The notes: generated by a model from the sequence alone, not told the origin. Positions 1-64,000 are shown, numbered from the stretch's first letter. The stretch: 64,000 nt of DNA from an uncultured Methanomicrobiales archaeon (GCA_963697895.1 OY969100.1:2016001-2080000), one strand, 5' to 3'. A program made the numbers and translations.

Positions 1-336
1 AACCGCTCCGGTGACAAAGGCAATAAGAAGCCCCTGCGGGGCAGCGAGCGCCCCTCCAAAGAGCCCTGCGAGCCCAGCACCGGCAGCGAGCATCGCGACA
101 CCGGTTGCGATACCGGGTGCCTGGCCCATTGCAGCAGGTGCTCCTCCTACTGGGACGAACATCACACCGAATCCGATGAGAATTCCACCGATGGTAATCC
201 CAATCAATGCGATAAAAGAGAGCGGGATCATCACATACATGATTCCGAGGAGAATTACAAGGATCACGAGTGCAATGACGGATGCAACGGGATCCATGCC
301 TGCCCCGCCTGATGGTTTCGCTCCGACAGCGCTCAT
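1..336 (-). CDS. mtrD: H4MPT S-methyltransferase subunit D (5' part; runs off the window)
   Basis: ATG at 336 overlaps the mtrE stop (ATGA). Hydrophobic reading with FVPVGGAPAAMGQAPGIATGVAMLAAGAG, typical of MtrD. Confidence 0.9.
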   Translation of the reverse strand, partial: MSAVGAKPSGGAGMDPVASVIALVILVILLGIMYVMIPLSFIALIGITIGGILIGFGVMFVPVGGAPAAMGQAPGIATGVAMLAAGAGLAGLFGGALAAPQGLLIAFVTGAV

Positions 337-1235
337 GAAGACGCCTCCTCCGGCTTGGTGTACGGGCCGAAGTTCTTCCGAGCCCAGACCTCAATGTACC
401 GGTCGATGATCATGAATATCAGAATGAGAATAATTCCAACAATGATTGCTCCCCATCCGGCACCGGTACTTTCGAAGATGACCGATCGCCAGAGTTCCAG
501 GAAGACGATGAGACCGAAGCAGACTCCGGATGCAGGTCCACCCAGCTTAGCGCTGAACCAACCGTTGTCAAGTGAATTTCTCTCGCCAGCTTCTGCATAT
601 CGTACGATGTTTCCTGATGCGGAGATTGGTACGCCTGCTCCGAAATTCTGCGTCTGGTACTGACGCTCCTTCCCATAGAAGGGGTTTCCGACCGCAGAAC
701 CAGCTGCACCGAGTGCAATACCCCATACAAGACCAAGCAGGGGCAGCGGGAACGGATGTCCCAATGCAGCGTTCATCAGGTAACAGAGTGTTACCGTTGT
801 AAATATCGCCACGAATGCATGTGCCATCGTGACGGTCGTCATGGACTTGAGAATATCGACGAACACTGGTTGTCCGAACTTGGCGAGACTCGCTGTCCTC
901 CCGAGATATGCGGTTGTCGCGTAGACACCTTGTACAAAGGTGGCAAGCGCACATCCGAGGGCGATAGCAAGGATCGCGTTAATCTGCATTGCCATGAATG
1001 CCCAAGCAATTCCCGCCCCGAGTGCGATCCAGAGACCCCACGCCGGCGGTTCACCTGCAATTGCCTTATTGAAAATGCGGTGAACATAGCCCATCTGCGG
1101 AGCGAGCTGAACCTGCGAATTCGGGTCTCCCTGAGATCCGATATCTGATTCAACATCTTCCGCAGCACCGGCTACCGTGGCAAGAGCACCTGCCAATGCA
1201 GTAATTCCAATGCCAAATACAATGTTTTCCACCAT
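333..1235 (-). CDS. mtrE: H4MPT S-methyltransferase subunit E
   Basis: AAEDVESDIGSQGDPNSQVQLAPQMG and NKAIAGEPP motifs; GGAGG RBS. Confidence 0.97.
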   Translation of the reverse strand: MVENIVFGIGITALAGALATVAGAAEDVESDIGSQGDPNSQVQLAPQMGYVHRIFNKAIAGEPPAWGLWIALGAGIAWAFMAMQINAILAIALGCALATFVQGVYATTAYLGRTASLAKFGQPVFVDILKSMTTVTMAHAFVAIFTTVTLCYLMNAALGHPFPLPLLGLVWGIALGAAGSAVGNPFYGKERQYQTQNFGAGVPISASGNIVRYAEAGERNSLDNGWFSAKLGGPASGVCFGLIVFLELWRSVIFESTGAGWGAIIVGIILILIFMIIDRYIEVWARKNFGPYTKPEEASS

Positions 1236-1340
1236 TTAGCCTCCTCCCTGCGTGCTGAATTGTGCACGAGAGTGTTCATATTGCAGTGCCACTCACATCG
1301 AGTACAAACCCTTTGTGGTCTTGTAACAGTTGATTATAAA

Positions 1341-1357
1341 CGAGTTAAAGGTTTCGA
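1341..1357 (-). promoter_or_regulatory. Probable BRE/TATA promoter of the mtr operon
   Basis: Minus strand reads CGAAAC-CTTTAACT about 110 nt upstream of the mtrE ATG. Confidence 0.5.
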
Positions 1358-1523
1358 AAAGATTTGTTTATAACGCTTTTTAATATGCGCAAATCATAAA
1401 AACGACGTTTTTACGCCGTTTTTCTTGACAGATAACATTTCGTTAAAGCAAAAAAAATTGTCCTCTTGGATTCTCCAGTTTTACTTTTCTTTGACGAAAA
1501 AAAAACTATCAGATTGAGGGATG

Positions 1524-2411
1524 TCACGCAGTGACACCCAGAAACATCCGGATACTAACACCGATAAGGAAGGATACTGCCGCAATACCGAGACTTAATC
1601 CTGCCATCTCCGTGAACCGCTTCCGGAAATTGAGATCCTGTGCCACAGACATGTACCAGGTGAAAAGAACGATAATGATCACCGCTCCGACAAGAGTGAC
1701 GGGCAGTGCCACAAAAGGACTTTGAAAGATGAGAAACGGTGCGATAAGCGCAATGACAGTCACGAAATATGCAATTCCCGTATAAAGTGATGCGGTAAAA
1801 GGATTGTTTCTTGTCCCTTCAGATTTTCGGGACAGATATTCAGCTGCTGCCATGGAGAGTGATGCGGCAACGCCCATAATCAGTCCAACTACTGCGATGA
1901 GGCGCGAATCCTGCAGTGCAAAGGTTAAACCTGCGAGGGTGCCGGTGAATTCGACTAGAGCATCGTTGAACCCGAGGACTACCGATCCGATATAACGGAG
2001 TTTTTGTTCATCAATCAAAGCAATAATCTGCTCTTCGTGATGCTGTTCCCGGGCACGGATCTGTTCTGCTTCCGGAAGGGTGGCTGCCAGAACCCCGTAC
2101 ATCTTCGTTGCCTCCCCCCCGGCCCGCTCCATCAGTTTAATGCCAAAGGTAAGGCCTAAGATCCGCGTGAGGAGATAATAAAACCAGAATTTAAAAGTGT
2201 CTGGCGGAATGGTCTCTCCTGTATAGTGTTGCCAGATATCGGCATGTTCCCGTTCTTCCTGTGCCAGCTGAATGAGAATATTGTGATTATACGGATCTTT
2301 TACCACAGACGAAAGTGCAAGATAGATATTATACTCTGTTATCTCTTCCCGTTGAAGATTTCTGACCAATATTAGCAGATCACTGTTCAGGGGAGCATCT
2401 GGCATGGGCAT
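1524..2411 (-). CDS. Rubrerythrin-like/VIT1-CCC1 iron exporter (MbfA-like)
   Basis: N-terminal ferritin-like domain (EEREH, EQHH) plus VIT1 membrane domain (VLGFNDALVE, ASLSMAAAEYLS). Confidence 0.85.
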   Translation of the reverse strand: MPMPDAPLNSDLLILVRNLQREEITEYNIYLALSSVVKDPYNHNILIQLAQEEREHADIWQHYTGETIPPDTFKFWFYYLLTRILGLTFGIKLMERAGGEATKMYGVLAATLPEAEQIRAREQHHEEQIIALIDEQKLRYIGSVVLGFNDALVEFTGTLAGLTFALQDSRLIAVVGLIMGVAASLSMAAAEYLSRKSEGTRNNPFTASLYTGIAYFVTVIALIAPFLIFQSPFVALPVTLVGAVIIIVLFTWYMSVAQDLNFRKRFTEMAGLSLGIAAVSFLIGVSIRMFLGVTA

Positions 2412-2538
2412 TCGGATTCTCTGTCGGTTATACGGATCCTTAATGATTATTATATGTTACGTGGGATAATGCAGATGTACACCAAAAAAATGGGGCGATT
2501 TAAGACCTTAATAATGATCATTGACGATAAATTTTGTA

Positions 2539-2561
2539 GGGTATAGTACCATTTTAGCCAC
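2539..2561. repeat. Left terminal inverted repeat of the IS
   Basis: GGGTATAGTACCATTTTAGCCAC, matching the reverse complement of 3369-3391. Confidence 0.88.
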
Positions 2562-2587
2562 CACCTCGTAACTACTACGAGGTAACA

Positions 2588-3376
2588 ATGGTCAGGATCC
2601 AATGCCCACGATGCCAATGCGAAAAGCTGTATAAATTGGGTAGTGGTAAGAGAAGATGTTCTCAATGCCGGTACGACTTTAAACCTCATAGATTGCCGCT
2701 ATACCTCACTCGCGAACAATGGAAAGAGATCATCACCTGGTTCCTCCTCGAACAGAGCAGCCAGAGCATAGCTGATAGAACTGGGATTGAACGTAAAAGG
2801 GTTCTCAGGGCTCTAAGCGTGATACGAAGCGCTCTGATGAAGGATGTCCCGGAAATCTTTTCTGGAACGGTTGAAGTTGATGAAACATACCTGGGAGGGC
2901 AGTGGAAAAATAAACGTAAATTCATCCGAGATCACGGGAGCAAGCGAGGAAGAGGAACAACGAAACAACCTATCTTCGGAATTCTTTGTAGAAATGGATT
3001 GGTTTGGGCAGAGATTGTCAATAATGTCGAAGCTGAGACCCTCCTGCCGCTAATTTCCAGCAAGGTGAAGAAGGGATCGATTGTTTGTTCAGATACGTGG
3101 AGAGCATATACAGGAATCGCATCGCGAGGATTTGTTCATCGGCTTGTAAATCATGGAGAACGGCAATATAGTGATGGAAGGGGTAGTCACATCAATGGGT
3201 TAGAGGGATTCTGGGGTTATCTTAAACGTAAGTTGGCGGCCAAAGGAGGAATCAGGAGGGAAAAATTATACCTATATTTAGGTGAATATGTCTGGAGATA
3301 TAATCATAGAAAATATACCGATAAAATGAAATTGAAGCGCATACTTGAACTATTAGAGGAAGAGGTTAGTGGCTAG
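2588..3376 (+). CDS. IS1595-family DDE transposase
   Basis: N-terminal Zn ribbon (CPRC...CSQC), VEVDETY, SDTWRAY, HINGLEGFW and YLGEYVWRYN motifs. Confidence 0.93.
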   Translation: MVRIQCPRCQCEKLYKLGSGKRRCSQCRYDFKPHRLPLYLTREQWKEIITWFLLEQSSQSIADRTGIERKRVLRALSVIRSALMKDVPEIFSGTVEVDETYLGGQWKNKRKFIRDHGSKRGRGTTKQPIFGILCRNGLVWAEIVNNVEAETLLPLISSKVKKGSIVCSDTWRAYTGIASRGFVHRLVNHGERQYSDGRGSHINGLEGFWGYLKRKLAAKGGIRREKLYLYLGEYVWRYNHRKYTDKMKLKRILELLEEEVSG

Positions 3377-3391
3377 TTTGTCACTATACCC
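3369..3391. repeat. Right terminal inverted repeat of the IS
   Basis: GTGGCTAGTTTGTCACTATACCC; contains the transposase TAG stop. Confidence 0.88.
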
Positions 3392-3459
3392 ATTTTGTAT
3401 TTCATCTAATTTCCAACTACCCAGGGAATGGAAGTCCGTTTATCGCCGTACGCCGGGTA

Positions 3460-4677
3460 TTAACCAAAGTCACGATGTACAGGGGGAAGAAGTTGCTGAA
3501 CATATTCCGAGACCCAGCGGAGAGGCAGGTGGAGTTCGGTTGCGATGCGCTTGAGATCATCGTATTCAGGTTTTACACTGATGATCTTTCCTTCCAGCGT
3601 GGAAGTCTTTACCCGAATATTATACCTGCGGCCACCCACCTGAACCGTTACGGTTGTCTTAGAACGGTCCGCGACCACCCGGGGAATATCCATCACCCGG
3701 ACACCAAGAGTTCCGGTCTCTTCCATGAGGATTGTCAGGAGTACGGGGTATTTTATCCGGTCTGTAATGATATGGAGTATCTGAACGGGACGATTCTTTT
3801 TCCCGTTTGCCTGGGTGACATAGGCATCGACTGCCCCCGCTTCACGGAGTAGCTCAAGAGTATAACCAATCGTCTCTCCATTGATATCATCAAGATTCGT
3901 CTCCAGCATGATGATATGATCCGGGATTACATGCATATTGGTACCTTCCACAACCCGGAGAACCGCCGGTCTCCCCTGAACCTGTCCTGAACCAGCACCA
4001 TAGCCGACCCGGGCCGGAGTCAACGGCGGATAGACATCAACCCACCTGTCTGCAATATTGGCAAGGACAGCGATACCGGTTGGAGTAGTCAGTTCATCGT
4101 CAGAAGGAAGGGTCGCGAATGGGACGTGATGCCGGGAAAGGAGTTCCAGAGTTACTGGTGCCGGGCCGGGAATTTCACCGGTCATGATCCGTGTTAGTCC
4201 GGACCCCAGTGCGGGAGGAGTGGCGAAGATCTCTCCCTGAAGTAGGCCCGCCTTATCGAGGAGAAGGAGGGAACCAATGATATGGAAGAGGATATCCACC
4301 GATCCGGTTTCGTGATTATATCCGTCGGGATGGACTTTTCCAGCGGCACCTATCAGGTCATCGAGCACTTCCCCCGCAAACTTGCCTGCCTGGGGAGAAA
4401 GTCCGAGGTCACAGTTCAGATCAGCAGCCGTACTTTTGAGATCCCCCGAAATTCGATTATTCTGTTTCTCGCCGGAGACGGCAATTTTTTTGGCCATTAT
4501 TCCCCCTGCGTCGACCTCTCGAAGTTCGAACGAGAATTTGCCGGAGCGAACTGAACCATCGAGTAGATCCGCCAGCTGCTGCAAGAGGTCCGTGGAACCG
4601 GTAAGGTCCGCGAGGGCTGCCAGGAACATATCACCGGTTATCCCGGCGATTTTCGGGTCAATTACCAGGATGTTCAT
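3460..4677 (-). CDS. larC: LarC-family nickel insertion protein (divergent)
   Basis: AGITGDMFLAAL, PAPVTLELL, ELTTPTGIA, GYGAG, LETNLDD, ETGTLGVR and KPEYDD motifs; no His-rich insert. Confidence 0.8.
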   Translation of the reverse strand: MNILVIDPKIAGITGDMFLAALADLTGSTDLLQQLADLLDGSVRSGKFSFELREVDAGGIMAKKIAVSGEKQNNRISGDLKSTAADLNCDLGLSPQAGKFAGEVLDDLIGAAGKVHPDGYNHETGSVDILFHIIGSLLLLDKAGLLQGEIFATPPALGSGLTRIMTGEIPGPAPVTLELLSRHHVPFATLPSDDELTTPTGIAVLANIADRWVDVYPPLTPARVGYGAGSGQVQGRPAVLRVVEGTNMHVIPDHIIMLETNLDDINGETIGYTLELLREAGAVDAYVTQANGKKNRPVQILHIITDRIKYPVLLTILMEETGTLGVRVMDIPRVVADRSKTTVTVQVGGRRYNIRVKTSTLEGKIISVKPEYDDLKRIATELHLPLRWVSEYVQQLLPPVHRDFG

Positions 4678-4692
4678 AAAGGTAAGATGATT

Positions 4693-5388
4693 TTAAGCAC
4701 CGGACGATCTACTGAGGCGTGTGTAGATCTTCTGTGCAAGTCGAGCAACATCGAATGCACGTTCACGGCCCCCGGGAATTGCCTTAGTGAGGTATGCACC
4801 TGTCTCTGCGCCCTTTGCTGCAGCTTTCTCATCCATGCCAAGCAGGGTGGCGACCGCTGCAGGTACGGTGATATTGATGATAGTATGACCAATATATTGC
4901 AGTTCCTGCGTAAGTACCGCCCCGACAAAGAGTGCTGTGCCCATATCCGGGTTATCACGTCCTTTTCCTTCGATAACAAATTCTGGTACCGCTTTGGCAG
5001 AAAGATTATCAATATGATACGGTTTTCCGTCGATCGTGATATCATATGCGACGTATGAATCAAATGCCCAGTACTTTTTCGTAAAGGAATCGGTGCGTCG
5101 TCCCTGCGGCCTGATTTCAGTAAACTTAAGGGCAATTTTCCGTCCGGTAAATCCAGAAAGGACCACAGAGCCTCTGGTCTCGACAAAGGCTTTCCGTTCC
5201 TCATCAAGTGTCTTCGCCGTCTCTTCAACCGATTTTCCGGCCTTTATCATCTCATAAGCCGTTACTGCCCGGCGATAGATTGCCCGATCCCGTACATCTT
5301 CGCTTGCGAGAATGCAGGCCTGCGTAACCGAACCACGGGAAACCATCTCGGCCTTTCGTGCGATGGTATTGAGGGAACACAATGCCAT
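4693..5388 (-). CDS. C-terminal part of an uncharacterised protein (probably a frameshifted continuation of 5396-6535)
   Basis: Protein-like 231-aa ORF with no RBS; its frame stays open upstream (NSFIDPE) into the end of the preceding ORF. Confidence 0.65.
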   Translation of the reverse strand: MALCSLNTIARKAEMVSRGSVTQACILASEDVRDRAIYRRAVTAYEMIKAGKSVEETAKTLDEERKAFVETRGSVVLSGFTGRKIALKFTEIRPQGRRTDSFTKKYWAFDSYVAYDITIDGKPYHIDNLSAKAVPEFVIEGKGRDNPDMGTALFVGAVLTQELQYIGHTIINITVPAAVATLLGMDEKAAAKGAETGAYLTKAIPGGRERAFDVARLAQKIYTRLSRSSGA

Positions 5389-5395
5389 CTCGGGA

Positions 5396-6535
5396 TCAAT
5401 GAAAGAATTTCAGCTTATACTCGCGAATGGCATCAGCAACCGGGTAGAGATCGCCCCTGTTTTTTATAAGCAACCGTATCGCGGGCATGGTATCTCCGCA
5501 GACATGACCGAGTGGAGGGTTGACCGGCCCCCCAGAGAATCCTGCCCCGATGATCGCGGATTCTTCAAATCCCGCAAAGATTTCTTCGAGCGCCATGGAA
5601 GCAATGACTGAAGGACCGCCGATGTCCTTCAGGATGAGGCCGAAGTCACCGACGACCCGTGCGGTATCATACTCCTCGTGGGTACCCCTGACGTGAATTT
5701 TTACGGGAAGCCCTGCTGCCTCTATGGCACCTTTTCCAGCCAGATATGCAGTATCAACTTCTCCAAAAGCACCGAATTCCTCACCGAGCGCTGCATCCGG
5801 GTGAACCATCTCAAGGGATACCGCTGCACCGATAAGGGCAGGCCAGAGGGGGTATGCCGTGATTCCTGCACCATGCATACTCCTGATCATTGCATCGGTT
5901 CCCACTTTTGCGGCATTTCGGGCGAGCTCGGGGATATTATAGTCCTCTCCCAGTGCGCTGTGGCCATAAATTGCTCCACCGGCAATGAACGGCGGAAGCA
6001 CGGAACCATCGACCCGGGTCAGTTTTTTGTCCATTAACTCGGTATAGACCGCGAGATATGCCGGAAATGCCGGTATTTTATGAGTGAACTTCCCGGTTGT
6101 CAGGGCGATGGCACTCGTCCGGGGTGCACCGGCATGCATGCGGGCAATCGCTCCCAGCTTTCTATTCCCGAGCGGTACACCCGATCGGGCACAGCTTCCG
6201 GTAAAATACGCCAGAGAAGCCACGATCAGGGCTGCATTTTCCGGGGCCGCCCCTGCATTCATGCTCTGCCGGATCGCCTTTTCCATCACCATATCGAGCG
6301 GCAGGCTTGCGGCTGCAGCATCGACCAGGGTCATCCGAGATAAAAGTTCCATATCGGGCGACGCGAAGCCACAGAATACATCCTCAGCGAGCGAGTTTGC
6401 CGCACAATAGACAGGGATCACGAGGGAACCGTGTCCGCGTGTGGCGGCCTCCAGCTTATCATTCGTCATGTAGTCAGGTTTGAAGGTCGCTGCAGCATGG
6501 GTTGCAAGTATTATCTTTTCCCGTTCGTTTTCCAT
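5396..6535 (-). CDS. N-terminal part of an uncharacterised protein
   Basis: 379-aa Ala/Gly-rich globular ORF with motif-like YGHSALGED, EMVHPDA and FSGGPVNPPLGH; family not recognised. Confidence 0.75.
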   Translation of the reverse strand: MENEREKIILATHAAATFKPDYMTNDKLEAATRGHGSLVIPVYCAANSLAEDVFCGFASPDMELLSRMTLVDAAAASLPLDMVMEKAIRQSMNAGAAPENAALIVASLAYFTGSCARSGVPLGNRKLGAIARMHAGAPRTSAIALTTGKFTHKIPAFPAYLAVYTELMDKKLTRVDGSVLPPFIAGGAIYGHSALGEDYNIPELARNAAKVGTDAMIRSMHGAGITAYPLWPALIGAAVSLEMVHPDAALGEEFGAFGEVDTAYLAGKGAIEAAGLPVKIHVRGTHEEYDTARVVGDFGLILKDIGGPSVIASMALEEIFAGFEESAIIGAGFSGGPVNPPLGHVCGDTMPAIRLLIKNRGDLYPVADAIREYKLKFFH

Positions 6536-6829
6536 AATCCGTCACACCGGTTCTTTTATCCGTGGTTAGTTGGTTCTGTATCAGATAAAATATGGGGTCC
6601 GGAGAAATGTTCCAACAAAATGGTCAGGGAAACTGCATCAGAGCTGTATTCCCTGATTTAGATTTTCCTGGCGAAGCCGTCCCGATTGGGGCCTGAAGTA
6701 ATGAAAACCCATACTGGTCAGGTCATACTTCCGGAATTCGAAGACTCCTCAATGCTCACCAGACCCTCTGCTCGCATCGGAAGTCATTCATAGAAGAGGG
6801 TCGTAATATTCAGTTAAGGGGGAATTGCT

Positions 6830-7255
6830 GTGCAGGAAGAAGGAGACCATCTGGAAATAGTGCGGCCCCGGGGCAGGCCGCGTGTACGCCGGAAGATTGA
6901 ACCGGAAGGTCCGGTCCGCTGCTACGCCCCCCAGTGTAATGTTCGGGGAAAGGAGGAAGTGGTGGTGCTCCTTCCCGAAGAGCTCGAACTCCTGAAACTG
7001 GTCGATCTTCAGGGGCTCGAGCAGGAGGAAGCAGCAACATCCATCGGGGTTTCACGGCGTACTGTCTGGCGGGATCTGCACGAAGCCCGCCGAAAAGTGG
7101 CAGACGCCCTGGTCCATGGAAAAGAGATCGAAATCTCAGGGTGTACTCTGAGATCAGAGGGCCGGTGTCCCCGGTTGGCTGATGGCCTCTGCCCGAAAGA
7201 AGAGGGCGTTACCTGCCCTAAACGCTGGCAGCGAGGCAATCAATCCAGAGACTGA
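6830..7255 (+). CDS. DUF134 (UPF0251) predicted DNA-binding HTH protein with Cys-rich tail
   Basis: RPRGRPRVRRKI...EELELLKLVDLQGLEQEEAA...GVSRRT...ARRKVADALVHGKEIEI, then four C-terminal Cys. Confidence 0.88.
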   Translation: MQEEGDHLEIVRPRGRPRVRRKIEPEGPVRCYAPQCNVRGKEEVVVLLPEELELLKLVDLQGLEQEEAATSIGVSRRTVWRDLHEARRKVADALVHGKEIEISGCTLRSEGRCPRLADGLCPKEEGVTCPKRWQRGNQSRD

Positions 7256-7334
7256 TCAATCCCATCCGATAGCTCTTCCACCGCATTTCTTTTCCGTGAA
7301 TCGTTTGAAGCGCACGATCTGACTTTGCACTAAC

Positions 7335-7360
7335 TTTAAATATTTATCCTCATAAGTGTA
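7335..7360 (+). promoter_or_regulatory. TATA box followed by a degenerate copy of the 14-bp palindromic site
   Basis: TTTAAATA at 7335-7342, then TCCTCATAAGTGTA at 7347-7360 (11/14 to TACTCATATGTGCA), with spacing like the other two copies. Confidence 0.5.
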
Positions 7361-7389
7361 ATTATCCCTGAGTATATCGAGGACTTTTC

Positions 7390-7530
7390 ATGCCGAACTA
7401 TGACGGATTCGAAGCCCTGGTACAGGGGTGTGCGATCGGACAGGAATGGGGCTGCAGACAGTCATGCAGGGGATTTTGCCCGCCTGCACACCATGAAAAG
7501 GAAAACCAGCTCCGGAAAGGCAGTCTATAG
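7390..7530 (+). pseudogene. Small ORF, probably a degenerate DUF5320 paralog (46 codons)
   Basis: Starts MPNYDG after GAGGA; a shifted frame reads PGTGVCDRTGMGL. Both resemble the DUF5320 N-terminus (MPG.DGTGP.G.G..TGRG.G.C). Confidence 0.45.
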
Positions 7531-7560
7531 GGTAATTACACCCACGGGAGCGATGAAGGA

Positions 7561-9189
7561 ATGACTTCACCACTGATAACTATTAAAAACCTTTGCATAG
7601 AGTTCGACGGAAAGAACGTCCTCAAAAACCTGTCCTTTGAGATCCTGGAAGGAGAGATCGTCGGGATCATCGGCAGGAGCGGTGCGGGTAAGAGCGTGCT
7701 CATGCATCTGCTGCGGGGTGTTGAGCAGCCCCCGAGTGCGGGTTCCATCGTCTATCATGTCGCCCTGTGCGACACCTGTTACTATACGGATGTGCAGAGC
7801 AGGACGGGGGGGAAATGTCCGCAATGTGAAGGCAAGCTCGTTGGAAAGGATGTGGACCTCTGGAACGAGAAGAGCGACCTCCTGAGATCAAGGGTTATGC
7901 ACCGGACCGCCATCATGTTCCAGCGGACATTCGCGCTCTATGGAAACGACCGGGTGATCGAAAACGTCCTGCACGCCCTTGATGATGTCGGATATCCTCC
8001 CGAGAACGCGATCAACCGGGCGGCAGACCTCCTCGAACAGGTTCGTCTGGGCCACCGGATGATGCATATCGCCCGGGACCTGTCTGGGGGTGAAAAACAG
8101 CGTGTGGTGCTGGCCCGCCAGCTGGCAAAAAACCCCGTCATCCTCTTCGCCGATGAACCGACGGGTACCCTGGATCCGAGAACCGCACGACTGGTTCATG
8201 AGATGCTGGTCGAGGCCTCACAAAACAATCAGATGGGCATGGTGATCACCTCCCACTTCTCCGGTGTGATCGAGGATGTCGCCCATCGTGCATTGCTCCT
8301 TGATAACGGGGAGATCTCGATGGAGGGGCCTCCCCAGGAGGTCATATCTTCTTTCCTGGCTCAGCTCCAGGATGGTGAAATTATTGACCGGTGTGCCCTG
8401 GGTGAACGGATCCTGTCGGCACGGGATGTGGCAAAGAAGTATATAACAGTGGATCGCGGGGTAGTCAAGGCGGTCAACGGTGTCAGCTTCGAGGTTGCTG
8501 AACACGAGATATTTGGTATTATCGGGACGAGCGGTGCCGGCAAAACCACGCTCTCCCGGATGATTGCAGGGATTATCGAACCGACAACCGGAGAGTTGAA
8601 TATGCGGATCGGGGAAGACTGGGTGGATATGACCACGCCGGGGATCAATTCCCGCGGGCGGGCGAAGGGATACATCGGCCTCCTCCACCAGGAATATGAC
8701 CTCTTTCCCCACCGTACGGTCCTCGATAACCTGACGGATGCTATCGGGCTCGAGTTTCCAAAGGAGCTCGCGATGCACAAGGCGAAGATCAGTCTGCGGA
8801 TGGCAGGGTTCCCGGATCTCTTCCTCGACGGGATTCTTCAGCGTTTCCCATCGGAACTCTCCGAAGGGGAACGGCACCGGGTGGCCCTCGCCCAGGTGCT
8901 GATCAGGGAACCACGGCTGGTAATCCTCGACGAACCGACTGGTACGATGGATCCGATCACCAAGGTCGATGTGAAACAGTCCATCCTTCATGCACGCCAT
9001 GAAATGGAGGAGACATTCATCGTGGTCTCCCACGACATCGACTTTGTCCGGGACATCTGCGACCGCGTTGCACTCATGCGGGGAGGAAAGATCATCCATA
9101 TCGGGCCGACCATGGAGGTACTCGACATTCTTACCCGTGAAGAGCGTGAAATGATGGCCGAACGTACGGCATCTGTCACGGAGACCTGA
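7561..9189 (+). CDS. atwA: Methyl-coenzyme M reductase system component A2 (double ABC ATPase)
   Basis: Two Walker A motifs (GRSGAGKS, GTSGAGKT), CDTC...CPQC Zn insert, AIMFQRTFALY, HRMMHIARDLSGGEKQR. Confidence 0.95.
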   Translation: MTSPLITIKNLCIEFDGKNVLKNLSFEILEGEIVGIIGRSGAGKSVLMHLLRGVEQPPSAGSIVYHVALCDTCYYTDVQSRTGGKCPQCEGKLVGKDVDLWNEKSDLLRSRVMHRTAIMFQRTFALYGNDRVIENVLHALDDVGYPPENAINRAADLLEQVRLGHRMMHIARDLSGGEKQRVVLARQLAKNPVILFADEPTGTLDPRTARLVHEMLVEASQNNQMGMVITSHFSGVIEDVAHRALLLDNGEISMEGPPQEVISSFLAQLQDGEIIDRCALGERILSARDVAKKYITVDRGVVKAVNGVSFEVAEHEIFGIIGTSGAGKTTLSRMIAGIIEPTTGELNMRIGEDWVDMTTPGINSRGRAKGYIGLLHQEYDLFPHRTVLDNLTDAIGLEFPKELAMHKAKISLRMAGFPDLFLDGILQRFPSELSEGERHRVALAQVLIREPRLVILDEPTGTMDPITKVDVKQSILHARHEMEETFIVVSHDIDFVRDICDRVALMRGGKIIHIGPTMEVLDILTREEREMMAERTASVTET

Positions 9190-9837
9190 TCGCCATGCGG
9201 GATGCACGCACCCTCACGATTCACGACCCCGGATCTGCACTCAATGGACTCTATCCCCGGTAACATTGTAAGTCCCTGAACTCCTTGCCCGGTTTAGGGA
9301 AGAGCGGGAGGAAAAACGCAATGTGTTACGGTGAAGGATATCAGAACCGGTTTCATACCGGGCGGAAAGATCCTTCCCTGAATCCGGATCCCTCCCGACT
9401 CGCAATCGGACCGTTCCTGATTTATCCATATTTGGGTCAGGAGGAGCGGATGAAGGATTGTGCCATCCGACAGGTGTCGGTTTGCGTTACCCTTTCCGGA
9501 GAAGAGAATATAAGGGGTGAACGACCAGGGGACACGGCGTCCGGTGTGGTGAATGTCACCACAAGGGCACCAGCGTGTCAGAAACTGTTCATTTCCCTGA
9601 GTTTACCGGGCCAAGAGGGAGATATCTTTGATTGAAATATTGCCCCTGCTCAAAAGCTTTTTATTATGAAATTTTGCGGATCCCCCAACGAACTGCTGGA
9701 TCTGACATACATCGGGGGTATACATCCGAGCCTGTCCCTCAGTAGGACGTAATAGGGATAAGGTTTATGAGGGGCATACGACCCTGCACCGGGCTCGATG
9801 CCGGATTTTCAAATGCGCTGCAGGGGGTAATTCCACA

Positions 9838-10185
9838 TCAGCTGCCGCACTCATGCGTGTGGTGGCAGCTGCTCTCTCCCGGGGTGATCCGTCCGGCAAT
9901 GAACTCATTGATGACGGTATCGATCGGTCCCCTGATACCGAGATACACCTCGATATTGTTCGCACAGAAGAGGTCCACCGCTTTGGGACCCATCCCGCCG
10001 ACAACCACGTGAGTGACCTGGTGCTCGGCGAGCAGGGCTGGCAATCGGCCCGGCTCATGGCCGGGGTTTGGTAGATCCACACGCTGAGTAATCTTCCCAT
10101 CCTCCACTGTGAAGAGGATATACCCTTGACAATGTCCAAAATGTCCGGAGACCTCGTCCCCGTCCTGTGCTATGGCAACTTTCAT
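9838..10185 (-). CDS. NifB/NifX-family (IssA/ORP-like) metal-cluster-binding protein
   Basis: MKVAIA...VSGHFGHC...GGMGPKA...SCHHTHECGS; start reassigned to ATG 10185. Confidence 0.88.
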   Translation of the reverse strand: MKVAIAQDGDEVSGHFGHCQGYILFTVEDGKITQRVDLPNPGHEPGRLPALLAEHQVTHVVVGGMGPKAVDLFCANNIEVYLGIRGPIDTVINEFIAGRITPGESSCHHTHECGS

Positions 10186-10195
10186 GTGAAAAAAC

Positions 10196-10459
10196 CTACC
10201 TGTTCTGACCGAAAGGGCCCCGGCCCCCGCCGAAACCCCGTCCTCGACCGCAACCGCAGGGGATGCCGCCGCGTCCCAAACCATACACCGGTGCCTGTGG
10301 CACAGTTTCCTGCCCGTTCTCTGCAATCTGCGGGGATGTACCCTGCTGCATGAGAGGTGTCATACGTTCAGCGCTGAAAGAGGCGTTCCGGCATCGTCCG
10401 AAACCCCTCCCTGTTATCTGACCCTGCCCCAAGGGTCCCGTTCCATTTAATCCCGGCAT
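10196..10459 (-). CDS. DUF5320-family Gly/Arg-rich small protein
   Basis: MPGLNGTGPLGQGQITGRGFGRC...GRGGIPCGCGRGRGFGGGRG; start at ATG 10459. Confidence 0.8.
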   Translation of the reverse strand: MPGLNGTGPLGQGQITGRGFGRCRNASFSAERMTPLMQQGTSPQIAENGQETVPQAPVYGLGRGGIPCGCGRGRGFGGGRGPFGQNR

Positions 10460-10491
10460 AAGTATCACTGGTAACTCCTTAGAACCATATC

Positions 10492-10505
10492 TACTCATAT
10501 GTGCA
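10492..10505. promoter_or_regulatory. Palindromic operator-like site TACTCATATGTGCA
   Basis: Identical 14-mer at 13119-13132; lies between a TATA-like box and the DUF5320 start. Confidence 0.65.
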
Positions 10506-10576
10506 TAAATAATTAAGCCTATCTGATAGGGCAAGTTTTATTCGATTGGTGAACCACGGGGTTTTATCTTTGAATA

Positions 10577-10973
10577 TTGAAGGGACAATTAATTTCAGAC
10601 CAGATATCGTCATTTATTTCCGGACAGAAGCCCCTATTTCTTTTCAGGCATATCCCCCTTGGTACGCCGTTTACGCCCTTCAATCTCGATGGTCTTACCA
10701 TTCACCACCGCATCAGCGATTTTTCGTCGGGCTTTATGGAGGTCTCCCTCAGAATTGGTTCTTTTGATAAGCCGTGTTTTCCCGGGTCGCTGGTTTTTGG
10801 TCGAGCCCCCGGAGATCGACCAGATTTAGCGGTGCCAGCTGGGAAAGCGTTACGAACGCAGTCTGCTCGTGGGTTGCATTGATGAGGTTAGAAGCGGGGA
10901 GCAGCGCTTCCTTGGCAGTCCGGTTCACGCGAGGTCACACTCGACGTTTGCAGAAACCGCCTCTTTTTCGCCC
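10577..10973 (-). pseudogene. Decayed DUF134 paralog
   Basis: Frameshifted fragments LNLVDLRGLDQ (10797-10829), DLHKARRKIADAVVNGKTIEIEG (10676-10744) and GICLKRNRGFCPE align colinearly with the intact 6830-7255 protein. Confidence 0.8.
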
Positions 10974-11858
10974 TTATACCGCCTTACTCACCTCAAGTGA
11001 CGGGAGCAGGTTGGCCGCCAGTCTCTGTATGGCCCGTGCCGCCAAAAAAGTGTCATTGCCGGTGATGGCTCTCCGGGCCCTGACCGTTTCGATAACCGCG
11101 GGATCGAACGGGATCTTTCCGATGACCGGGATCCCCTCCTCCCGGCACCACCGTTCGATCATCTCCGTGATGGACATGTCCAGATCAAAGCGGTTGATCG
11201 CAAGAACGATCTTCCCTGTAAACTGCCGGGTGACTGCTGCCACCCGTTTGAGATCATGTAATCCCGAAACGCTGGGTTCTGTCACGATAAGGATGACATT
11301 CATCCCCGTGATGGTGGAGATGAGGGGGCAACCAGTACCGGGAGGTCCGTCGATCAGCAGGAGATCGCACCCCTTGTCCGCCTGAAGGGCGGTCTTTTTC
11401 ACCTCATGCACAAGCAAGCCCGAGTTTCCTGCTCCTGGACGGAGGCGTGCATGGGCGAGGTCTCCCACTGAAGTCGAGGATAGGCAGATCTCTCCGCATA
11501 GGCGGGGTTCCATGCGGATCGCGGCCGTGGGACAGACATGGGCACAGACAGCGCACCCTTCGCAGCGGGCAGGGGTGATCCGGTATCCCTGCTCATCATC
11601 AGCGACAACGGCGTGGAAACGGCAGAAGGCACCGCATGCGCCGCAACTTGAGCAGAGTGCGGGATCGATGACTGCGGCATTCATCCCATAGAACGGTTTC
11701 ATCCAGATACGCTTCGGTGCAAGGAGAATGCCAAGGTTAGCCGCATCCACATCGCAATCCGCGAGCACAAGGCTCCTTGGAAGCAGGTTGGCGAGCGCTG
11801 CGGTGATCATCGTTTTTCCTGTACCCCCTTTACCGCTGATCACCGCGAGCCGGATCAT
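10974..11858 (-). CDS. MinD-like P-loop ATPase with inserted 2x[4Fe-4S] domain (COG1149, Orp-type)
   Basis: SGKGGTGKT, DCDVDAANL, two CxxCxxCxxxC motifs, DGPPGTGCP. Confidence 0.9.
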   Translation of the reverse strand: MIRLAVISGKGGTGKTMITAALANLLPRSLVLADCDVDAANLGILLAPKRIWMKPFYGMNAAVIDPALCSSCGACGAFCRFHAVVADDEQGYRITPARCEGCAVCAHVCPTAAIRMEPRLCGEICLSSTSVGDLAHARLRPGAGNSGLLVHEVKKTALQADKGCDLLLIDGPPGTGCPLISTITGMNVILIVTEPSVSGLHDLKRVAAVTRQFTGKIVLAINRFDLDMSITEMIERWCREEGIPVIGKIPFDPAVIETVRARRAITGNDTFLAARAIQRLAANLLPSLEVSKAV

Positions 11859-12706
11859 CAGTGCACCCCCGTGAGAGCACAGCATCGGATGAAGAGAGCG
11901 AAAAAGCGCTCCTGCCATGCCGGCTCGGCCCGGCAGATCAGGTCTCCATGGTTCTGGACCGCGGCGATCCCCCGATCGAACGGAATTGTCATAAGTACTT
12001 GCAATTCATGCTGTGCGCAGAACTCGAGGGTTTTTTCGTCTCTGCCGTCACTCCTGTTGATCACCACCCCGGAAGGTATACCCATCCCGTCTGCCACCTC
12101 TGCGGCGAGACGGAGGTCGTGCAGGCCGAAAGGGGTGGATTCTGTGACGAGGATGCAGGCATCACATCCGTCCATTGTCTCGATCACGGCGCAGGCAGTG
12201 CCGGGTGCCGCATCATAGATGACCAGATCATCATCTTTTGCCCTCTCCTTTGCCGCCCGGATTACGGGGGTTGCCTGGGGCTTCCCCTCGTCAAGGATCC
12301 CCGTGATGAGTTTCAGCCGGGGTGCGGGGGTGGCGACCGTGATCTGACCGATCCGTGCCGGGTCCTCCCGGATGGCGCCCTTCGGGCAGGCCAGCGTACA
12401 CCCTCCGCACGAGTGACACAGGTCGGGGAAGAAGAGAATCCGGTCTCGGAGCACGGTGATCGCCCCGAACTGGCAAGACTCGGCACACGTACCGCAATGG
12501 TCGCAGACACTCTCTTCAAAGGACGGGATCGGCACAGTCACATTAGTAACCGTGGCAGGTGCAGGAAAGAAGAGATGGAGATTGGGCTCTTCTACATCAC
12601 AGTCCACGAGAGTCACCTCACGGGTCAGGGATACCGAATAGGCGAGGTTTGCTGCCACAAGGGTCTTACCGGTACCCCCCTTCCCGCTTGCTATCGCTAC
12701 CTTCAT
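11858..12706 (-). CDS. MinD-like P-loop ATPase with inserted 2x[4Fe-4S] domain (COG1149, Orp-type)
   Basis: SGKGGTGKT, DCDVEEPNLHLF, CDHCGTCAESC, CHSCGGCTLACP. Confidence 0.9.
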   Translation of the reverse strand: MKVAIASGKGGTGKTLVAANLAYSVSLTREVTLVDCDVEEPNLHLFFPAPATVTNVTVPIPSFEESVCDHCGTCAESCQFGAITVLRDRILFFPDLCHSCGGCTLACPKGAIREDPARIGQITVATPAPRLKLITGILDEGKPQATPVIRAAKERAKDDDLVIYDAAPGTACAVIETMDGCDACILVTESTPFGLHDLRLAAEVADGMGIPSGVVINRSDGRDEKTLEFCAQHELQVLMTIPFDRGIAAVQNHGDLICRAEPAWQERFFALFIRCCALTGVH

Positions 12707-12763
12707 GCGCTGTCCATCTCCGGGACATTGGGCCATTGGACTGCTTGAATGCTATTCTTACCC

Positions 12764-13099
12764 CTACCCCGTACGCTTTAGGGTATTTTCCTTAAACTGC
12801 CCGTATGCGTCCCGGACGGTCCCATTGCCGCGGTATGCGTACATTGCAATGCCCGCCGCGACGAGAACCTCGTGGGCGTTTCCGCCTACCTGACCGCTGA
12901 CAAGCGCTTTTACCCCGCGATCGATGAGTAGCTGGGCGGCTTTCGGACCCACGCCTCCGGCACCGGCTGCGAACTGGTTCTCATGCGCCTCGATAGTATT
13001 GCTATCGGTATCGATAAGAATAAAGTACGGAGCGCGTCCGAATCGCTCTTCTGCCGGGGCATCCAGTGTCGGTCCCTGAGCAGTAATACAAATTTTCAT
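12764..13099 (-). CDS. NifB/NifX-family (orange protein-like) protein
   Basis: ERFGRAPYFILID...GGVGPKAAQLL...GQVGGNA. Confidence 0.88.
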   Translation of the reverse strand: MKICITAQGPTLDAPAEERFGRAPYFILIDTDSNTIEAHENQFAAGAGGVGPKAAQLLIDRGVKALVSGQVGGNAHEVLVAAGIAMYAYRGNGTVRDAYGQFKENTLKRTG

Positions 13100-13118
13100 T
13101 TGATAGTTCTCCCAATAT

Positions 13119-13132
13119 TACTCATATGTGCA
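13119..13132. promoter_or_regulatory. Palindromic operator-like site TACTCATATGTGCA
   Basis: Just downstream of minus-strand TTTATCTA and about 20 nt before the NifX-like start; identical to 10492-10505. Confidence 0.65.
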
Positions 13133-13300
13133 AAATAGATAAACATGCTGATGATATTAACCGTACTGAAGTCCTATCATCATATGAACGAAAAAGAGCA
13201 GAATGAAAGATAAAACCTCCAGGAAACACACCCCCGGGTAGTTTATCGGATATGACGATCGGAGAATCCATCAGGTCACGGTAAGAAACAACAGGTGCGT

Positions 13301-14158
13301 ATGACATCGGAGCTTACGATTACAATACTGGTCGACAATAATACCCTCATCGACCGGTATTTTTTCGGGGAACCCGGCCTCTCGCTGCTTGTCGAAGTGG
13401 ACGGGAATCGAATCCTCTTTGATACCGGTTATTCGGATATATTCATCAGCAATGCCGGAAGGATGGGAATCGACCTCCTGACCCTCGATTATGTGGTCTT
13501 TTCCCACGGTCATCTGGACCATACCGGAGGGTTCCCGCACCTTCTCCGTCACCTTACGGAAGCGTCGATCGAGGGGGTATCGCATCCGCTGCCTGAACTC
13601 ATCACCCATCCCTATGCTTTGTACCCCCGGCCGAAACCTCCGCTCCCGAATATTGGCTCCCTCGTAAGCAAAGAGGAAGTGGCACGCCACCTCCCCGTCA
13701 GGACAAGCCGGAAACCGGTTTGGCTCACCGAGAATCTGGTCTTCCTCGGGGAGATCCCCCGGAGATTCCCGTTCGAGGAGCAGGACCCTGGGACGCGAAA
13801 GATCGTGATGCCGAACGGCAATATGGAGCCGGATCTACTCATTGACGACTCTGCACTTGCATATCGCTCGGAAAAGGGTCTGGTTATTATTACGGGTTGT
13901 TCCCATGCCGGGATAGTAAACATCGTCACCCATGCACGTCAGGTCTGCGATGAAAAACGGGTGGTGGATATCATCGGCGGTCTGCATCTGCAGAATGCGC
14001 CGCAGGAAAAGATCGAGGGAACCTGTGCCGGTCTGTCCGGCTTGGGTCTCCATGCCCTCCACTGCTGTCACTGCACCTCACTTCCTGCAACGATCGCTCT
14101 TGCCGGGTGTTGCCCGGTCCGGGAAACGGGTGTGGGGCTTTCAATCACCTACCTATAA
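13301..14158 (+). CDS. MBL-fold metallo-hydrolase (COG1237)
   Basis: ILFDTG, SHGHLDHTGG, GCSHAG, GGLHL and CHCT motifs. Confidence 0.88.
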   Translation: MTSELTITILVDNNTLIDRYFFGEPGLSLLVEVDGNRILFDTGYSDIFISNAGRMGIDLLTLDYVVFSHGHLDHTGGFPHLLRHLTEASIEGVSHPLPELITHPYALYPRPKPPLPNIGSLVSKEEVARHLPVRTSRKPVWLTENLVFLGEIPRRFPFEEQDPGTRKIVMPNGNMEPDLLIDDSALAYRSEKGLVIITGCSHAGIVNIVTHARQVCDEKRVVDIIGGLHLQNAPQEKIEGTCAGLSGLGLHALHCCHCTSLPATIALAGCCPVRETGVGLSITYL

Positions 14159-14179
14159 GTATCGAGGCCGGGGATTTTC

Positions 14180-14188
14180 AAAAAAAAA
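14180..14188 (-). terminator. Oligo-T terminator of the mcr operon
   Basis: T9 run 10 nt after the mcrA stop. Confidence 0.55.
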
Positions 14189-14198
14189 GGTATTGATC

Positions 14199-15899
14199 TT
14201 ACCGGGCCGGTATGATCAGGGAACGCTCTCCGGCGGGCATGAACTCGCGGATGGCACCCTTTGCGAACTCGCGGCGTGGCTCGGAGAAGTCGAACTTCAG
14301 GGACGGGTCTGCGAAGCAGATCTTGATCAGGGGGGACAGTGCCCATGCGTCGCCGCGGCCGATATGGGCTGCGCCGGCGATTGCGGCATATTCTCCCTGG
14401 TGACCCACGTTCATCGCGTAGTTCGGGTAGTTCGGTCCACGGAGCTCGCCGACCGCACCCTCGTCGGGTCGGACAGAGAGCGAGTTCGTCGAACCGCACT
14501 GGTCCTGCAGGTCGTAGCCGAAGAAGCCGAGACGTGACCATCCTTCCTTGTGCAGGAGCATGGACATGTACCAGCCGTTCAGGCCGGCATTCGAGTTGCC
14601 GGTTGCGATTGAAACCGACAGACCTGATGCTGCGGCCAGGACAGATGCACGCTGGGAACCGCCGAAGTGGTCCTCGAGGGCGGTCGGGAAGCCTTCATAT
14701 TGCTCCATACCGTACATCGTTACCTCACTGGCAATATCGTTGACATTCTCCTGGGTCGGCTTGAGCCGGTCTTTCTCAGACGGCATCGCAGCATTGACCT
14801 TGTACTTGTCCTTGATGTAGTCCATACCGTAGTAGGTGTAGTCGTCAAGGATGTTGTCCGTGTATGCTGCGGTTGCATACTGGGTGAATCCGACACCACC
14901 GGACATGTAGGACCCGAGCCAGATCTGGTCGAAGAGCATGGTTCCTGCTGCGACGATCTCGAGGGACGCACGTGCCGGGTCGTTCGGGTACTTCCGGTCG
15001 GTCTGGATCATGTCGGCGAAGTTGCCGAACTTGATGCCACCGGGTTCGTTCGGTCCACGGGCACGGCGGGCGGGCAGGATGTCTGCCATCTGGATAACAC
15101 CGGCGTGCTTTGCGGCGAATGCGAGGTCCGCGACTGCGGCCTCACCGGCACACATCCGGTACGCACCGATGAAGGACATACCGAGCTGCATGGCGGACCA
15201 CCTGCTGGTCGTACCGCCATCACAGGTACGGGAGACGATCGTCGGGATGTGGATCGCCTGCCACAGGGACTTGCCGATCGCTGCCTTTAACTGGGCAGCC
15301 TGTTTCGCCGGGAAGAGCTTGTCGAGCTTGATGACGAACTGGGGCTCGAGTGAGTCGGCCATCTCGTCATCGCCGGTGAATACCTTACAGTAACAGTCCT
15401 CGACGAGGGAGGGGTGGGTCTCGACCATGTGTTCCTGGACGACGGCCGCACCGGGCATCGCGTGGTTCAGCACGTGGAGGTATTCGTTGATCGTCTCCGG
15501 GGTGACTTCCTTGGAGAGACGCTTCTGCAGGGTCTGGTGAGCGAGGTCCATGTTGACGATGATCGTCCGCCGGATATCGTCCCACATCTGCTGCATTGCG
15601 GCGTTGTTGACGAAGTGGAGGTCGTCACCCTCGACGAATACGCCGGTGGTGCTGACCTCATAGGGTGTCAGCTTGCGCTGCCCGAGCGGGATACCACCAA
15701 GGTGGCAGCGCACGGGGTCGTACATGCTGATGCCGCGGGCCATCGCCTCTTTCTGCCCTTCTGCGACGAACTCCATCTTGCGGGCGGACTGCTTGAGCCC
15801 CTCTCGCGCATAGAACGTGGAGGTGGACGCCGGGTCTTCGGCGAATTTCTCTTTCAGCGCCTTCAGGAAGAGCTTCTGGGATCTCTCAATTTTTGCCAT
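14199..15899 (-). CDS. mcrA: Methyl-coenzyme M reductase alpha subunit
   Basis: [60 protein letters not shown]. Confidence 0.99.
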
Positions 15900-15904
15900 C
15901 GTAA

Positions 15905-16669
15905 TCACTCCGTCGGCATAAAGCCGTATTTGGTCCTCAGCGAGTGGATACGCTGAATATACTCAACGTACTCCTTGTCGTCACGGAATGCGACACCGCC
16001 GTTCGAGTTGAAGATGGTGGTGTGCGCCTTGAGCCACTTCGCGTCAGCGGGCTTGCCAACCTTGACCTCCTTGTCGAGGGGCTCACCGATCTGGTTCTTG
16101 ACGTACTTCACAATGCCGGATTTCTTGTCGAGGAGGCAGCGCTGGAGCATATCAAACATCATCCCGTCTTCACCGAGACGGAGCGAGTGCCCGTGCACCG
16201 TCGCACCGCGGACACCGGTAAGTGCCGGGTCAAAGATCTCGGTGTTGACGAGTTCCTTCGCGTACTTCTCGAGGTCACGTTCGCGGCACTCGACGATCTG
16301 ACGTCCTGACAGGGTTCCCGGGTCGACACCGCGGAACCGGTATGCCTCAAGGTAACTCCGCTCGTACGGGTGGCAGGGTGCAAACCACATCGAATCCGTA
16401 AACTGGATGTACCGGATACGGTCGCCGGCCTTCGCGCCGTCGGTCGGGGTCACCATCTTCCGGATCGGGCATGCCGGCTCCTGCTGCTCTGCAAGGGGCG
16501 GGTGGGCGGTCGGATATGCTGAACCCGGGGCACGGTGTCCCATGATCAATACAATATCCTCATCCGACACATCACGTATCTTCTCAAGCTTATGGGCTGG
16601 GTCCATGTACTTCCGCCTGTTCTCGGCGACTGTGGATGAACCGGGTCCATACTGTGCTTTGTAAGCCAT
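15905..16669 (-). CDS. mcrG: Methyl-coenzyme M reductase gamma subunit
   Basis: [28 protein letters not shown]. Confidence 0.98.
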
Positions 16670-16676
16670 TATTTCA

Positions 16677-17312
16677 TCACTTCCTATTTTGGGATGTTTT
16701 CATCAGTCTCAACACTGCGTGAATGACTTCTGCCATTTTCTCCCGAGTGGGCGTCTGCCCCCGCGTCACACCACTAACGATCGCCATGACCGTCCCTTTT
16801 GTCCGGATTTTATCCGGCGGGGGCATGACGAGCGCGGTCCTGACACCTACTTTTGCAAAGTCCTCGAAATCAACCGGAGCCTGGGAAACGACAACCGCCT
16901 GCACCTCGCAGGCCGAAAGGATATACCGTACCTTGTGCACCACGTGAGAACGGACGTTTCCATGGTGTAGGATTGCAATCCGATGCTTCTCGATCTGCCT
17001 GACTTCCTTCTCGGTCAGGCCAAAGCCTGCACCGAGCACCGCTCCTCCGATGTTTGGCGCATCCGGTGGCACCCCGCTCCCTGCATTGAGAACGATGGTG
17101 CTGATGCTGTATTCTATTCCCTGTTGCCGTAATGCCGAGGTGATATCACAGACCGGTTTGGTCACGTGCCGGCGGCCGGGGGACATCCCCACTACAATGA
17201 CATCCGGATACCGGGTCTCCGATATCGTGCCACGCTGGGCGATCCCTCCGCCTTTTCCGGTACCCATCGCCTCACGGCAATCGACTACCTGGGTGACTCT
17301 TCCCATCGGCAT
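16677..17312 (-). CDS. mcrC: MCR operon protein C
   Basis: VVDCREAMGTGKGGGIAQRGTISE, MSPGRRHVTKPVCDIT. Confidence 0.96.
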   Translation of the reverse strand: MPMGRVTQVVDCREAMGTGKGGGIAQRGTISETRYPDVIVVGMSPGRRHVTKPVCDITSALRQQGIEYSISTIVLNAGSGVPPDAPNIGGAVLGAGFGLTEKEVRQIEKHRIAILHHGNVRSHVVHKVRYILSACEVQAVVVSQAPVDFEDFAKVGVRTALVMPPPDKIRTKGTVMAIVSGVTRGQTPTREKMAEVIHAVLRLMKTSQNRK

Positions 17313-17314
17313 GG

Positions 17315-17785
17315 TTATTTCGTTCCCTGAAGAATGATCGGACCGCTCCGACTCTTTGGATCGGCCATTCCAATAATAGCCTTGTCGGCATCGGGTCCGT
17401 ACTTTGCATAATCTGTCAATGATGCCTCGGTCTTCATGAACCGTCCTTCCGTCATCTGATAAGTCAGGTCAGAAAGGATCAGGTCGCATGCGACTTTTAT
17501 CGCGGGTATAACATCCTTACTTTCGAGTTCAAGTATGATCGTGCCAACATGGACCTCCAGTTCTATCTCCTGATCACCCACATGAATCTCTTTCCTCATC
17601 TCGTGAGGATTCGGGGTACCATGGGCCGGTCCATAGGGGACGGCAGGGGGGAGGCTTGGTCCGTTCAGGACCATCCTCCTCACCCCTTCTGTGGTAACGA
17701 TCAGGTTCAGGAGCCGTTCAACCCGCTCCGGGTTGATAAGCCGCATGGGAACGATTCGTACCTGAGGATATATGGCGTCTGTCAT
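17315..17785 (-). CDS. mcrD: MCR operon protein D
   Basis: GPSLPPAVPYGPAHG, GRFMKTEASLTDYAKYG; start reassigned to ATG 17785. Confidence 0.95.
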   Translation of the reverse strand: MTDAIYPQVRIVPMRLINPERVERLLNLIVTTEGVRRMVLNGPSLPPAVPYGPAHGTPNPHEMRKEIHVGDQEIELEVHVGTIILELESKDVIPAIKVACDLILSDLTYQMTEGRFMKTEASLTDYAKYGPDADKAIIGMADPKSRSGPIILQGTK

Positions 17786-17801
17786 TCGTATCCTGAGAGA
17801 T

Positions 17802-19109
17802 TTACGCGGATTTTGCGATGGTCTGCATCGGCTTCTTGAATTCTTCAAGCTGGCCGAATGTGTCCTGGTAGATCTTCGAGGTCGCCTCTGGTCCGAACAT
17901 CTGGGTTCCTGCATCGAGCGCACAGGCGGCAACGATACAGGGGATACCTACACCGGCCGCATGACGGGTCACGACGTGGTTACCGTTGAAGACTCCGGGA
18001 CCGCCGCCACCATAGATCGAGTGGCTGAAGAACGAGAACCCAACCGCGACACCCATGACTCGCCCGAAGTCACAGCCGGGGAGACCGGTCTCGTGCTCGA
18101 GGAGATCGTTGAAGTACAGGAGGGTCGCAGATACTGCCTGCGCAAACCGCCCGGCACCACAGTTCACCATGGTTGCCGCAAGCGTTCCCGCTGCCGCATA
18201 GGCGTTCCAGAGCATCGGGTCCTTGGTATCGTAGAAGATATACCCGGACTTGCCCTTCTTGCCTGCCTTGATGACTTTGTCCTCAATGGCACGCTCGACA
18301 AGACTCTGGACGACGGTTCCGATGGTTCCGGTCTTCCCGTTCTTCTTGACGAGGTCGTAGACGATGTTGTTCGCGTTCAGGCCCTGGTATGCATAGAGAA
18401 GCAACTGTGCACGCTCGAATGGCCCGATTGCCATACCCATCTCGAACTCTCCCGCATGTTCGAAGGTGGACGAGAGTGCCGATGCCTGGATGGCATTCCG
18501 GTGGGTCATCATCGCCGCATGGTTAGCGGGGATGTTCCTGAGCGCATAACCGAGACCTTCGTTGTTCTGGGGGATGGAAAGGATCGAGACGATGTTTCCG
18601 CCCTGCATGTCCATCGTCTGCGGGTATGCACCCCAGACGCAGGACTTGACAAACGCCCCGTCGAACATGCCGACCTTGTACTGCTCGATTATAGCATAGG
18701 TCGTAGCCGCTGCAACCGCAGTCGATGCCGCATCATAGGTTGCGGCTGCCTCGAGGCGGGAGCTGGGGACTTCGACGAGGAGCATCTTGCCGCCGCCGAC
18801 CTTCGTGATCTTGGTGTTGTCCCCGTCGGTGACCGAGACCATCTTCTTGATCTTGTCGGAGAGGGCATCCACGTCCTTTACGACGTCTGCCTTGATGCTC
18901 CGGCCAAGGATCTGTTGGTCCTTCCCGATCTTACCGGTCTTTAACGCATTGTCGATACCGGCGACGTTGATGGCTACCGTCCTCTTGGTGAGGTCGATGA
19001 TCTTCTTTGCACCCGGGTTGATCAGGGGGCTGATCTTTTCGAGGGTTACACCACTCTTTAACAGTTTTCCCTCGTCATCGTAGAGGTCTACTGTCTCTTT
19101 ATATTTCAT
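17802..19109 (-). CDS. mcrB: Methyl-coenzyme M reductase beta subunit
   Basis: GFSFFSHSIYGGGGPGVFNGNHVVTRH, LDAGTQMF. Confidence 0.99.
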   Translation of the reverse strand: MKYKETVDLYDDEGKLLKSGVTLEKISPLINPGAKKIIDLTKRTVAINVAGIDNALKTGKIGKDQQILGRSIKADVVKDVDALSDKIKKMVSVTDGDNTKITKVGGGKMLLVEVPSSRLEAAATYDAASTAVAAATTYAIIEQYKVGMFDGAFVKSCVWGAYPQTMDMQGGNIVSILSIPQNNEGLGYALRNIPANHAAMMTHRNAIQASALSSTFEHAGEFEMGMAIGPFERAQLLLYAYQGLNANNIVYDLVKKNGKTGTIGTVVQSLVERAIEDKVIKAGKKGKSGYIFYDTKDPMLWNAYAAAGTLAATMVNCGAGRFAQAVSATLLYFNDLLEHETGLPGCDFGRVMGVAVGFSFFSHSIYGGGGPGVFNGNHVVTRHAAGVGIPCIVAACALDAGTQMFGPEATSKIYQDTFGQLEEFKKPMQTIAKSA

Positions 19110-19249
19110 AAATTTTCCTCCAAATAGTCTATTTCGCCACAATATACGTTACGTTTACTGAACACTGAGTGTGCTGGAATTGAACGCTGACAGGAGATGT
19201 CGGTGACTATGCACGTCCCCTCACGGGACATCAGATAATACTATATGTC

Positions 19250-19267
19250 GTGATATAAGTATTCCGA
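19250..19267 (-). promoter_or_regulatory. Probable mcr promoter
   Basis: Minus strand CGGAATA-CTTATATC at the edge of a very AT-rich stretch, about 140 nt upstream of mcrB. Confidence 0.5.
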
Positions 19268-19549
19268 TCTGCATTCAAATAATATTTTATATAATAGTAT
19301 TAAAATATTTATGAAAATTAGGGGAATATTCAAATATTAGATATATTTTTGGTTTCAAGTGTTTGGGGAGTATTACGATTTTTAAAAAATATGTGATATT
19401 ATGTTATTGATATCGACAATTTTTCAGAAAATCCGTTGCGCTTCCCGCTTGGTGGGGAACACATTTTTCACCGATTTTTGAAGGAGATCGGGTAAGGATA
19501 CAATGACATGTTCTTCAGCTGAATCAGTACCCACCCGGAGATGCCGCTC

Positions 19550-19558
19550 AAAAAAAAA
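19550..19558 (-). terminator. Oligo-T terminator after fwdC
   Basis: T9 run right after the fwdC stop. Confidence 0.55.
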
Positions 19559-19560
19559 TA

Positions 19561-20361
19561 TCAGATCTTCTGATATAACTTTCCATATACCGTCTGTCCT
19601 TTTCTCTTGCGGTGACGTTCCCCGAGGTCTCCTTCGTAGAATGCAAATTTGGCCTTTTCGCCCTCGCACTCGAGGTCGACGTCTTCCACGTACCGGAATC
19701 CCGGCATCATCACGTCGATCGTGCCGAAGACGCAGATCTCACCCTCGACCATCTGGCCGCCGACCCGGCTCTTTGCGTTTCCCTTGATGACGATCTTTCC
19801 GCCTTCTGCATGAGTCCCGACATGGACATCAGCATTCCCGTCGATGACGATCTCGCCACCATTCATGAATGTGCCGATGTCGCTCCCGGCATTACCCTTC
19901 ACATGGATTTTTCCGCCCTGCATTCCGCGCCAGTCACCCCGGTACGCCGCCCCGAGGTAATTGCCTGCATCTCCATCGACGACAAGCTCTCCGCCCTTCA
20001 TGGCGATACCTGAAAAGGCATCGACATTTCCTTTCACATGGATTTTTCCGCCCTGCATCCAGCCGCCGACATACATATCCGCACTGCCTTCGATCTCGAT
20101 CTCTCCGGCGCTCATCTTCGTTCCGATGTATTTTAACCGCGAGAGATCTCCTTTGAGAACGATTTTTGTGTCAGCCGGAGTCGCCCCGGGTGCACCCGAA
20201 ATGTCGAAATACTCGCCGAGTGTCGAAGAGGTCCTGCCCTCATAGACCGGGAGGCTTGCGATCTCTGTCACCTTTTTACCGGCAAATGCATCGGGGGTGA
20301 TGCTGTCCACCTCCAGGTAGAGGCCGGGCTGGGTTTTCATTGTGAGTGTTACCGTTTCCAT
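19561..20361 (-). CDS. fwdC: Formylmethanofuran dehydrogenase subunit C
   Basis: Beta-helix repeats (M.GG.I.V.G.AG), GAAYRGDWRGMQGG. Confidence 0.96.
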   Translation of the reverse strand: METVTLTMKTQPGLYLEVDSITPDAFAGKKVTEIASLPVYEGRTSSTLGEYFDISGAPGATPADTKIVLKGDLSRLKYIGTKMSAGEIEIEGSADMYVGGWMQGGKIHVKGNVDAFSGIAMKGGELVVDGDAGNYLGAAYRGDWRGMQGGKIHVKGNAGSDIGTFMNGGEIVIDGNADVHVGTHAEGGKIVIKGNAKSRVGGQMVEGEICVFGTIDVMMPGFRYVEDVDLECEGEKAKFAFYEGDLGERHRKRKGQTVYGKLYQKI

Positions 20362-20373
20362 CTCCTCATCCCC

Positions 20374-22086
20374 TCAGTGGGTTGCATCCACCTCGATGAT
20401 TCTCGGGTTCGGTGCATAGTGGCTCTGGACTTCGTAGTTGCCCTGGTTCACGCTGTAGAATTTCAGGAACTTATCCTGGACATCCCGGACGACCTGCGGG
20501 TTGTCATTGACGGTTGGATTGACCCATATCGTCCGCTTGTTTCCGTTGCTGACAATCTCCCCGTCCTTAACGACAGGTACACCCGTCTTAAAGACATAAG
20601 CCGCAGCGCTGAATGCCTTCTCGATGGCATCCGGTGTAAATGGCTTCTCCGGGTTCAGGTCATAGAGCACGACGTCCGCATCCATCCCTGGCATCAGTCC
20701 GCCATAGATACTTCCGAGACCGAGCGACTTCGCAGGTCCTGCACGGGTCATCTGGGCGATCTCGTACAGACCGAGCTCACGGTCGATTCCGGCGATATTG
20801 CTTCCTGAAACGACCTTGTCGCTGTACTTGAAGGCATCGATCTGGGCCTTCCGGGCTTTCTCGCTCATGAGCCACTTGATAACCCGCGGGTACCGGATGA
20901 ACGGCCCGGCATTCGGGTGGTCGGTGGTGATAAACGTCCGCATCGGGTCTTTGGTGAGCAGCCCCAGCTCAAGCCCGATCGCCCACTGTATCCCGCACAC
21001 CTTTATGTCCGGGCTGTACACGTAGGGTACGATCCCGGCAGCGGTCTCGAGCTCGACATCCACGTTTGCCCATTTCAGGTGGTTCAGCTCGGTAAGGTGA
21101 TGTTCGAACGGTCCGTCGGCGGTCATTGTCGTCGTCTCGTCGAGTGTCACGCAGCCGAGGTCGATCGTGAGATTTTTATTCTTATTGACGTAATCTATGA
21201 CCTCTGGTGCCTTCGACTCGAAATTTCCCCAGTTATCCCCACCGTAGGAGTGGAACTGGAGATGCGTGGAATGAAGGACCTGTTCACGTCCAAACTTGTT
21301 CTTCGGCTTTATTCCTTCGGCAAGCTTCAGGGTATCCAGGGTCACCTTGTAGTTGCCCGGGTCGCCCAGGCTGTTCTGGTGAACATGGACCGAATGGGGC
21401 AGACCGAGATACTCATTCGTCTCGATCAGTCCTTTGACGATCTGGGCAGGGGTAATATCGAAGTAAGGGACAGGATCGTCGATTGTGAGACAGTTGAGCC
21501 CCCAGCCCCACGCCTCCGTTCCACCGGGGTTCACGACCTTAATCGCGAATCCCTTGGTCACTTTCAGCAGCCATGCGGCATAGGCGGCCATGTTCTCGAT
21601 CTCGTCGTTCTTGAGATACTCGAGAACGAACCAGTTATTGCCAAAGACCGGGAATGCACCCTCGTCGATGATAGGGGTATCCTTGATCTCTTCATGGACA
21701 TGCCGTGCGTACAGCGGCGGCATCGCTGCTTCCATCGCGACGGTGTAACCCATCCGGGCATAATCATACCCGGTCTTGAATGTGGTTGGAATGGAGAATC
21801 CGCCGGCCATCCTGGTGGTCCCGGTCCCTTTCCGGTATGCCACCTGGAGTTTATCTTCGGGCCGGTAGTTTCTTCCTTCGTTGACTTTCGGACCCGCAAT
21901 ATGGGCATGGATCTCCACCGCACCAGCCATGACCGTCTTTCCTGCTGCATCGATCGTCTTTGCCTTGCCGGAAAGAGCGGAACTCTCTACGATTTTGCCA
22001 TCCTTTATGGCGATATCTTTCTTGTCACCCTTGATCCCTTGGACCGGATCAAAGACAAACCCGTTCTTGACGAGGTATTCCGACAT
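20374..22086 (-). CDS. fwdA: Formylmethanofuran dehydrogenase subunit A
   Basis: Amidohydrolase EIHAHIAG, KVVNPGG, TTDHPNAGPF. Confidence 0.97.
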   Translation of the reverse strand: MSEYLVKNGFVFDPVQGIKGDKKDIAIKDGKIVESSALSGKAKTIDAAGKTVMAGAVEIHAHIAGPKVNEGRNYRPEDKLQVAYRKGTGTTRMAGGFSIPTTFKTGYDYARMGYTVAMEAAMPPLYARHVHEEIKDTPIIDEGAFPVFGNNWFVLEYLKNDEIENMAAYAAWLLKVTKGFAIKVVNPGGTEAWGWGLNCLTIDDPVPYFDITPAQIVKGLIETNEYLGLPHSVHVHQNSLGDPGNYKVTLDTLKLAEGIKPKNKFGREQVLHSTHLQFHSYGGDNWGNFESKAPEVIDYVNKNKNLTIDLGCVTLDETTTMTADGPFEHHLTELNHLKWANVDVELETAAGIVPYVYSPDIKVCGIQWAIGLELGLLTKDPMRTFITTDHPNAGPFIRYPRVIKWLMSEKARKAQIDAFKYSDKVVSGSNIAGIDRELGLYEIAQMTRAGPAKSLGLGSIYGGLMPGMDADVVLYDLNPEKPFTPDAIEKAFSAAAYVFKTGVPVVKDGEIVSNGNKRTIWVNPTVNDNPQVVRDVQDKFLKFYSVNQGNYEVQSHYAPNPRIIEVDATH

Positions 22087-22088
22087 CC

Positions 22089-23402
22089 TTATACCCCCTG
22101 CATTGCGGTAACCCGGTCGCGGACACGGGTCAGGAACTCCACATCCGTAAGCATTCCTTCGGGCGGATCAACGACCTTGCGTGCCTCGATCGGCACATTA
22201 TCCATCCGATAGCAGTTGCCTCCGACCTCAACCCCGACAAATGCAACCGGTACATGCAGCTTTGACACTTCAGTGGTGGGCGTGATATGCGGATCGATAG
22301 CGACAGAGGGCAGCTTGGAGATCTGTTTTACCGAGCTGATCGGGAAGTGGGCACCGGGGTCGCTGCCGATCACGAAGACCGCGTCCACTTCGCCTCTCCG
22401 GAGGAGGTCATTGGAACTGCTGTCACCGGGGTTGTACCGGGCAAATCCCCGGGATAAATCCACACAGTACGGGAAGCCGAACTGCCAGCCGAGTACCTGG
22501 CCGGAACCGGTGACATTATAATGACCACGCATCGCAATGATGCTGAATTTTGTATATTCGTTCATATCCTTGGTAACCATGATCGCTTCATCGATGTTGT
22601 GATTTTTGCCAAGCGACTGTGTTACCCCCATCCCGAAGAAGATGACTCCGAACCGGCCGCTCTTGAGCATCTCCACGGCTTCGTATATCTTTTCCTTCGG
22701 AATGCCGGCTACTATATCAGGCAGGGTTTCGCCCCGGATTGCAACACGGAAGGCATCGAGAAGTTCATAGTCACGTCCCTGCTCTATCTGCAGGTGAATA
22801 TCCGCCATCTTTGCGGTATCTGTGTTTCTCGGGTCGACCACGACCAGTTTCCGGTTTTTATGTCCTTTGTTTACAAAGAAGCCCCGCGGGAAGATAGAAT
22901 ACCGGGCCATATGGCGCGGATGTGCATGAGTAGGGTTGGACCCCCAGAAAATGATGCGGTCAGCACGGTTTTTAACCTCTCCCAGTGTGCAGCTCGGGAT
23001 CCCCACGTCCTGAATTGCGAGCAGGGATGAGCCGTGACACACCGTCGCAGTGTTATCCACGACGGCCCCGACCTTCTCCGCGATCTCGTGACCGATACTC
23101 TGGGCATCGCAGCTCGTCGAGCTCCATCCATACATGAGCGGCTTTTTCGATTTTACCAGCATCTGTGCGGTATATTCGACCGCTTCATCATAGGATACTT
23201 CCTTGTACGAACCGTCCGGCTGCTGCATCCGGGGACGCGTAATCCGGTCAGTTGCCTGGGAATGAAGGAACTTCGACGCACCGATCACGCATGCATTATA
23301 GACATCTTCGATCTTTTTGCCGTCGTCGGAGACAACGATCTCCAGATCATCGCAAAGAGTCCCGCAGAACGGGCAAATTACATCGGGTACTGTCTTTGAC
23401 AT
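22089..23402 (-). CDS. fwdB: Formylmethanofuran dehydrogenase subunit B (Cys form)
   Basis: CPFCGTLCDD, TATVCHG, MRGHYNVTG. Confidence 0.97.
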   Translation of the reverse strand: MSKTVPDVICPFCGTLCDDLEIVVSDDGKKIEDVYNACVIGASKFLHSQATDRITRPRMQQPDGSYKEVSYDEAVEYTAQMLVKSKKPLMYGWSSTSCDAQSIGHEIAEKVGAVVDNTATVCHGSSLLAIQDVGIPSCTLGEVKNRADRIIFWGSNPTHAHPRHMARYSIFPRGFFVNKGHKNRKLVVVDPRNTDTAKMADIHLQIEQGRDYELLDAFRVAIRGETLPDIVAGIPKEKIYEAVEMLKSGRFGVIFFGMGVTQSLGKNHNIDEAIMVTKDMNEYTKFSIIAMRGHYNVTGSGQVLGWQFGFPYCVDLSRGFARYNPGDSSSNDLLRRGEVDAVFVIGSDPGAHFPISSVKQISKLPSVAIDPHITPTTEVSKLHVPVAFVGVEVGGNCYRMDNVPIEARKVVDPPEGMLTDVEFLTRVRDRVTAMQGV

Positions 23403-23803
23403 CAGATCTCACCTCTGCACTTCTTCTGGACCAGTTCTATGGAATTCAGCACGGGTTCATTCATTGCAACTTCCACCTCGATAGGAGTTCCCTTGAAGGT
23501 AGGCATACCGGTGGAATAGGTGTTCGGGTTGACGACCGAATTTGCCCAGGGCCCCATCGGGATGTAACCGAGGCCGGGATGCGGCCCCTGTGTCGTCTCG
23601 ATCGCCTTTACCACCACACTTCCGAACTCACTGGTAACCCGCACATTGGTATTGCGCCAGGCACCCAGTTTCCGGAAGTCTGCGATATCCAGCTCGATGA
23701 TGCCGCACGCTTTTCGATAGGCATCTTTCTCCTTACCGCCCTCCATGGCGACGCCCTGCTGGATCGAGCGCCCCGAAATAAGATTCAGCGAAATTTTAGC
23801 CAC
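23402..23803 (-). CDS. fwdD: Formylmethanofuran dehydrogenase subunit D
   Basis: SGRSIQQG, IPMGPWAN, TGMPTFKG; GTG start. Confidence 0.95.
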   Translation of the reverse strand: MAKISLNLISGRSIQQGVAMEGGKEKDAYRKACGIIELDIADFRKLGAWRNTNVRVTSEFGSVVVKAIETTQGPHPGLGYIPMGPWANSVVNPNTYSTGMPTFKGTPIEVEVAMNEPVLNSIELVQKKCRGEI

Positions 23804-23817
23804 GCTCCTTTCCTCCC

Positions 23818-24243
23818 TTATCTGGTCAGATCGGGGAGCGGGCTCGGGCCGAGATCGCGGACGGTCTTGATCACATCATCAACCACTTTTGCCCACTTCG
23901 CTCCCTCAGATGCCGATACGAATGTCATCCGGAGCCGCTTATCTTCAAGACCAATGTTCCTCAGGAGGCTCTTTAAGATGAACATCCGTTTTGCGGCTTT
24001 ATAGTTCCCTTCAAGATAATGACAGTCCCCGAAATGGCACCCGGAGACGAGAACACCATCTGCACCATCACTGAACGCCTTCAGGATGAAGAGCGGGTCG
24101 ACACGACCGGTGCACATGACACGGACGATCCGGATGTCCGGCTGATACTGGGTCCGGGCACTTCCGGCCAGGTCTGCACCGGCATAAGAGCACCAGTTGC
24201 AGACGATACCGAGGATTTTGGGTTTCCACTCTGGATCTGCCAT
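23818..24243 (-). CDS. mvhD: MvhD [2Fe-2S] subunit
   Basis: CNWCSYAGADLAG, RVMCTGRVD, GCHFGDCHY. Confidence 0.96.
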   Translation of the reverse strand: MADPEWKPKILGIVCNWCSYAGADLAGSARTQYQPDIRIVRVMCTGRVDPLFILKAFSDGADGVLVSGCHFGDCHYLEGNYKAAKRMFILKSLLRNIGLEDKRLRMTFVSASEGAKWAKVVDDVIKTVRDLGPSPLPDLTR

Positions 24244-26351
24244 TACTTCGCACCTCCCAGGAGGAAAGCGTCAATCTGTGCCACGATCTGCGGGGTTGCA
24301 AAGTGCTGCATCCATATTGCGCCACCCGGGCAGAATCCGCCGCAGGTACCACAGCCTTTGCATTTAGCCTCCGTGACCTGCATCACTTTTCGTCCGTCTT
24401 TCTCGACGAGGGAAAGCGCATTGTACGGGCAGAGGTTCACGCACATACCACATCCGGCACATTTCTCCTCCATACACTGGGCGAAGTAGGGTTCGAGCTC
24501 GACTTCCCCCCGCTGGATCGGGATACTTGCCGCCGATGCGGCTCCCTCCGCGGAGGCGACGGTATCGGGGATATCCTTCGGTCCCTGGCAGACACCGGCA
24601 AGGAATACTCCGGCCGTGGTTGTTCCGCAGGGGTTCAGCTTGGGGTGTGCCTCCATGAGCCATCCGTCCATGGAACAGGAGACCCCGAAGAGTTTCCTGG
24701 TCCGGTCCGTATCCGAGGAAGGCTGGACTGCGGCAGCAAGCACCACAAGGTCAGCATCGAGCCTCATCGGACGGTCGAGGAGCGTGTCGTCTGCGATGAC
24801 GGTGAGATTCTTGCTCTCTGCATCCTCGAGGATATTCGATACCCGGCCACGGATGAATTTCGCTCCTTCATCCTGGATCCGGTAATAGAACTCCTCGTAC
24901 ATCTTGCCGAATGACCGGATATCCATGTAGAATATATATGGTTGTACACCCGGGATCTTCTCGATGATCTGGTGTGCATGCTTCAGGGAATACATGCAGC
25001 AGAACCGGGAACAGTATGGTTTTCCGACTCCGGTGTTGTCACGGGACCCTGCACAGAGGATGAACGCGACCTTCTTCGGAGTCACCCCATCGCTCGGGCG
25101 GACCAGGTGGCCGCCGGTCGGTCCGGATGCACAAATGAGCCGCTCGAATTCAAGGCTCGAGATCACATTATCGAACTTCTTGTACCCCCATTCATCCTTC
25201 TTCTCGATGGGGAAGATGTCATAGCCGAGTGCCAGGATGGCGGTCCCGACCTTGACTTTAACGAACGAATCCTCCTGCTCGAGTTCGATTGCCTTCTTGT
25301 CGCCGCAGGCGGTGACACAAAGGCCGCACTTTATACAGGAGTCCTTGTCGACGGTATAAATGAGCGGGACAACCTGTGGGTGGTTGATATAAATCGCCTT
25401 CCGCGGCTTCATCCCCATCTCAAACTCGTTCGGCTGGATCACCGGACATACCGGGTCACAGTCACCGCAGCCGTTGCAGCCACCTCCAACGATGCCCTTA
25501 GCTTCCGCCTCTGCCGGGGTGAGCACACCGCGGGCTTTCTTCCGGAGTGTCACATCGAAATTACCGATATACCCCTCCACAGAGTCTACCTCGGTATAGG
25601 TCATGAGCTCGATGTTTTCCGACCTTCCGACATCCACCATCTTCGGGGTGAGGATACACTGGGAACAGTCCAGGGTCGGGAAAGTCTTGTCCAGCTGGGA
25701 CATGCGTCCGCCGATCGTCGGGCTCTTTTCGATCAGATAGGTCTTGATGCCTGCATTTGCAAGATCGAGTGCCGCCTGCATACCGGCGATACCTGCACCG
25801 ACCACCATTGCCGCCCGTTCTACGGGGACAGCCTTCGGAATCAGGTCCTCAAGCAGGGAGGCCTTGGCAACCGCAATCCTTACGGCGTCCTTTGCCTTAT
25901 CTGTGGCGCCCTCGCGGTCATGCATATGTACCCAGGCGTTCTGCTCACGGATATTGGCCATCTCAAAGCGGAAAGGGTTGATACCTCCTTCCTTGGTTGC
26001 GGTCCTGAATGTCGGTTCATGGAGCCGGGGAGAACATGCCGCAACAACCGTGCCAGTGAGGTTATGTTCCTTTATTGCGTCCTCGATGATCTTCTGACCG
26101 GGGGTCGAACAGACATACTGGTAATTTGCCACGAAGGCTACATTCGGGAGTGTCTTCGCATAATCCTGGACAGCATTGATGTCGATCGAACCCGCGATGT
26201 TCGTTCCACAGTGACAGATGAAGACACCGATCCGCGCCTCTTTCGTATCCGGAGACCGCTTTATTGCCGGTGCCGCTTTCGCTTTCACTTCCGCCTTTTG
26301 TTCCTTCTTCGATGCAGTTGATTCTTTCTTTGATTTTTTCGCTTCGGCCAT
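24243..26351 (-). CDS. hdrA: Heterodisulfide reductase subunit A
   Basis: RIGVFICHCGTNI, ACSPRLHE, DKTFPTLDCSQCIL, YCSRFCCMY; start after GGAGGAG RBS. Confidence 0.97.
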   Translation of the reverse strand: MAEAKKSKKESTASKKEQKAEVKAKAAPAIKRSPDTKEARIGVFICHCGTNIAGSIDINAVQDYAKTLPNVAFVANYQYVCSTPGQKIIEDAIKEHNLTGTVVAACSPRLHEPTFRTATKEGGINPFRFEMANIREQNAWVHMHDREGATDKAKDAVRIAVAKASLLEDLIPKAVPVERAAMVVGAGIAGMQAALDLANAGIKTYLIEKSPTIGGRMSQLDKTFPTLDCSQCILTPKMVDVGRSENIELMTYTEVDSVEGYIGNFDVTLRKKARGVLTPAEAEAKGIVGGGCNGCGDCDPVCPVIQPNEFEMGMKPRKAIYINHPQVVPLIYTVDKDSCIKCGLCVTACGDKKAIELEQEDSFVKVKVGTAILALGYDIFPIEKKDEWGYKKFDNVISSLEFERLICASGPTGGHLVRPSDGVTPKKVAFILCAGSRDNTGVGKPYCSRFCCMYSLKHAHQIIEKIPGVQPYIFYMDIRSFGKMYEEFYYRIQDEGAKFIRGRVSNILEDAESKNLTVIADDTLLDRPMRLDADLVVLAAAVQPSSDTDRTRKLFGVSCSMDGWLMEAHPKLNPCGTTTAGVFLAGVCQGPKDIPDTVASAEGAASAASIPIQRGEVELEPYFAQCMEEKCAGCGMCVNLCPYNALSLVEKDGRKVMQVTEAKCKGCGTCGGFCPGGAIWMQHFATPQIVAQIDAFLLGGAK

Positions 26352-26365
26352 TTTCGTCTCCTCCA

Positions 26366-27256
26366 TCACAGGATCTTCTGCAGGAACGGCTCGCAGCTGA
26401 TCGCATGGAGATCCAGTGCAAGTTCCTGCGGGGTCATTCCCTGGGCGAGCCCGAGCAGTTCATTGTAGTGCAGGACGGGAAGGTCATAGCTCACGCCAAA
26501 CTTTTCCTTTATTTCAATCTGTCCGCGGTCGAACTGAAGCTGACAGAACGGACAGATATCAGTGAGTGCATCGATGCCCATCTTGGACAGCGTGATCAGT
26601 TTCTCGTTGGCAATATCGAGTGCGTGAACAATATCATAACCGCGGACACCACCACCGGCGCCACAACAGAGCATCTTGTTCCGGTATTCCACCGGCTCTG
26701 CGCCGAGGGCCGCGACCATCTCTTCGATCCAGACCGGGTGCTCTGTGGTTCCGAAGTGACGCTCTTTCCGGGGTTTCATCAGGTGGCAGCCATAATGCAC
26801 CGCGATTCGGGTGCCCGTGAGCGGGTTCGTCACACTGTCCCGGATCTTTTTAACACCGACGATCTTCGGGTCGTATAAGAGTTCTGCAAGGTGGTAGACC
26901 TCAATGGAGCCCTTATATTCCATATCGATCTCTTTCAGTACCTCATTGACCCCGTCACGAAGCTCTTCGTTGTGCTTGAGTTTATGGTTCACTTCCCAGA
27001 TGGACTTATAGCAGCCATTGCAGATCAGAGCGATATCCTTCTTCATCTGTTCCGCAAGCACGATATTCCGGGCAGCCATCGCATACCATACATTCAGGTC
27101 AATCGATCCAAACGCACCTGGTGCGGGGCAGCAGCTGGCGCCCTCGAGGTCCAATAATTTGATCCCGAGCTTCTCCGAGGTCCGGTACGATGCCGCTTCG
27201 GAGCCGGGGTACCGGTTGGGTGCGATGCATCCGAGATAAAACGCGTATTCGTGCAT
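26366..27256 (-). CDS. hdrB: Heterodisulfide reductase subunit B
   Basis: YLGCIAPNRYPG, CCPAPG, HYGCH, CCGAGGGVR, CPFCQLQFD. Confidence 0.97.
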   Translation of the reverse strand: MHEYAFYLGCIAPNRYPGSEAASYRTSEKLGIKLLDLEGASCCPAPGAFGSIDLNVWYAMAARNIVLAEQMKKDIALICNGCYKSIWEVNHKLKHNEELRDGVNEVLKEIDMEYKGSIEVYHLAELLYDPKIVGVKKIRDSVTNPLTGTRIAVHYGCHLMKPRKERHFGTTEHPVWIEEMVAALGAEPVEYRNKMLCCGAGGGVRGYDIVHALDIANEKLITLSKMGIDALTDICPFCQLQFDRGQIEIKEKFGVSYDLPVLHYNELLGLAQGMTPQELALDLHAISCEPFLQKIL

Positions 27257-27262
27257 CAGCAT

Positions 27263-27844
27263 TCACCCCTCTCGTTCCTTAACAATTCTGTCTGCATTCT
27301 TCTTCAGCTCGAAATGATCAAGGATCTTCTGGATACCCTTGATATAATCGGGTCTCCCGTGTGTTGTCGGGGGGTCTGCGGGAAGACCGAGTTTCACGCG
27401 TGCCGCCCTGTTGACATCATTGTTCGGCACGCCATGGCCCGTGGTATAAATCGCCTGTACCGTCTTCAAGAAATTGACCGGTATGATATCGCGCTTGAAT
27501 GCGAGATTCCTCATGGCCATGATCACATCGGTTGGTGCGATATCCCTCGGGCACCGGTCTGTACAGCTGTAACAGGTTGTGCAGAGCCAGAGGTCCGGGT
27601 CAACAAGTGCTTCATTTTCGAGCCCGAGCAATGCTCTCCGGACAAACTTACGGATTCTATAGGAGCTTCGGGGTGCAGAAGGACATGATGCGGTACAGGT
27701 CCCGCACTGGTAGCACATGTGTGGAATGGTCATCGAGATCTTTTCCACGGTCTTCGTGAACGCGGGGTTCGAGTCCTCATCGTATAAATTGCGGTCCTTC
27801 AGTTTGTTTTCGAGTGCTTCAGGGTAACCTTTGGTTTTTGCCAT
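27263..27844 (-). CDS. hdrC: Heterodisulfide reductase subunit C
   Basis: CYQCGTCTASCP, WLCTTCYSCTDRCPR. Confidence 0.96.
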   Translation of the reverse strand: MAKTKGYPEALENKLKDRNLYDEDSNPAFTKTVEKISMTIPHMCYQCGTCTASCPSAPRSSYRIRKFVRRALLGLENEALVDPDLWLCTTCYSCTDRCPRDIAPTDVIMAMRNLAFKRDIIPVNFLKTVQAIYTTGHGVPNNDVNRAARVKLGLPADPPTTHGRPDYIKGIQKILDHFELKKNADRIVKEREG

Positions 27845-27854
27845 GTCTCATTCC

Positions 27855-29018
27855 TCACGCCTTCTCCGTAACCTTGAGTTGCACCTCTCCCGGCGTCTCT
27901 TCTTTCACCTTGGAAGTCCGGGGTGTGCAGAGCTTCTCTTTGATCTTATTGTACAGATCCGTCTCTTTACCGGTGATTCGAATGCCTGTCCGGTGAAGGA
28001 GAATGATATCCTCACCTGGACATGCATTCACGCACGCACCACAAAGAATACAGAGATCTTTGTTCACCGCAATGGTCGGCTCTATCTGGCCTTTCATCTC
28101 GGCTGCCGGTTTGGAGCTCGGGAGGTAAATGGCATTTGCAGGACAGATCTCTACGCAGGTGGAACAGCCACCGGGGCATTTTTCCGCATGGAATTCGATA
28201 TCGCCCTCAAAGATCTTTTCAACGGTGATCGCCTCGGTCGGGCAGTTCCGGGAGCACCAGGTGCAGGTACAACAGAGATCCTTGTCGATGTCGACTTTAC
28301 CGGGCATCTTGTCGCTCTCGATCTGCCGTTCGACGGTGATACATTCCTCCGGGCACATCTCGACACAGACCATGCATGCATCGCATTTGCTCTCATCCCA
28401 GACGACTTCTCCCTGAATATTTCCGGATTCGGCTGTGAACTCCTTGTGTTTCACATCGATCGCCGGGCAGAGTGCTCCACAGATCCCGCAGAGCGTGCAT
28501 TTCTCCATATCCACCTTGAATGTGGTTTTGCTGGTCAGTGCCGTCTGCCGGTCCTTGGCGCCTTCAGCAGCGCCTTCGAACTCGGGGACATTTCTGATGA
28601 TCGCATCACGCGGGCAGACCTCGTCACAGATGGTGCATTTCACGCATTTTTCGTCGCTGATTTCTGCAACGATATTGTACTGTGGGAATCCCTCCTTCTC
28701 GATAATGGGAAGGCGTTCCTCGTTATCCACTTTGAGCGTCAGTGCATTGAACGGGCACATGATTACACAGACGCCACAGTAAACGCATTTTGTCTCATCG
28801 ATATCGACCGGAGCCGCATATTCGACCACTCCCCGCTTGGTTGCCCCGACGAGCCCGAGGGCAATCGCATCTTCAGGGCATGCCTCAACGCAGACCCCGC
28901 ACCCCGTGCATACCTCTGCGTTCAGAATCAGGTCTGAAACTTGCTGGAGAAGCCGCTGCTCTCCGGTAACATTCACACCTTCCCGTTTCTTGGAATATTT
29001 AGGATAAATCGTTGTCAT
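27855..29018 (-). CDS. fwdF: Polyferredoxin FwdF
   Basis: Eight [4Fe-4S] ferredoxin motifs; position in the fwd/hdr operon. Confidence 0.92.
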   Translation of the reverse strand: MTTIYPKYSKKREGVNVTGEQRLLQQVSDLILNAEVCTGCGVCVEACPEDAIALGLVGATKRGVVEYAAPVDIDETKCVYCGVCVIMCPFNALTLKVDNEERLPIIEKEGFPQYNIVAEISDEKCVKCTICDEVCPRDAIIRNVPEFEGAAEGAKDRQTALTSKTTFKVDMEKCTLCGICGALCPAIDVKHKEFTAESGNIQGEVVWDESKCDACMVCVEMCPEECITVERQIESDKMPGKVDIDKDLCCTCTWCSRNCPTEAITVEKIFEGDIEFHAEKCPGGCSTCVEICPANAIYLPSSKPAAEMKGQIEPTIAVNKDLCILCGACVNACPGEDIILLHRTGIRITGKETDLYNKIKEKLCTPRTSKVKEETPGEVQLKVTEKA

Positions 29019-29050
29019 GCAGGTACCTCACATTCCTTCACGCTCATTCA

Positions 29051-29314
29051 TCACACCTTTGCCTCTGACATCACGGAACCACGACCTTCCAGCCGGATGA
29101 CATCATGTGGACATGCTTCGACGCATACACCGCACCCCGCGCAGAGCTCTGACTTGAAATCAATCACCATGGATTTTCCATGGCGTACCTTGTAGATCTT
29201 CTCATTTGTGACAGGATCTATGGTATAGAGTTCAAGCGCATCGACAGGACATGCGACCACACAATTACCGCAGCCAGTACAACGTTCCATGTTTACGTGC
29301 ACTGCAAATGCCAT
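29051..29314 (-). CDS. fwdG: 2x[4Fe-4S] ferredoxin FwdG
   Basis: CTGCGNCVVACP and CAGCGVCVEACP. Confidence 0.88.
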   Translation of the reverse strand: MAFAVHVNMERCTGCGNCVVACPVDALELYTIDPVTNEKIYKVRHGKSMVIDFKSELCAGCGVCVEACPHDVIRLEGRGSVMSEAKV

Positions 29315-30071
29315 GTTTTTATCACGCACCAGATTGGATCGATTAAAAAATCGACTAAAGAAGAATGGTTAACTAATGTAGATAAACTCTTCTGATTTCT
29401 CCCTGTTATGACGGCAATTTGGGCGGGTATGATTAATTATTTGTTTTTATTTAGTAAATAAGTTAACTGAAATACCATAAAATACGCCGGAGACCCCTGC
29501 GTTCATCAGGTGCTTTCATTCATTTCAGTCATAGAATAAAAATCTGTTGGTCTTTTCCTTCTTTTTGTAAAGGAGGGTTATATAGTTGTCTTTTGTGAAA
29601 TTATTACGTAATATCTAGGTACTCGGGAAAAAAATCGGGAAATCTTTTAGATTATTTTCGTCATTCCTGAATCCTGTCGTCCCTTCATTTCCCTATTCTA
29701 ATCCCCGTTTTTATCCGCGTATGGTTAATGCTTTGATATTGACATAACTGGATTCTCACTCGGGAGACGGGTAGATTAACGGTACGATTTCTGGTTCGAT
29801 TCCGGATCGGGTTGAATTCCGCGGTCTCATTCCGGAAAAACTGCAATTGGTTTTCGGCAAAACCGGGATAGGGGTATGATCCTGTTATTGATCCACACCC
29901 CGGATATTTCTGCAAAGAATATGGAGAACCGGGATTCGTCAGGGGATTTTCGGGTTTTCACTTTTTTTTATTTTCTCGGGTTTGATCCATCCGGAGTCCG
30001 CTAGGAGAATCGCAATAAGAAAAAGTTATTTTCATCGCTTACCGTACCTCCTGATGAAACGAGGTTGTGAA

Positions 30072-30956
30072 ATGGAACTAAACGGTGTACCGATTGATGA
30101 TACCTACGCTGAAGCATTTCCGATATGGATTTCGAGGGTCATTATCACTGCAGTAACAGAAGAATGGGCCTACAGGGCCGCAACTGAAGCGACAGGATTT
30201 GCGACATCTGCGATCGGCTGTCCGTGCGAGGCAGGAATTGAGAGTATGCTCAGCCCGGATGAGACCCCAGATGGAAGGCCCGGGGTATCAATCCTCATAT
30301 GCACGGCCAAGAAGAAAATGAAGGAACAGCTCATAGAAAGAATTGGAGAGTGTATTTTTACCGCTGCCACAACGGCGGTATTTGACGGTCTTCCGGAAGC
30401 AGAAGAAAAAATACCTGTGAAATTACACTTCTTCGGGGATGGATATGAATACAAGAAGGAACTGGGGGGACGACAAGTCTGGGCGGTGCCTATCATGTCC
30501 GGAGAATACATCGGTGAGGAAGAGTTCGGGATTATGAAGGGTGTTGCAGGGGGCAACTTCTTTGTGATGGGGGAGAATCAAATGGCTGCACTAATGGGTG
30601 CCCAGGCAGCGGTCGATGCAATAGGTTCTGTTTGTGGAGTAATAACGAGTTTCCCCGGAGGCATCGTAGCCAGCGGCTCGAAGGTGGGTTCGAACAAATA
30701 TAAATTCATTCCTGCGAGCACAAATGAAAAATACTGCCCAACCCTTCGTGATAAGGTCCCGGACAGCAAGGTGCCGAAAGGGGTGAATGCGATGTTCGAG
30801 ATAGTTATCGATGGTCTGGATGAGAGCTGCGTATCAGAGGCGATGGCAGAGGGAATCAGGGCGGCAGTCATGGTACCGGGAGTCAAATACATCAGTGCAG
30901 GAAATTTTGGAGGCACTCTCGGGCCATTTAAATTCGAACTGCATAAAATCCTTTAA
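30072..30956 (+). CDS. ftr: Formylmethanofuran:H4MPT formyltransferase
   Basis: MELNGVPIDDTYAEAF, TPDGRPG, GVAGGNF, SAGNFGG. Confidence 0.97.
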   Translation: MELNGVPIDDTYAEAFPIWISRVIITAVTEEWAYRAATEATGFATSAIGCPCEAGIESMLSPDETPDGRPGVSILICTAKKKMKEQLIERIGECIFTAATTAVFDGLPEAEEKIPVKLHFFGDGYEYKKELGGRQVWAVPIMSGEYIGEEEFGIMKGVAGGNFFVMGENQMAALMGAQAAVDAIGSVCGVITSFPGGIVASGSKVGSNKYKFIPASTNEKYCPTLRDKVPDSKVPKGVNAMFEIVIDGLDESCVSEAMAEGIRAAVMVPGVKYISAGNFGGTLGPFKFELHKIL

Positions 30957-31100
30957 TTTTATTTCTGCACCATTTCGATTTCTTTAAATATCTCATTACC
31001 GATTATTCTGTTAACGATAATTTCGGCGACAAAATTTTCCCTTCAGGGGGCATTCGAATTATCAGATCGGAGTATCGGGTAAACGGAAAGGCGGCGATAT

Positions 31101-31994
31101 ATGGCGAATATCCCTGATCCCTATCTCATTCGCTATCCGCAGATTGTGGCAGTTGCTGATGAGGCAGATGCCCGGATTGAGCTCATCGAATTTTTCGAAT
31201 GTACCGGCGGGGCGATGTGGTCAAAGTACCACTACATTCAGAGTCCACTGGTCGAGTCGGTGCGGCATGTCGGGGGGACCATCCGGTATATGCTGAAAAC
31301 GGGAGCGGTAGATCTCGCACTGGAGGGATCCCGATTCCCTGCAGGGATATCGGGGGCCTCTGTCAGCAACGACGAGATCATCATCAGCTATATCGGCATC
31401 GGCGGGGGTGGCGTCGGTGCTGCGGGATGCAGGGCAAATGCGGGGGGTGTGCTCCGGTGCGAAAGCGACCCTTCAGGGGGAGGACGACAGGCTGGTGCAA
31501 CGATCTGGCTTCCAAGGCAGACACGGGTCCTGATCGGGATCGATGACACGGATACCCCTGAACAGGGAGCTACCTGGACGCTGGTGCATAATATCGCGAA
31601 GGCAGTGGAAGATTGTGCGACCCGTTATCTCTCGCACACTATTGTACAGCTCTATCCCGTGCCGTACCGGACCAAGAACTGCGTCAGTCTGGTATGTGAA
31701 TTCGCTTCATCCGACCCCCTGACGCTTATAGAACGGTTTCGACAGCTCCTGGAACGGTATACCCTGTCAGACGAGACGGGTATGGCGGTGTTCAGCGGTT
31801 TCGATCCGTCTTTTCTGTATCCATTTGGAAGGAAAGTGAAATGTGGAGAAATCTCCCGGGATCTCCTGATGGAGATACGGGACCCGAGACTCCGCATCAT
31901 GATGAATGGCCGCGGTATTATCGGGGCGGTCGCGGCAATACCGTTCTATACCCGGTATGAGGAGGCGCTTGCACTGTGCGATGGGTCGAGCTGA
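31101..31994 (+). CDS. mmp11: Methanogenesis marker protein 11 (TiaS-like domain)
   Basis: YIGIGGGGVGA, IGIDDTDTPEQGATW, QLYPVPYRTKNC, GRGIIGAVAA. Confidence 0.8.
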   Translation: MANIPDPYLIRYPQIVAVADEADARIELIEFFECTGGAMWSKYHYIQSPLVESVRHVGGTIRYMLKTGAVDLALEGSRFPAGISGASVSNDEIIISYIGIGGGGVGAAGCRANAGGVLRCESDPSGGGRQAGATIWLPRQTRVLIGIDDTDTPEQGATWTLVHNIAKAVEDCATRYLSHTIVQLYPVPYRTKNCVSLVCEFASSDPLTLIERFRQLLERYTLSDETGMAVFSGFDPSFLYPFGRKVKCGEISRDLLMEIRDPRLRIMMNGRGIIGAVAAIPFYTRYEEALALCDGSS

Positions 31995-32947
31995 AAGCGG
32001 CGCTGCTCTCCCGGGGGACGGCCCGCCTGACCGGTGCGCCGGCAGATGCATATATAGCCCGCTCCGCGGCCGGCCCCGGGGCGGGAGGTTCAGGATCGGT
32101 TTTTTTTTCCCTGGACAACCGGTGCGTACGCCTTGCCGTAGATCCGAACAGCAGTATTCTCATCAACCATCAGGGATGCGGAAAGGCAGTGCTCGTTATG
32201 GACGGGAATACGTGGTATGGCAGGCTGGAACCAATCGGTCTCCATTGTCCCCGACAGGCATACATCACGATAAGCGGCAGCTGCATCTACCATTGCCGGT
32301 ACTGCCCTGTCCCGGCACAGGGAGGAAGGAGGAAATCAGTGAATGAGATAGTGGAGATGGTCAGTGTGGCGAAGGATCGCATCGATGCTATCGCTATTAC
32401 GAGTGGTGTCGCGACAGCGATCCGGGAGGAGGAGGTGTACATGATTTCGGTGATAAAAGCACTCATTCCACTGGGCATCCCGATGGGGGTATCGATATAC
32501 CCTACACCGGAGACTCCCCGCCTTCTCCATGAACTGGGGGTCGTGGAGGTCAAATTCAACCTCGAAACGGCGACCCCGGAACTCTTTACACGCCTCTGCC
32601 CCGGTCTTGACCGGGACCTGATGTGGCTGGTACTGAAAGAATCGGTGGATCTCTTCGGTCGGGGGCATGTCTTCTCCAACGTGATCATTGGACTCGGGGA
32701 ATCCGACGAGGAGATGCGCTCCTGCATACGCGCCCTGACGGCCATCGGGGTGATTCCGGTGTTGCGACCCCTGAACCCCGCGGCCGAACTCTCGGGATTT
32801 TCGCGTCCTTCACCAGAACGGCTGATGCGGCTTGCGGATTTCCACCAAAGAGCGCTTGAAGAGGCAGGACTGGATCCCTGTCAGGCAATTTCGATGTGCA
32901 CCGCCTGTACCGGGTGCGACCTGGTACCCGGGAGGGATATTCCATGA
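31976..32947 (+). CDS. Radical SAM protein, biotin-synthase-related
   Basis: CIYHCRYC, HCPRQAYITIS, VKFNLET, and C-terminal MCTACTGCD (possible auxiliary cluster). Confidence 0.85.
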   Translation: MRWVELKAALLSRGTARLTGAPADAYIARSAAGPGAGGSGSVFFSLDNRCVRLAVDPNSSILINHQGCGKAVLVMDGNTWYGRLEPIGLHCPRQAYITISGSCIYHCRYCPVPAQGGRRKSVNEIVEMVSVAKDRIDAIAITSGVATAIREEEVYMISVIKALIPLGIPMGVSIYPTPETPRLLHELGVVEVKFNLETATPELFTRLCPGLDRDLMWLVLKESVDLFGRGHVFSNVIIGLGESDEEMRSCIRALTAIGVIPVLRPLNPAAELSGFSRPSPERLMRLADFHQRALEEAGLDPCQAISMCTACTGCDLVPGRDIP

Positions 32948-34215
32948 GAGGAGAGGAGGCGATCGCAGAGGCGCTCATGATCTCTGCCGATCGTTGGTAC
33001 AGTGTCCCGGGGTTTCCTATCACGGGTCTCGGTGATCGGGTGGGTGCAGAAATGGTCATCAATGAGAAGACAGCGCTTGAGTATGCGCTCGGAGATTCTC
33101 TTACGGGACGAAGAGCGGCCATCATTGTCAAGAATGTAGGGTTGAATGCATGTGCCGACCCGCTCCTGCAGGCGACGGCACAGGGGCTCATCCGCGGGGT
33201 CGTTATTGTTGCGGGGGACGATCCCGATGCACAGGGATCCCAGACCGCCCAGGACTCGCGATACTACGGAGAACTCGGGGAACTACCGGTGATAGAACCG
33301 GACGTAAGAACCTGTTATACGGGTGTGGAAGCGGCGTTCCAGGCATCGGAGCAGTTTTCACGTGTTGCGATAGTGCGCATCACCCCGGGGATCCTCGGTA
33401 CGGTCGTCGATCGGCATCCCGTCGAACGGCAGGATCGGAATGGCAGGTTGTCCGACCGATCATGGACAATGCAGGGGCGGGTGACAGCCGCTGAAGAACT
33501 GTACCGGACGATGTTCACCTGGTCTTCCCGCTCTCCCCTGAACCGGTGGGAGGGGGATCCGGCAGGGGTAGGTGCGGCAGAAGGAAGGACCCGGATCGTG
33601 ACGGTTCACCCCATGCCGGAGCAGGCTGCCGGAATACCGGTGGTGCATGAATCCGGGCGGAGTTTTGTCCGGGACCACCGGGGGCTTCCGCCCCCGGAAC
33701 CGCAAAAAAGCCCGGAAAAACGGAAGGACAGAGGATATTACCGGACCTTCTGTGCATCGTGTCCGTTCAGACCCCTGCTGGATATCCTCAAAGAAACAGA
33801 TATTCAGGTGATCTGTGATGCGGGGTGTTCGGTGCTCGCGATGACCCCTCCCTATGAAATGGGCGTGGCCAGTTACGGGATGGGTGCGAGTATCGCCGTT
33901 GCCGCGAGAAGCACGGGGGTTGCTCTGATTGGTGACTACGCTATTCTCCATTCGGGAATAAACGCACTTATTGACGTATATGAGAAGAGAATTCCCCTGT
34001 TATGTATCGTGATGAAGAACCGATGTACAGCAATGACCGGAAAGCAGCCGATCCCGGATTCGATCCCTTATCTTGCCTGGGCAAAACCGGTCATCTGTGA
34101 TGCGGATGACGAGGGCCGGCTGCGGATGGTCATCAGACGCCCTGAAATGCCGGGAACCGTGATCGTAGAAGGCGAGTGTCCTGTCGGGGCCACGCACGCA
34201 TTCGTGGAATGTTAA
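32944..34215 (+). CDS. TPP-dependent enzyme, short IorA-like 2-oxoacid oxidoreductase/decarboxylase
   Basis: NEKTALE, KNVGLN, FCASCPF, DAGC, GDYAILHSG...NRCTAMTGKQ; no ferredoxin domain; no iorB nearby. Confidence 0.8.
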   Translation: MRGEEAIAEALMISADRWYSVPGFPITGLGDRVGAEMVINEKTALEYALGDSLTGRRAAIIVKNVGLNACADPLLQATAQGLIRGVVIVAGDDPDAQGSQTAQDSRYYGELGELPVIEPDVRTCYTGVEAAFQASEQFSRVAIVRITPGILGTVVDRHPVERQDRNGRLSDRSWTMQGRVTAAEELYRTMFTWSSRSPLNRWEGDPAGVGAAEGRTRIVTVHPMPEQAAGIPVVHESGRSFVRDHRGLPPPEPQKSPEKRKDRGYYRTFCASCPFRPLLDILKETDIQVICDAGCSVLAMTPPYEMGVASYGMGASIAVAARSTGVALIGDYAILHSGINALIDVYEKRIPLLCIVMKNRCTAMTGKQPIPDSIPYLAWAKPVICDADDEGRLRMVIRRPEMPGTVIVEGECPVGATHAFVEC

Positions 34216-34260
34216 CCGGGGTTCGTGGAATGAACAGGAATTGCATGGGGGAAACCTGAA

Positions 34261-35391
34261 ATGAAGCCGTGGAATATTGAGATCTGTGATGTAACGTTGA
34301 GAGACGGTGAACAGACTCCGGGGGTGTCGTTCACCTGTGAGGAGAAAGTGAAGATCGCCGGAGTGCTGGACGAGATCGGAATCGACGTCATCGAGGTGGG
34401 ATTTCCGGTCGTTTCTCCGTACGAAAAACACTGCGTGACAGCGATCGCTCACCTGGGACTGGATGCCCGCATCTGCTGCCTTGCCCGTGCACGAAAAGTG
34501 GATGTGGAGCAGGCGATCGACTGTGACGTCGGGATGGTGAGCATCTTCATCGCTACATCTGACCTCCATATCCGGCATAAATATAAGAAACCCCGCGAAC
34601 AGGTGGTTGGTGAAGCGCTGGAACTGATCGAATTCGCGCACGATCATGGTGTGGAGGTACGGTTCGCGGCCGAGGATGCATCCCGGACCGACCCTGTCTT
34701 CCTCGGGGAAGTGTACCGGCAGGGGCAGGAATACGGCGCCGACCTGCTTTCTTTCGCCGATACCGTCGGATGCCTTACGCCCCTGGATATGTACCGGATC
34801 ATGCTGGAACTGGTCTCCGCTCTCGATCGACCGCTCTGTGCACACTGCCACAACGATATGGGATGTGCGACGGCAAACACGATCACCGCCGCAGAGGCCG
34901 GGGCGTTCCAGCTGCATACAACGGTAAATGGTATCGGGGAACGTGCCGGCAATGCAGCGCTCGAAGAGGTGCTGGTCGCTGTCAGGATGCGTGGCGGAGT
35001 GGACCGGTATGATCTTTCTTATCTCACGGGTCTTTCACGGCTTGTCGAAGAGTATTCCGGGATACGGATTGCCAAGACCAAACCGGTCGTCGGTGAACAT
35101 GCCTTCTCGCACGAGAGCGGGATCCATATCGCGGCAATCCTCGAAGATCCATCCACCTATGAATATATCCCCCCTGAACTCGTAGGAGGCGAACGCCGGT
35201 TTATCCTTGGAAAACATACGGGAAAGAAGGCGCTCGAATATGTGGTCTCGACCCTCGGATATCAACTTGATGAAAAGCAGATATGCCGGGTTCTTGACGA
35301 AGTAAAGGAGCTTGGGGAGAGTAAATGCGGGATAACTCCCGATACGCTCACCGCCCTTATACGCCATGTACAAAAGGAGCAGATCGGATGA
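34261..35391 (+). CDS. aksA: (Homo)n-citrate synthase
   Basis: DVTLRDGEQTPG, HCHNDMG, GERAGNA, HESGIH; lacks the LeuA regulatory domain. Confidence 0.85.
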   Translation: MKPWNIEICDVTLRDGEQTPGVSFTCEEKVKIAGVLDEIGIDVIEVGFPVVSPYEKHCVTAIAHLGLDARICCLARARKVDVEQAIDCDVGMVSIFIATSDLHIRHKYKKPREQVVGEALELIEFAHDHGVEVRFAAEDASRTDPVFLGEVYRQGQEYGADLLSFADTVGCLTPLDMYRIMLELVSALDRPLCAHCHNDMGCATANTITAAEAGAFQLHTTVNGIGERAGNAALEEVLVAVRMRGGVDRYDLSYLTGLSRLVEEYSGIRIAKTKPVVGEHAFSHESGIHIAAILEDPSTYEYIPPELVGGERRFILGKHTGKKALEYVVSTLGYQLDEKQICRVLDEVKELGESKCGITPDTLTALIRHVQKEQIG

Positions 35392-36599
35392 GCACTCTTT
35401 CGGAACGGATCCTCTGCGGCACGGCAGGCGAGTATGTGGACCGGCATGTCGACCGTGCGTACGTGCATGACGGAACAGGGGTGCTGACCCTGGATGCATG
35501 GCGGAGATTGGGAGAGATGCCCGTGGCTTATCCGGAACAGTGTGCAATCATCTTTGATCACATCGTTCCGGCAAATACTGCCACGACAGCGATACTGCAA
35601 GCGGAGCTCCGTGAATTTGCCTCCTGTACCGGTATCCGGTTCTCTGAAATCGGTGGCGGGATCTGCCACCAGGTCATGAGCGAGGGAGAGGTGCTGCCCG
35701 GTGAGGTGGTGGTGGGCGCCGATTCCCACACCTGCACCCTCGGGGCCTTCGGTGCGTTTGCAACCGGTGTCGGGGCGACGGACATGGCCGCAATCTGGGC
35801 ATCAGGCTCCACCTGGTTCCGGGTTCCCGAGACACTCGCGATCCGGCTGTTGGGGAGGCTCACGGCTCCGGCCGAGCCAAAGGATCTCGCCCTAAAGTAC
35901 GTCGGGCTCCTTGGGATGGATGGCGGGGCATACCGGGCGCTCGAATTCGTGGGGGAAGGCGTGGAGAGCATATCGATGGACGGCAGACTCACCCTGTGTA
36001 ACCTGGCGGTTGAAACCGGTGCGAAGACCGGGCTCTTTTACGCGGACGGCACGACATGCCGGTATCTCGAGAGGTACGGGCAGACAATCCAACCCCAGGT
36101 CCCACAGGACTGCTGTTATGAGCGTGAGTATCCGATCGAGTGCAGCGAGATCGTTCCTCTGATTGCCATCCCGCCGCGGGTGGATACCATTCGTCCCGTA
36201 AGCGATCTAGCAGGTCTCGGAATCGACCAGGTTCTGGTGGGAACGTGCACAAACGGCCGCTTTGAAGATCTTGAGCGATTTGCACGGATCGTCCGGGGCA
36301 GGAAGGTTGCAGTCAGAACAATTGTTGCACCCGCCTCCCGCGAAATTCTGGAGAACGCAATCCGAACAGGGGTACTCGCCGATATCGTTGCAGCAGGCTG
36401 CACGATCATCACCCCGGGCTGCGGACCCTGTCTCGGTGCCCATGCAGGGGTGATCGGGGAGGGGGAGATCTGCCTTTCCACGGCAAACCGGAATTTCCGG
36501 AACCGGATGGGTGTCGGAGGGGATATATACCTCTCGTCGGTCGCCACCGCAGCGGCGAGCGCTTTGACCGGGGAAATCACCGAACCGGAGGTTTGCTGA
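35388..36599 (+). CDS. aksD: Homoaconitase large subunit
   Basis: DSHTCT, GTCTNGR, GCGPCLG, STANRNF. Confidence 0.88.
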   Translation: MSTLSERILCGTAGEYVDRHVDRAYVHDGTGVLTLDAWRRLGEMPVAYPEQCAIIFDHIVPANTATTAILQAELREFASCTGIRFSEIGGGICHQVMSEGEVLPGEVVVGADSHTCTLGAFGAFATGVGATDMAAIWASGSTWFRVPETLAIRLLGRLTAPAEPKDLALKYVGLLGMDGGAYRALEFVGEGVESISMDGRLTLCNLAVETGAKTGLFYADGTTCRYLERYGQTIQPQVPQDCCYEREYPIECSEIVPLIAIPPRVDTIRPVSDLAGLGIDQVLVGTCTNGRFEDLERFARIVRGRKVAVRTIVAPASREILENAIRTGVLADIVAAGCTIITPGCGPCLGAHAGVIGEGEICLSTANRNFRNRMGVGGDIYLSSVATAAASALTGEITEPEVC

Positions 36600-37069
36600 T
36601 GCGGATGGAAGGAACGGCGATCTGCCTCGGGCCGGATATTGATACCGACCAGATCATTGCCGGGCGGTATCTCAGGACGAAGGATCGGCGGATATGGGCT
36701 CTGCACGTCTTTGAAGATCTCGATCCGGGTCTTGCAAACCGCCTGGATGGTGCCGTGATCATCGCCGGGAAAAACTTCGGCTGTGGGTCCTCACGTGAAC
36801 AGGCTGCAATCGCCCTGAAAGAGGCGGGACTCAGGGGCGTTATTGCGCCGAGCTTCGCCCGGATATTTTTCCGGAATGCGATTAACATCGGGCTTCCCCT
36901 TGCCGAATGTTCCTGTTCCTGCGTTGAGGGGGCGTTCTTGAGCGCCGACCTCGGTTCAGGAATTGTCGAACTGAACGGGGAACGTTACCGAATCCGGCCA
37001 CTATCGCCCCGTATGCTCGAAATTCTCACATCCGGAGGGCTGGTGGAATACTGGAGGGAGAGAGGGTGA
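36599..37069 (+). CDS. aksE: Homoaconitase small subunit
   Basis: DIDTDQII, the YLRT homoaconitase specificity loop, NFGCGSSRE. Confidence 0.88.
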   Translation: MRMEGTAICLGPDIDTDQIIAGRYLRTKDRRIWALHVFEDLDPGLANRLDGAVIIAGKNFGCGSSREQAAIALKEAGLRGVIAPSFARIFFRNAINIGLPLAECSCSCVEGAFLSADLGSGIVELNGERYRIRPLSPRMLEILTSGGLVEYWRERG

Positions 37070-37881
37070 TCTTTCCGCGAGAGTGTAAGGAGGTCGGCTA
37101 TGCTTCGACAAAACCCTGTGGAGACCGGACGTATTTCCTCTCGAGGTACCTGATCCATGAGACCCCTGCCGGAGATGAGATCCTCGAGGTAGAGCCTGAC
37201 CCTGCCGGGACGGGATTGATGCGGGACCTGATCAGAACCCGGGTGATTGCCACCGCTGGGGATGTCCACCGGCATCCTGAAAAGGTGAACCTGTATGACC
37301 GTGCGCGTCTCGTACGGATTGCGTCCGAAAGCGGGTACAGGTGCACGATATTTTCCGGACGGGATGAACATACTACGTTTGTGCTTGATTCCGATCTCTC
37401 CTCTTTCCTTACGGTCCACGTCTATGATAATTTTCCCCCGCTGCCGGCCCTCTCGTCCGCCATCTGCGAACAGGAGGCGTGCGGGCTATACGGGGAACTC
37501 GACATTCTCTTCGAACATCATGTGCAGGATGTCGGAAGGAGGGCCGCCGACGTCTTCCCCTGCAGGGCTGCCGGCTTCTCGCGGACGCTCGACGCGGACC
37601 GGATGCAGGGGGGGGAGCGCATGGCAGGGTGCCTGACCGGGGCCCAGCTGTATCGTGAATGTTACGACGGGGAATTCACTCTGGAGGATATCTGCCCGGT
37701 CTCTTCGGTAATGTCAGAGCCCTTCATCACCCGCTGCTGCCGAAGCGAGCGTGAAGGGACAGGGATCCACCATGGGCGGTTCGGTACGATCGTTCACTGG
37801 GGTGCCAGTCCATGTACAATTCTCCGGGCAGTCCACGAGGTGGTTCGGGGGTGGAGGGAGCATGCAGATCGCGGTCGTTGA
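37066..37881 (+). CDS. Cys-rich hypothetical protein inside the aks operon
   Basis: Overlaps aksE (GTGA) and aksF; motifs FPC, GC, ICP, CC and VHWGA. Confidence 0.75.
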   Translation: MIFPRECKEVGYASTKPCGDRTYFLSRYLIHETPAGDEILEVEPDPAGTGLMRDLIRTRVIATAGDVHRHPEKVNLYDRARLVRIASESGYRCTIFSGRDEHTTFVLDSDLSSFLTVHVYDNFPPLPALSSAICEQEACGLYGELDILFEHHVQDVGRRAADVFPCRAAGFSRTLDADRMQGGERMAGCLTGAQLYRECYDGEFTLEDICPVSSVMSEPFITRCCRSEREGTGIHHGRFGTIVHWGASPCTILRAVHEVVRGWREHADRGR

Positions 37882-38833
37882 GGGGGACGGTATCGGCCAC
37901 GAAGTGGTACCGGTCGCACGGGATCTGCTTGCCGTGATGAGACCCGATTTTGAGTTTTTCCAGGTGGAGGTCGGGTTCGGACGGTGGGAGCGCGATGGTC
38001 ACGCGATCACCGATGAAGACATCCAAATGCTGGGATCCGCGGATGCAATCCTGTTCGGGGCGGTGACGACCCCACCCACTCCCGAATACCGGAGTGTGGT
38101 GGTTCAGATCCGGAAGGCACTCGATCTGTTCGCGAACGTCCGTCCTGTATCAGGGGACGATGTGGATCTGGTGATCGTCCGGGAAAATACCGAAGGGCTC
38201 TATACGGGGATCGAGACGATCGAGCCGGACCGGGCGACCACCCTCAGGGTGATAACCCGGAAGGGAACCGAGCGGATTGCCCGGTATGCCTGCGGTCTTG
38301 CCAGGCACCGGATGCACCTGACGATCGGTCACAAAGCGAATGTTCTCAAATCCGATCTGTTCTTCCGGGGTATCTGCCTGGAGGAGGCAAATCTCGCTGA
38401 CGTTCCCTGCGGGGAATGTCTCATCGATGCACTCTGCCTGGACGTTCTCCGCCATCCCCGGGCGTATGACGTGATCGTTACGTCGAACCTTTTTGGGGAT
38501 ATCCTCTCGGATGTCGCGGCATATCTGGTAGGTGGTCTGGGCATGCTCCCGAGCGCCAATATCGGTGATCGGCATGCCCTCTTTGAACCTGTACACGGGA
38601 GCGCCCCTGACATCGCAGGAAGGGACCTTGCAAATCCTGTCGCTGCGATACGGAGTGGAGCGATGCTTCTCCGCCATCTTGGGGATGACGGGTCGGCAAG
38701 AATGGTCGAGGACGCAGTCACAAAAACGCTTGCGCGTGGAGTAAAAACATGCGATATAGGTGGAAACGCAGGCACAAGGAGATTCGGGCGTGAGGTCCGC
38801 GATACATTGGCTTCAATGAAGCGACCCGGATAA
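37862..38833 (+). CDS. aksF: Homoisocitrate/isopropylmalate-family dehydrogenase
   Basis: GDGIGHEV, RENTEGLY, NLFGDILSD, EPVHGSAPDIAG. Confidence 0.85.
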   Translation: MQIAVVEGDGIGHEVVPVARDLLAVMRPDFEFFQVEVGFGRWERDGHAITDEDIQMLGSADAILFGAVTTPPTPEYRSVVVQIRKALDLFANVRPVSGDDVDLVIVRENTEGLYTGIETIEPDRATTLRVITRKGTERIARYACGLARHRMHLTIGHKANVLKSDLFFRGICLEEANLADVPCGECLIDALCLDVLRHPRAYDVIVTSNLFGDILSDVAAYLVGGLGMLPSANIGDRHALFEPVHGSAPDIAGRDLANPVAAIRSGAMLLRHLGDDGSARMVEDAVTKTLARGVKTCDIGGNAGTRRFGREVRDTLASMKRPG

Positions 38834-38921
38834 GGAACCATACCCTCATTGAACATCGGGATACCCGGGTGTTATTAAGGCGGAGTACAAAAAATGCCTC
38901 TGACAACGGAAGAGGTTTCCC

Positions 38922-39773
38922 ATGGTGAAAGTCGGTGTGCATGTCTCCATCGCGGGTTCGATCGCAAAGGCAGTGGACAGGGCTGGAGAAATCGGGTGTG
39001 ACACATTCCAGATCTTTTCCCGTAATCCCCGCGGATGGCAGTCCAAGCCGCTCTCCGAAGAGGATACTGCACGATTCCGGGATAACCTGGATCGGTCCGG
39101 AATCTGGCCGCCGGTCGATCATATGCCTTACCTTCCGAATCTTGCGACGGAAACCCCGGAGCACTATGAAAAGACTGTGATGACACTCACCGAGGAGCTT
39201 GTACGGTGCGAGCGGCTGGGAATTCCATACCTGGTGACACACCTCGGGCACTACCATGCCGGGGGTATCGGGCAAGGCCGCGAACGGGTTATCGCCGCCA
39301 TTAACGCCGCACTTACGGAAGTGGAAAACCCGGTCGTGCTTCTCCTGGAAAACACCGCTGGCGAGAAGAACGGGGTTGGGAACCGGTTCGAGGATATCAG
39401 GTCGGTGATCGAGGGAATAACTGACCAGAAGCGAATAGGGGTCTGTTTCGACACCTGCCATGCATTCGGTGCGGGATACGAACTCCGGACGGAGAAGGGG
39501 CTTGAACTAACCCTTGCCCAATTCGAGGCTGCAATCGGTATCGGTAAGATGAAAGCAGTTCACTGTAACGACTCCAAGGGCGACCTCGGGAGCGGCCTTG
39601 ACCGCCATGAGCATATCGGTCTCGGCTTCATCGGAGAGGAAGGGTTCCGGACTATTCTCCATCATCCTGTCTTCCGGGATCTCCCGCTCATCTGTGAGAC
39701 GCCTGTGGATGCCCGTCGGGGTGATAGCGGGAACATCCGGAAGGTCCGGGAGCTTGCCGGTCCTTTAAAGTAA
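38922..39773 (+). CDS. nfo: Endonuclease IV
   Basis: HMPYLPNL, LLENTAG, CFDTCHAF, HCNDSK, DRHEHIG, ET. Confidence 0.93.
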   Translation: MVKVGVHVSIAGSIAKAVDRAGEIGCDTFQIFSRNPRGWQSKPLSEEDTARFRDNLDRSGIWPPVDHMPYLPNLATETPEHYEKTVMTLTEELVRCERLGIPYLVTHLGHYHAGGIGQGRERVIAAINAALTEVENPVVLLLENTAGEKNGVGNRFEDIRSVIEGITDQKRIGVCFDTCHAFGAGYELRTEKGLELTLAQFEAAIGIGKMKAVHCNDSKGDLGSGLDRHEHIGLGFIGEEGFRTILHHPVFRDLPLICETPVDARRGDSGNIRKVRELAGPLK

Positions 39774-39774
39774 A

Positions 39775-40422
39775 TTAAAATCCGGCGAGAAATTCCCGGA
39801 GAATCACCTCGCAGAGCCGGTTGCTCTCTGCCAGATAATGCTCCGAATCCCCGATGATGACCGCCTGCTCATCTTTGTTCATGCCCGTTATCCAATCCAG
39901 GATAATGTCTTTTGTTAACTCTAGGTGAAACTGCAGACCTACGGCACTCCGGTACCGGAACGCCTGGTGGCGTACCCGGTCACCGGTGCAGATCAGTATG
40001 CCCCCGTCAGGAATCCCGAATGTATCGCAATGGAATTGGAATACCGGAAATGAAGGTGGCAGGGGAAGCCCTCCATGAACCGTTTGAACGGACATCCAAC
40101 CGGTTTCCTGCAGATACGGCATGACCGGCGCACCGAATGCAGCTGCTATCAGCTGAGCGCCGAGGCAGATTCCGAAAACGGGTCGGCCCCTCCGCACATA
40201 CTCCCGTATCAATACCTTTTCTCCGCCAAGAAAAGGAAATTCCTGCTCATCATGCACTCCCATCGGTCCGCCTAAAACGACCAGATGCGATGCAGTAACG
40301 TTCGGAATCTCTGCCGTTTCATAAAGCCGTATACAGGAGTACGGAATCTTCCGTTCTTCCAGGAATGAACAGATGATCCCTGGTGGTTCGGAACCCGAGT
40401 GCTGGAGGATCGCAACCTGCAT
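39775..40422 (-). CDS. Class I glutamine amidotransferase
   Basis: LGGPMG, GICLGAQL, LQFHLE. Confidence 0.88.
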   Translation of the reverse strand: MQVAILQHSGSEPPGIICSFLEERKIPYSCIRLYETAEIPNVTASHLVVLGGPMGVHDEQEFPFLGGEKVLIREYVRRGRPVFGICLGAQLIAAAFGAPVMPYLQETGWMSVQTVHGGLPLPPSFPVFQFHCDTFGIPDGGILICTGDRVRHQAFRYRSAVGLQFHLELTKDIILDWITGMNKDEQAVIIGDSEHYLAESNRLCEVILREFLAGF

Positions 40423-40685
40423 ATCAATCGCGTATTCTGTAGGTGGGTTTCGCATGAAAGATTTTGGGTATCGCAGGCTGTAGGGAAGACTTCTACCTCC
40501 CGGAAGCAGGAGGACCGCCGGTCCGATTGGAATACCGCCGTTCTATGATATCGCAGCATAGGGTTTATCGGAACTGATCTCGGCCAATTTCCTGGCATTG
40601 CAAGACAAATTTTTCACCGTTATCCGTTGGCAAAATCATATGCCTTCGTCTCGCTTATTAGGGTGAAACACCAATAAGAGATGAA

Positions 40686-41693
40686 ATGAAGGCGACATTC
40701 GATGGAAAAGGGGTGATCCTCGGCCCCGACGGCAGGACCCTCTATGAGCAGAGCGGGTACGGGCGGCTGGCCGGGGATGGACTCCGGCTCGCCCCGGAGG
40801 AGGCGCTCTATCTCGTTCACCGGGGCCGGATCGATGTTGCCGGATTCGATTTCAACCAGTTGTTGGCTGTCTTTTGCAGGAAACCGGATATGCTCCGGAA
40901 CTTTCTGGTGTATCGTGATATCCGGGAACGGGGGTATGCAATCCAGACCGGTCCGCACGACTTCCGGGTATTCCGACGGGGGGAACGCCCCGGGACTGGG
41001 GAATCCCGGTATCTCATCCGGGTCCTGTCCGAGCGGCAGCTGATCCATTTTTCCGTACTCTTACAGGAAACAACCACCAGTGCGAAGATGCGGAAGCAAC
41101 ATGTGCTTGCGGTCGTGGATGACGAGAATGAACTCACCTACTATGAGGCGAAGGTTCAGCAGCTGACTGCGATCGCTTCGGCACCGGACTGCCCCTTTCT
41201 TGAGGCATTCCTGGCAGGACGCTCCGCAGTCGTCACGGTATCACCGGATGGACAACCGGTACCCGGATCTCTCGGCATGTGGCTTGATCAGACCAGGCTT
41301 CTTCTCTCCCCGATGGAAACCCTGTATCTGATTCATTCCGGCTGCCTCAGCCTGCAGGGCCTGGAAGGACCGATCGGGGAGGCAGATTATGTTGCTATCG
41401 CTGCAGAGGAAGACCGGGAAATGGTCGAAAAGACGGCAGTCTATGAAGATCTCCGCAAAAATGGGTACGTTCCGCGTACGGGCTACAAATTCGGGCATCA
41501 TTTCCGGGTCTATACGGTGAATAAGGTCCATTCAGATATGCTTGTCCATGCGATCCCGGGAGACGGGAGTCTTCCGATGAGTACCATCTCCCGGTCCGTA
41601 CGGCTTGCCCACAGCGTGAAAAAGAAGATGTTGTTTGGCTGTGTACATTCTACGGGAATTTCGTATCTCGAATTTGCACGTATCAAACTGTGA
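40686..41693 (+). CDS. endA: tRNA-intron endonuclease (alpha2 type)
   Basis: Duplicated fold; TGYKFGHHFRVY, HS and RLAHSVKK catalytic motifs. Confidence 0.92.
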   Translation: MKATFDGKGVILGPDGRTLYEQSGYGRLAGDGLRLAPEEALYLVHRGRIDVAGFDFNQLLAVFCRKPDMLRNFLVYRDIRERGYAIQTGPHDFRVFRRGERPGTGESRYLIRVLSERQLIHFSVLLQETTTSAKMRKQHVLAVVDDENELTYYEAKVQQLTAIASAPDCPFLEAFLAGRSAVVTVSPDGQPVPGSLGMWLDQTRLLLSPMETLYLIHSGCLSLQGLEGPIGEADYVAIAAEEDREMVEKTAVYEDLRKNGYVPRTGYKFGHHFRVYTVNKVHSDMLVHAIPGDGSLPMSTISRSVRLAHSVKKKMLFGCVHSTGISYLEFARIKL

Positions 41694-42959
41694 GTGAACC
41701 CAACAATGGAAGGAGCAATCAATCCCTGGTCAGGCCAGGAATCATTGGATATCGAAAAACTATTCGTCGAATTCGGGATAGAACCGATCGGCACGGTCAT
41801 TGATCAGCTCCCGGTTGTCCCCGACTTCATCCGGCGGGGGATCGTGATCGGTCACCGGGATTATCAGCAGATTGCCATGGCGATCCGGAAGCACCGTCCG
41901 TTTCACATACTGACGGGGTTCATGCCGTCCGGTCACCCCCACCTCGGGCACCTCATGGTGATGAAGGAGGTAGTGTGGCATGTGGAACAGGGGGGGAACG
42001 GCTATGTGACCATTGCCGACCGTGAAGCGCATGCGGTCCGGGATACACCCTGGTCCCTGTGTGAGAGTTACGGGAAGGAGTACCTTTTGTGCCTGTATGC
42101 CCTCGGGTTTGAAGGAAAAACATATTTCCAAAGCCGCAACAAGGAGTTGAGCAACCTGGCGTTTGAATCAGCCATTAAGGTGAACTTCTCGGAATTGCAG
42201 GCGATATATGGCTTTTCGCAGGAAACGACACTCGCACATGCGATGAGCGTCATCACCCAGGTGGCCGACATCCTGTACCCCCAGATCGACGACGGGCCGG
42301 CACCCACTGTCGTCCCGGTAGGTATCGACCAGGACCCCCATATCCGCCTGACCCGGGGCGTGGCGCATAAACTCCGCATGTTTACCATAGTGGACCGGGG
42401 CGATCATGTAAGTGTCCGTTCCAAAAATGCACCGGCAGAAGCGCTCGAAGCGGTCCATGCGGCATTTCCGGGGTCCAAACGATATTCCGGGCATGTGGAC
42501 ATCAGACACCAGCCCTGCGGCACAGTCAGTGAGCGGGTGAGAACGATCGAGCGGGAACATGGCGGGTTTGGATTCTTCACCCCCTCGTCCACTTATCACC
42601 GGTTCATTCCGGGCCTCCAGGGGGGAAAGATGTCGAGTAGCATACCGGAGAGTATCATCAGCTTTACGGAGCCCGAGGAGATGGTCAGAAAGAAGGTGAT
42701 GGCCGCATTGACCGGGGGACGTGCCACGCTCGCCGAACAGAAGAGGATGGGGGGCGAACCTGAGCGCTGCCCCCTCTATCTGCTTAATCTCTTTCATATG
42801 GTATTCGAAGACCGTGAGCTCGAGGAGATACGGCGCCGGTGTATCACCGGGGAGATGCAGTGCGGAACCTGCAAAAAGGAGACTGCGGATCGGGTAATGA
42901 CATTTCTCCGGGAATTCCGGGAAAAGATGGATGCGGTTGCACACCGCGTGGAGGGCTAA
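41694..42959 (+). CDS. trpS: Tryptophanyl-tRNA synthetase
   Basis: TGFMPSGHPHLGH, PVGIDQDPH, KMSSS. Confidence 0.95.
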   Translation: MNPTMEGAINPWSGQESLDIEKLFVEFGIEPIGTVIDQLPVVPDFIRRGIVIGHRDYQQIAMAIRKHRPFHILTGFMPSGHPHLGHLMVMKEVVWHVEQGGNGYVTIADREAHAVRDTPWSLCESYGKEYLLCLYALGFEGKTYFQSRNKELSNLAFESAIKVNFSELQAIYGFSQETTLAHAMSVITQVADILYPQIDDGPAPTVVPVGIDQDPHIRLTRGVAHKLRMFTIVDRGDHVSVRSKNAPAEALEAVHAAFPGSKRYSGHVDIRHQPCGTVSERVRTIEREHGGFGFFTPSSTYHRFIPGLQGGKMSSSIPESIISFTEPEEMVRKKVMAALTGGRATLAEQKRMGGEPERCPLYLLNLFHMVFEDRELEEIRRRCITGEMQCGTCKKETADRVMTFLREFREKMDAVAHRVEG

Positions 42960-44413
42960 TGCAGATGGAACTATCTCTGAATGAAAAAAAACTCCTCGAA
43001 GCGCTGGAGAAAGAAAAAATTGCAGATCCGGCGGCACTTGCGCAGGTCCTGTGTACCCGGGAGGACGCTATAATCCAGCATGCCCATCTGCTTGCTGACC
43101 GGGGACTCGCGGTAGTGGAGCGAACGGTCGTCCCCCGGTATTCCCTGACCGCTGAGGGGATGCAATACCGGGAATCAGGACTGCCCGAACGACAGCTCCT
43201 CGAGTGTTTCGGCGAACGGATACCGATGGCTGAACTGACTGCCAACCCGCTTTCCCGCATCGCGATAGGCCAGATGCGGAAGAAAGGATGGATCCGGATC
43301 CGTGACGGGGTCGTCGAAAAAACCGGGAATGCAGAACCCGGCGAGGATGAGCTCGCCCTCAGTTCACCCGGGGAAGCAGGGAGGGGCATGGATGAGCTGA
43401 TCCGGCGGGGACTCGCGATACGTGAGGATGAGACGAGCTGGCAGGTCCGGATCACACCGGAAGGAACAGCGCTGGTCCGGAGCGGTCTGAAAATAAACGA
43501 AGAGACCGGTACCCTGACACAGGAACAGATCGTGTCGGGAGCATGGCGGACACTCCAGTTCAGGCGCTATGATATTTCGAAACTTCCGAAAAGAGTATAC
43601 CCGGGCAAACTACACCCGTACCAGCGACTGATCAATGAGATGCGGCAGATCCTTCTGGAAATGGGATTTGAAGAGATCTACGGGGATATTGTTCAGAGCT
43701 CGTTCTGGAATTTTGACGCGCTCTTCCAGCCGCAGGATCACCCGGCCCGGGAGATGCAGGATACGTTTTATCTCTCGGAGTGCATCCCGGTGCCGGCAGG
43801 GTATGAGAGAGTACGCGATATGCATGAGCACGGGGGAACCACATCCTCTACCGGGTGGGGAGGGACCTGGAGTACGGAGAAAGCGGAACTCTGCGTCCTT
43901 CGTACTCATACAACCAGTCTCTCGATCCAGCACCTGGCACGCCACCCCGAACCGCCTGTCAAGGCTTTCTGCATAAACAGGGTATATCGGCGTGAAGCGA
44001 TCGACCCCACTCATCTCCCGGAATTCGAACAGCTGGAGGGGATCGTAATGGACCGGGGGGTGAGTTTCCGCAATCTGCTCGGGTTTCTCAAGGAATTTTA
44101 TGGACGAATGGGATTTGAAAATGTCCGGTTCAGGCCGGCATATTTTCCCTACACAGAACCGAGTGTGGAACCGGAGGTGTATGTGGACGGCCTCGGATGG
44201 GTCGAGATGGGAGGTGCGGGGATCTTCCGCCAGGAGGTGACAGCACCCTGGGGGATTGCTTACCCGGTGCTCGCCTGGGGACTCGGAGTCTCCCGGATGG
44301 CGATGCTGACGATGGGTTTGAAGGACCTCCGGATGCTGTACCGGAGTGATATCGAATGGATTCGGGATAGTCCATCTTTTAGGTCAGAATTGGGGATACG
44401 GAGGCGATCCTGA
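42959..44413 (+). CDS. pheS: Phenylalanyl-tRNA synthetase alpha subunit
   Basis: [35 protein letters not shown]. Confidence 0.97.
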
Positions 44414-46053
44414 TGGCAATCATCAACATCCCCTACCGGTACCTCGAGCAGCTCGTGGGAATTGACCACGCCACGATCCTCTCCCGTCTGCCGATGATCG
44501 GGTCGGACATCGAACGGGTGTTTGAGGATCATGCGGATGTCGAATTCTTCCCGGACCGGCCGGACCTGTTCTCTACGGAAGGGGTAGCGCGGGCGATGCG
44601 GGGGTTCCTTGGTATCGAGACCGGTCTCCCCGAGTACCGGGTCCGTCCGTCTGGGATGAGTTTTACTGTCGACCCGCAACTGGCCTGCATCAGGCCGTAC
44701 CTCGGTTCTGCAGTTATACGAAATGTATCATTCGATGAAGAGTCGATCGAGAGCCTGATGAGCCTTCAGGAGGCATTGCACTGGGCGGTCGGCCGTGGAC
44801 GAAGCAAAGTGGCGATCGGGGTGCACGACCTTGCACGGATCACTCCCCCATTCCATTATATCGCATCCCCCCGCAGCAGGGAGTTTGTTCCGCTCGATTA
44901 TGATCGGCCACTCTCCATGGATGAGATCCTCCGCGAGCACCCGAAGGGCAGACAGTACGCACATATTGTGAATGAACTCCCGTTATTCCCGCTTATCGTG
45001 GATGATTGTGACCGGGTTTTATCATTCCCGCCCATCATCAACGGAGAACTCACGAGGGTAACCAGAGACACGACGGATCTGCTCCTCGACACCACAGGCA
45101 CCGATCAGAAGGCAGTCCTGATGGCCGTGAACATCATCTGCACCGCACTCATCGAGGGTGGAGCCAAGGTAGAAAGCGTGGAGATCGAAGGAGTGCAATG
45201 CCCTGCACTTGCCCCGCAGGCCCGGATGGTAAGTGCCCGGGAATGTGCTGATCTTCTGGGTATCGCCCTCTCCCCGGAATCTCTCGCGGGCCTGCTGGAA
45301 AAGATGCGTTTCGGAGCAGTACCCGCGGATCATGGTATGGTACGGGTATTTGTTCCCTGTTACCGTGCCGATATCATGCATGACTGGGACATCTTTGAGG
45401 ATGCAGCAATTGCACACGGATACGAGAACTTTGAGGGGACGCTTCCCGAGACGTTTACTATCGGAAATGCACACCCGGTCTCGCTGATTGCCGGAATGGC
45501 CCGGCAGATCTGCGTCGGTCTCGGATACCAGGAGGTGATCCCTTTCACGCTGACCAATGAACGGATTCTGTACGGACTGATGCAACGTCCGGTATCCAGG
45601 ACGGCGCTTCGGGTCAGTCATCCTATCAGTGAGGAGCATACGGTGGTGAGGACGGAGATCCTTCCCATGCTCCTGGAGATATGCCGCCTCAACCGTCACC
45701 GTGAACTCCCCCAGCGGCTGTTTGCCACAGGTGATGTGGTCTCCGGCCTCTGTACCCACCAGCAGGCGGCATGCGTAAGTATGCATGCGGGGGCGGATTT
45801 TTCCGAGGCCTATGCATGCGCCGACGGACTCTGCCGGGAGCTGTCCGCCAGCTATGAAGTAGAGGAATCAGAAGATCCTGCATTCATCGAAGGAAGGCGG
45901 GGCAATCTTATCATCGGCGGATGTTGCAGGGGAATATTCGGGGAGATTCATCCGGGGGTTCTGAACGGGTTTGATCTCGAACATCCGGTTGCAGCCCTGG
46001 AACTCGACCTCAGAGCCGTACCGGGATATCCAGCCGGTCCAGATATTCCTTGA
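44413..46053 (+). CDS. pheT: Phenylalanyl-tRNA synthetase beta subunit
   Basis: [34 protein letters not shown]. Confidence 0.96.
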
Positions 46054-46813
46054 CCTGCCGGATCGTCATCTCGCCGTAGTGAAAGACGCTGGCCGCGAGG
46101 CACGCATCTGCCTTTCCTTTCACGAACCCGTCGTAAAAATGGGGAAGAGTCCCGACACCCCCGCTTGCGATGACTGGAATTCCGACCGTTTCAGAGATGG
46201 CCGCGGTGATCGGGATATCAAAGCCCTTTTTGGTTCCGTCCGTCTCCATACTCGTGAGAAGGATCTCGCCCGCTCCCCGCGATTCCGCCTCACATGCCCA
46301 TGTGATGGCATCCATACCGGTCGGGCTGCTCCCGCCATAGATGACCACTTCATACCAGCAGCACCCTTCTCCCAGATCGACAGGCGTTGCATCCGGATTT
46401 TCAGAAAAGTTCCGGCGTACGTCCATGGCAACGACCATGCACTGGGTACCGAACCGTCTTGCCCCGCGGCTGATCAGCGCCGGATCCTGGACCGCGCTCG
46501 TGTTGATACTCACCTTATCGGCACCGGCCCTGAGGATCTGCTGGATATCATCCATACTCCGGATACCGCCACCGACAGTGAGGGGAAGAAAAAGCTTGTC
46601 GGCTGCACGCTGGATCACGTCGATGATTGCACCGCGGTGCTCCTTTGAGGCGGTGATATCCAGAAAGACCACCTCATCCGCACCCTGCTCATTGTACCTT
46701 TCCGCCAGCTCCACCGGGTCTCCGGCATCCCGAAGTTCGAGAAAATGCGTCCCCTTTACCACGCGGCCGTCCTTGAGGTCGAGACAGGGAATGATCCGGC
46801 GTGTCAGTACCAT
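46010..46813 (-). CDS. hisF: Imidazole glycerol phosphate synthase cyclase subunit
   Basis: [35 protein letters not shown]. Confidence 0.97.
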
Positions 46814-47037
46814 GGTAGTACCATCTCTGTGGTCACACAATAAGCGTTGTGTGAGAATACCCGGAGCCACATAGTCGATGGCAAGGCAGGGGAGACGGAT
46901 GAATTGCATGTTTAGCAATGAACGAACGGCGAGGAAAGGATATGTTCAGATATCCGGGTTACAGGTATTTCAGGGGTGCCGGTTCATAATAATGGTTAGA
47001 GGAATAGCGTTCCCTCGGCTGGTGAGCGTGGGAGAAT

Positions 47038-48276
47038 ATGACAGCAGAACTGATGACGGGTGAACAAAAGATCGACTGGGCCAGGCAGTTTATGCCGGTC
47101 CTTTCGTCCATTCGCGAGAAGTTTGAAGAGGAGATGCCGTTTACCGGTATCAGGATAGGCATGGCGCTCCATGTCGAGGCAAAGACCGCAAACCTGGTTG
47201 AGACCCTTGCTGCCGGGGGGGCGCAGGTCTTTATTACCGGTTGCAACCCGCTTTCGACGCAGGACGATGTGGCCGATGCGTTGAACCGGTTGCCGCAGGT
47301 CAGGTGCTATGCACGGCGGGGTGCCTCGGTGGATGAGTATTATGCCGCTATCGACCGGGTCCTCGATGCGGAACCCCAGATCACTATTGATGACGGAATG
47401 GACCTGATACTTCGTATCCATACTCAACGGAAGGAGCTCCTCCCCCGGGTGATAGGGGGTTGCGAAGAGACCACAACGGGTGTCCACCGCCTCCGGTCGA
47501 TGACCCGCGATGGGGATCTTAAATTTCCCGTGATTGCGGTGAATGACACACCGATGAAGCATTTCTTCGATAACGTGCACGGAACCGGCGAGAGCGTGTT
47601 AACCGCGATCATGGTGACCACGAATGTACTCATCGCCGGCAAACGCGTGGTGATCGCAGGATATGGATATTGCGGAAGGGGACTTGCACGGAAGGCACAT
47701 GGTCTCGGTGCACGGGTAATTATCACGGAGATAGACCCCCGTCGGGCTCTGGAGGCATACATGGACGGGTATTCGGTGATGACCATGGATGATGCAGCCC
47801 CGCTCGGGGAGATCTTTGTCACGACCACCGGGGATGAACGGGTGATCACCGAACGGCATTTCCGTCGGATGAAAGACGGGGCGATCCTCGCAAATGCCGG
47901 TCACTTTAATGTGGAGATCGATGTCCAGTGGCTCGAAACACATACGGAGCATAGGGAGGGACGTGAGGGGATCGAAACGTACCGCATCGGTGATACCCGC
48001 ATTCATCTCCTTGCCGAGGGGAGGCTCGTAAATCTCGCGAGTCCGAAGGGCATGGGCCATCCGATCGAGGTGATGGACCTGAGCTTTGCGTTGCAGGCAC
48101 TCTGTTCCCATTACATCCTCGTAAATGGCAGGAACCTCACTCCGGGGATCTATGATGTTCCGGGGGAGATCGATGACCGGGTCGCAGAGCTGAAACTTGA
48201 GGCCCTCGGTATAACCATCGATTCTCTTACTGAGGAACAGCGTACCTATCTGGAGAGCTGGGATGTCGGGACATAG
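47038..48276 (+). CDS. ahcY: S-adenosyl/S-inosyl-homocysteine hydrolase
   Basis: CNPLSTQDD, EETTTG, FDNVHGTGES, GHPIEVMDLSF. Confidence 0.95.
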   Translation: MTAELMTGEQKIDWARQFMPVLSSIREKFEEEMPFTGIRIGMALHVEAKTANLVETLAAGGAQVFITGCNPLSTQDDVADALNRLPQVRCYARRGASVDEYYAAIDRVLDAEPQITIDDGMDLILRIHTQRKELLPRVIGGCEETTTGVHRLRSMTRDGDLKFPVIAVNDTPMKHFFDNVHGTGESVLTAIMVTTNVLIAGKRVVIAGYGYCGRGLARKAHGLGARVIITEIDPRRALEAYMDGYSVMTMDDAAPLGEIFVTTTGDERVITERHFRRMKDGAILANAGHFNVEIDVQWLETHTEHREGREGIETYRIGDTRIHLLAEGRLVNLASPKGMGHPIEVMDLSFALQALCSHYILVNGRNLTPGIYDVPGEIDDRVAELKLEALGITIDSLTEEQRTYLESWDVGT

Positions 48277-48330
48277 CGCACCCCGACCCCTTAACCGGGT
48301 TCTGATCGACCAGTGTCCCTGCACTGTCGT

Positions 48331-49257
48331 TCAGAAGATCTTTTGTCTACGGGCAAATTCCTGAACAATCTTTTTCCGGTTGGAGAAAAGGTATTCCTGT
48401 GCATACCCGGCGTACTCGCCAAAATGTTCCCGGGCAAACCGGCGGAACTGCTCGTAACTCCGGCATTCATGACAACCCGCATATGAATTCCGGAGAATCC
48501 GCTGTATCCAGACATCGACGGGCACCGATTCGTAGTGCCTGAAACCGAAAAGGAGCACGCAATCAGCGACTTTATACCCCACACCCTTCAGGCTGAGAAG
48601 ATCGGCTCGTGCCTCCTCATATGGAAGGGCTGCGATTCTTTGGAAAAATAAAGGGTCATCGTTGATTTTACGGGCTGTTTCACAGAGGTAGGGTGCCCGG
48701 TACCCGACCTTGCACGCCCTCACCGCGCATTCATCAACACGCGAAAGCGATTCCGGCGTGGGAAAACCGAAATACATCCTCCCTTCGAACCGGATCGGGT
48801 CTCCGAAATTGCGGGCAAGGAGTTCAATCCGGTTCCGAATCCCGGGGATATTTGCAAAGGTCGCACAGATATAGGAGGCGAGACATTCCCATCCAGGCTG
48901 CCTGATAATACGGAGTCCCCTGCACCGGTGGATGGCATCGTGGATAAGGGGGTCACGGTCGATCGATGCCAGTATGGGGGGGAGATCGAGGCCGAGCTGG
49001 AAATAATCCCTGATGAATTGTTCGGGGGCTCCGTGATACCGGAGAACTGCCTCCTCCTGCCTGATTTTCATGACGTACGGGCCGACCACTCCGTACCACC
49101 ATCCGTCACGCTTCTCCCACCGGAAGACCTGGCCGCACTGCAGGGTAACATCGAGGTCGAACGGCTGACAGGGATCGAGTGAAATAATCGACTTGTCCTT
49201 ATCCTCTGTTTGCCTGAGCGGGATGCCGGTTTTCATTCCGGAGAAATCGTTGGTCAC
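48331..49257 (-). CDS. 8-oxoguanine DNA glycosylase (Ogg1/AlkA HhH-GPD family)
   Basis: TLQCGQVFRW, LKGVGYKVADCVLLF, PVDVW, YAGYAQEYLF; start uncertain. Confidence 0.88.
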   Translation of the reverse strand: MTNDFSGMKTGIPLRQTEDKDKSIISLDPCQPFDLDVTLQCGQVFRWEKRDGWWYGVVGPYVMKIRQEEAVLRYHGAPEQFIRDYFQLGLDLPPILASIDRDPLIHDAIHRCRGLRIIRQPGWECLASYICATFANIPGIRNRIELLARNFGDPIRFEGRMYFGFPTPESLSRVDECAVRACKVGYRAPYLCETARKINDDPLFFQRIAALPYEEARADLLSLKGVGYKVADCVLLFGFRHYESVPVDVWIQRILRNSYAGCHECRSYEQFRRFAREHFGEYAGYAQEYLFSNRKKIVQEFARRQKIF

Positions 49258-49360
49258 GATCGGATTTATTTCAGCCGACCGGATTCATGAGACCTGCAAG
49301 ATCCTCTCTCTTTCATCCTGCAGGGAGCAGTCTTTTATAGATCAGAACAAATTTACTCGC

Positions 49361-49687
49361 ATGAAAATATCGGAAAATTTACGGTCATTTCTGGAAGGAG
49401 CAGAGGACTGGGAACGAAAACAGACGTCGCTTCCGGGAGTTTCTATCATCAGGCTGCCCAGCACCAAAACGCGGCCCGCATCTCTGGCAATCGAGATCAA
49501 TCCGCTCGATCAGAACGGGCGCCCGATGAAAAAGAAGGGGATCATGATCATGAACAGGGAGGAAGTGAAGGCATTTTCTGAGATCTTTGCCAGCGAGAAG
49601 CTAATCGCGCTCATCGATGCGATGGAAACGGTCATGCCCGAGAAGAAGCTCCAGAAGAAAGGCCAGGCAGAAGTATTGGAGATATAG
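49361..49687 (+). CDS. Hypothetical protein
   Basis: 108-aa ORF (DWERKQTSLPGVSIIRLP...EINPLD..GRPMKKKG) with a TATA-like box upstream. Confidence 0.7.
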   Translation: MKISENLRSFLEGAEDWERKQTSLPGVSIIRLPSTKTRPASLAIEINPLDQNGRPMKKKGIMIMNREEVKAFSEIFASEKLIALIDAMETVMPEKKLQKKGQAEVLEI

Positions 49688-50245
49688 ATGCAGGAGCCGT
49701 ATACCGGCAGGAGGGTTTCGTTTCCTGTAATTCGCACGAGTGCTCTGTATACATCGGGGAAATCGCAGGAATTGAACCCATTATCCTGTTCGAGGATTTG
49801 TGTCTCCTTTTTTTTCATTGCTCTGATCTTCTGCACCGGTATGATCAGCGGGTGCGTAGGGATATCGGAAACTTCCCCTCCCCTCGTCTCATACCACCGT
49901 ACCGGCGGGATCGCCGGTTTCTCGGACGATCTGGCGATTTACGAGAACGGTTCGGTTATGGTGACGGAAAATGGAGTTCCAGGCCACTGCATGCTCGACG
50001 ATGCCAGCATAGAGGGATTGCGGATGATCTTCAGTCAGGCGAATTTCCCGGCACTCGCGGATAACTACCCTGCCCCGACCCCGGGAGCAGATTATTTCCG
50101 CTATACCATCACCTATCAGGGAAAGACGGTGACTACAGAAACAACCGGTGCGCCTCCGGCGCTCGAACCGGTCATCACCATACTCGACAGACTGGTCACC
50201 CGCTGCGGACCCCGGAATGATGGGGGAATCGTGCCGATGCATTAA
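49688..50245 (+). CDS. Predicted lipoprotein, emfourin (protealysin inhibitor)-like
   Basis: Hydrophobic stretch plus ISGC lipobox; YHRTGGIAGF and ADYFRYTIT motifs; start uncertain. Confidence 0.55.
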   Translation: MQEPYTGRRVSFPVIRTSALYTSGKSQELNPLSCSRICVSFFFIALIFCTGMISGCVGISETSPPLVSYHRTGGIAGFSDDLAIYENGSVMVTENGVPGHCMLDDASIEGLRMIFSQANFPALADNYPAPTPGADYFRYTITYQGKTVTTETTGAPPALEPVITILDRLVTRCGPRNDGGIVPMH

Positions 50246-50271
50246 TGCTGACAGGGGAGTTATGAACCATC

Positions 50272-50544
50272 ATGCCAGTAAAACCACAGGTGACCTCCGA
50301 CAGGGCACGCAGAATCGGCGAACGTCTGGGGCTCAAATGGGACAAATTTGATCTGGACCAGTTCAGACGGGGTATGGAAGTAGAGCTGGAACACGGCCTC
50401 CGGGACCCGGTGACGAATGTGACCGATGATGATCTCCTGACAACCGGGAAGATCGCCCTGGCACATCTGAATGAATTTCCGGACTATTACGACCGGCTCG
50501 ATAAAATGGAAGCCGAAGCGGAGCGATTCTGGAAAGGCAAATAA
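50272..50544 (+). CDS. DUF5661-family small protein
   Basis: GMEVELEHG...KIALAHLNEFPDYYDRL. Confidence 0.75.
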   Translation: MPVKPQVTSDRARRIGERLGLKWDKFDLDQFRRGMEVELEHGLRDPVTNVTDDDLLTTGKIALAHLNEFPDYYDRLDKMEAEAERFWKGK

Positions 50545-50769
50545 TCCGCAATGCGATCGCGGCGATTCGCCTCAGCGGGAAATAAGAGCAATAAGGGGCC
50601 GAAAATTCTCAAATGAGTACCTCCTCAATGAGTTAAGAATCCTGAAGGGACTTCCCGCGATAGAAAGACCTCAATCCGGAGTCGAACGAGCAATTCTGGA
50701 TCTTTGCACGGCTAAATCTTGAGATCGCGATAAAAGGCCGGGGGTTCCCGAACACAGCACGCATACGGA

Positions 50770-51441
50770 TTAGTATCCGAGGTGTTCGTTAATCAGGATC
50801 AATGTTACCCTGCCAGGGACCGGTTCATTCGCAAGGATCACACATTTCCCGATACTGCTCGGTATACCGTATGCTTTCTGTGCCCGGGCGTTCTCCAGCG
50901 GGTAAGCAAAATTCCTGACCCGTTCAAGTGCATCGGTGACGGTCGGTACGATCTTATTGACTCCCGCGACGAAGATCAGGTTCTTTGCCGCAATAGGCCA
51001 TGCCCCCACCCGGCTACCGGTCTTGTCGCACCCGACCAGTTCACCGGTGCGAGCGATTGCGTTTACTCCGGATAGAAAATATTCGGCCGTAACAGTCATC
51101 CGCCTGATATCTGCTCGTTTGTTTGCATCGTCTTCGGCATTGACAACCCGGTGAAGGTCTTTCCATCCGGAATCTCCGCTCTGCTGGTACTCCTCAAACC
51201 CGATCTCAACCAGGGTAGTCGATGAGCCGTTCATCACCTCACTTCCGCGGGGGATCAGTTCTCTGATCCATGAAAGCGCTTCAGCCCCGTCCCGAACCTT
51301 TATCACGCGAATATTATGAGCTTCCAGCGCTTTTGTAGTATCGGCGATCTCCTCCTCCGATGGTTCCCGGTTCCATCGCACCGGATCCACCCCCGCTTCG
51401 GAGAAGAGGTGGATGGCACTGTATTGCGTTACCTCTGCCAT
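50770..51441 (-). CDS. LUD-domain (lactate utilization family) protein
   Basis: GSSTTLVEIG, SGVNAIARTGE, DKTGSRV, VAGVNKIV. Confidence 0.85.
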   Translation of the reverse strand: MAEVTQYSAIHLFSEAGVDPVRWNREPSEEEIADTTKALEAHNIRVIKVRDGAEALSWIRELIPRGSEVMNGSSTTLVEIGFEEYQQSGDSGWKDLHRVVNAEDDANKRADIRRMTVTAEYFLSGVNAIARTGELVGCDKTGSRVGAWPIAAKNLIFVAGVNKIVPTVTDALERVRNFAYPLENARAQKAYGIPSSIGKCVILANEPVPGRVTLILINEHLGY

Positions 51442-51709
51442 GGTATCCTCGTTATGCATCTCTCCTTTATCGGGGTGCTATATAGGTATGACGCAATCCT
51501 GTGGTATCCTCGTCAGTCGGATTAGGAATCGACGGTATTAAGGCACAGGATCAATCGGAATAAGTCGGGAAATGTGACCCTTTTTTCAAAAATAGTGAAC
51601 GGAGCTATCGGGTCAGGATAACATCACCCGGATCTATCGTCAGAAGAGAGGCGAGGTCGGGTTATCCACTGCGGATACGCCCTGATGGACCGCTGCCGAA
51701 GGGATCTGA

Positions 51710-52618
51710 TCAATCTGAACAACGCGAACCGGTATATATGCAGGACTGGACATCTTTTCCGAGCATCCCGATTGCATCCGCCCTGCACCTCTGGCAATGC
51801 CGCATCTGCCTGACGTATTGCGCACATTCGTCCTGCATCTTTCGTTTCATCTCCGGGGTCGGCGGGGTGATATCGGCAAACTTGTATTGAGCGATCAGGG
51901 GGATCACATTGAAGGTGTAAACCCCCATCTCTCCCACCTTTTTCGCGATCTCGGGGATGTGTTCTTCGTTGATCCCAGGGATATAGACCGTGTTGATCTT
52001 CACGATCATCTTCCGATCGACCGCCATCCGGATCCCTTTCATCTGATTATCCAGGAGGATCTTTGCCGCCTCGAGGCCATGATATCGTTTGCCTTTATAG
52101 TCGACAAATTGGTAGATCCGCGAACCGACCTCAGGATCGATCGCATTCAGCGTGACGGTGATGTTATCGACACCATATTTTTGCAGAAGATCTATCTTGT
52201 CCGGCAGAAGGAGGCCATTTGTGCTGATACAGAGGATGAGATGGGGAAATTCTTCATGGAGGAGGCGAAGGGCCTCGAATGTCTCTTCGTTTGCCAGGGG
52301 TTCCCCTGGTCCGGCAATTCCGACGACCTTGATATACTCGTACTTCGCCATGACTTTTCTGACCAGTTCTACCGATTCCTGCGCGTTCAGGACCTTCGTC
52401 GTAACCCCGGGCCTGCTCTCATTCACGCAGTCAAAGTCCCGGATGCAGTAGTTGCACTGGATATTGCACTTTGGCGCGACCGGAATATGACACCTCCCGA
52501 ATGCATGGCATGCCTTCTCTGAGAAACAGGGGTGCTCCGAGATCTTCCTCATCTGTTCCGGATCCCATCTGACCTTCTTTCCTCCCACATCCGCTTCCTT
52601 ATATTCGTCTTTTGCCAT
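51710..52618 (-). CDS. nifB: Stand-alone radical SAM NifB
   Basis: HPC, PVAPKCNIQCNYC, NESRPG, AGPGEPL, HCQRCRADAIG; no NifX domain. Confidence 0.9.
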   Translation of the reverse strand: MAKDEYKEADVGGKKVRWDPEQMRKISEHPCFSEKACHAFGRCHIPVAPKCNIQCNYCIRDFDCVNESRPGVTTKVLNAQESVELVRKVMAKYEYIKVVGIAGPGEPLANEETFEALRLLHEEFPHLILCISTNGLLLPDKIDLLQKYGVDNITVTLNAIDPEVGSRIYQFVDYKGKRYHGLEAAKILLDNQMKGIRMAVDRKMIVKINTVYIPGINEEHIPEIAKKVGEMGVYTFNVIPLIAQYKFADITPPTPEMKRKMQDECAQYVRQMRHCQRCRADAIGMLGKDVQSCIYTGSRCSD

Positions 52619-53130
52619 GGACAACAACCATCTGATCTGGTCTGTTAAGCTATATATAAAATTCAATTCTGCCAGAGGAAATGAATGGATGGCTCCCGCG
52701 GGATATAAATGGGAATTCCGCACCATTTGCCTGCAGGATCCTCTGTACCGTGTTACATATCCCCTTTCGCAATGTCTTTTTCGGATGATTCGTTATCAGT
52801 TCAGACCCCTGTTCCGAAGAATATTATATATCTTGAAGCGGGATCGGAACAGGCCGGCCAGGGGAAAAATTTCGACATATGAGGTTTAATTCCTCCTTCC
52901 CTGACGTTATTCGCGCGCAGGATTGTTTAGAATGTACCCCGGGTCGGATTCGTCATTCTATTCCGGGTTGTGATGGGATAATCAAATTAAAATAACCAAT
53001 AGCGAAGAGGACGCTTCAGCGATCCGGCCGAATCACCCACCGTTGTTCCGGTTTGGTAACGGGGAGAACCCGGGGAGACCGGATTTCGGTGTGAAGAGAG
53101 GGAAGTATATAGGAAAGAATCGCCAATAAA

Positions 53131-53682
53131 ATGAGTATGATCGGCAGTCAGAAACGCCGGATTACGAAAACCGGCTTAGTCGTTCTGTCCATAGGCATGG
53201 TGCTCCTGGTGGCCGCCATGCTCTCGGCCGGGTGTACATCCGCTCCGGCCGGTGCGAAGGTGAATGATACCGTTAAAGTGTATTATAATGTTTCTGTAGC
53301 GGGTGGTCCCGTCTTTGAGTCCAATTTCAATGGAACTCCGATAGAATTTACCATTGGTTCGGGCACATTAATTAAGGGATTTGAGCAGGCAGTGATCGGG
53401 ATGACCCCCGGAGAAATAAAGCAGGTCACGATTCCACCCGAGGATGCCTACGGTCCGGTAAAGCCGGAATTGATCAATACATACCCGCGTACGGGAAATC
53501 TGAGCACCATGGATCTCCAACCCGGATACATGACCTATCAGACGCCCGACGGAAAAACGGGGCAGGTCCTTATCCTGAATGTTACGCCCACGACGGTAAC
53601 CGTCGATGAGAACCACCCGCTTGCAGGGAAAACACTGGTTTTCAATATTCAGCTCGTGGAGATCGAGAAGAATACGGCATAA
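53131..53682 (+). CDS. FKBP/SlyD-type peptidyl-prolyl isomerase with lipoprotein signal
   Basis: SAGC lipobox, LIKGFEQAVIGM, IPPEDAYG, DENHPLAGKTLVF. Confidence 0.88.
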   Translation: MSMIGSQKRRITKTGLVVLSIGMVLLVAAMLSAGCTSAPAGAKVNDTVKVYYNVSVAGGPVFESNFNGTPIEFTIGSGTLIKGFEQAVIGMTPGEIKQVTIPPEDAYGPVKPELINTYPRTGNLSTMDLQPGYMTYQTPDGKTGQVLILNVTPTTVTVDENHPLAGKTLVFNIQLVEIEKNTA

Positions 53683-53854
53683 CCGGAAAGAAAATCAACA
53701 CAATATCTCTTTTCCTATTATTGCAAGAATATGCGGGCATTTCGCGAGGAACCGATGATTGTTATAGGAAACTCCCCGGTTCGGGACGATTCAATTGAAA
53801 TAAAAACTAATATGCCACCAAATTCTGAAAAGGAGCAGATAGATTCGTTTAGCT

Positions 53855-54036
53855 GACCGGTGAGATCACCTCACCGGCCGATACATTCCGATACCTTTTT
53901 AGGTTGAATGTAGTATGAGAACTAGGTGTACCGAATCCCGCTCCATCATCGTATGCCTGTTGTGATGCTTATATTAATGCCACCTTGATTGTAAGGCGTT
54001 CATTCAGGCAGCGTCCCCTGCGGACCGGTGCACCTA
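53855..54036. ncRNA. Candidate structured non-coding RNA (unassigned)
   Basis: Two consecutive hairpins, then a multibranched domain closed by an 11-bp stem, in ORF-free DNA; TATA box at 54059-54066 on the minus strand. Confidence 0.4.
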
Positions 54037-54454
54037 TAATCTGGATTCATTCTTTAGGTATATAAATTAGTATACTTACGGACCCTAAATGAGGCTTTTT
54101 TGCGTGAGCGTCAGTCAAATTATCACGCTTCTGTAAAACAAAGTTCAATACATTCATCTTCATTTAAAATGACCAGATTGGTAAAATAATCTTTATTTAT
54201 CTTTTATTTTGGATCATCTTTCTGCGCATGCCTGCAAAAACCGACAGGAGATATTTCCTCTCCGGAGCCCGGGTTCGCATGAATATACTGTCTGAACCGG
54301 GGAATCCGGGGGAGGTGCCGCATCGTTTGGGTGCAGATTTGGGGGGAGTTCTGCATGACAATTTCCCGGATCGAATTGGGGAAACATTCTGGTTTGCCCG
54401 CATTTTTCCCGGGAATTTGCCGAATCCGCTAAAATAGATGATCAGAACTGCAGA

Positions 54455-54528
54455 TGGGCCCGGCCGGATTCGAACCGGCGACCTCCGCCGTGTAAGGGCG
54501 ACGTCATAACCGACTAGACCACGAGCCC
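54455..54528 (-). tRNA. tRNA-Val(TAC)
   Basis: GGGCTCG acceptor stem, anticodon loop CTTACAC, T arm GGTTCGAATCC; no intron. Confidence 0.96.
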
Positions 54529-55041
54529 CGGTCCTGGTACTATTGGATCCGTTCTTATTAAATTCTTGGCTGAAAGGCGACCTTCGGAATCCCGGTTGGA
54601 TTATCCAAGAAAAATTGAAAACATCTTTCACGGTGGAAAAAACCTCCTGCGTTTCATTCATGAGGACAATGAAAGGCGCAGTACCCCGCACGATCGGTAG
54701 ACTTCCCGTCCATTATTCCTGTGAAGTCGTCCAATCCTCCTTTGTAAAAAATTCGGTCGCGATGAGCAGGATATTCTCCCCCGATGTCAGATGCCCGATA
54801 TTTAAAAACAGCTGCCGAAAAGAATTTTAAATCTCTTTAATGATAGGGTGATACGACAATTCAGGCAACATTTGTGGCATTTGCGAGCAAATAATAAAAC
54901 GAAATGCTTAAATATGCATGAACAAATAGCCTATCTTCCGTCCCAGCGAGCAAGAGTACCCCTGAATAGAGAACAGGTACCAGAACTCGCCATTGCCAGT
55001 ACCCGATATCAAAATAATACGATCAAGGAAGGCGAACTACC

Positions 55042-55887
55042 ATGAAAACAGATACGAAGAGGCTATATGGTCTTATCCTGCTGATATGTCTCGTTCTTTT
55101 GCTGCTAACCGCATCGGTAACAGCGGCAACGACGGGTACAATCTCCATATCGTCGAGCCCGAGCAGGGCTACGATACTACTCGATGGCTCCAGTACAGGG
55201 AAGACCACTTCAGCGACCCTTAAAAATGTACCGGCAGGAACCCATACGATCACCCTGAAACTGTCGGGTTACCAGGATCTCTCAAAGACGGTACAGGTAA
55301 GGGCGGGTCACACGTCCACTCTCACCGGCCTGAAACTGGTGAAGATATCCACACCGACTCCAACACCCCGGCCATTGCCGACGGCAACATCGACACCCAG
55401 ACCTTCGTCCACGTCAACGCCGACCGTAATTCCCACAACACCGGTTACCCCGGTACCGGGCGACAGCCAGATCTCACGGGTGGAACAGGCAATATTCAAG
55501 TACACAAATATTGAACGGCAGAACAACGGGAAGGCTCCCTTGATCTGGGACACGAAGCTGGCATCGGCTGCCCGTTCCCACAGCGAAGACATGGCGAAAA
55601 ACCGGTTCTTTTCTCATACGAGCTACGATGGCAGATCTCCGGGCCAGCGGCTGAATGCCCTCGGATTCTATGCATGGGGAGAGAATATCGCGGCGACCGG
55701 TTTTTACACCCTGAACAGCGATCCGGATGCGGTCGGAAAGGGCATCGTGCAGATGTGGATGAACAGCGACGGTCACCGGGCAAATATTCTCGGGGATTCG
55801 ATCAACTTCAACCGGATCGGGGTTGGCGTGGCGTACAACTCACAGTACTACGGGTACCTGGCCACCCAGGACTTTGCACGCGTCTGA
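55042..55887 (+). CDS. Secreted PEGA + CAP (SCP) domain protein
   Basis: Signal peptide, PEGA (SSPSRATILLDG...GTHTITL), Thr/Pro linker, CAP (ARSHSEDMA, GENIA, WMNSDGHRANIL). Confidence 0.88.
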   Translation: MKTDTKRLYGLILLICLVLLLLTASVTAATTGTISISSSPSRATILLDGSSTGKTTSATLKNVPAGTHTITLKLSGYQDLSKTVQVRAGHTSTLTGLKLVKISTPTPTPRPLPTATSTPRPSSTSTPTVIPTTPVTPVPGDSQISRVEQAIFKYTNIERQNNGKAPLIWDTKLASAARSHSEDMAKNRFFSHTSYDGRSPGQRLNALGFYAWGENIAATGFYTLNSDPDAVGKGIVQMWMNSDGHRANILGDSINFNRIGVGVAYNSQYYGYLATQDFARV

Positions 55888-55987
55888 AAATATCGGGGAA
55901 TTCTTAATATTCCCGGGATCTGGGCTTTTCTGCCCATCTCTTTTTTCCCCGACCCTCTGATGACCCGATATATATAGCAAAAACAAA

Positions 55988-56749
55988 TTAATGGTCATCG
56001 AACCCTCCCAACTTCGGGAGATACCGCGGTTCTTTTTTAAACGTCGCAACAATCTCCGATCTCAAGCGATCTTCTCCGCGGATTCTCATGCACCACTGCC
56101 GCAGGTCGATCCGGACCGGGGTGAGGAGCGGGAACAGCCCGATAACTTCCTCCGGGGAAAAATAATGGGTGATTATTCCTCCCCCCCGCCGAAGGGTACC
56201 AGGTTCAACCATCGTTCCTCTTCCAGCCCTCATGTCATCGGTTGCAAACGCGGCGAAGAAAATTAGACCATTATTTTTGAGCACCCGTGTCGCTTCTTCC
56301 GCACACAGAACCCGTTCGGGGAGGAAAAGGTGTCCGAGCAGGTGATTGCAGAAGACAGCATCAAATGCACGCTCCCTGAAGGGAAGTCTTGCTGCGTCAG
56401 CAATAATAAACCCGTCAACTGATCCGGCATCCTTCACCTGCCGGCAGAATCCGATGGCGGCAGGGGAGCAGTCGATCGCGGTAATCTGCCATTTGCGATC
56501 GATCATCGGACGGATTATGGTGCCGTTGCCGCAGCCGAGATCAAGGACTTGTGTTCCGGAGGGAAGATCCGGGAGAGGACGCGGAGAACCTCCCCAGAGT
56601 CTCCCTCTTACCTGGTATAACCGGTCCCACGAGTCCCGGAGATTTTTCACCCGGACGGTTTGATCCGGAAAAAAGATTAATATTGCCCTGTGTTCGTCAG
56701 GGGGGGGCCCGGCGAACGGAACTATCTCCTGATTCTGGTTTTCGGACAT
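55988..56749 (-). CDS. Class I SAM-dependent methyltransferase
   Basis: VLDLGCGNG, ADAARLPF...FDAV; true start may be GTG 56650. Confidence 0.85.
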   Translation of the reverse strand: MSENQNQEIVPFAGPPPDEHRAILIFFPDQTVRVKNLRDSWDRLYQVRGRLWGGSPRPLPDLPSGTQVLDLGCGNGTIIRPMIDRKWQITAIDCSPAAIGFCRQVKDAGSVDGFIIADAARLPFRERAFDAVFCNHLLGHLFLPERVLCAEEATRVLKNNGLIFFAAFATDDMRAGRGTMVEPGTLRRGGGIITHYFSPEEVIGLFPLLTPVRIDLRQWCMRIRGEDRLRSEIVATFKKEPRYLPKLGGFDDH

Positions 56750-56819
56750 GTCCGGGCAATTGCCCTTTCAGTGTATGCGGAGATGATCTCGGCGGTCACG
56801 GGGCAGGGCCTCACCGGTA

Positions 56820-56990
56820 AAAGGGTTCTCCGGACCGGAGCCTTTTCAATCTGCGGTCCGGGTGCACTAAGGAGACGATTATCAATATCCTGAAAAATGG
56901 AAGAAATATCCCGCATTTAGGGGGGGGCCGGATACCCCCCTTGAAGATGGCGACCAGGTGGCAATCTTTCCTCCTGTTAGCGGCGGGTAA
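56820..56990 (+). pseudogene. MoaD/ThiS/SAMP ubiquitin-like protein remnant
   Basis: INILKNGRNIPHL, then a G8 tract shifts frame into PDTPLEDGDQVAIFPPVSGG-stop; in-frame stop upstream at 56818. Confidence 0.75.
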
Positions 56991-56996
56991 CGCTCT

Positions 56997-57944
56997 TTAC
57001 ATTAATCCAAACGATTTCAGGGTGACATCGGGGTTCACGGCCCCTACATGGTACATGACGCCTTCGGTGAGTTCATTGATAATGACCTCGGCAGGGGAGA
57101 ACAGAGAAGTGTCAATCTGATAGAAATCAAACTTCGCTTCCTTGAAGATCTCATAAAAGGGCTTTCCATAACCCTTGGATTTGTTACTCGGGATACGTTC
57201 GAGGTAGTCCTTTATCTCCGGAGCTTTCATGGTGAGCATGATCCGCCCGTAATAGATCGTTGCATCATTGGTGGTTCCCATCGCTCGTGTCGCATCCTTC
57301 TTGACCGGCGGGATAGGAGCCGTACCCATGCCGGAGACGATCTTCCGGGTGTCAAATCCGAGCTCGTTCAGTTTATAGATAGCCGTCTCGACGCAGCGGC
57401 CGGATACCTGGATCGAACCGACAGTGGATGCCGTCGGGGCGACCACGGCACACACGTTCGCCACATCGATCTGGCACTCCTCTGCGATCTTCTGCATAAC
57501 CGCACCGTTGGGGAGATGATCGCTTTCGAGGGCGATCACTGCCGAATCAAAGTCATCCTCGTAATCGATAACCTCAAACGTATGCTTTGGTTTCAGTGAA
57601 AGCGCCCGTGCAGGCCCGCTCCCCATCGCAAAATAGTTATTATGCTTTATCGTCCACCCCGCCTTCTGGGCACCAAGACAGGATATCGAGGGAAAGTCCG
57701 TAAACACGTCGATAAAGGGCAGAGGGAATTCCTTGATATGTCCCATCCGGAAATTCACCTCTCCCAGGCCACCCATACAGATCTCGGTAAAAGCTCTCCC
57801 GGCTGCATATCCTCCGGTTGTGCTGACTCCGCAATCTACAATCCGTGCGCCATTGTCGAGCTCGTGATACGCAGCATTGAACTCTTCAGCATATTCTGCA
57901 AGGTTCTCAAATATTTCGAGTGCCAGTTCATTCACACTGAGCAT
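56997..57944 (-). CDS. mch: Methenyl-H4MPT cyclohydrolase
   Basis: EICMGGLG, CLGAQKAGW, GSGPARAL, MGTTNDA. Confidence 0.97.
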   Translation of the reverse strand: MLSVNELALEIFENLAEYAEEFNAAYHELDNGARIVDCGVSTTGGYAAGRAFTEICMGGLGEVNFRMGHIKEFPLPFIDVFTDFPSISCLGAQKAGWTIKHNNYFAMGSGPARALSLKPKHTFEVIDYEDDFDSAVIALESDHLPNGAVMQKIAEECQIDVANVCAVVAPTASTVGSIQVSGRCVETAIYKLNELGFDTRKIVSGMGTAPIPPVKKDATRAMGTTNDATIYYGRIMLTMKAPEIKDYLERIPSNKSKGYGKPFYEIFKEAKFDFYQIDTSLFSPAEVIINELTEGVMYHVGAVNPDVTLKSFGLM

Positions 57945-58007
57945 TATGAAACCCCCTACACACCACATACCAAATGGTTGTGAACCAGATAAGATTTGTC
58001 AAATGTG

Positions 58008-59132
58008 TCAGGAGAGGTAAGAGAGCACCCGGGCCGGATCGTACCGGAGGCTGATCAACCGGGTTCGTCCCTTCCCCTCCCGGTACTGCAGGTTTACGAG
58101 ACGCATGGCATCGAATTTTTTGATTATTTCGTAAAAACGGGTATATCCGATGCCCATCGACTCCTTGACCGCCTTATAGACCTCTCCCGCATTCATCTCA
58201 CCCCCTTCACCCGAGCGGACGGCAAGGGTCCTCAGGAGTTGTTTCTCCTCGTCTTTCAGGGTCTTAACAGAGTATGCGAGATGGAGGTATTTCGAGACGG
58301 AATATGCACCACAGATATCCTCCCTCTCGATCACCTTCCGTGCATTTTTTTCGGCATTAAGGACAGCACGTTTGAGAAGGTCGATCCCCACACGAAGGTC
58401 ACCACTCTTCAGGGTCTGACTGACGACCAGGTCGAACATGGCGTCACCGAGCACGCCGGGATACAAACCCTGGAGGATCCGTTCCCGCATGATCTCAGCA
58501 ACTTCGTCCTCTGAATATGGGGGAAAGTAGATATCGGTCGGCCGGAACACCGATGATACCCGGGCGTCCACCACGCGGGAGATGTCCACATCGAGATCGC
58601 TGATGATCACGATCACCCCGATCCGCGTGCCCGGATATGCCTCATGTGACCGGAGCAGGGTATACAGCACCTTGTTGAGCTCATTTTCATAGAGGAGATA
58701 GTTCGCATCATCCAGACAGACGAGGAGGACCTGCTCCTCTTTCTGGAGCAGGCGGGCGATCGCATCGAAGACCTGCTTGAACGAGGTTCCCGATGAGGGA
58801 GGAAGATGACCTGACAGTCGGCGATAGATCTGGGAGAAGATGGCAAACTTTGTATTGTCGATCTGACAGTTGATATAAACCGGGACCAGTTTCTTCGTCG
58901 TCTCCGCGATCTCTCCGAAGAGTTTCCGGACGCTTGTCGTCTTCCCGGTCCCGGGAAGACCCCTGCAGATGGTGTTGAGCGGGCGTCCTCCCCGCAATCC
59001 CGGTCGAATCTGGAAGGCGAGCTCCCGCATCTGATCCTCCCGGTGATTGAACTGCTCGGGGACGTAATCGAGTTCGAAAACCTCCGGATCCCGAAACAGG
59101 GTCTCATCCCACATCAGCAGGTCTTTCTTCAT
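58008..59132 (-). CDS. cdc6: ORC1/Cdc6-type replication protein
   Basis: DYVPE, GLPGTGKT, LDD Walker B, GDLRVGIDLL, winged helix with GKGRTR. Confidence 0.92.
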   Translation of the reverse strand: MKKDLLMWDETLFRDPEVFELDYVPEQFNHREDQMRELAFQIRPGLRGGRPLNTICRGLPGTGKTTSVRKLFGEIAETTKKLVPVYINCQIDNTKFAIFSQIYRRLSGHLPPSSGTSFKQVFDAIARLLQKEEQVLLVCLDDANYLLYENELNKVLYTLLRSHEAYPGTRIGVIVIISDLDVDISRVVDARVSSVFRPTDIYFPPYSEDEVAEIMRERILQGLYPGVLGDAMFDLVVSQTLKSGDLRVGIDLLKRAVLNAEKNARKVIEREDICGAYSVSKYLHLAYSVKTLKDEEKQLLRTLAVRSGEGGEMNAGEVYKAVKESMGIGYTRFYEIIKKFDAMRLVNLQYREGKGRTRLISLRYDPARVLSYLS

Positions 59133-59174
59133 ATACACTCCTCAGGATCCACCGTATATAACCTCACCGTTCTT

Positions 59175-60005
59175 TTATCCGGTCTTTTTCATGCAGGATC
59201 GGCAGAGGGTCCTGCTTGCAAAAAGCTGGCTCATCTTCCGCTCGGTCTCGGTGATCGGGGCGCCGCATTCTTCGCAGGTCAGACCCCCTGACGGAGGGGG
59301 ATTCCCCGCCGGGGACTCAGCGACCGGTTTTGGGGCTTTTTGTGTTTTGTCACCCGGTGGATGCGTATCATCCGGTAAGGACGGACTTCCGGCCGGGGTA
59401 CCGGTATAAGGGCGGGGTGACAGGACCGGTTTGGGAGAAGAACCCGGAGCGGACGAATCTCTCCTCGCCTGGCCGGGGGGTGAAGCTCCCGGTTTTGCAG
59501 GACTCCGGGTCCCGGTAGTTCCTGCGACTGTCTCTATGGCAGAAGGGCCGGATTTCAGAGTACTTTCCGGGGTAGCGGGATTTCCGGGTGCACCCGGCAT
59601 GGGATGCATAGAGTGCTCTCCGGCTGAAGAAGAGGTACCTGGCCGGGCTGCAGGATTCGGGGCTACCGGCTTCTTCCGGGGGGTGTTCGCGGGACCGGTG
59701 CCGGGCCGGGTTACATCTGCAAGGATATCAGCCGGGAGGGGGCAGACCCCGTCCTGGCAGCCGGCCACGCCGGCCGGAACCCGGTCCGGTGCGTTCCGGG
59801 AGAGTACCCGTTGCCGGTAGCTGTCGATCCGCTCTGCGGTTGCCGGATCTCCCCTTCCCATCTGACCGAGCACGGTGTCGAGATATGCGATGAGATCATT
59901 CGCATCTTCTGGAGAATCCACTTCACCGTTCACTTCGAGCCGGAGATTCTCATAGTGTTCGAGGTTTACGGTGACACCGATCGCAAGTGTCTTTCGGGAT
60001 CCCAT
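59175..60005 (-). CDS. Hypothetical protein: small N-terminal domain, Pro-rich linker, C-terminal Zn finger
   Basis: TVNLEHYENLRLEV at the N-terminus; CEECG...LCRSC at the C-terminus. Confidence 0.75.
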   Translation of the reverse strand: MGSRKTLAIGVTVNLEHYENLRLEVNGEVDSPEDANDLIAYLDTVLGQMGRGDPATAERIDSYRQRVLSRNAPDRVPAGVAGCQDGVCPLPADILADVTRPGTGPANTPRKKPVAPNPAARPGTSSSAGEHSMHPMPGAPGNPATPESTLKSGPSAIETVAGTTGTRSPAKPGASPPGQARRDSSAPGSSPKPVLSPRPYTGTPAGSPSLPDDTHPPGDKTQKAPKPVAESPAGNPPPSGGLTCEECGAPITETERKMSQLFASRTLCRSCMKKTG

Positions 60006-60093
60006 AGTACAATAGTCCTCCGGCACTCTCTTATGACTTGCGTAAGGAGGGAAGAAAGCGGTAATTATCCCCGGATGATCGGAGTTTGCCTGG

Positions 60094-61635
60094 TCACACC
60101 TGGGGAATTGTCCGGACGACCGCACCGGAATTCCGGCCGCCGGAAAGGAGCGTGGTTCCACCACAGAGCCCGTCCATGAATTCGCGGAGGGTTTTTTCCA
60201 GATCCACCATTCCGGTGTCACCGATCGCAAAGAGGACCGGTCCGAATGAGCTCATTCCGTATGCCGGAGCCCCCGCTTCTTCCAGAAAAAAGAGGAGATC
60301 CCGGATCGCCTGTGGCTGCATCTCGCGCTCGGCCTTTTTGAATCCAAGCTGCTGAATCCGGTTCACGGCCGCCCCGAAGAGATCCAGATCTTCTTCGACA
60401 AGGCCGGGGAGCAGACGCATCAGGATCTCATGGCAGATCTCCCGGACATCGGCTTCCGGTACAGGGCAGCAGCCACTGAACAGGTCCTGTTCACGCCGTC
60501 CGCTCACGGTCTCTCCGCCTGACGGTATCACGAGAAGGATCTTCCAGGCTTCCGGAAACGGATGGTGCACGGTTACCGATGCCGGAATTACCCCGCGGGA
60601 GGCCGCGCTCGGAAGGAAACCGGTCTTCCCGCCATTCGTGCCGAAGGAATGACCACCATCGATGATGAACCCTCCGGTTTCGAAGGCGGCAGTGCCGATC
60701 CCCGAGGTGCCCCCTCTCCCGACGATCATCGCGAGCTCCCGGACTGTCCGCGGGTACTTATACAGCACACAGAGGGAATGGGCCGCGGCGAGCCCGAGCT
60801 GGGTACCGCTTCCGAGTCCTATGTGGCGTGGGTACCAGGTTTGCAGCCTGAATGAAGCTGCACCGGGGAGCTGGAGGGCCGAGATGGTGGCTTCTGCCGC
60901 TCTCCGGATCACGTCCCGGCATCCTGCATCGCCCCCTTCCACCTGTATCGTGGATGCCTCCTCGGTCCAGAGAATAATGCGGGGCTCCCGGAGGGTGATC
61001 CCTATCCCGCCATCCACGCGCCCCAACCCTCCGTTCAGGTCGATCAACCCGAGATGAAGCCGTGATGGAGATTCCGTTATTACCCTCTGCCGATCCCGGA
61101 ATGCATGGCAGGGAAACGTCTCCTGAATGGCAATCAACGGGGCGCCATTGTGGATGATACGGTATTCACGACTGAGCAGGGGTTCAACGGGGAAAGACGG
61201 AAAGGCGCCGCTCGAAGAAGCATCCGGCGCATGCACCCAGGCCCGCGTGATCTCCCGCCGGGACTCGATCCGATGGGCCTGGAGGATCCTCCCGATGGGG
61301 ATATCCGCACGCATGAGGTCATCCCGGATGGCTGATGAGAGCCGGGAGACGGGAGTATCCGATATCGCGTGGATCAACACCTCACCGGTTCGGGTACTCC
61401 GGAGTTCCACGACACGGTGGTTTACCGGCTCCCCCTCCTGGCATTCGAGGCGCATGGTTGCTATGTGGTCTGCGGGAACCACTTCCTGGAGAAGTGTCCG
61501 GATCTCTACCGGGAATCCGGTTGCGAGTTCAAGCAGCCTCGTGACAGAGCCGTCCGTTCCGAGGAGAACCTTCTGGAGCGGGGATAGCCTCCCGATGCAT
61601 CCCTCTATCTCGGAGAGCCAGTCGGAATTTGCCAT
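60094..61635 (-). CDS. mptG: Chorismate lyase-like (DUF98) / beta-RFA-P synthase fusion
   Basis: LLGTDGSVTRLLE...DIPIGRIL in the N-domain; GHMP-fold PSRLHLGLID, HIGLGSGTQ, RGGTSGIG, MSSFGP. Confidence 0.88.
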   Translation of the reverse strand: MANSDWLSEIEGCIGRLSPLQKVLLGTDGSVTRLLELATGFPVEIRTLLQEVVPADHIATMRLECQEGEPVNHRVVELRSTRTGEVLIHAISDTPVSRLSSAIRDDLMRADIPIGRILQAHRIESRREITRAWVHAPDASSSGAFPSFPVEPLLSREYRIIHNGAPLIAIQETFPCHAFRDRQRVITESPSRLHLGLIDLNGGLGRVDGGIGITLREPRIILWTEEASTIQVEGGDAGCRDVIRRAAEATISALQLPGAASFRLQTWYPRHIGLGSGTQLGLAAAHSLCVLYKYPRTVRELAMIVGRGGTSGIGTAAFETGGFIIDGGHSFGTNGGKTGFLPSAASRGVIPASVTVHHPFPEAWKILLVIPSGGETVSGRREQDLFSGCCPVPEADVREICHEILMRLLPGLVEEDLDLFGAAVNRIQQLGFKKAEREMQPQAIRDLLFFLEEAGAPAYGMSSFGPVLFAIGDTGMVDLEKTLREFMDGLCGGTTLLSGGRNSGAVVRTIPQV

Positions 61636-61911
61636 GTCTCTCCATCTCGCTGAGGGCTACTTATATTTACGCACGTCCATGTGCCCGCAGGCCCTGCACC
61701 CCTCGAACGAAGATCGTAACCCCGCCCCGCCTCTTCTTAAGGCATTCCATGACGGGCATTCGTCATTCTCCAGTCCCGGCTGCCTTTTAAGGAGTAAGGT
61801 GCTATATTAACCCAGTCGAATATCGGGGTCGCTGCCGGCAGATGATGATAGTTACCCCCACTGACCTGATGATGAAGCACGGGCCTGATGCCGGTCAGTT
61901 GATGCGCTTTT

Positions 61912-63066
61912 TTACCGGCCAAAGAGGATCGGCAGGAGTTCTCCGGCATCCCGGAGACCGTACCCCCCGCAGGCGGCCTCGCGTTCTGAGAACCGGGTTA
62001 TCCCATCTATCAGGTGTCCGTACACAGCAAAGGGGACCGGGTCGGCGGTATGCGTTCTCAGACGGATGGGGGTCGGATGGTCAGGTAAAACCGCGATCAC
62101 ATCCGGCGATGCATCCAGAACTATCCCGCACATCTCGTCCACCCGCTCGATCGCGCACACTTTCTCCTCGATACTGCCCATGTGACCGGCCTCGTCGGGA
62201 GCCTCCACATGGATGTATACAAAATCCAGGTGCCCGAGGGAATCGAGGGCATACCGTGCCTTGGCATGGTAATCGGTATCCAGGAATCCGGTGGCCCCGG
62301 GGACCCGGATCACCTCCATCCCCGCGCACCGGGCGATCCCGTTCAGAAGGTCGACTGCGGAGATCATACCCCCGCTTCTCCCGTACTTCTCCCGGAATTG
62401 CATCAAATCGGGTCTCTTTCCGCCACTCCATGGCCAGATATCCGTTGCCGGGGGCAATTCTTCCCTTATCCGGGCCTGGTTGACCGGGTGTTCTGCGAAG
62501 ATCTTCCGGCACTCCTGCATGCATCTCCGGAGGAGCGACGCGTCCCCGTTCTCCGGCAGGTACCCGGATACCGGTGAACCAACGATATCGTGCGGAGGAA
62601 CGGTGACGGCCCCCGATCCATCCCGTACCACGAGGAGGTTCCGGTAGCTGATTCCGGCATGGAGGAGGAGACCGGGAATGCGGTTTCCTACGGCCTTCAG
62701 GAGGTCCGCCCCTTCCCTGCTGGAGATATGGCCGGCCGAAAAATCGACCATGATCCCGTCCTCGATGGTCACCAGATTACACCGGTACGCGATATCCCGG
62801 GGTCCGAGTATGACCCCCATGCTTTCGGCCTCGAGCGGACCCCGGCCGGTATAAGAGACCCGGGGGTCATACCCGAGGATGGAGAGATTTGCGATGTCGC
62901 TCCCGGCCTCGCATCCGGCCGGGATTGTCCTGAGCATCCCGCATGCCCCGGTGCGGGCGATTGCGTCCATGTTGGGCGTCTCGGCATACTCGAGGGGGGT
63001 CATCCCCGAAAGTGCATCGAGCGGTTCGTCGGCCATCCCGTCGGCGAGTATAAGGATAGTCTTCAT
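61912..63066 (-). CDS. apgM: Cofactor-independent phosphoglycerate mutase (archaeal type)
   Basis: LADGMAD, GSDIANLSILGY, HVEAPDEAGH, PDHPTP, HTADPVP. Confidence 0.93.
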   Translation of the reverse strand: MKTILILADGMADEPLDALSGMTPLEYAETPNMDAIARTGACGMLRTIPAGCEAGSDIANLSILGYDPRVSYTGRGPLEAESMGVILGPRDIAYRCNLVTIEDGIMVDFSAGHISSREGADLLKAVGNRIPGLLLHAGISYRNLLVVRDGSGAVTVPPHDIVGSPVSGYLPENGDASLLRRCMQECRKIFAEHPVNQARIREELPPATDIWPWSGGKRPDLMQFREKYGRSGGMISAVDLLNGIARCAGMEVIRVPGATGFLDTDYHAKARYALDSLGHLDFVYIHVEAPDEAGHMGSIEEKVCAIERVDEMCGIVLDASPDVIAVLPDHPTPIRLRTHTADPVPFAVYGHLIDGITRFSEREAACGGYGLRDAGELLPILFGR

Positions 63067-63068
63067 TG

Positions 63069-63539
63069 TCAGCCTCCGAACCGGTACATGATCCCCATCG
63101 TCGGCAGGGTCAGGATCAGGGCGGCCACGACTGCACCGGCAATGATGGCCGGAAACGCCTGGCGGAACGGGATCCCGAATGCGAACGCGATGGCGCAGCC
63201 GCTCCAGGTGCCCGTGAGGGGCAGCGGCACCATCACGAAGAGGAAAAGTGCTAACGCCCCCCAACGGGTGACAGAATCTTCGTACTTTCTCGTGCGGGCG
63301 AAGACCCACCCGAAGAAATCCGCCATGCGGGCGGATCGTGCACTCAAATTCTGCGAGACCGGTTCGAGAAGGAGGAGGAGGGGTATGACCGGAAGGATAT
63401 TCCCGAGAATCCCCAGCGCAAACGCCGACGTCGGGGGATATCCCATCACGATCGCCGCAGGTATCGCGTACCGTGCCTCGAAGAACGGCGTGGCGCCGAG
63501 CAGGAGAACGACGAGTGCAGAACCGATCTCCATGGTCAT
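63069..63539 (-). CDS. Small multidrug export family membrane protein (COG2426)
   Basis: PFFEARYAIP, FVMVPLPLTGTWSG. Confidence 0.82.
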   Translation of the reverse strand: MTMEIGSALVVLLLGATPFFEARYAIPAAIVMGYPPTSAFALGILGNILPVIPLLLLLEPVSQNLSARSARMADFFGWVFARTRKYEDSVTRWGALALFLFVMVPLPLTGTWSGCAIAFAFGIPFRQAFPAIIAGAVVAALILTLPTMGIMYRFGG

Positions 63540-64000
63540 CTGAGCATCGCCCGGACTGCCCGGCGGATGCTTTCCTGTGAACCGAAGGGAGGCGACCAAC
63601 CAAGAGCTTTGATCCGATCCAGTGAGAGCTGCATCCGCGGGACATCGCCGACCCAGCCCCGGTCTCCTCCGGTGAACCGGTATTCCACCCGTGACAGGCC
63701 CATTTCTGCGACAACTATATCGGCGATGGTCCGCACGTCGATCCAGTCCTCCGACCCGATATTGAAGATGTTCAACCGTTCTTTTGCATGATCCGCCCCA
63801 AATAACATTGCTTCGGTGCAGGCGGTGACTTCCAGATAGGATTTGGATTGCCGCCCGTCCCCGAGTATCTCGAGGTGGCCGGGATCTCTCCGGAGCTTCT
63901 CTATAAAGTCGTGGATAACCCCGTGACCGCTCCGTTCCCCGACGATATTGGCAAACCGGTAGATCCAGCCCCGAATCCCGTAACTGTGGCAGTACCCCGA
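63536..64000 (-). CDS. NAD-dependent epimerase/dehydratase (UDP-glucose 4-epimerase-like), 3' part
   Basis: YRFANIVG...HGVIHDF...LGDGRQSKSY...FNIGS...GWVGDV. Confidence 0.88.
   Translation of the reverse strand, partial: SGYCHSYGIRGWIYRFANIVGERSGHGVIHDFIEKLRRDPGHLEILGDGRQSKSYLEVTACTEAMLFGADHAKERLNIFNIGSEDWIDVRTIADIVVAEMGLSRVEYRFTGGDRGWVGDVPRMQLSLDRIKALGWSPPFGSQESIRRAVRAMLR

Follow-up and report, generated by a model that had tools for sequence, protein, structure and literature searches.

Within the analysed window, a 64,000-nucleotide stretch of DNA from an uncultured Methanomicrobiales archaeon (GCA_963697895.1 OY969100.1:2016001-2080000), eight co-oriented open reading frames fill positions 31101-38833 of the plus strand, and all of them are present over this span. 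The genes and the spacer preceding them are as follows:

30957..31100, plus strand, AT-rich spacer between ftr and mmp11 with a TATA-like TTTAAATA at 30983-30990 (by eye only)
31101..31994, plus strand, mmp11 (TIGR03280, 318.7 bits vs. cut-off 255.8, model positions 2-290 of 292; Pfam domains TiaS TCKD and FLD)
31976..32947, plus strand, radical SAM protein (PF04055, 51.1 bits vs. cut-off 29.5)
32944..34215, plus strand, IorA-like TPP protein without ferredoxin domain (TPP_enzyme_C; IOR_alpha, 154.8 bits)
34261..35391, plus strand, aksA-type homocitrate synthase (HMGL-like, i.e. homocitrate/isopropylmalate synthase, plus HCS_D2)
35388..36599, plus strand, aksD-type homoaconitase large subunit, aconitase-type (NF001614, 473.8 bits vs. 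cut-off 385)
36599..37069, plus strand, aksE-type homoaconitase small subunit, aconitase-type (TIGR02087, 161.8 bits vs. cut-off 108.95)
37066..37881, plus strand, DUF7714, archaeal XcbA homologue and candidate thiol-forming reductase (PF24830, 264.6 bits vs. gathering cut-off 25, profile positions 1-280 of 280)
37862..38833, plus strand, aksF-type homoisocitrate dehydrogenase (Iso_dh, 307.7 bits)

Six of the seven junctions are overlaps and the remaining one is a 45-bp gap. In 5'->3' direction, the series reads 19-bp overlap, ATGA, 45-bp gap, ATGA, TGATG (1 bp), GTGA and 20-bp overlap, which is exactly what a sequence-only reading of this DNA had described (eight co-oriented genes, six overlapping junctions). 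The start codons behind these junctions are supported, since for each protein the alignments with relatives begin at residues 1-5. The spacer in front of mmp11 is likely to be the operon promoter, as judged by eye from its AT-richness and the TATA-like element. The gene ftr lies directly upstream of mmp11 and beyond it the minus strand carries a fwdF-like polyferredoxin gene, hdrCBA, fwdBAC and mcrBDCGA; the location beside ftr, hdr and mcr, which the same reading had pointed out, was recovered in this form. The whole window is a dense methanogenesis island (mtrE, atwA, mcr, fwd, hdr, ftr, mch). Downstream of aksF we found nfo, an unrelated DNA repair gene, which also follows aksF in 27 of 80 related loci (about one third).

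AksA, AksD/E and AksF elongate 2-oxoglutarate to 2-oxosuberate, and this chemistry is established. Both isomerase subunits of the operon passed the broader subfamily models (NF001614 for aksD, TIGR02087 for aksE). On the equivalog models, the scores were below the cut-offs for aksD (HacA_Meth, NF040615, 401 vs. 550 bits), aksE (methanogen model NF040625, 156 vs. 230 bits) and aksF (AksF2_Meth, NF040626, 315 vs. 540 bits). A separate leuC-leuD-leuB cluster is located at 659-662 kb of the genome and shares 34-45% identity with the aks counterparts of the operon. It includes the Leu-type paralogue of aksD and the sole other aksF homologue of the genome (34% identical), and two more leuA/cimA-like paralogues of aksA are found elsewhere. 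The aksE product carries YLRT at the site where the other small subunit of the genome has FLIL. The aks genes of the operon can, consequently, be told apart from the leucine-pathway paralogues that this genome also has, and we infer their assignment from family membership, elimination of paralogues and context.

The mmp11 protein consists of an N-terminal domain of its own (roughly 140 residues, including a Gly-rich loop that is invariant), which is followed by a TiaS-type kinase (TCKD) domain. When its AF2 model (pLDDT 91.2) was compared by Foldseek with TiaS (3amt_A), the E-value was 1.7e-8 with an rmsd of 3.2 over 163 columns. Among 17 sequences, D148, T150, D151 and G156-A157-T158-W159 are invariant and D149 is nearly so, and T158 corresponds in the alignment to the first Thr of 'CTT' in the TiaS-like chain 3u02. 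Thus, the C-terminal half of mmp11 has kept the kinase-domain fold, the DDTD motif and the aligned Thr of TiaS, the tRNA(Ile2) agmatidine synthetase, where this Thr is the phospho-acceptor. However, the TiaS chain comprises 417 residues, of which the alignment covers 163 columns only, and the TiaS model (NF040849) gave no full-length match to mmp11 (17.9 bits vs. cut-off 600). Judging from length and coverage, the tRNA-binding domains of TiaS appear to be lacking in mmp11 and its substrate is presumably a small molecule. In TiaS, ATP activates a carbonyl oxygen so that an amine can displace it. The TIGR03280 family was originally defined as confined to organisms with methyl-coenzyme M reductase. 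Such a restriction did not hold here, since five genomes (G047, G057, G065, G073, G059) carry mmp11 over its cut-off and gave no mcrA match at E 0.001; the radical SAM partner is present in genomes of this kind as well.

For the radical SAM protein, the scores were far below the cut-offs of LipS2 (53.7 vs. 270 bits), lipoyl synthase (19.7 vs. 203 bits) and TIGR04043 (58 bits), and the best PDB sequence match was lipoyl synthase 5exi (E 0.004). C103/C107/C110 (CX3CX2C) and C308/C311/C314 are invariant in 23 homologues, which cover both deep clades. The radical SAM core most closely resembles LipA, and a second conserved Cys triad is also present; this C-terminal CxxCxxC triad presumably differs in position and spacing from those of LipA and BioB. 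The operon protein is a rapidly evolving paralogue that is peculiar to this order. Three other families (f8, f16, f17) have a radical SAM neighbour of mmp11 that scores 220-331 bits on TIGR04043 (MSMEG_0568-type), so that this gene pair is older and more widespread than its association with aks. The radical SAM clade is also present in f15 (7 of 23 genomes) and f12 (2 of 5), two families without the other three candidate genes.

The TPP protein shares with IorA and the 2-oxoacid:ferredoxin oxidoreductases a core of Pyr and PP domains, the TPP motif and four invariant Cys. It can be seen from 17 sequences that C270, C273, C295, C412 and the G330-D331...N359 motif are invariant. On IOR_alpha (TIGR03336, cut-off 650.9), not only the operon protein (154.8 bits) but also its 500-residue relatives (about 320 bits) were below the cut-off. 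These relatives covered model positions 6-534 or 8-539 of 595, and the part beyond about 534-539 was unmatched. The proteins of this order have also lost about 95 central residues. No IorB gene adjoining the TPP gene was seen in the window or in the annotated loci. The invariant Cys would bind a cluster, probably one [4Fe-4S], and their number and spacing correspond to what we take to be the proximal [4Fe-4S] cluster pattern of 2-oxoacid:ferredoxin oxidoreductases. Because of this match, the chemistry may be oxidative and not aldehyde-yielding. We consider the IorA-like TPP protein a candidate 2-oxosuberate decarboxylase.

The cysteine-rich open reading frame noted in the sequence-only reading turned out to be DUF7714 (PF24830). 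Profile comparison (hhalign) with four XcbA proteins gave a probability of 99.4% (E 1.8e-21, 240 columns), and the Cys pattern PC..GC..CP..CC..WG (five Cys positions) is common to both alignments. By tblastn, xcbA matches were obtained inside CoM clusters on four plasmids. By these sequence comparisons DUF7714 is a full-length homologue of bacterial XcbA, which is a new finding. On the NCBIfam XcbA model (NF052538), its score was below the cut-off (35.4 bits, E 7.1e-9, vs. 150), and for this reason DUF7714 is best described as a sister family. According to PMC9457059, XcbA is a [2Fe-2S] protein that converts sulfoethanethioaldehyde to coenzyme M (CoM) by reduction. DUF7714 is homologous to the enzyme of Xanthobacter autotrophicus Py2 over about 240 columns, with the same five Cys and the C-terminal WG motif, and both genes are parts of operons making a thiol cofactor of the CoM/CoB pair. 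The neighbours are different (xcbB-E for XcbA, aksE and aksF for DUF7714), and the bacterial xcbA copies adjoin genes for phosphosulfolactate synthase, lyases and a PLP enzyme. The substrates should also differ, since a C7 aldehyde or thioaldehyde is predicted for DUF7714 instead of sulfoethanethioaldehyde. Taking homology and context together, DUF7714 is a candidate thiol-forming reductase.

To define how far this arrangement extends, we used a 201-genome phylum sample, 80 related loci from named genome records and eight fetched loci from genomes of the same taxonomic order. The full set of eight genes in the order seen here is present in 59 of the 80 related loci, with contig ends truncating most of the remaining 21. 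It also recurs in seven of the eight fetched loci, G189 being the exception. This arrangement is far beyond chance. Linkage of the four candidate genes to aks extends across at least ten family-level groups, and the expectation that it would reach beyond this genome was borne out. DUF7714 was present in 93 genomes of the 201-genome sample, 89 of which also have an AksF-type match (at least 296 bits), and no genome of this sample had such a match without DUF7714. The distance between the two genes is 8-104 bp in 84 of the 89 genomes, 0.7-2.2 kb in four and 257 kb in one. Of the 91 genomes with both the TPP gene and mmp11, 62 have the two within 2.5 kb of each other. A distance of at most 8 kb between the TPP gene and DUF7714 was seen in 60 of 93 genomes, and each family with the TPP gene shows it linked to mmp11, the aks-DUF7714 cluster or both.

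Profiling against mcr and aks confirmed the expected co-occurrence in part. The mcrA-bearing families f1-f7, f10, f14 and f24 share DUF7714, the TPP-like gene and the AksF type. However, 32 of the 119 mcrA-bearing genomes gave neither DUF7714 nor the TPP-like gene (f8, 3; f12, 5; f15, 19; f16, 3; f20, 2), and the 29 of these that belong to f12, f15, f16 and f20 gave no AksF-type match at E 1e-70. The M. jannaschii control did not have a DUF7714 match either. Thus, DUF7714 and the TPP protein cannot be universal late enzymes. In f12 and in each of the 23 f15 genomes, the mmp11 scores lie under the family cut-off. In G189, the isomerase and dehydrogenase are of the Leu type only and a TPP-like gene is lacking, so that aks and the TPP gene were lost together. 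In G189 and the named loci L114 and L116, aks and the TPP gene are absent but DUF7714 is retained together with mmp11 and the radical SAM gene, so that DUF7714 has a use apart from the proposed upstream enzymes.

Because their linkage to aks recurs in many related methanogens, mmp11, the radical SAM protein, the TPP protein and DUF7714 are concrete candidates for late steps of coenzyme B (CoB) synthesis. Our main reading, to which we assign a probability of about 0.5, is that the operon serves CoB biosynthesis and joins chain elongation to later steps. AksA, AksD/E and AksF would elongate 2-oxoglutarate to 2-oxosuberate, which the IorA-like TPP protein, working without ferredoxin domain or IorB, would decarboxylate to 7-oxoheptanoate. 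DUF7714 would then reduce the sulfide adduct or thioaldehyde of 7-oxoheptanoate to 7-mercaptoheptanoate, as its XcbA homology and its near-constant adjacency to aksF suggest. In the weakest step, mmp11 may activate the carboxylate for the amide bond with threonine and/or phosphorylate threonine, and the radical SAM protein, its ancient neighbour, would act together with it. We see a somewhat better than even chance that the TPP protein and DUF7714 function as enzymes of CoB synthesis; extending this to all four genes is tentative, and we would rather bet against it. The original proposal that the operon may encode late CoB steps is supported in part: it gains from the recurrent linkage and the XcbA homologue, but it is weakened by the lack of universality and by the other neighbours of mmp11. 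Similarly, the suggestion that the co-operonic proteins offer matching chemistries is now firmer for the cysteine-rich protein and reasonable for the TPP protein, but among the four proposed late steps there is none to which the radical SAM protein would obviously belong.

The route of ComDE and ComF follows a comparable logic, in which a TPP enzyme decarboxylates a 2-oxoacid and the resulting aldehyde is then turned into a thiol. ComDE (sulfopyruvate decarboxylase) and ComF are functional analogues only of the TPP protein and DUF7714, and the protein families are unrelated. In PMC3087415, ComF is stated to be unidentified.

The neighbours of mmp11 elsewhere leave room for a division of labour, in which only the TPP protein and DUF7714 act in CoB synthesis. 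Here, mmp11 and the radical SAM protein would serve another MCR-linked process (e.g. MCR modification or maturation) and would merely be co-expressed with aks in this order. Consistent with this, mmp11 is located right upstream of mcrBDGA in L033 and L041 and beside ycaO-tfuA, presumably thioglycine-forming genes, in L025, L027 and L036, and its adjacency to a radical SAM gene in f8, f16 and f17 predates the link to aks. Nevertheless, we consider this division unlikely. The 62 genomes with mmp11 close to the aks-linked TPP gene include 21 of 21 in f7 and 6 of 6 in f24, and the fetched mmp11 loci of these two families show neither mcr nor aksA/D/E/F nor DUF7714. Moreover, the five mmp11-bearing genomes without mcrA have no such target to be modified, and in every one of the 23 f15 genomes mmp11 scored under its cut-off, although 19 of these have mcrA.

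DUF7714 might instead form the CoM thiol from sulfoacetaldehyde in ComA-less methanogens, alone or besides the CoB thiol. The proven product of XcbA is CoM (PMC9457059). ComA was found in no DUF7714-bearing family and is present in f12 (5 of 5), f15 (6 of 23), f20 (1 of 2) and M. jannaschii. Since the mcrA-bearing families show a complementary distribution of DUF7714 and ComA, the marker of the CoM route of the M. jannaschii type, a CoM role also fits, and so does the retention of DUF7714 in G189 after loss of aks and the TPP gene. We rate this role as improbable, since DUF7714 directly adjoins aksF or aksE in 84 of 89 genomes and since no CoM genes lie beside it in any annotated aks-DUF7714 locus. 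In addition, methanogenesis marker 16, which we take to be the proposed ComF for the CoM thiol, is present elsewhere in this genome (516 bits), and f16 and the three mcrA-bearing f8 genomes have neither ComA nor DUF7714. In a methanogenesis island as dense as this one, where even nfo recurs behind aksF, the four candidate genes could finally be unrelated passengers whose place next to aks has no functional meaning. This is very improbable, since the linkage has persisted through rearrangements between families that differ in gene order and strand, adjoining genes overlap at their stop and start codons, phyletic patterns coincide, and aks and the TPP gene disappeared together in G189.

The CoB reading can be carried further, to an operon that constitutes the complete missing half of CoB synthesis for Methanomicrobiales and Methanosarcinales-type methanogens. 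In this rather unlikely full form, an oxidoreductase-derived TPP/[4Fe-4S] decarboxylase would make 7-oxoheptanoate, the archaeal XcbA homologue would make the thiol, and mmp11, which would need the radical SAM protein as obligatory partner, would be the 7-mercaptoheptanoate:threonine ligase and/or kinase that has long been sought. If this were true, one reductase fold would have been recruited independently for the thiols of CoM (bacteria) and CoB (archaea), and mmp11 would re-use the carbonyl-phosphorylation chemistry of a tRNA-modifying enzyme. Matches to both DUF7714 and mmp11 were also obtained in M. acetivorans.

Eight open reading frames on the + strand span positions 31101-38833 in the window and carry the following annotations.

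Predicted genes of the operon, in order
mmp11, + strand: TIGR03280, 318.7 bits at a cut-off of 255.8; Pfam TiaS TCKD and FLD domains
radical SAM protein, + strand: PF04055
TPP protein, + strand: C-terminal TPP-binding domain; best NCBIfam model indolepyruvate:ferredoxin oxidoreductase alpha, 154.8 bits at a cut-off of 650.9
aksA, + strand: homocitrate/isopropylmalate synthase family
aksD and aksE, + strand: aconitase-type isomerase, large and small subunits
DUF7714, + strand: PF24830, 264.6 bits
aksF, + strand: isocitrate/isopropylmalate-type dehydrogenase

The junctions are, in order, a 19-bp overlap, ATGA, a 45-bp gap, ATGA, TGATG, GTGA and a 20-bp overlap. The operon is flanked by ftr directly upstream and by nfo downstream, and beyond ftr the opposite strand carries a polyferredoxin gene, hdrCBA, fwdBAC and mcrBDCGA. 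When the reading frames and junctions were read from the sequence and the flanks were annotated, the eight co-oriented genes with overlapping junctions described in the sequence-only reading were borne out exactly, as was the ftr/hdr/mcr neighbourhood. By eye, the AT-rich spacer upstream of mmp11 contains TTTAAATA at 30983-30990, no such box is present in the 45-bp gap and no T-run was seen downstream of aksF. The mmp11 protein is 63-73% identical in Methanoregula, Methanolinea, Methanoculleus and other Methanomicrobiales, which places the window in this order.

None of the four aks genes passed the NCBIfam equivalog cut-offs (HacA_Meth, 401 vs. 550; HacB2_Meth, 156 vs. 230; AksF2_Meth, 315 vs. 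540), and both isomerase subunits passed the broader NCBIfam subfamily models. The genome containing the window (G000; 2.09 Mb, one contig) carries a second set, leuC-leuD-leuB, clustered at 659-662 kb and 34-45% identical to the operon proteins, and there are two more leuA-like genes elsewhere. The operon small subunit carries YLRT, reportedly the homoaconitase signature in work on M. jannaschii, and the other copy has FLIL at the same place. Since a separate leuC-leuD-leuB set exists, the operon set is the Aks set by elimination and context.

Coenzyme B (CoB) serves methyl-coenzyme M reductase (MCR) as one of its two substrates, and thus every methane molecule made biologically or oxidised anaerobically passes through it. 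To our knowledge, the only assigned CoB genes are those of AksADEF chain elongation; since the description of the pathway in about 1989-1997, no genes are known to us for the late activities, comprising a decarboxylase, a thiol-forming enzyme, a threonine ligase and a kinase. The open steps, as reportedly formulated by White and co-workers, are decarboxylation of 2-oxosuberate to 7-oxoheptanoate (step 1), conversion of this aldehyde to 7-mercaptoheptanoate (step 2), ATP-dependent amide formation with threonine (step 3) and phosphorylation (step 4). Section 14.5 of PMC3087415 lists the CoB intermediates to the semialdehyde and names Aks homologues alone, and a passage of the same source gives ComF of the parallel coenzyme M (CoM) route as unidentified. 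Our literature search, with most subscription journals and supplements outside its coverage, found no paper naming 'methanogenesis marker protein 11', no mention of DUF7714 or PF24830 and no assignment of genes to the late CoB steps; an earlier mention elsewhere is possible.

To describe the conservation of the linkage, we surveyed the 80 closest named loci around mmp11, nearly all of them from Methanomicrobiales. The full eight-gene set in the order of the window was present in 59, and contig ends cut most of the other 21. In one locus (L115) DUF7714 is relocated to the other side, and another (L073) gave no match for the radical SAM gene. In the Methanocorpusculum-type loci L114 and L116 the set is reduced to mmp11, radical SAM, DUF7714 and nfo. 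We also searched one fixed phylum sample of 201 genomes that includes G000; Methanococci, Methanobacteria and Methanopyri were covered by an M. jannaschii control of the family searches only.

Genomes with a match among the 201 genomes of the phylum sample
DUF7714: 93
mmp11 above its own cut-off: 102
TPP protein (E 1e-20): 96, two of them at threshold (G189, a 602-aa frame of true IorA length; G185, a 222-aa fragment)
mcrA (E 1e-50): 119
radical SAM protein (E 1e-15): 101
AksF-type (E 1e-70): 119, of which 89 score at least 296 bits and the rest (families f8, f21, f22, f25) 240-276 bits

The same range, comprising the family-level groups f1-f7, f10, f14 and f24, was obtained for DUF7714, for the TPP-like gene and for the high-scoring AksF type; outside it we found only two weak TPP matches in f19. 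In the 89 genomes with both genes, DUF7714 and the AksF type are 8-104 bp apart in 84, 0.7-2.2 kb in four and 257 kb in one. No genome of the sample has this AksF type without DUF7714, and the reverse was observed in G189 (99% complete), G125 (75%), G074 (83%) and G161 (64%). The TPP gene and mmp11 are separated by no more than 2.5 kb in 62 of 91 genomes (all f1-f7 except G189, all f24, 8/15 in f14, 0/21 in f10), and the TPP gene and DUF7714 by no more than 8 kb in 60 of 93 (f1-f6 except G189, 20/23 in f10, 13/15 in f14, none in f7 and f24). Gene maps for the families were drawn from 40 fetched loci.

Gene maps by family (parentheses as in the maps; rSAM, radical SAM gene)
f1-f6: ftr, (mmp11 paralogue), mmp11, rSAM, TPP, aksA, aksD, aksE, DUF7714, aksF, nfo
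f14: mmp11, (rSAM), TPP, aksA on the opposite strand, aksD, aksE, aksF, DUF7714
f10: (rSAM), TPP, aksA on the opposite strand, aksDEF, DUF7714; mmp11 elsewhere
f7 and f24: mmp11-TPP pair and aksE-DUF7714-aksF trio

In Methanohalophilus mahii, the relevant passage of PMC3017947 gives aksE as Mmah_0127 and aksF as Mmah_0129 with one unnamed gene between them, which agrees with the trio of f7. The clusters of f14, f10 and f7 contain no further conserved genes, and their neighbours are unrelated or variable (Usp, DsbD-like, Rce1-like, MobA-like, AglB, epimerase). Taken together, the distances and gene maps across families define a network of four links (aks with DUF7714, aks/DUF7714 with the TPP gene, TPP gene with mmp11, mmp11 with the radical SAM gene), which is robust to changes of order and strand. 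Thus, linkage to aks beyond G000, a check proposed in the sequence-only reading, was found both in the 59 of 80 named loci and in the 84 of 89 genomes with closely spaced DUF7714 and AksF type.

For DUF7714, the NCBIfam model of XcbA, the bacterial [2Fe-2S] thioaldehyde reductase of CoM synthesis, gave a sub-threshold match (E 7.1e-9, 35.4 bits, cut-off 150). In tblastn, DUF7714 matched plasmids of Xanthobacter autotrophicus Py2, Methylocystis iwaonis, Mycolicibacterium chubuense NBB4 and Nocardioides JS614, in all four cases at an unnamed gene adjoining phosphosulfolactate synthase. Two lyase-family genes and a PLP enzyme come next in the Methylocystis, Mycolicibacterium and Nocardioides records, and the Xanthobacter stretch has the two lyase genes and no annotated PLP enzyme; these four loci are bacterial CoM clusters. 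A profile-profile comparison of 15 DUF7714 with four XcbA sequences yielded a probability of 99.4% (E 1.8e-21, 240 columns), and both families share the invariant motifs PC, GC, CP, CC and WG. This link is implicit in the existence of the NCBIfam XcbA model, and we know of no discussion of it. The [2Fe-2S] cluster of XcbA and its reduction of sulfoethanethioaldehyde to CoM have been demonstrated, and the authors state that no homologue of known function was found (PMC9457059). The AF2 model of DUF7714 reached a pLDDT of 91. A PDB sequence search gave nothing usable (best E 0.39), Foldseek returned no match at E 0.001, VIA-align against 48,161 chains found at best generic alpha/beta domains (Z 7.9, residues 111-271 only) and the ESM Atlas search yielded unrelated clusters only (scores up to 0.85). 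For this model, the absence of a convincing fold relative should be taken to indicate neither a new fold nor a function. We suggest that DUF7714 would catalyse step 2, because the final half of this chemistry is precisely what XcbA performs and because DUF7714 is nearly inseparable from aksF.

Relatives of the TPP protein with about 500 residues match positions 6-534 or 8-539 of the 595 of the IOR_alpha model, with POR_N and TPP_enzyme_C present; some 95 central residues are missing from the version of this order. Invariant in 17 sequences are N40-E41-K42, G91-D92-D93, C270, C273, C295, C412 and G330-D331...N359. In number and spacing, the four cysteines presumably correspond to those of the proximal [4Fe-4S] cluster of 2-oxoacid:ferredoxin oxidoreductases and may ligate a cluster of this type. 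Neither a ferredoxin domain nor IorB was seen, and a PDB sequence search gave no match at E 0.01. The protein would be suited for step 1, since it is a 2-oxoacid enzyme, is tied to aksA or to the aks cluster, and is lost together with aks in G189.

The mmp11 model (pLDDT 91.2) resembles the N-terminal kinase region of TiaS, the tRNA(Ile2) agmatidine synthetase (3amt_A, E 1.7e-8, rmsd 3.2 over 163 columns, 23% identity). In 17 aligned sequences D148, T150, D151 and G156-A157-T158-W159 are invariant and D149 nearly so, and within the N-terminal 140 residues a Gly-rich loop and other motifs are also invariant. In an alignment with the TiaS-like chain 3u02, T158 falls on the first of the two Thr residues of 'CTT', presumably the Thr that TiaS autophosphorylates. 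TiaS phosphorylates the C2 carbonyl of cytidine, which enables its displacement by the agmatine amine. Since mmp11 is the sole ATP-using candidate and TiaS chemistry is carbonyl activation for amine attack, mmp11 might be involved in step 3, in step 4 or in both, which is the weakest of our assignments. Many genomes of this order have, immediately before mmp11, a second, diverged mmp11-like gene (about 180-210 bits with TIGR03280, below cut-off; L002 5337-6353, L003 13343-14326, L007-L009); in G000 this site is empty and a 27% identical copy is found at G000:C1:1592459-1593310.

Two cysteine triads of the radical SAM protein are invariant across 23 homologues, namely CX3CX2C (C103, C107, C110) and the C-terminal CX2CX2C (C308, C311, C314), of which the second would be suitable for binding a substrate or donating sulfur. 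Among solved structures, lipoyl synthase is nearest in sequence (E 0.004). In a tree of 34 homologues, midpoint-rooted for display only, two deep clades separate. Clade I is of the MSMEG_0568 type (TIGR04043, 220-331 bits) and adjoins mmp11 in all loci examined of f8, f16 and f17; clade II contains the copies of f1-f7, f10, f12, f14, f15 and f24, which group by lineage. Within this order, the operon-borne gene forms a long branch and is paralogous to an unlinked, slow-evolving type that other methanogen families share. In G000 the unlinked copy (G000:C1:1774633-1775604; L141 7631-8614) is broken by an internal stop into two fragments and only the operon paralogue is intact. We also considered unlinked copies of other families as possible neighbours of other CoB genes, but operon genes were found in none of 16 loci. 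On the Methylocystis iwaonis plasmid (L043 1-4216) a full MSMEG_0568-type cluster (radical SAM, N-acetyltransferase, AIR-synthase-like, nitrilase, Pnap_2097) lies directly beside the CoM (xcb) cluster; its radical SAM gene belongs to the family of mmp11's neighbour in f8, f16 and f17, which may be coincidence.

These data make DUF7714 and the TPP protein strong, and mmp11 moderate, candidates for CoB enzymes of this methanogen group. The proposal that the four non-aks genes encode late CoB steps is thereby partly supported; for the radical SAM protein we predict no reaction. On this reading, CoB synthesis would have recruited for its late steps a reductase of the XcbA type, a TPP enzyme derived from OFORs and a kinase resembling TiaS.

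DUF7714 and the TPP-like gene are not universal among mcrA-bearing genomes. In the phylogenetic profiling suggested as a check, both coincide with the high-scoring AksF type in f1-f7, f10, f14 and f24, but neither gene was found in 32 of the 119 mcrA-bearing genomes (three in f8, five in f12, 19 with divergent mcrA in f15, three in f16, two in f20). The 29 of f12, f15, f16 and f20 also lack an AksF-type match at E 1e-70, and these genomes may use diverged or different enzymes throughout. In the M. jannaschii control mmp11, mcrA, ComA and marker 16 were matched and DUF7714 was not. G189, L114 and L116 retain mmp11, the radical SAM gene and DUF7714, whereas aks and the TPP gene were not found with the queries used, which hints at salvage of a CoB precursor or at another use of DUF7714; nfo is also retained in the Methanocorpusculum-type loci L114, L116 and L005 (G189).

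A role of DUF7714 in CoM synthesis of ComA-less methanogens fits its distribution as well as the CoB role does: no ComA match came from the families with DUF7714, compared with 5/5 genomes of f12, 6/23 of f15, 1/2 of f20 and 2/7 of f21. Against this speak the position of DUF7714 beside aksF and the presence in G000 of marker 16 (516 bits), presumably the proposed ComF; the marker 16 tally is unreliable for absence, since scoring in most genomes listed was limited to 8 of 12-55 first-look candidates. A function of mmp11 in MCR maturation is a serious rival to its CoB assignment because of its other neighbours. In two f16 loci mcrBDGA follows mmp11 immediately, and in three others, two from f10 and one from f8, ycaO-tfuA is its neighbour. 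However, its pairing with the TPP gene is constant in f7 and f24, and five genomes carry mmp11 above cut-off without mcrA. A radical SAM gene adjoins mmp11 in all four fetched loci of these mcrA-less genomes. In f12, and in each of the 23 f15 genomes, mmp11 scores below cut-off.

The locus and its conservation offer four specific candidates for the late CoB steps, one of which, DUF7714, has a direct biochemical precedent in XcbA, and a question that is decades old becomes directly testable with four named genes. If true, the textbook pathway would be completed, a 'methanogenesis marker' (mmp11) and a DUF (DUF7714) would gain functions and new inhibitor targets for methane mitigation would be available. 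As a quarter of the sampled mcrA-bearing genomes lack these genes, methanogen lineages would then reach the same cofactor via different late enzymes.

Several minor observations concern other sites. A NifB-like radical SAM gene (TIGR01290, 356 bits, cut-off 343.65) is located at window 51710-52726, with no nitrogenase genes seen among the ORFs scanned in the window. An f16 genome carries tandem mcrA-type matches (G011:C1:831970-835505; 910.8 and 872.2 bits, 264 bp apart). Inside the methanogenesis gene island, mtrE and a larC-like gene flank an IS1595-family transposase (window 2588-3376). Within window 28000-31000, the cumulative GC skew has its minimum at about 28-30 kb, where the genes switch from - to + (fwdF-like vs. 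ftr), and an Orc1/Cdc6 gene is found at window 58008-59138.
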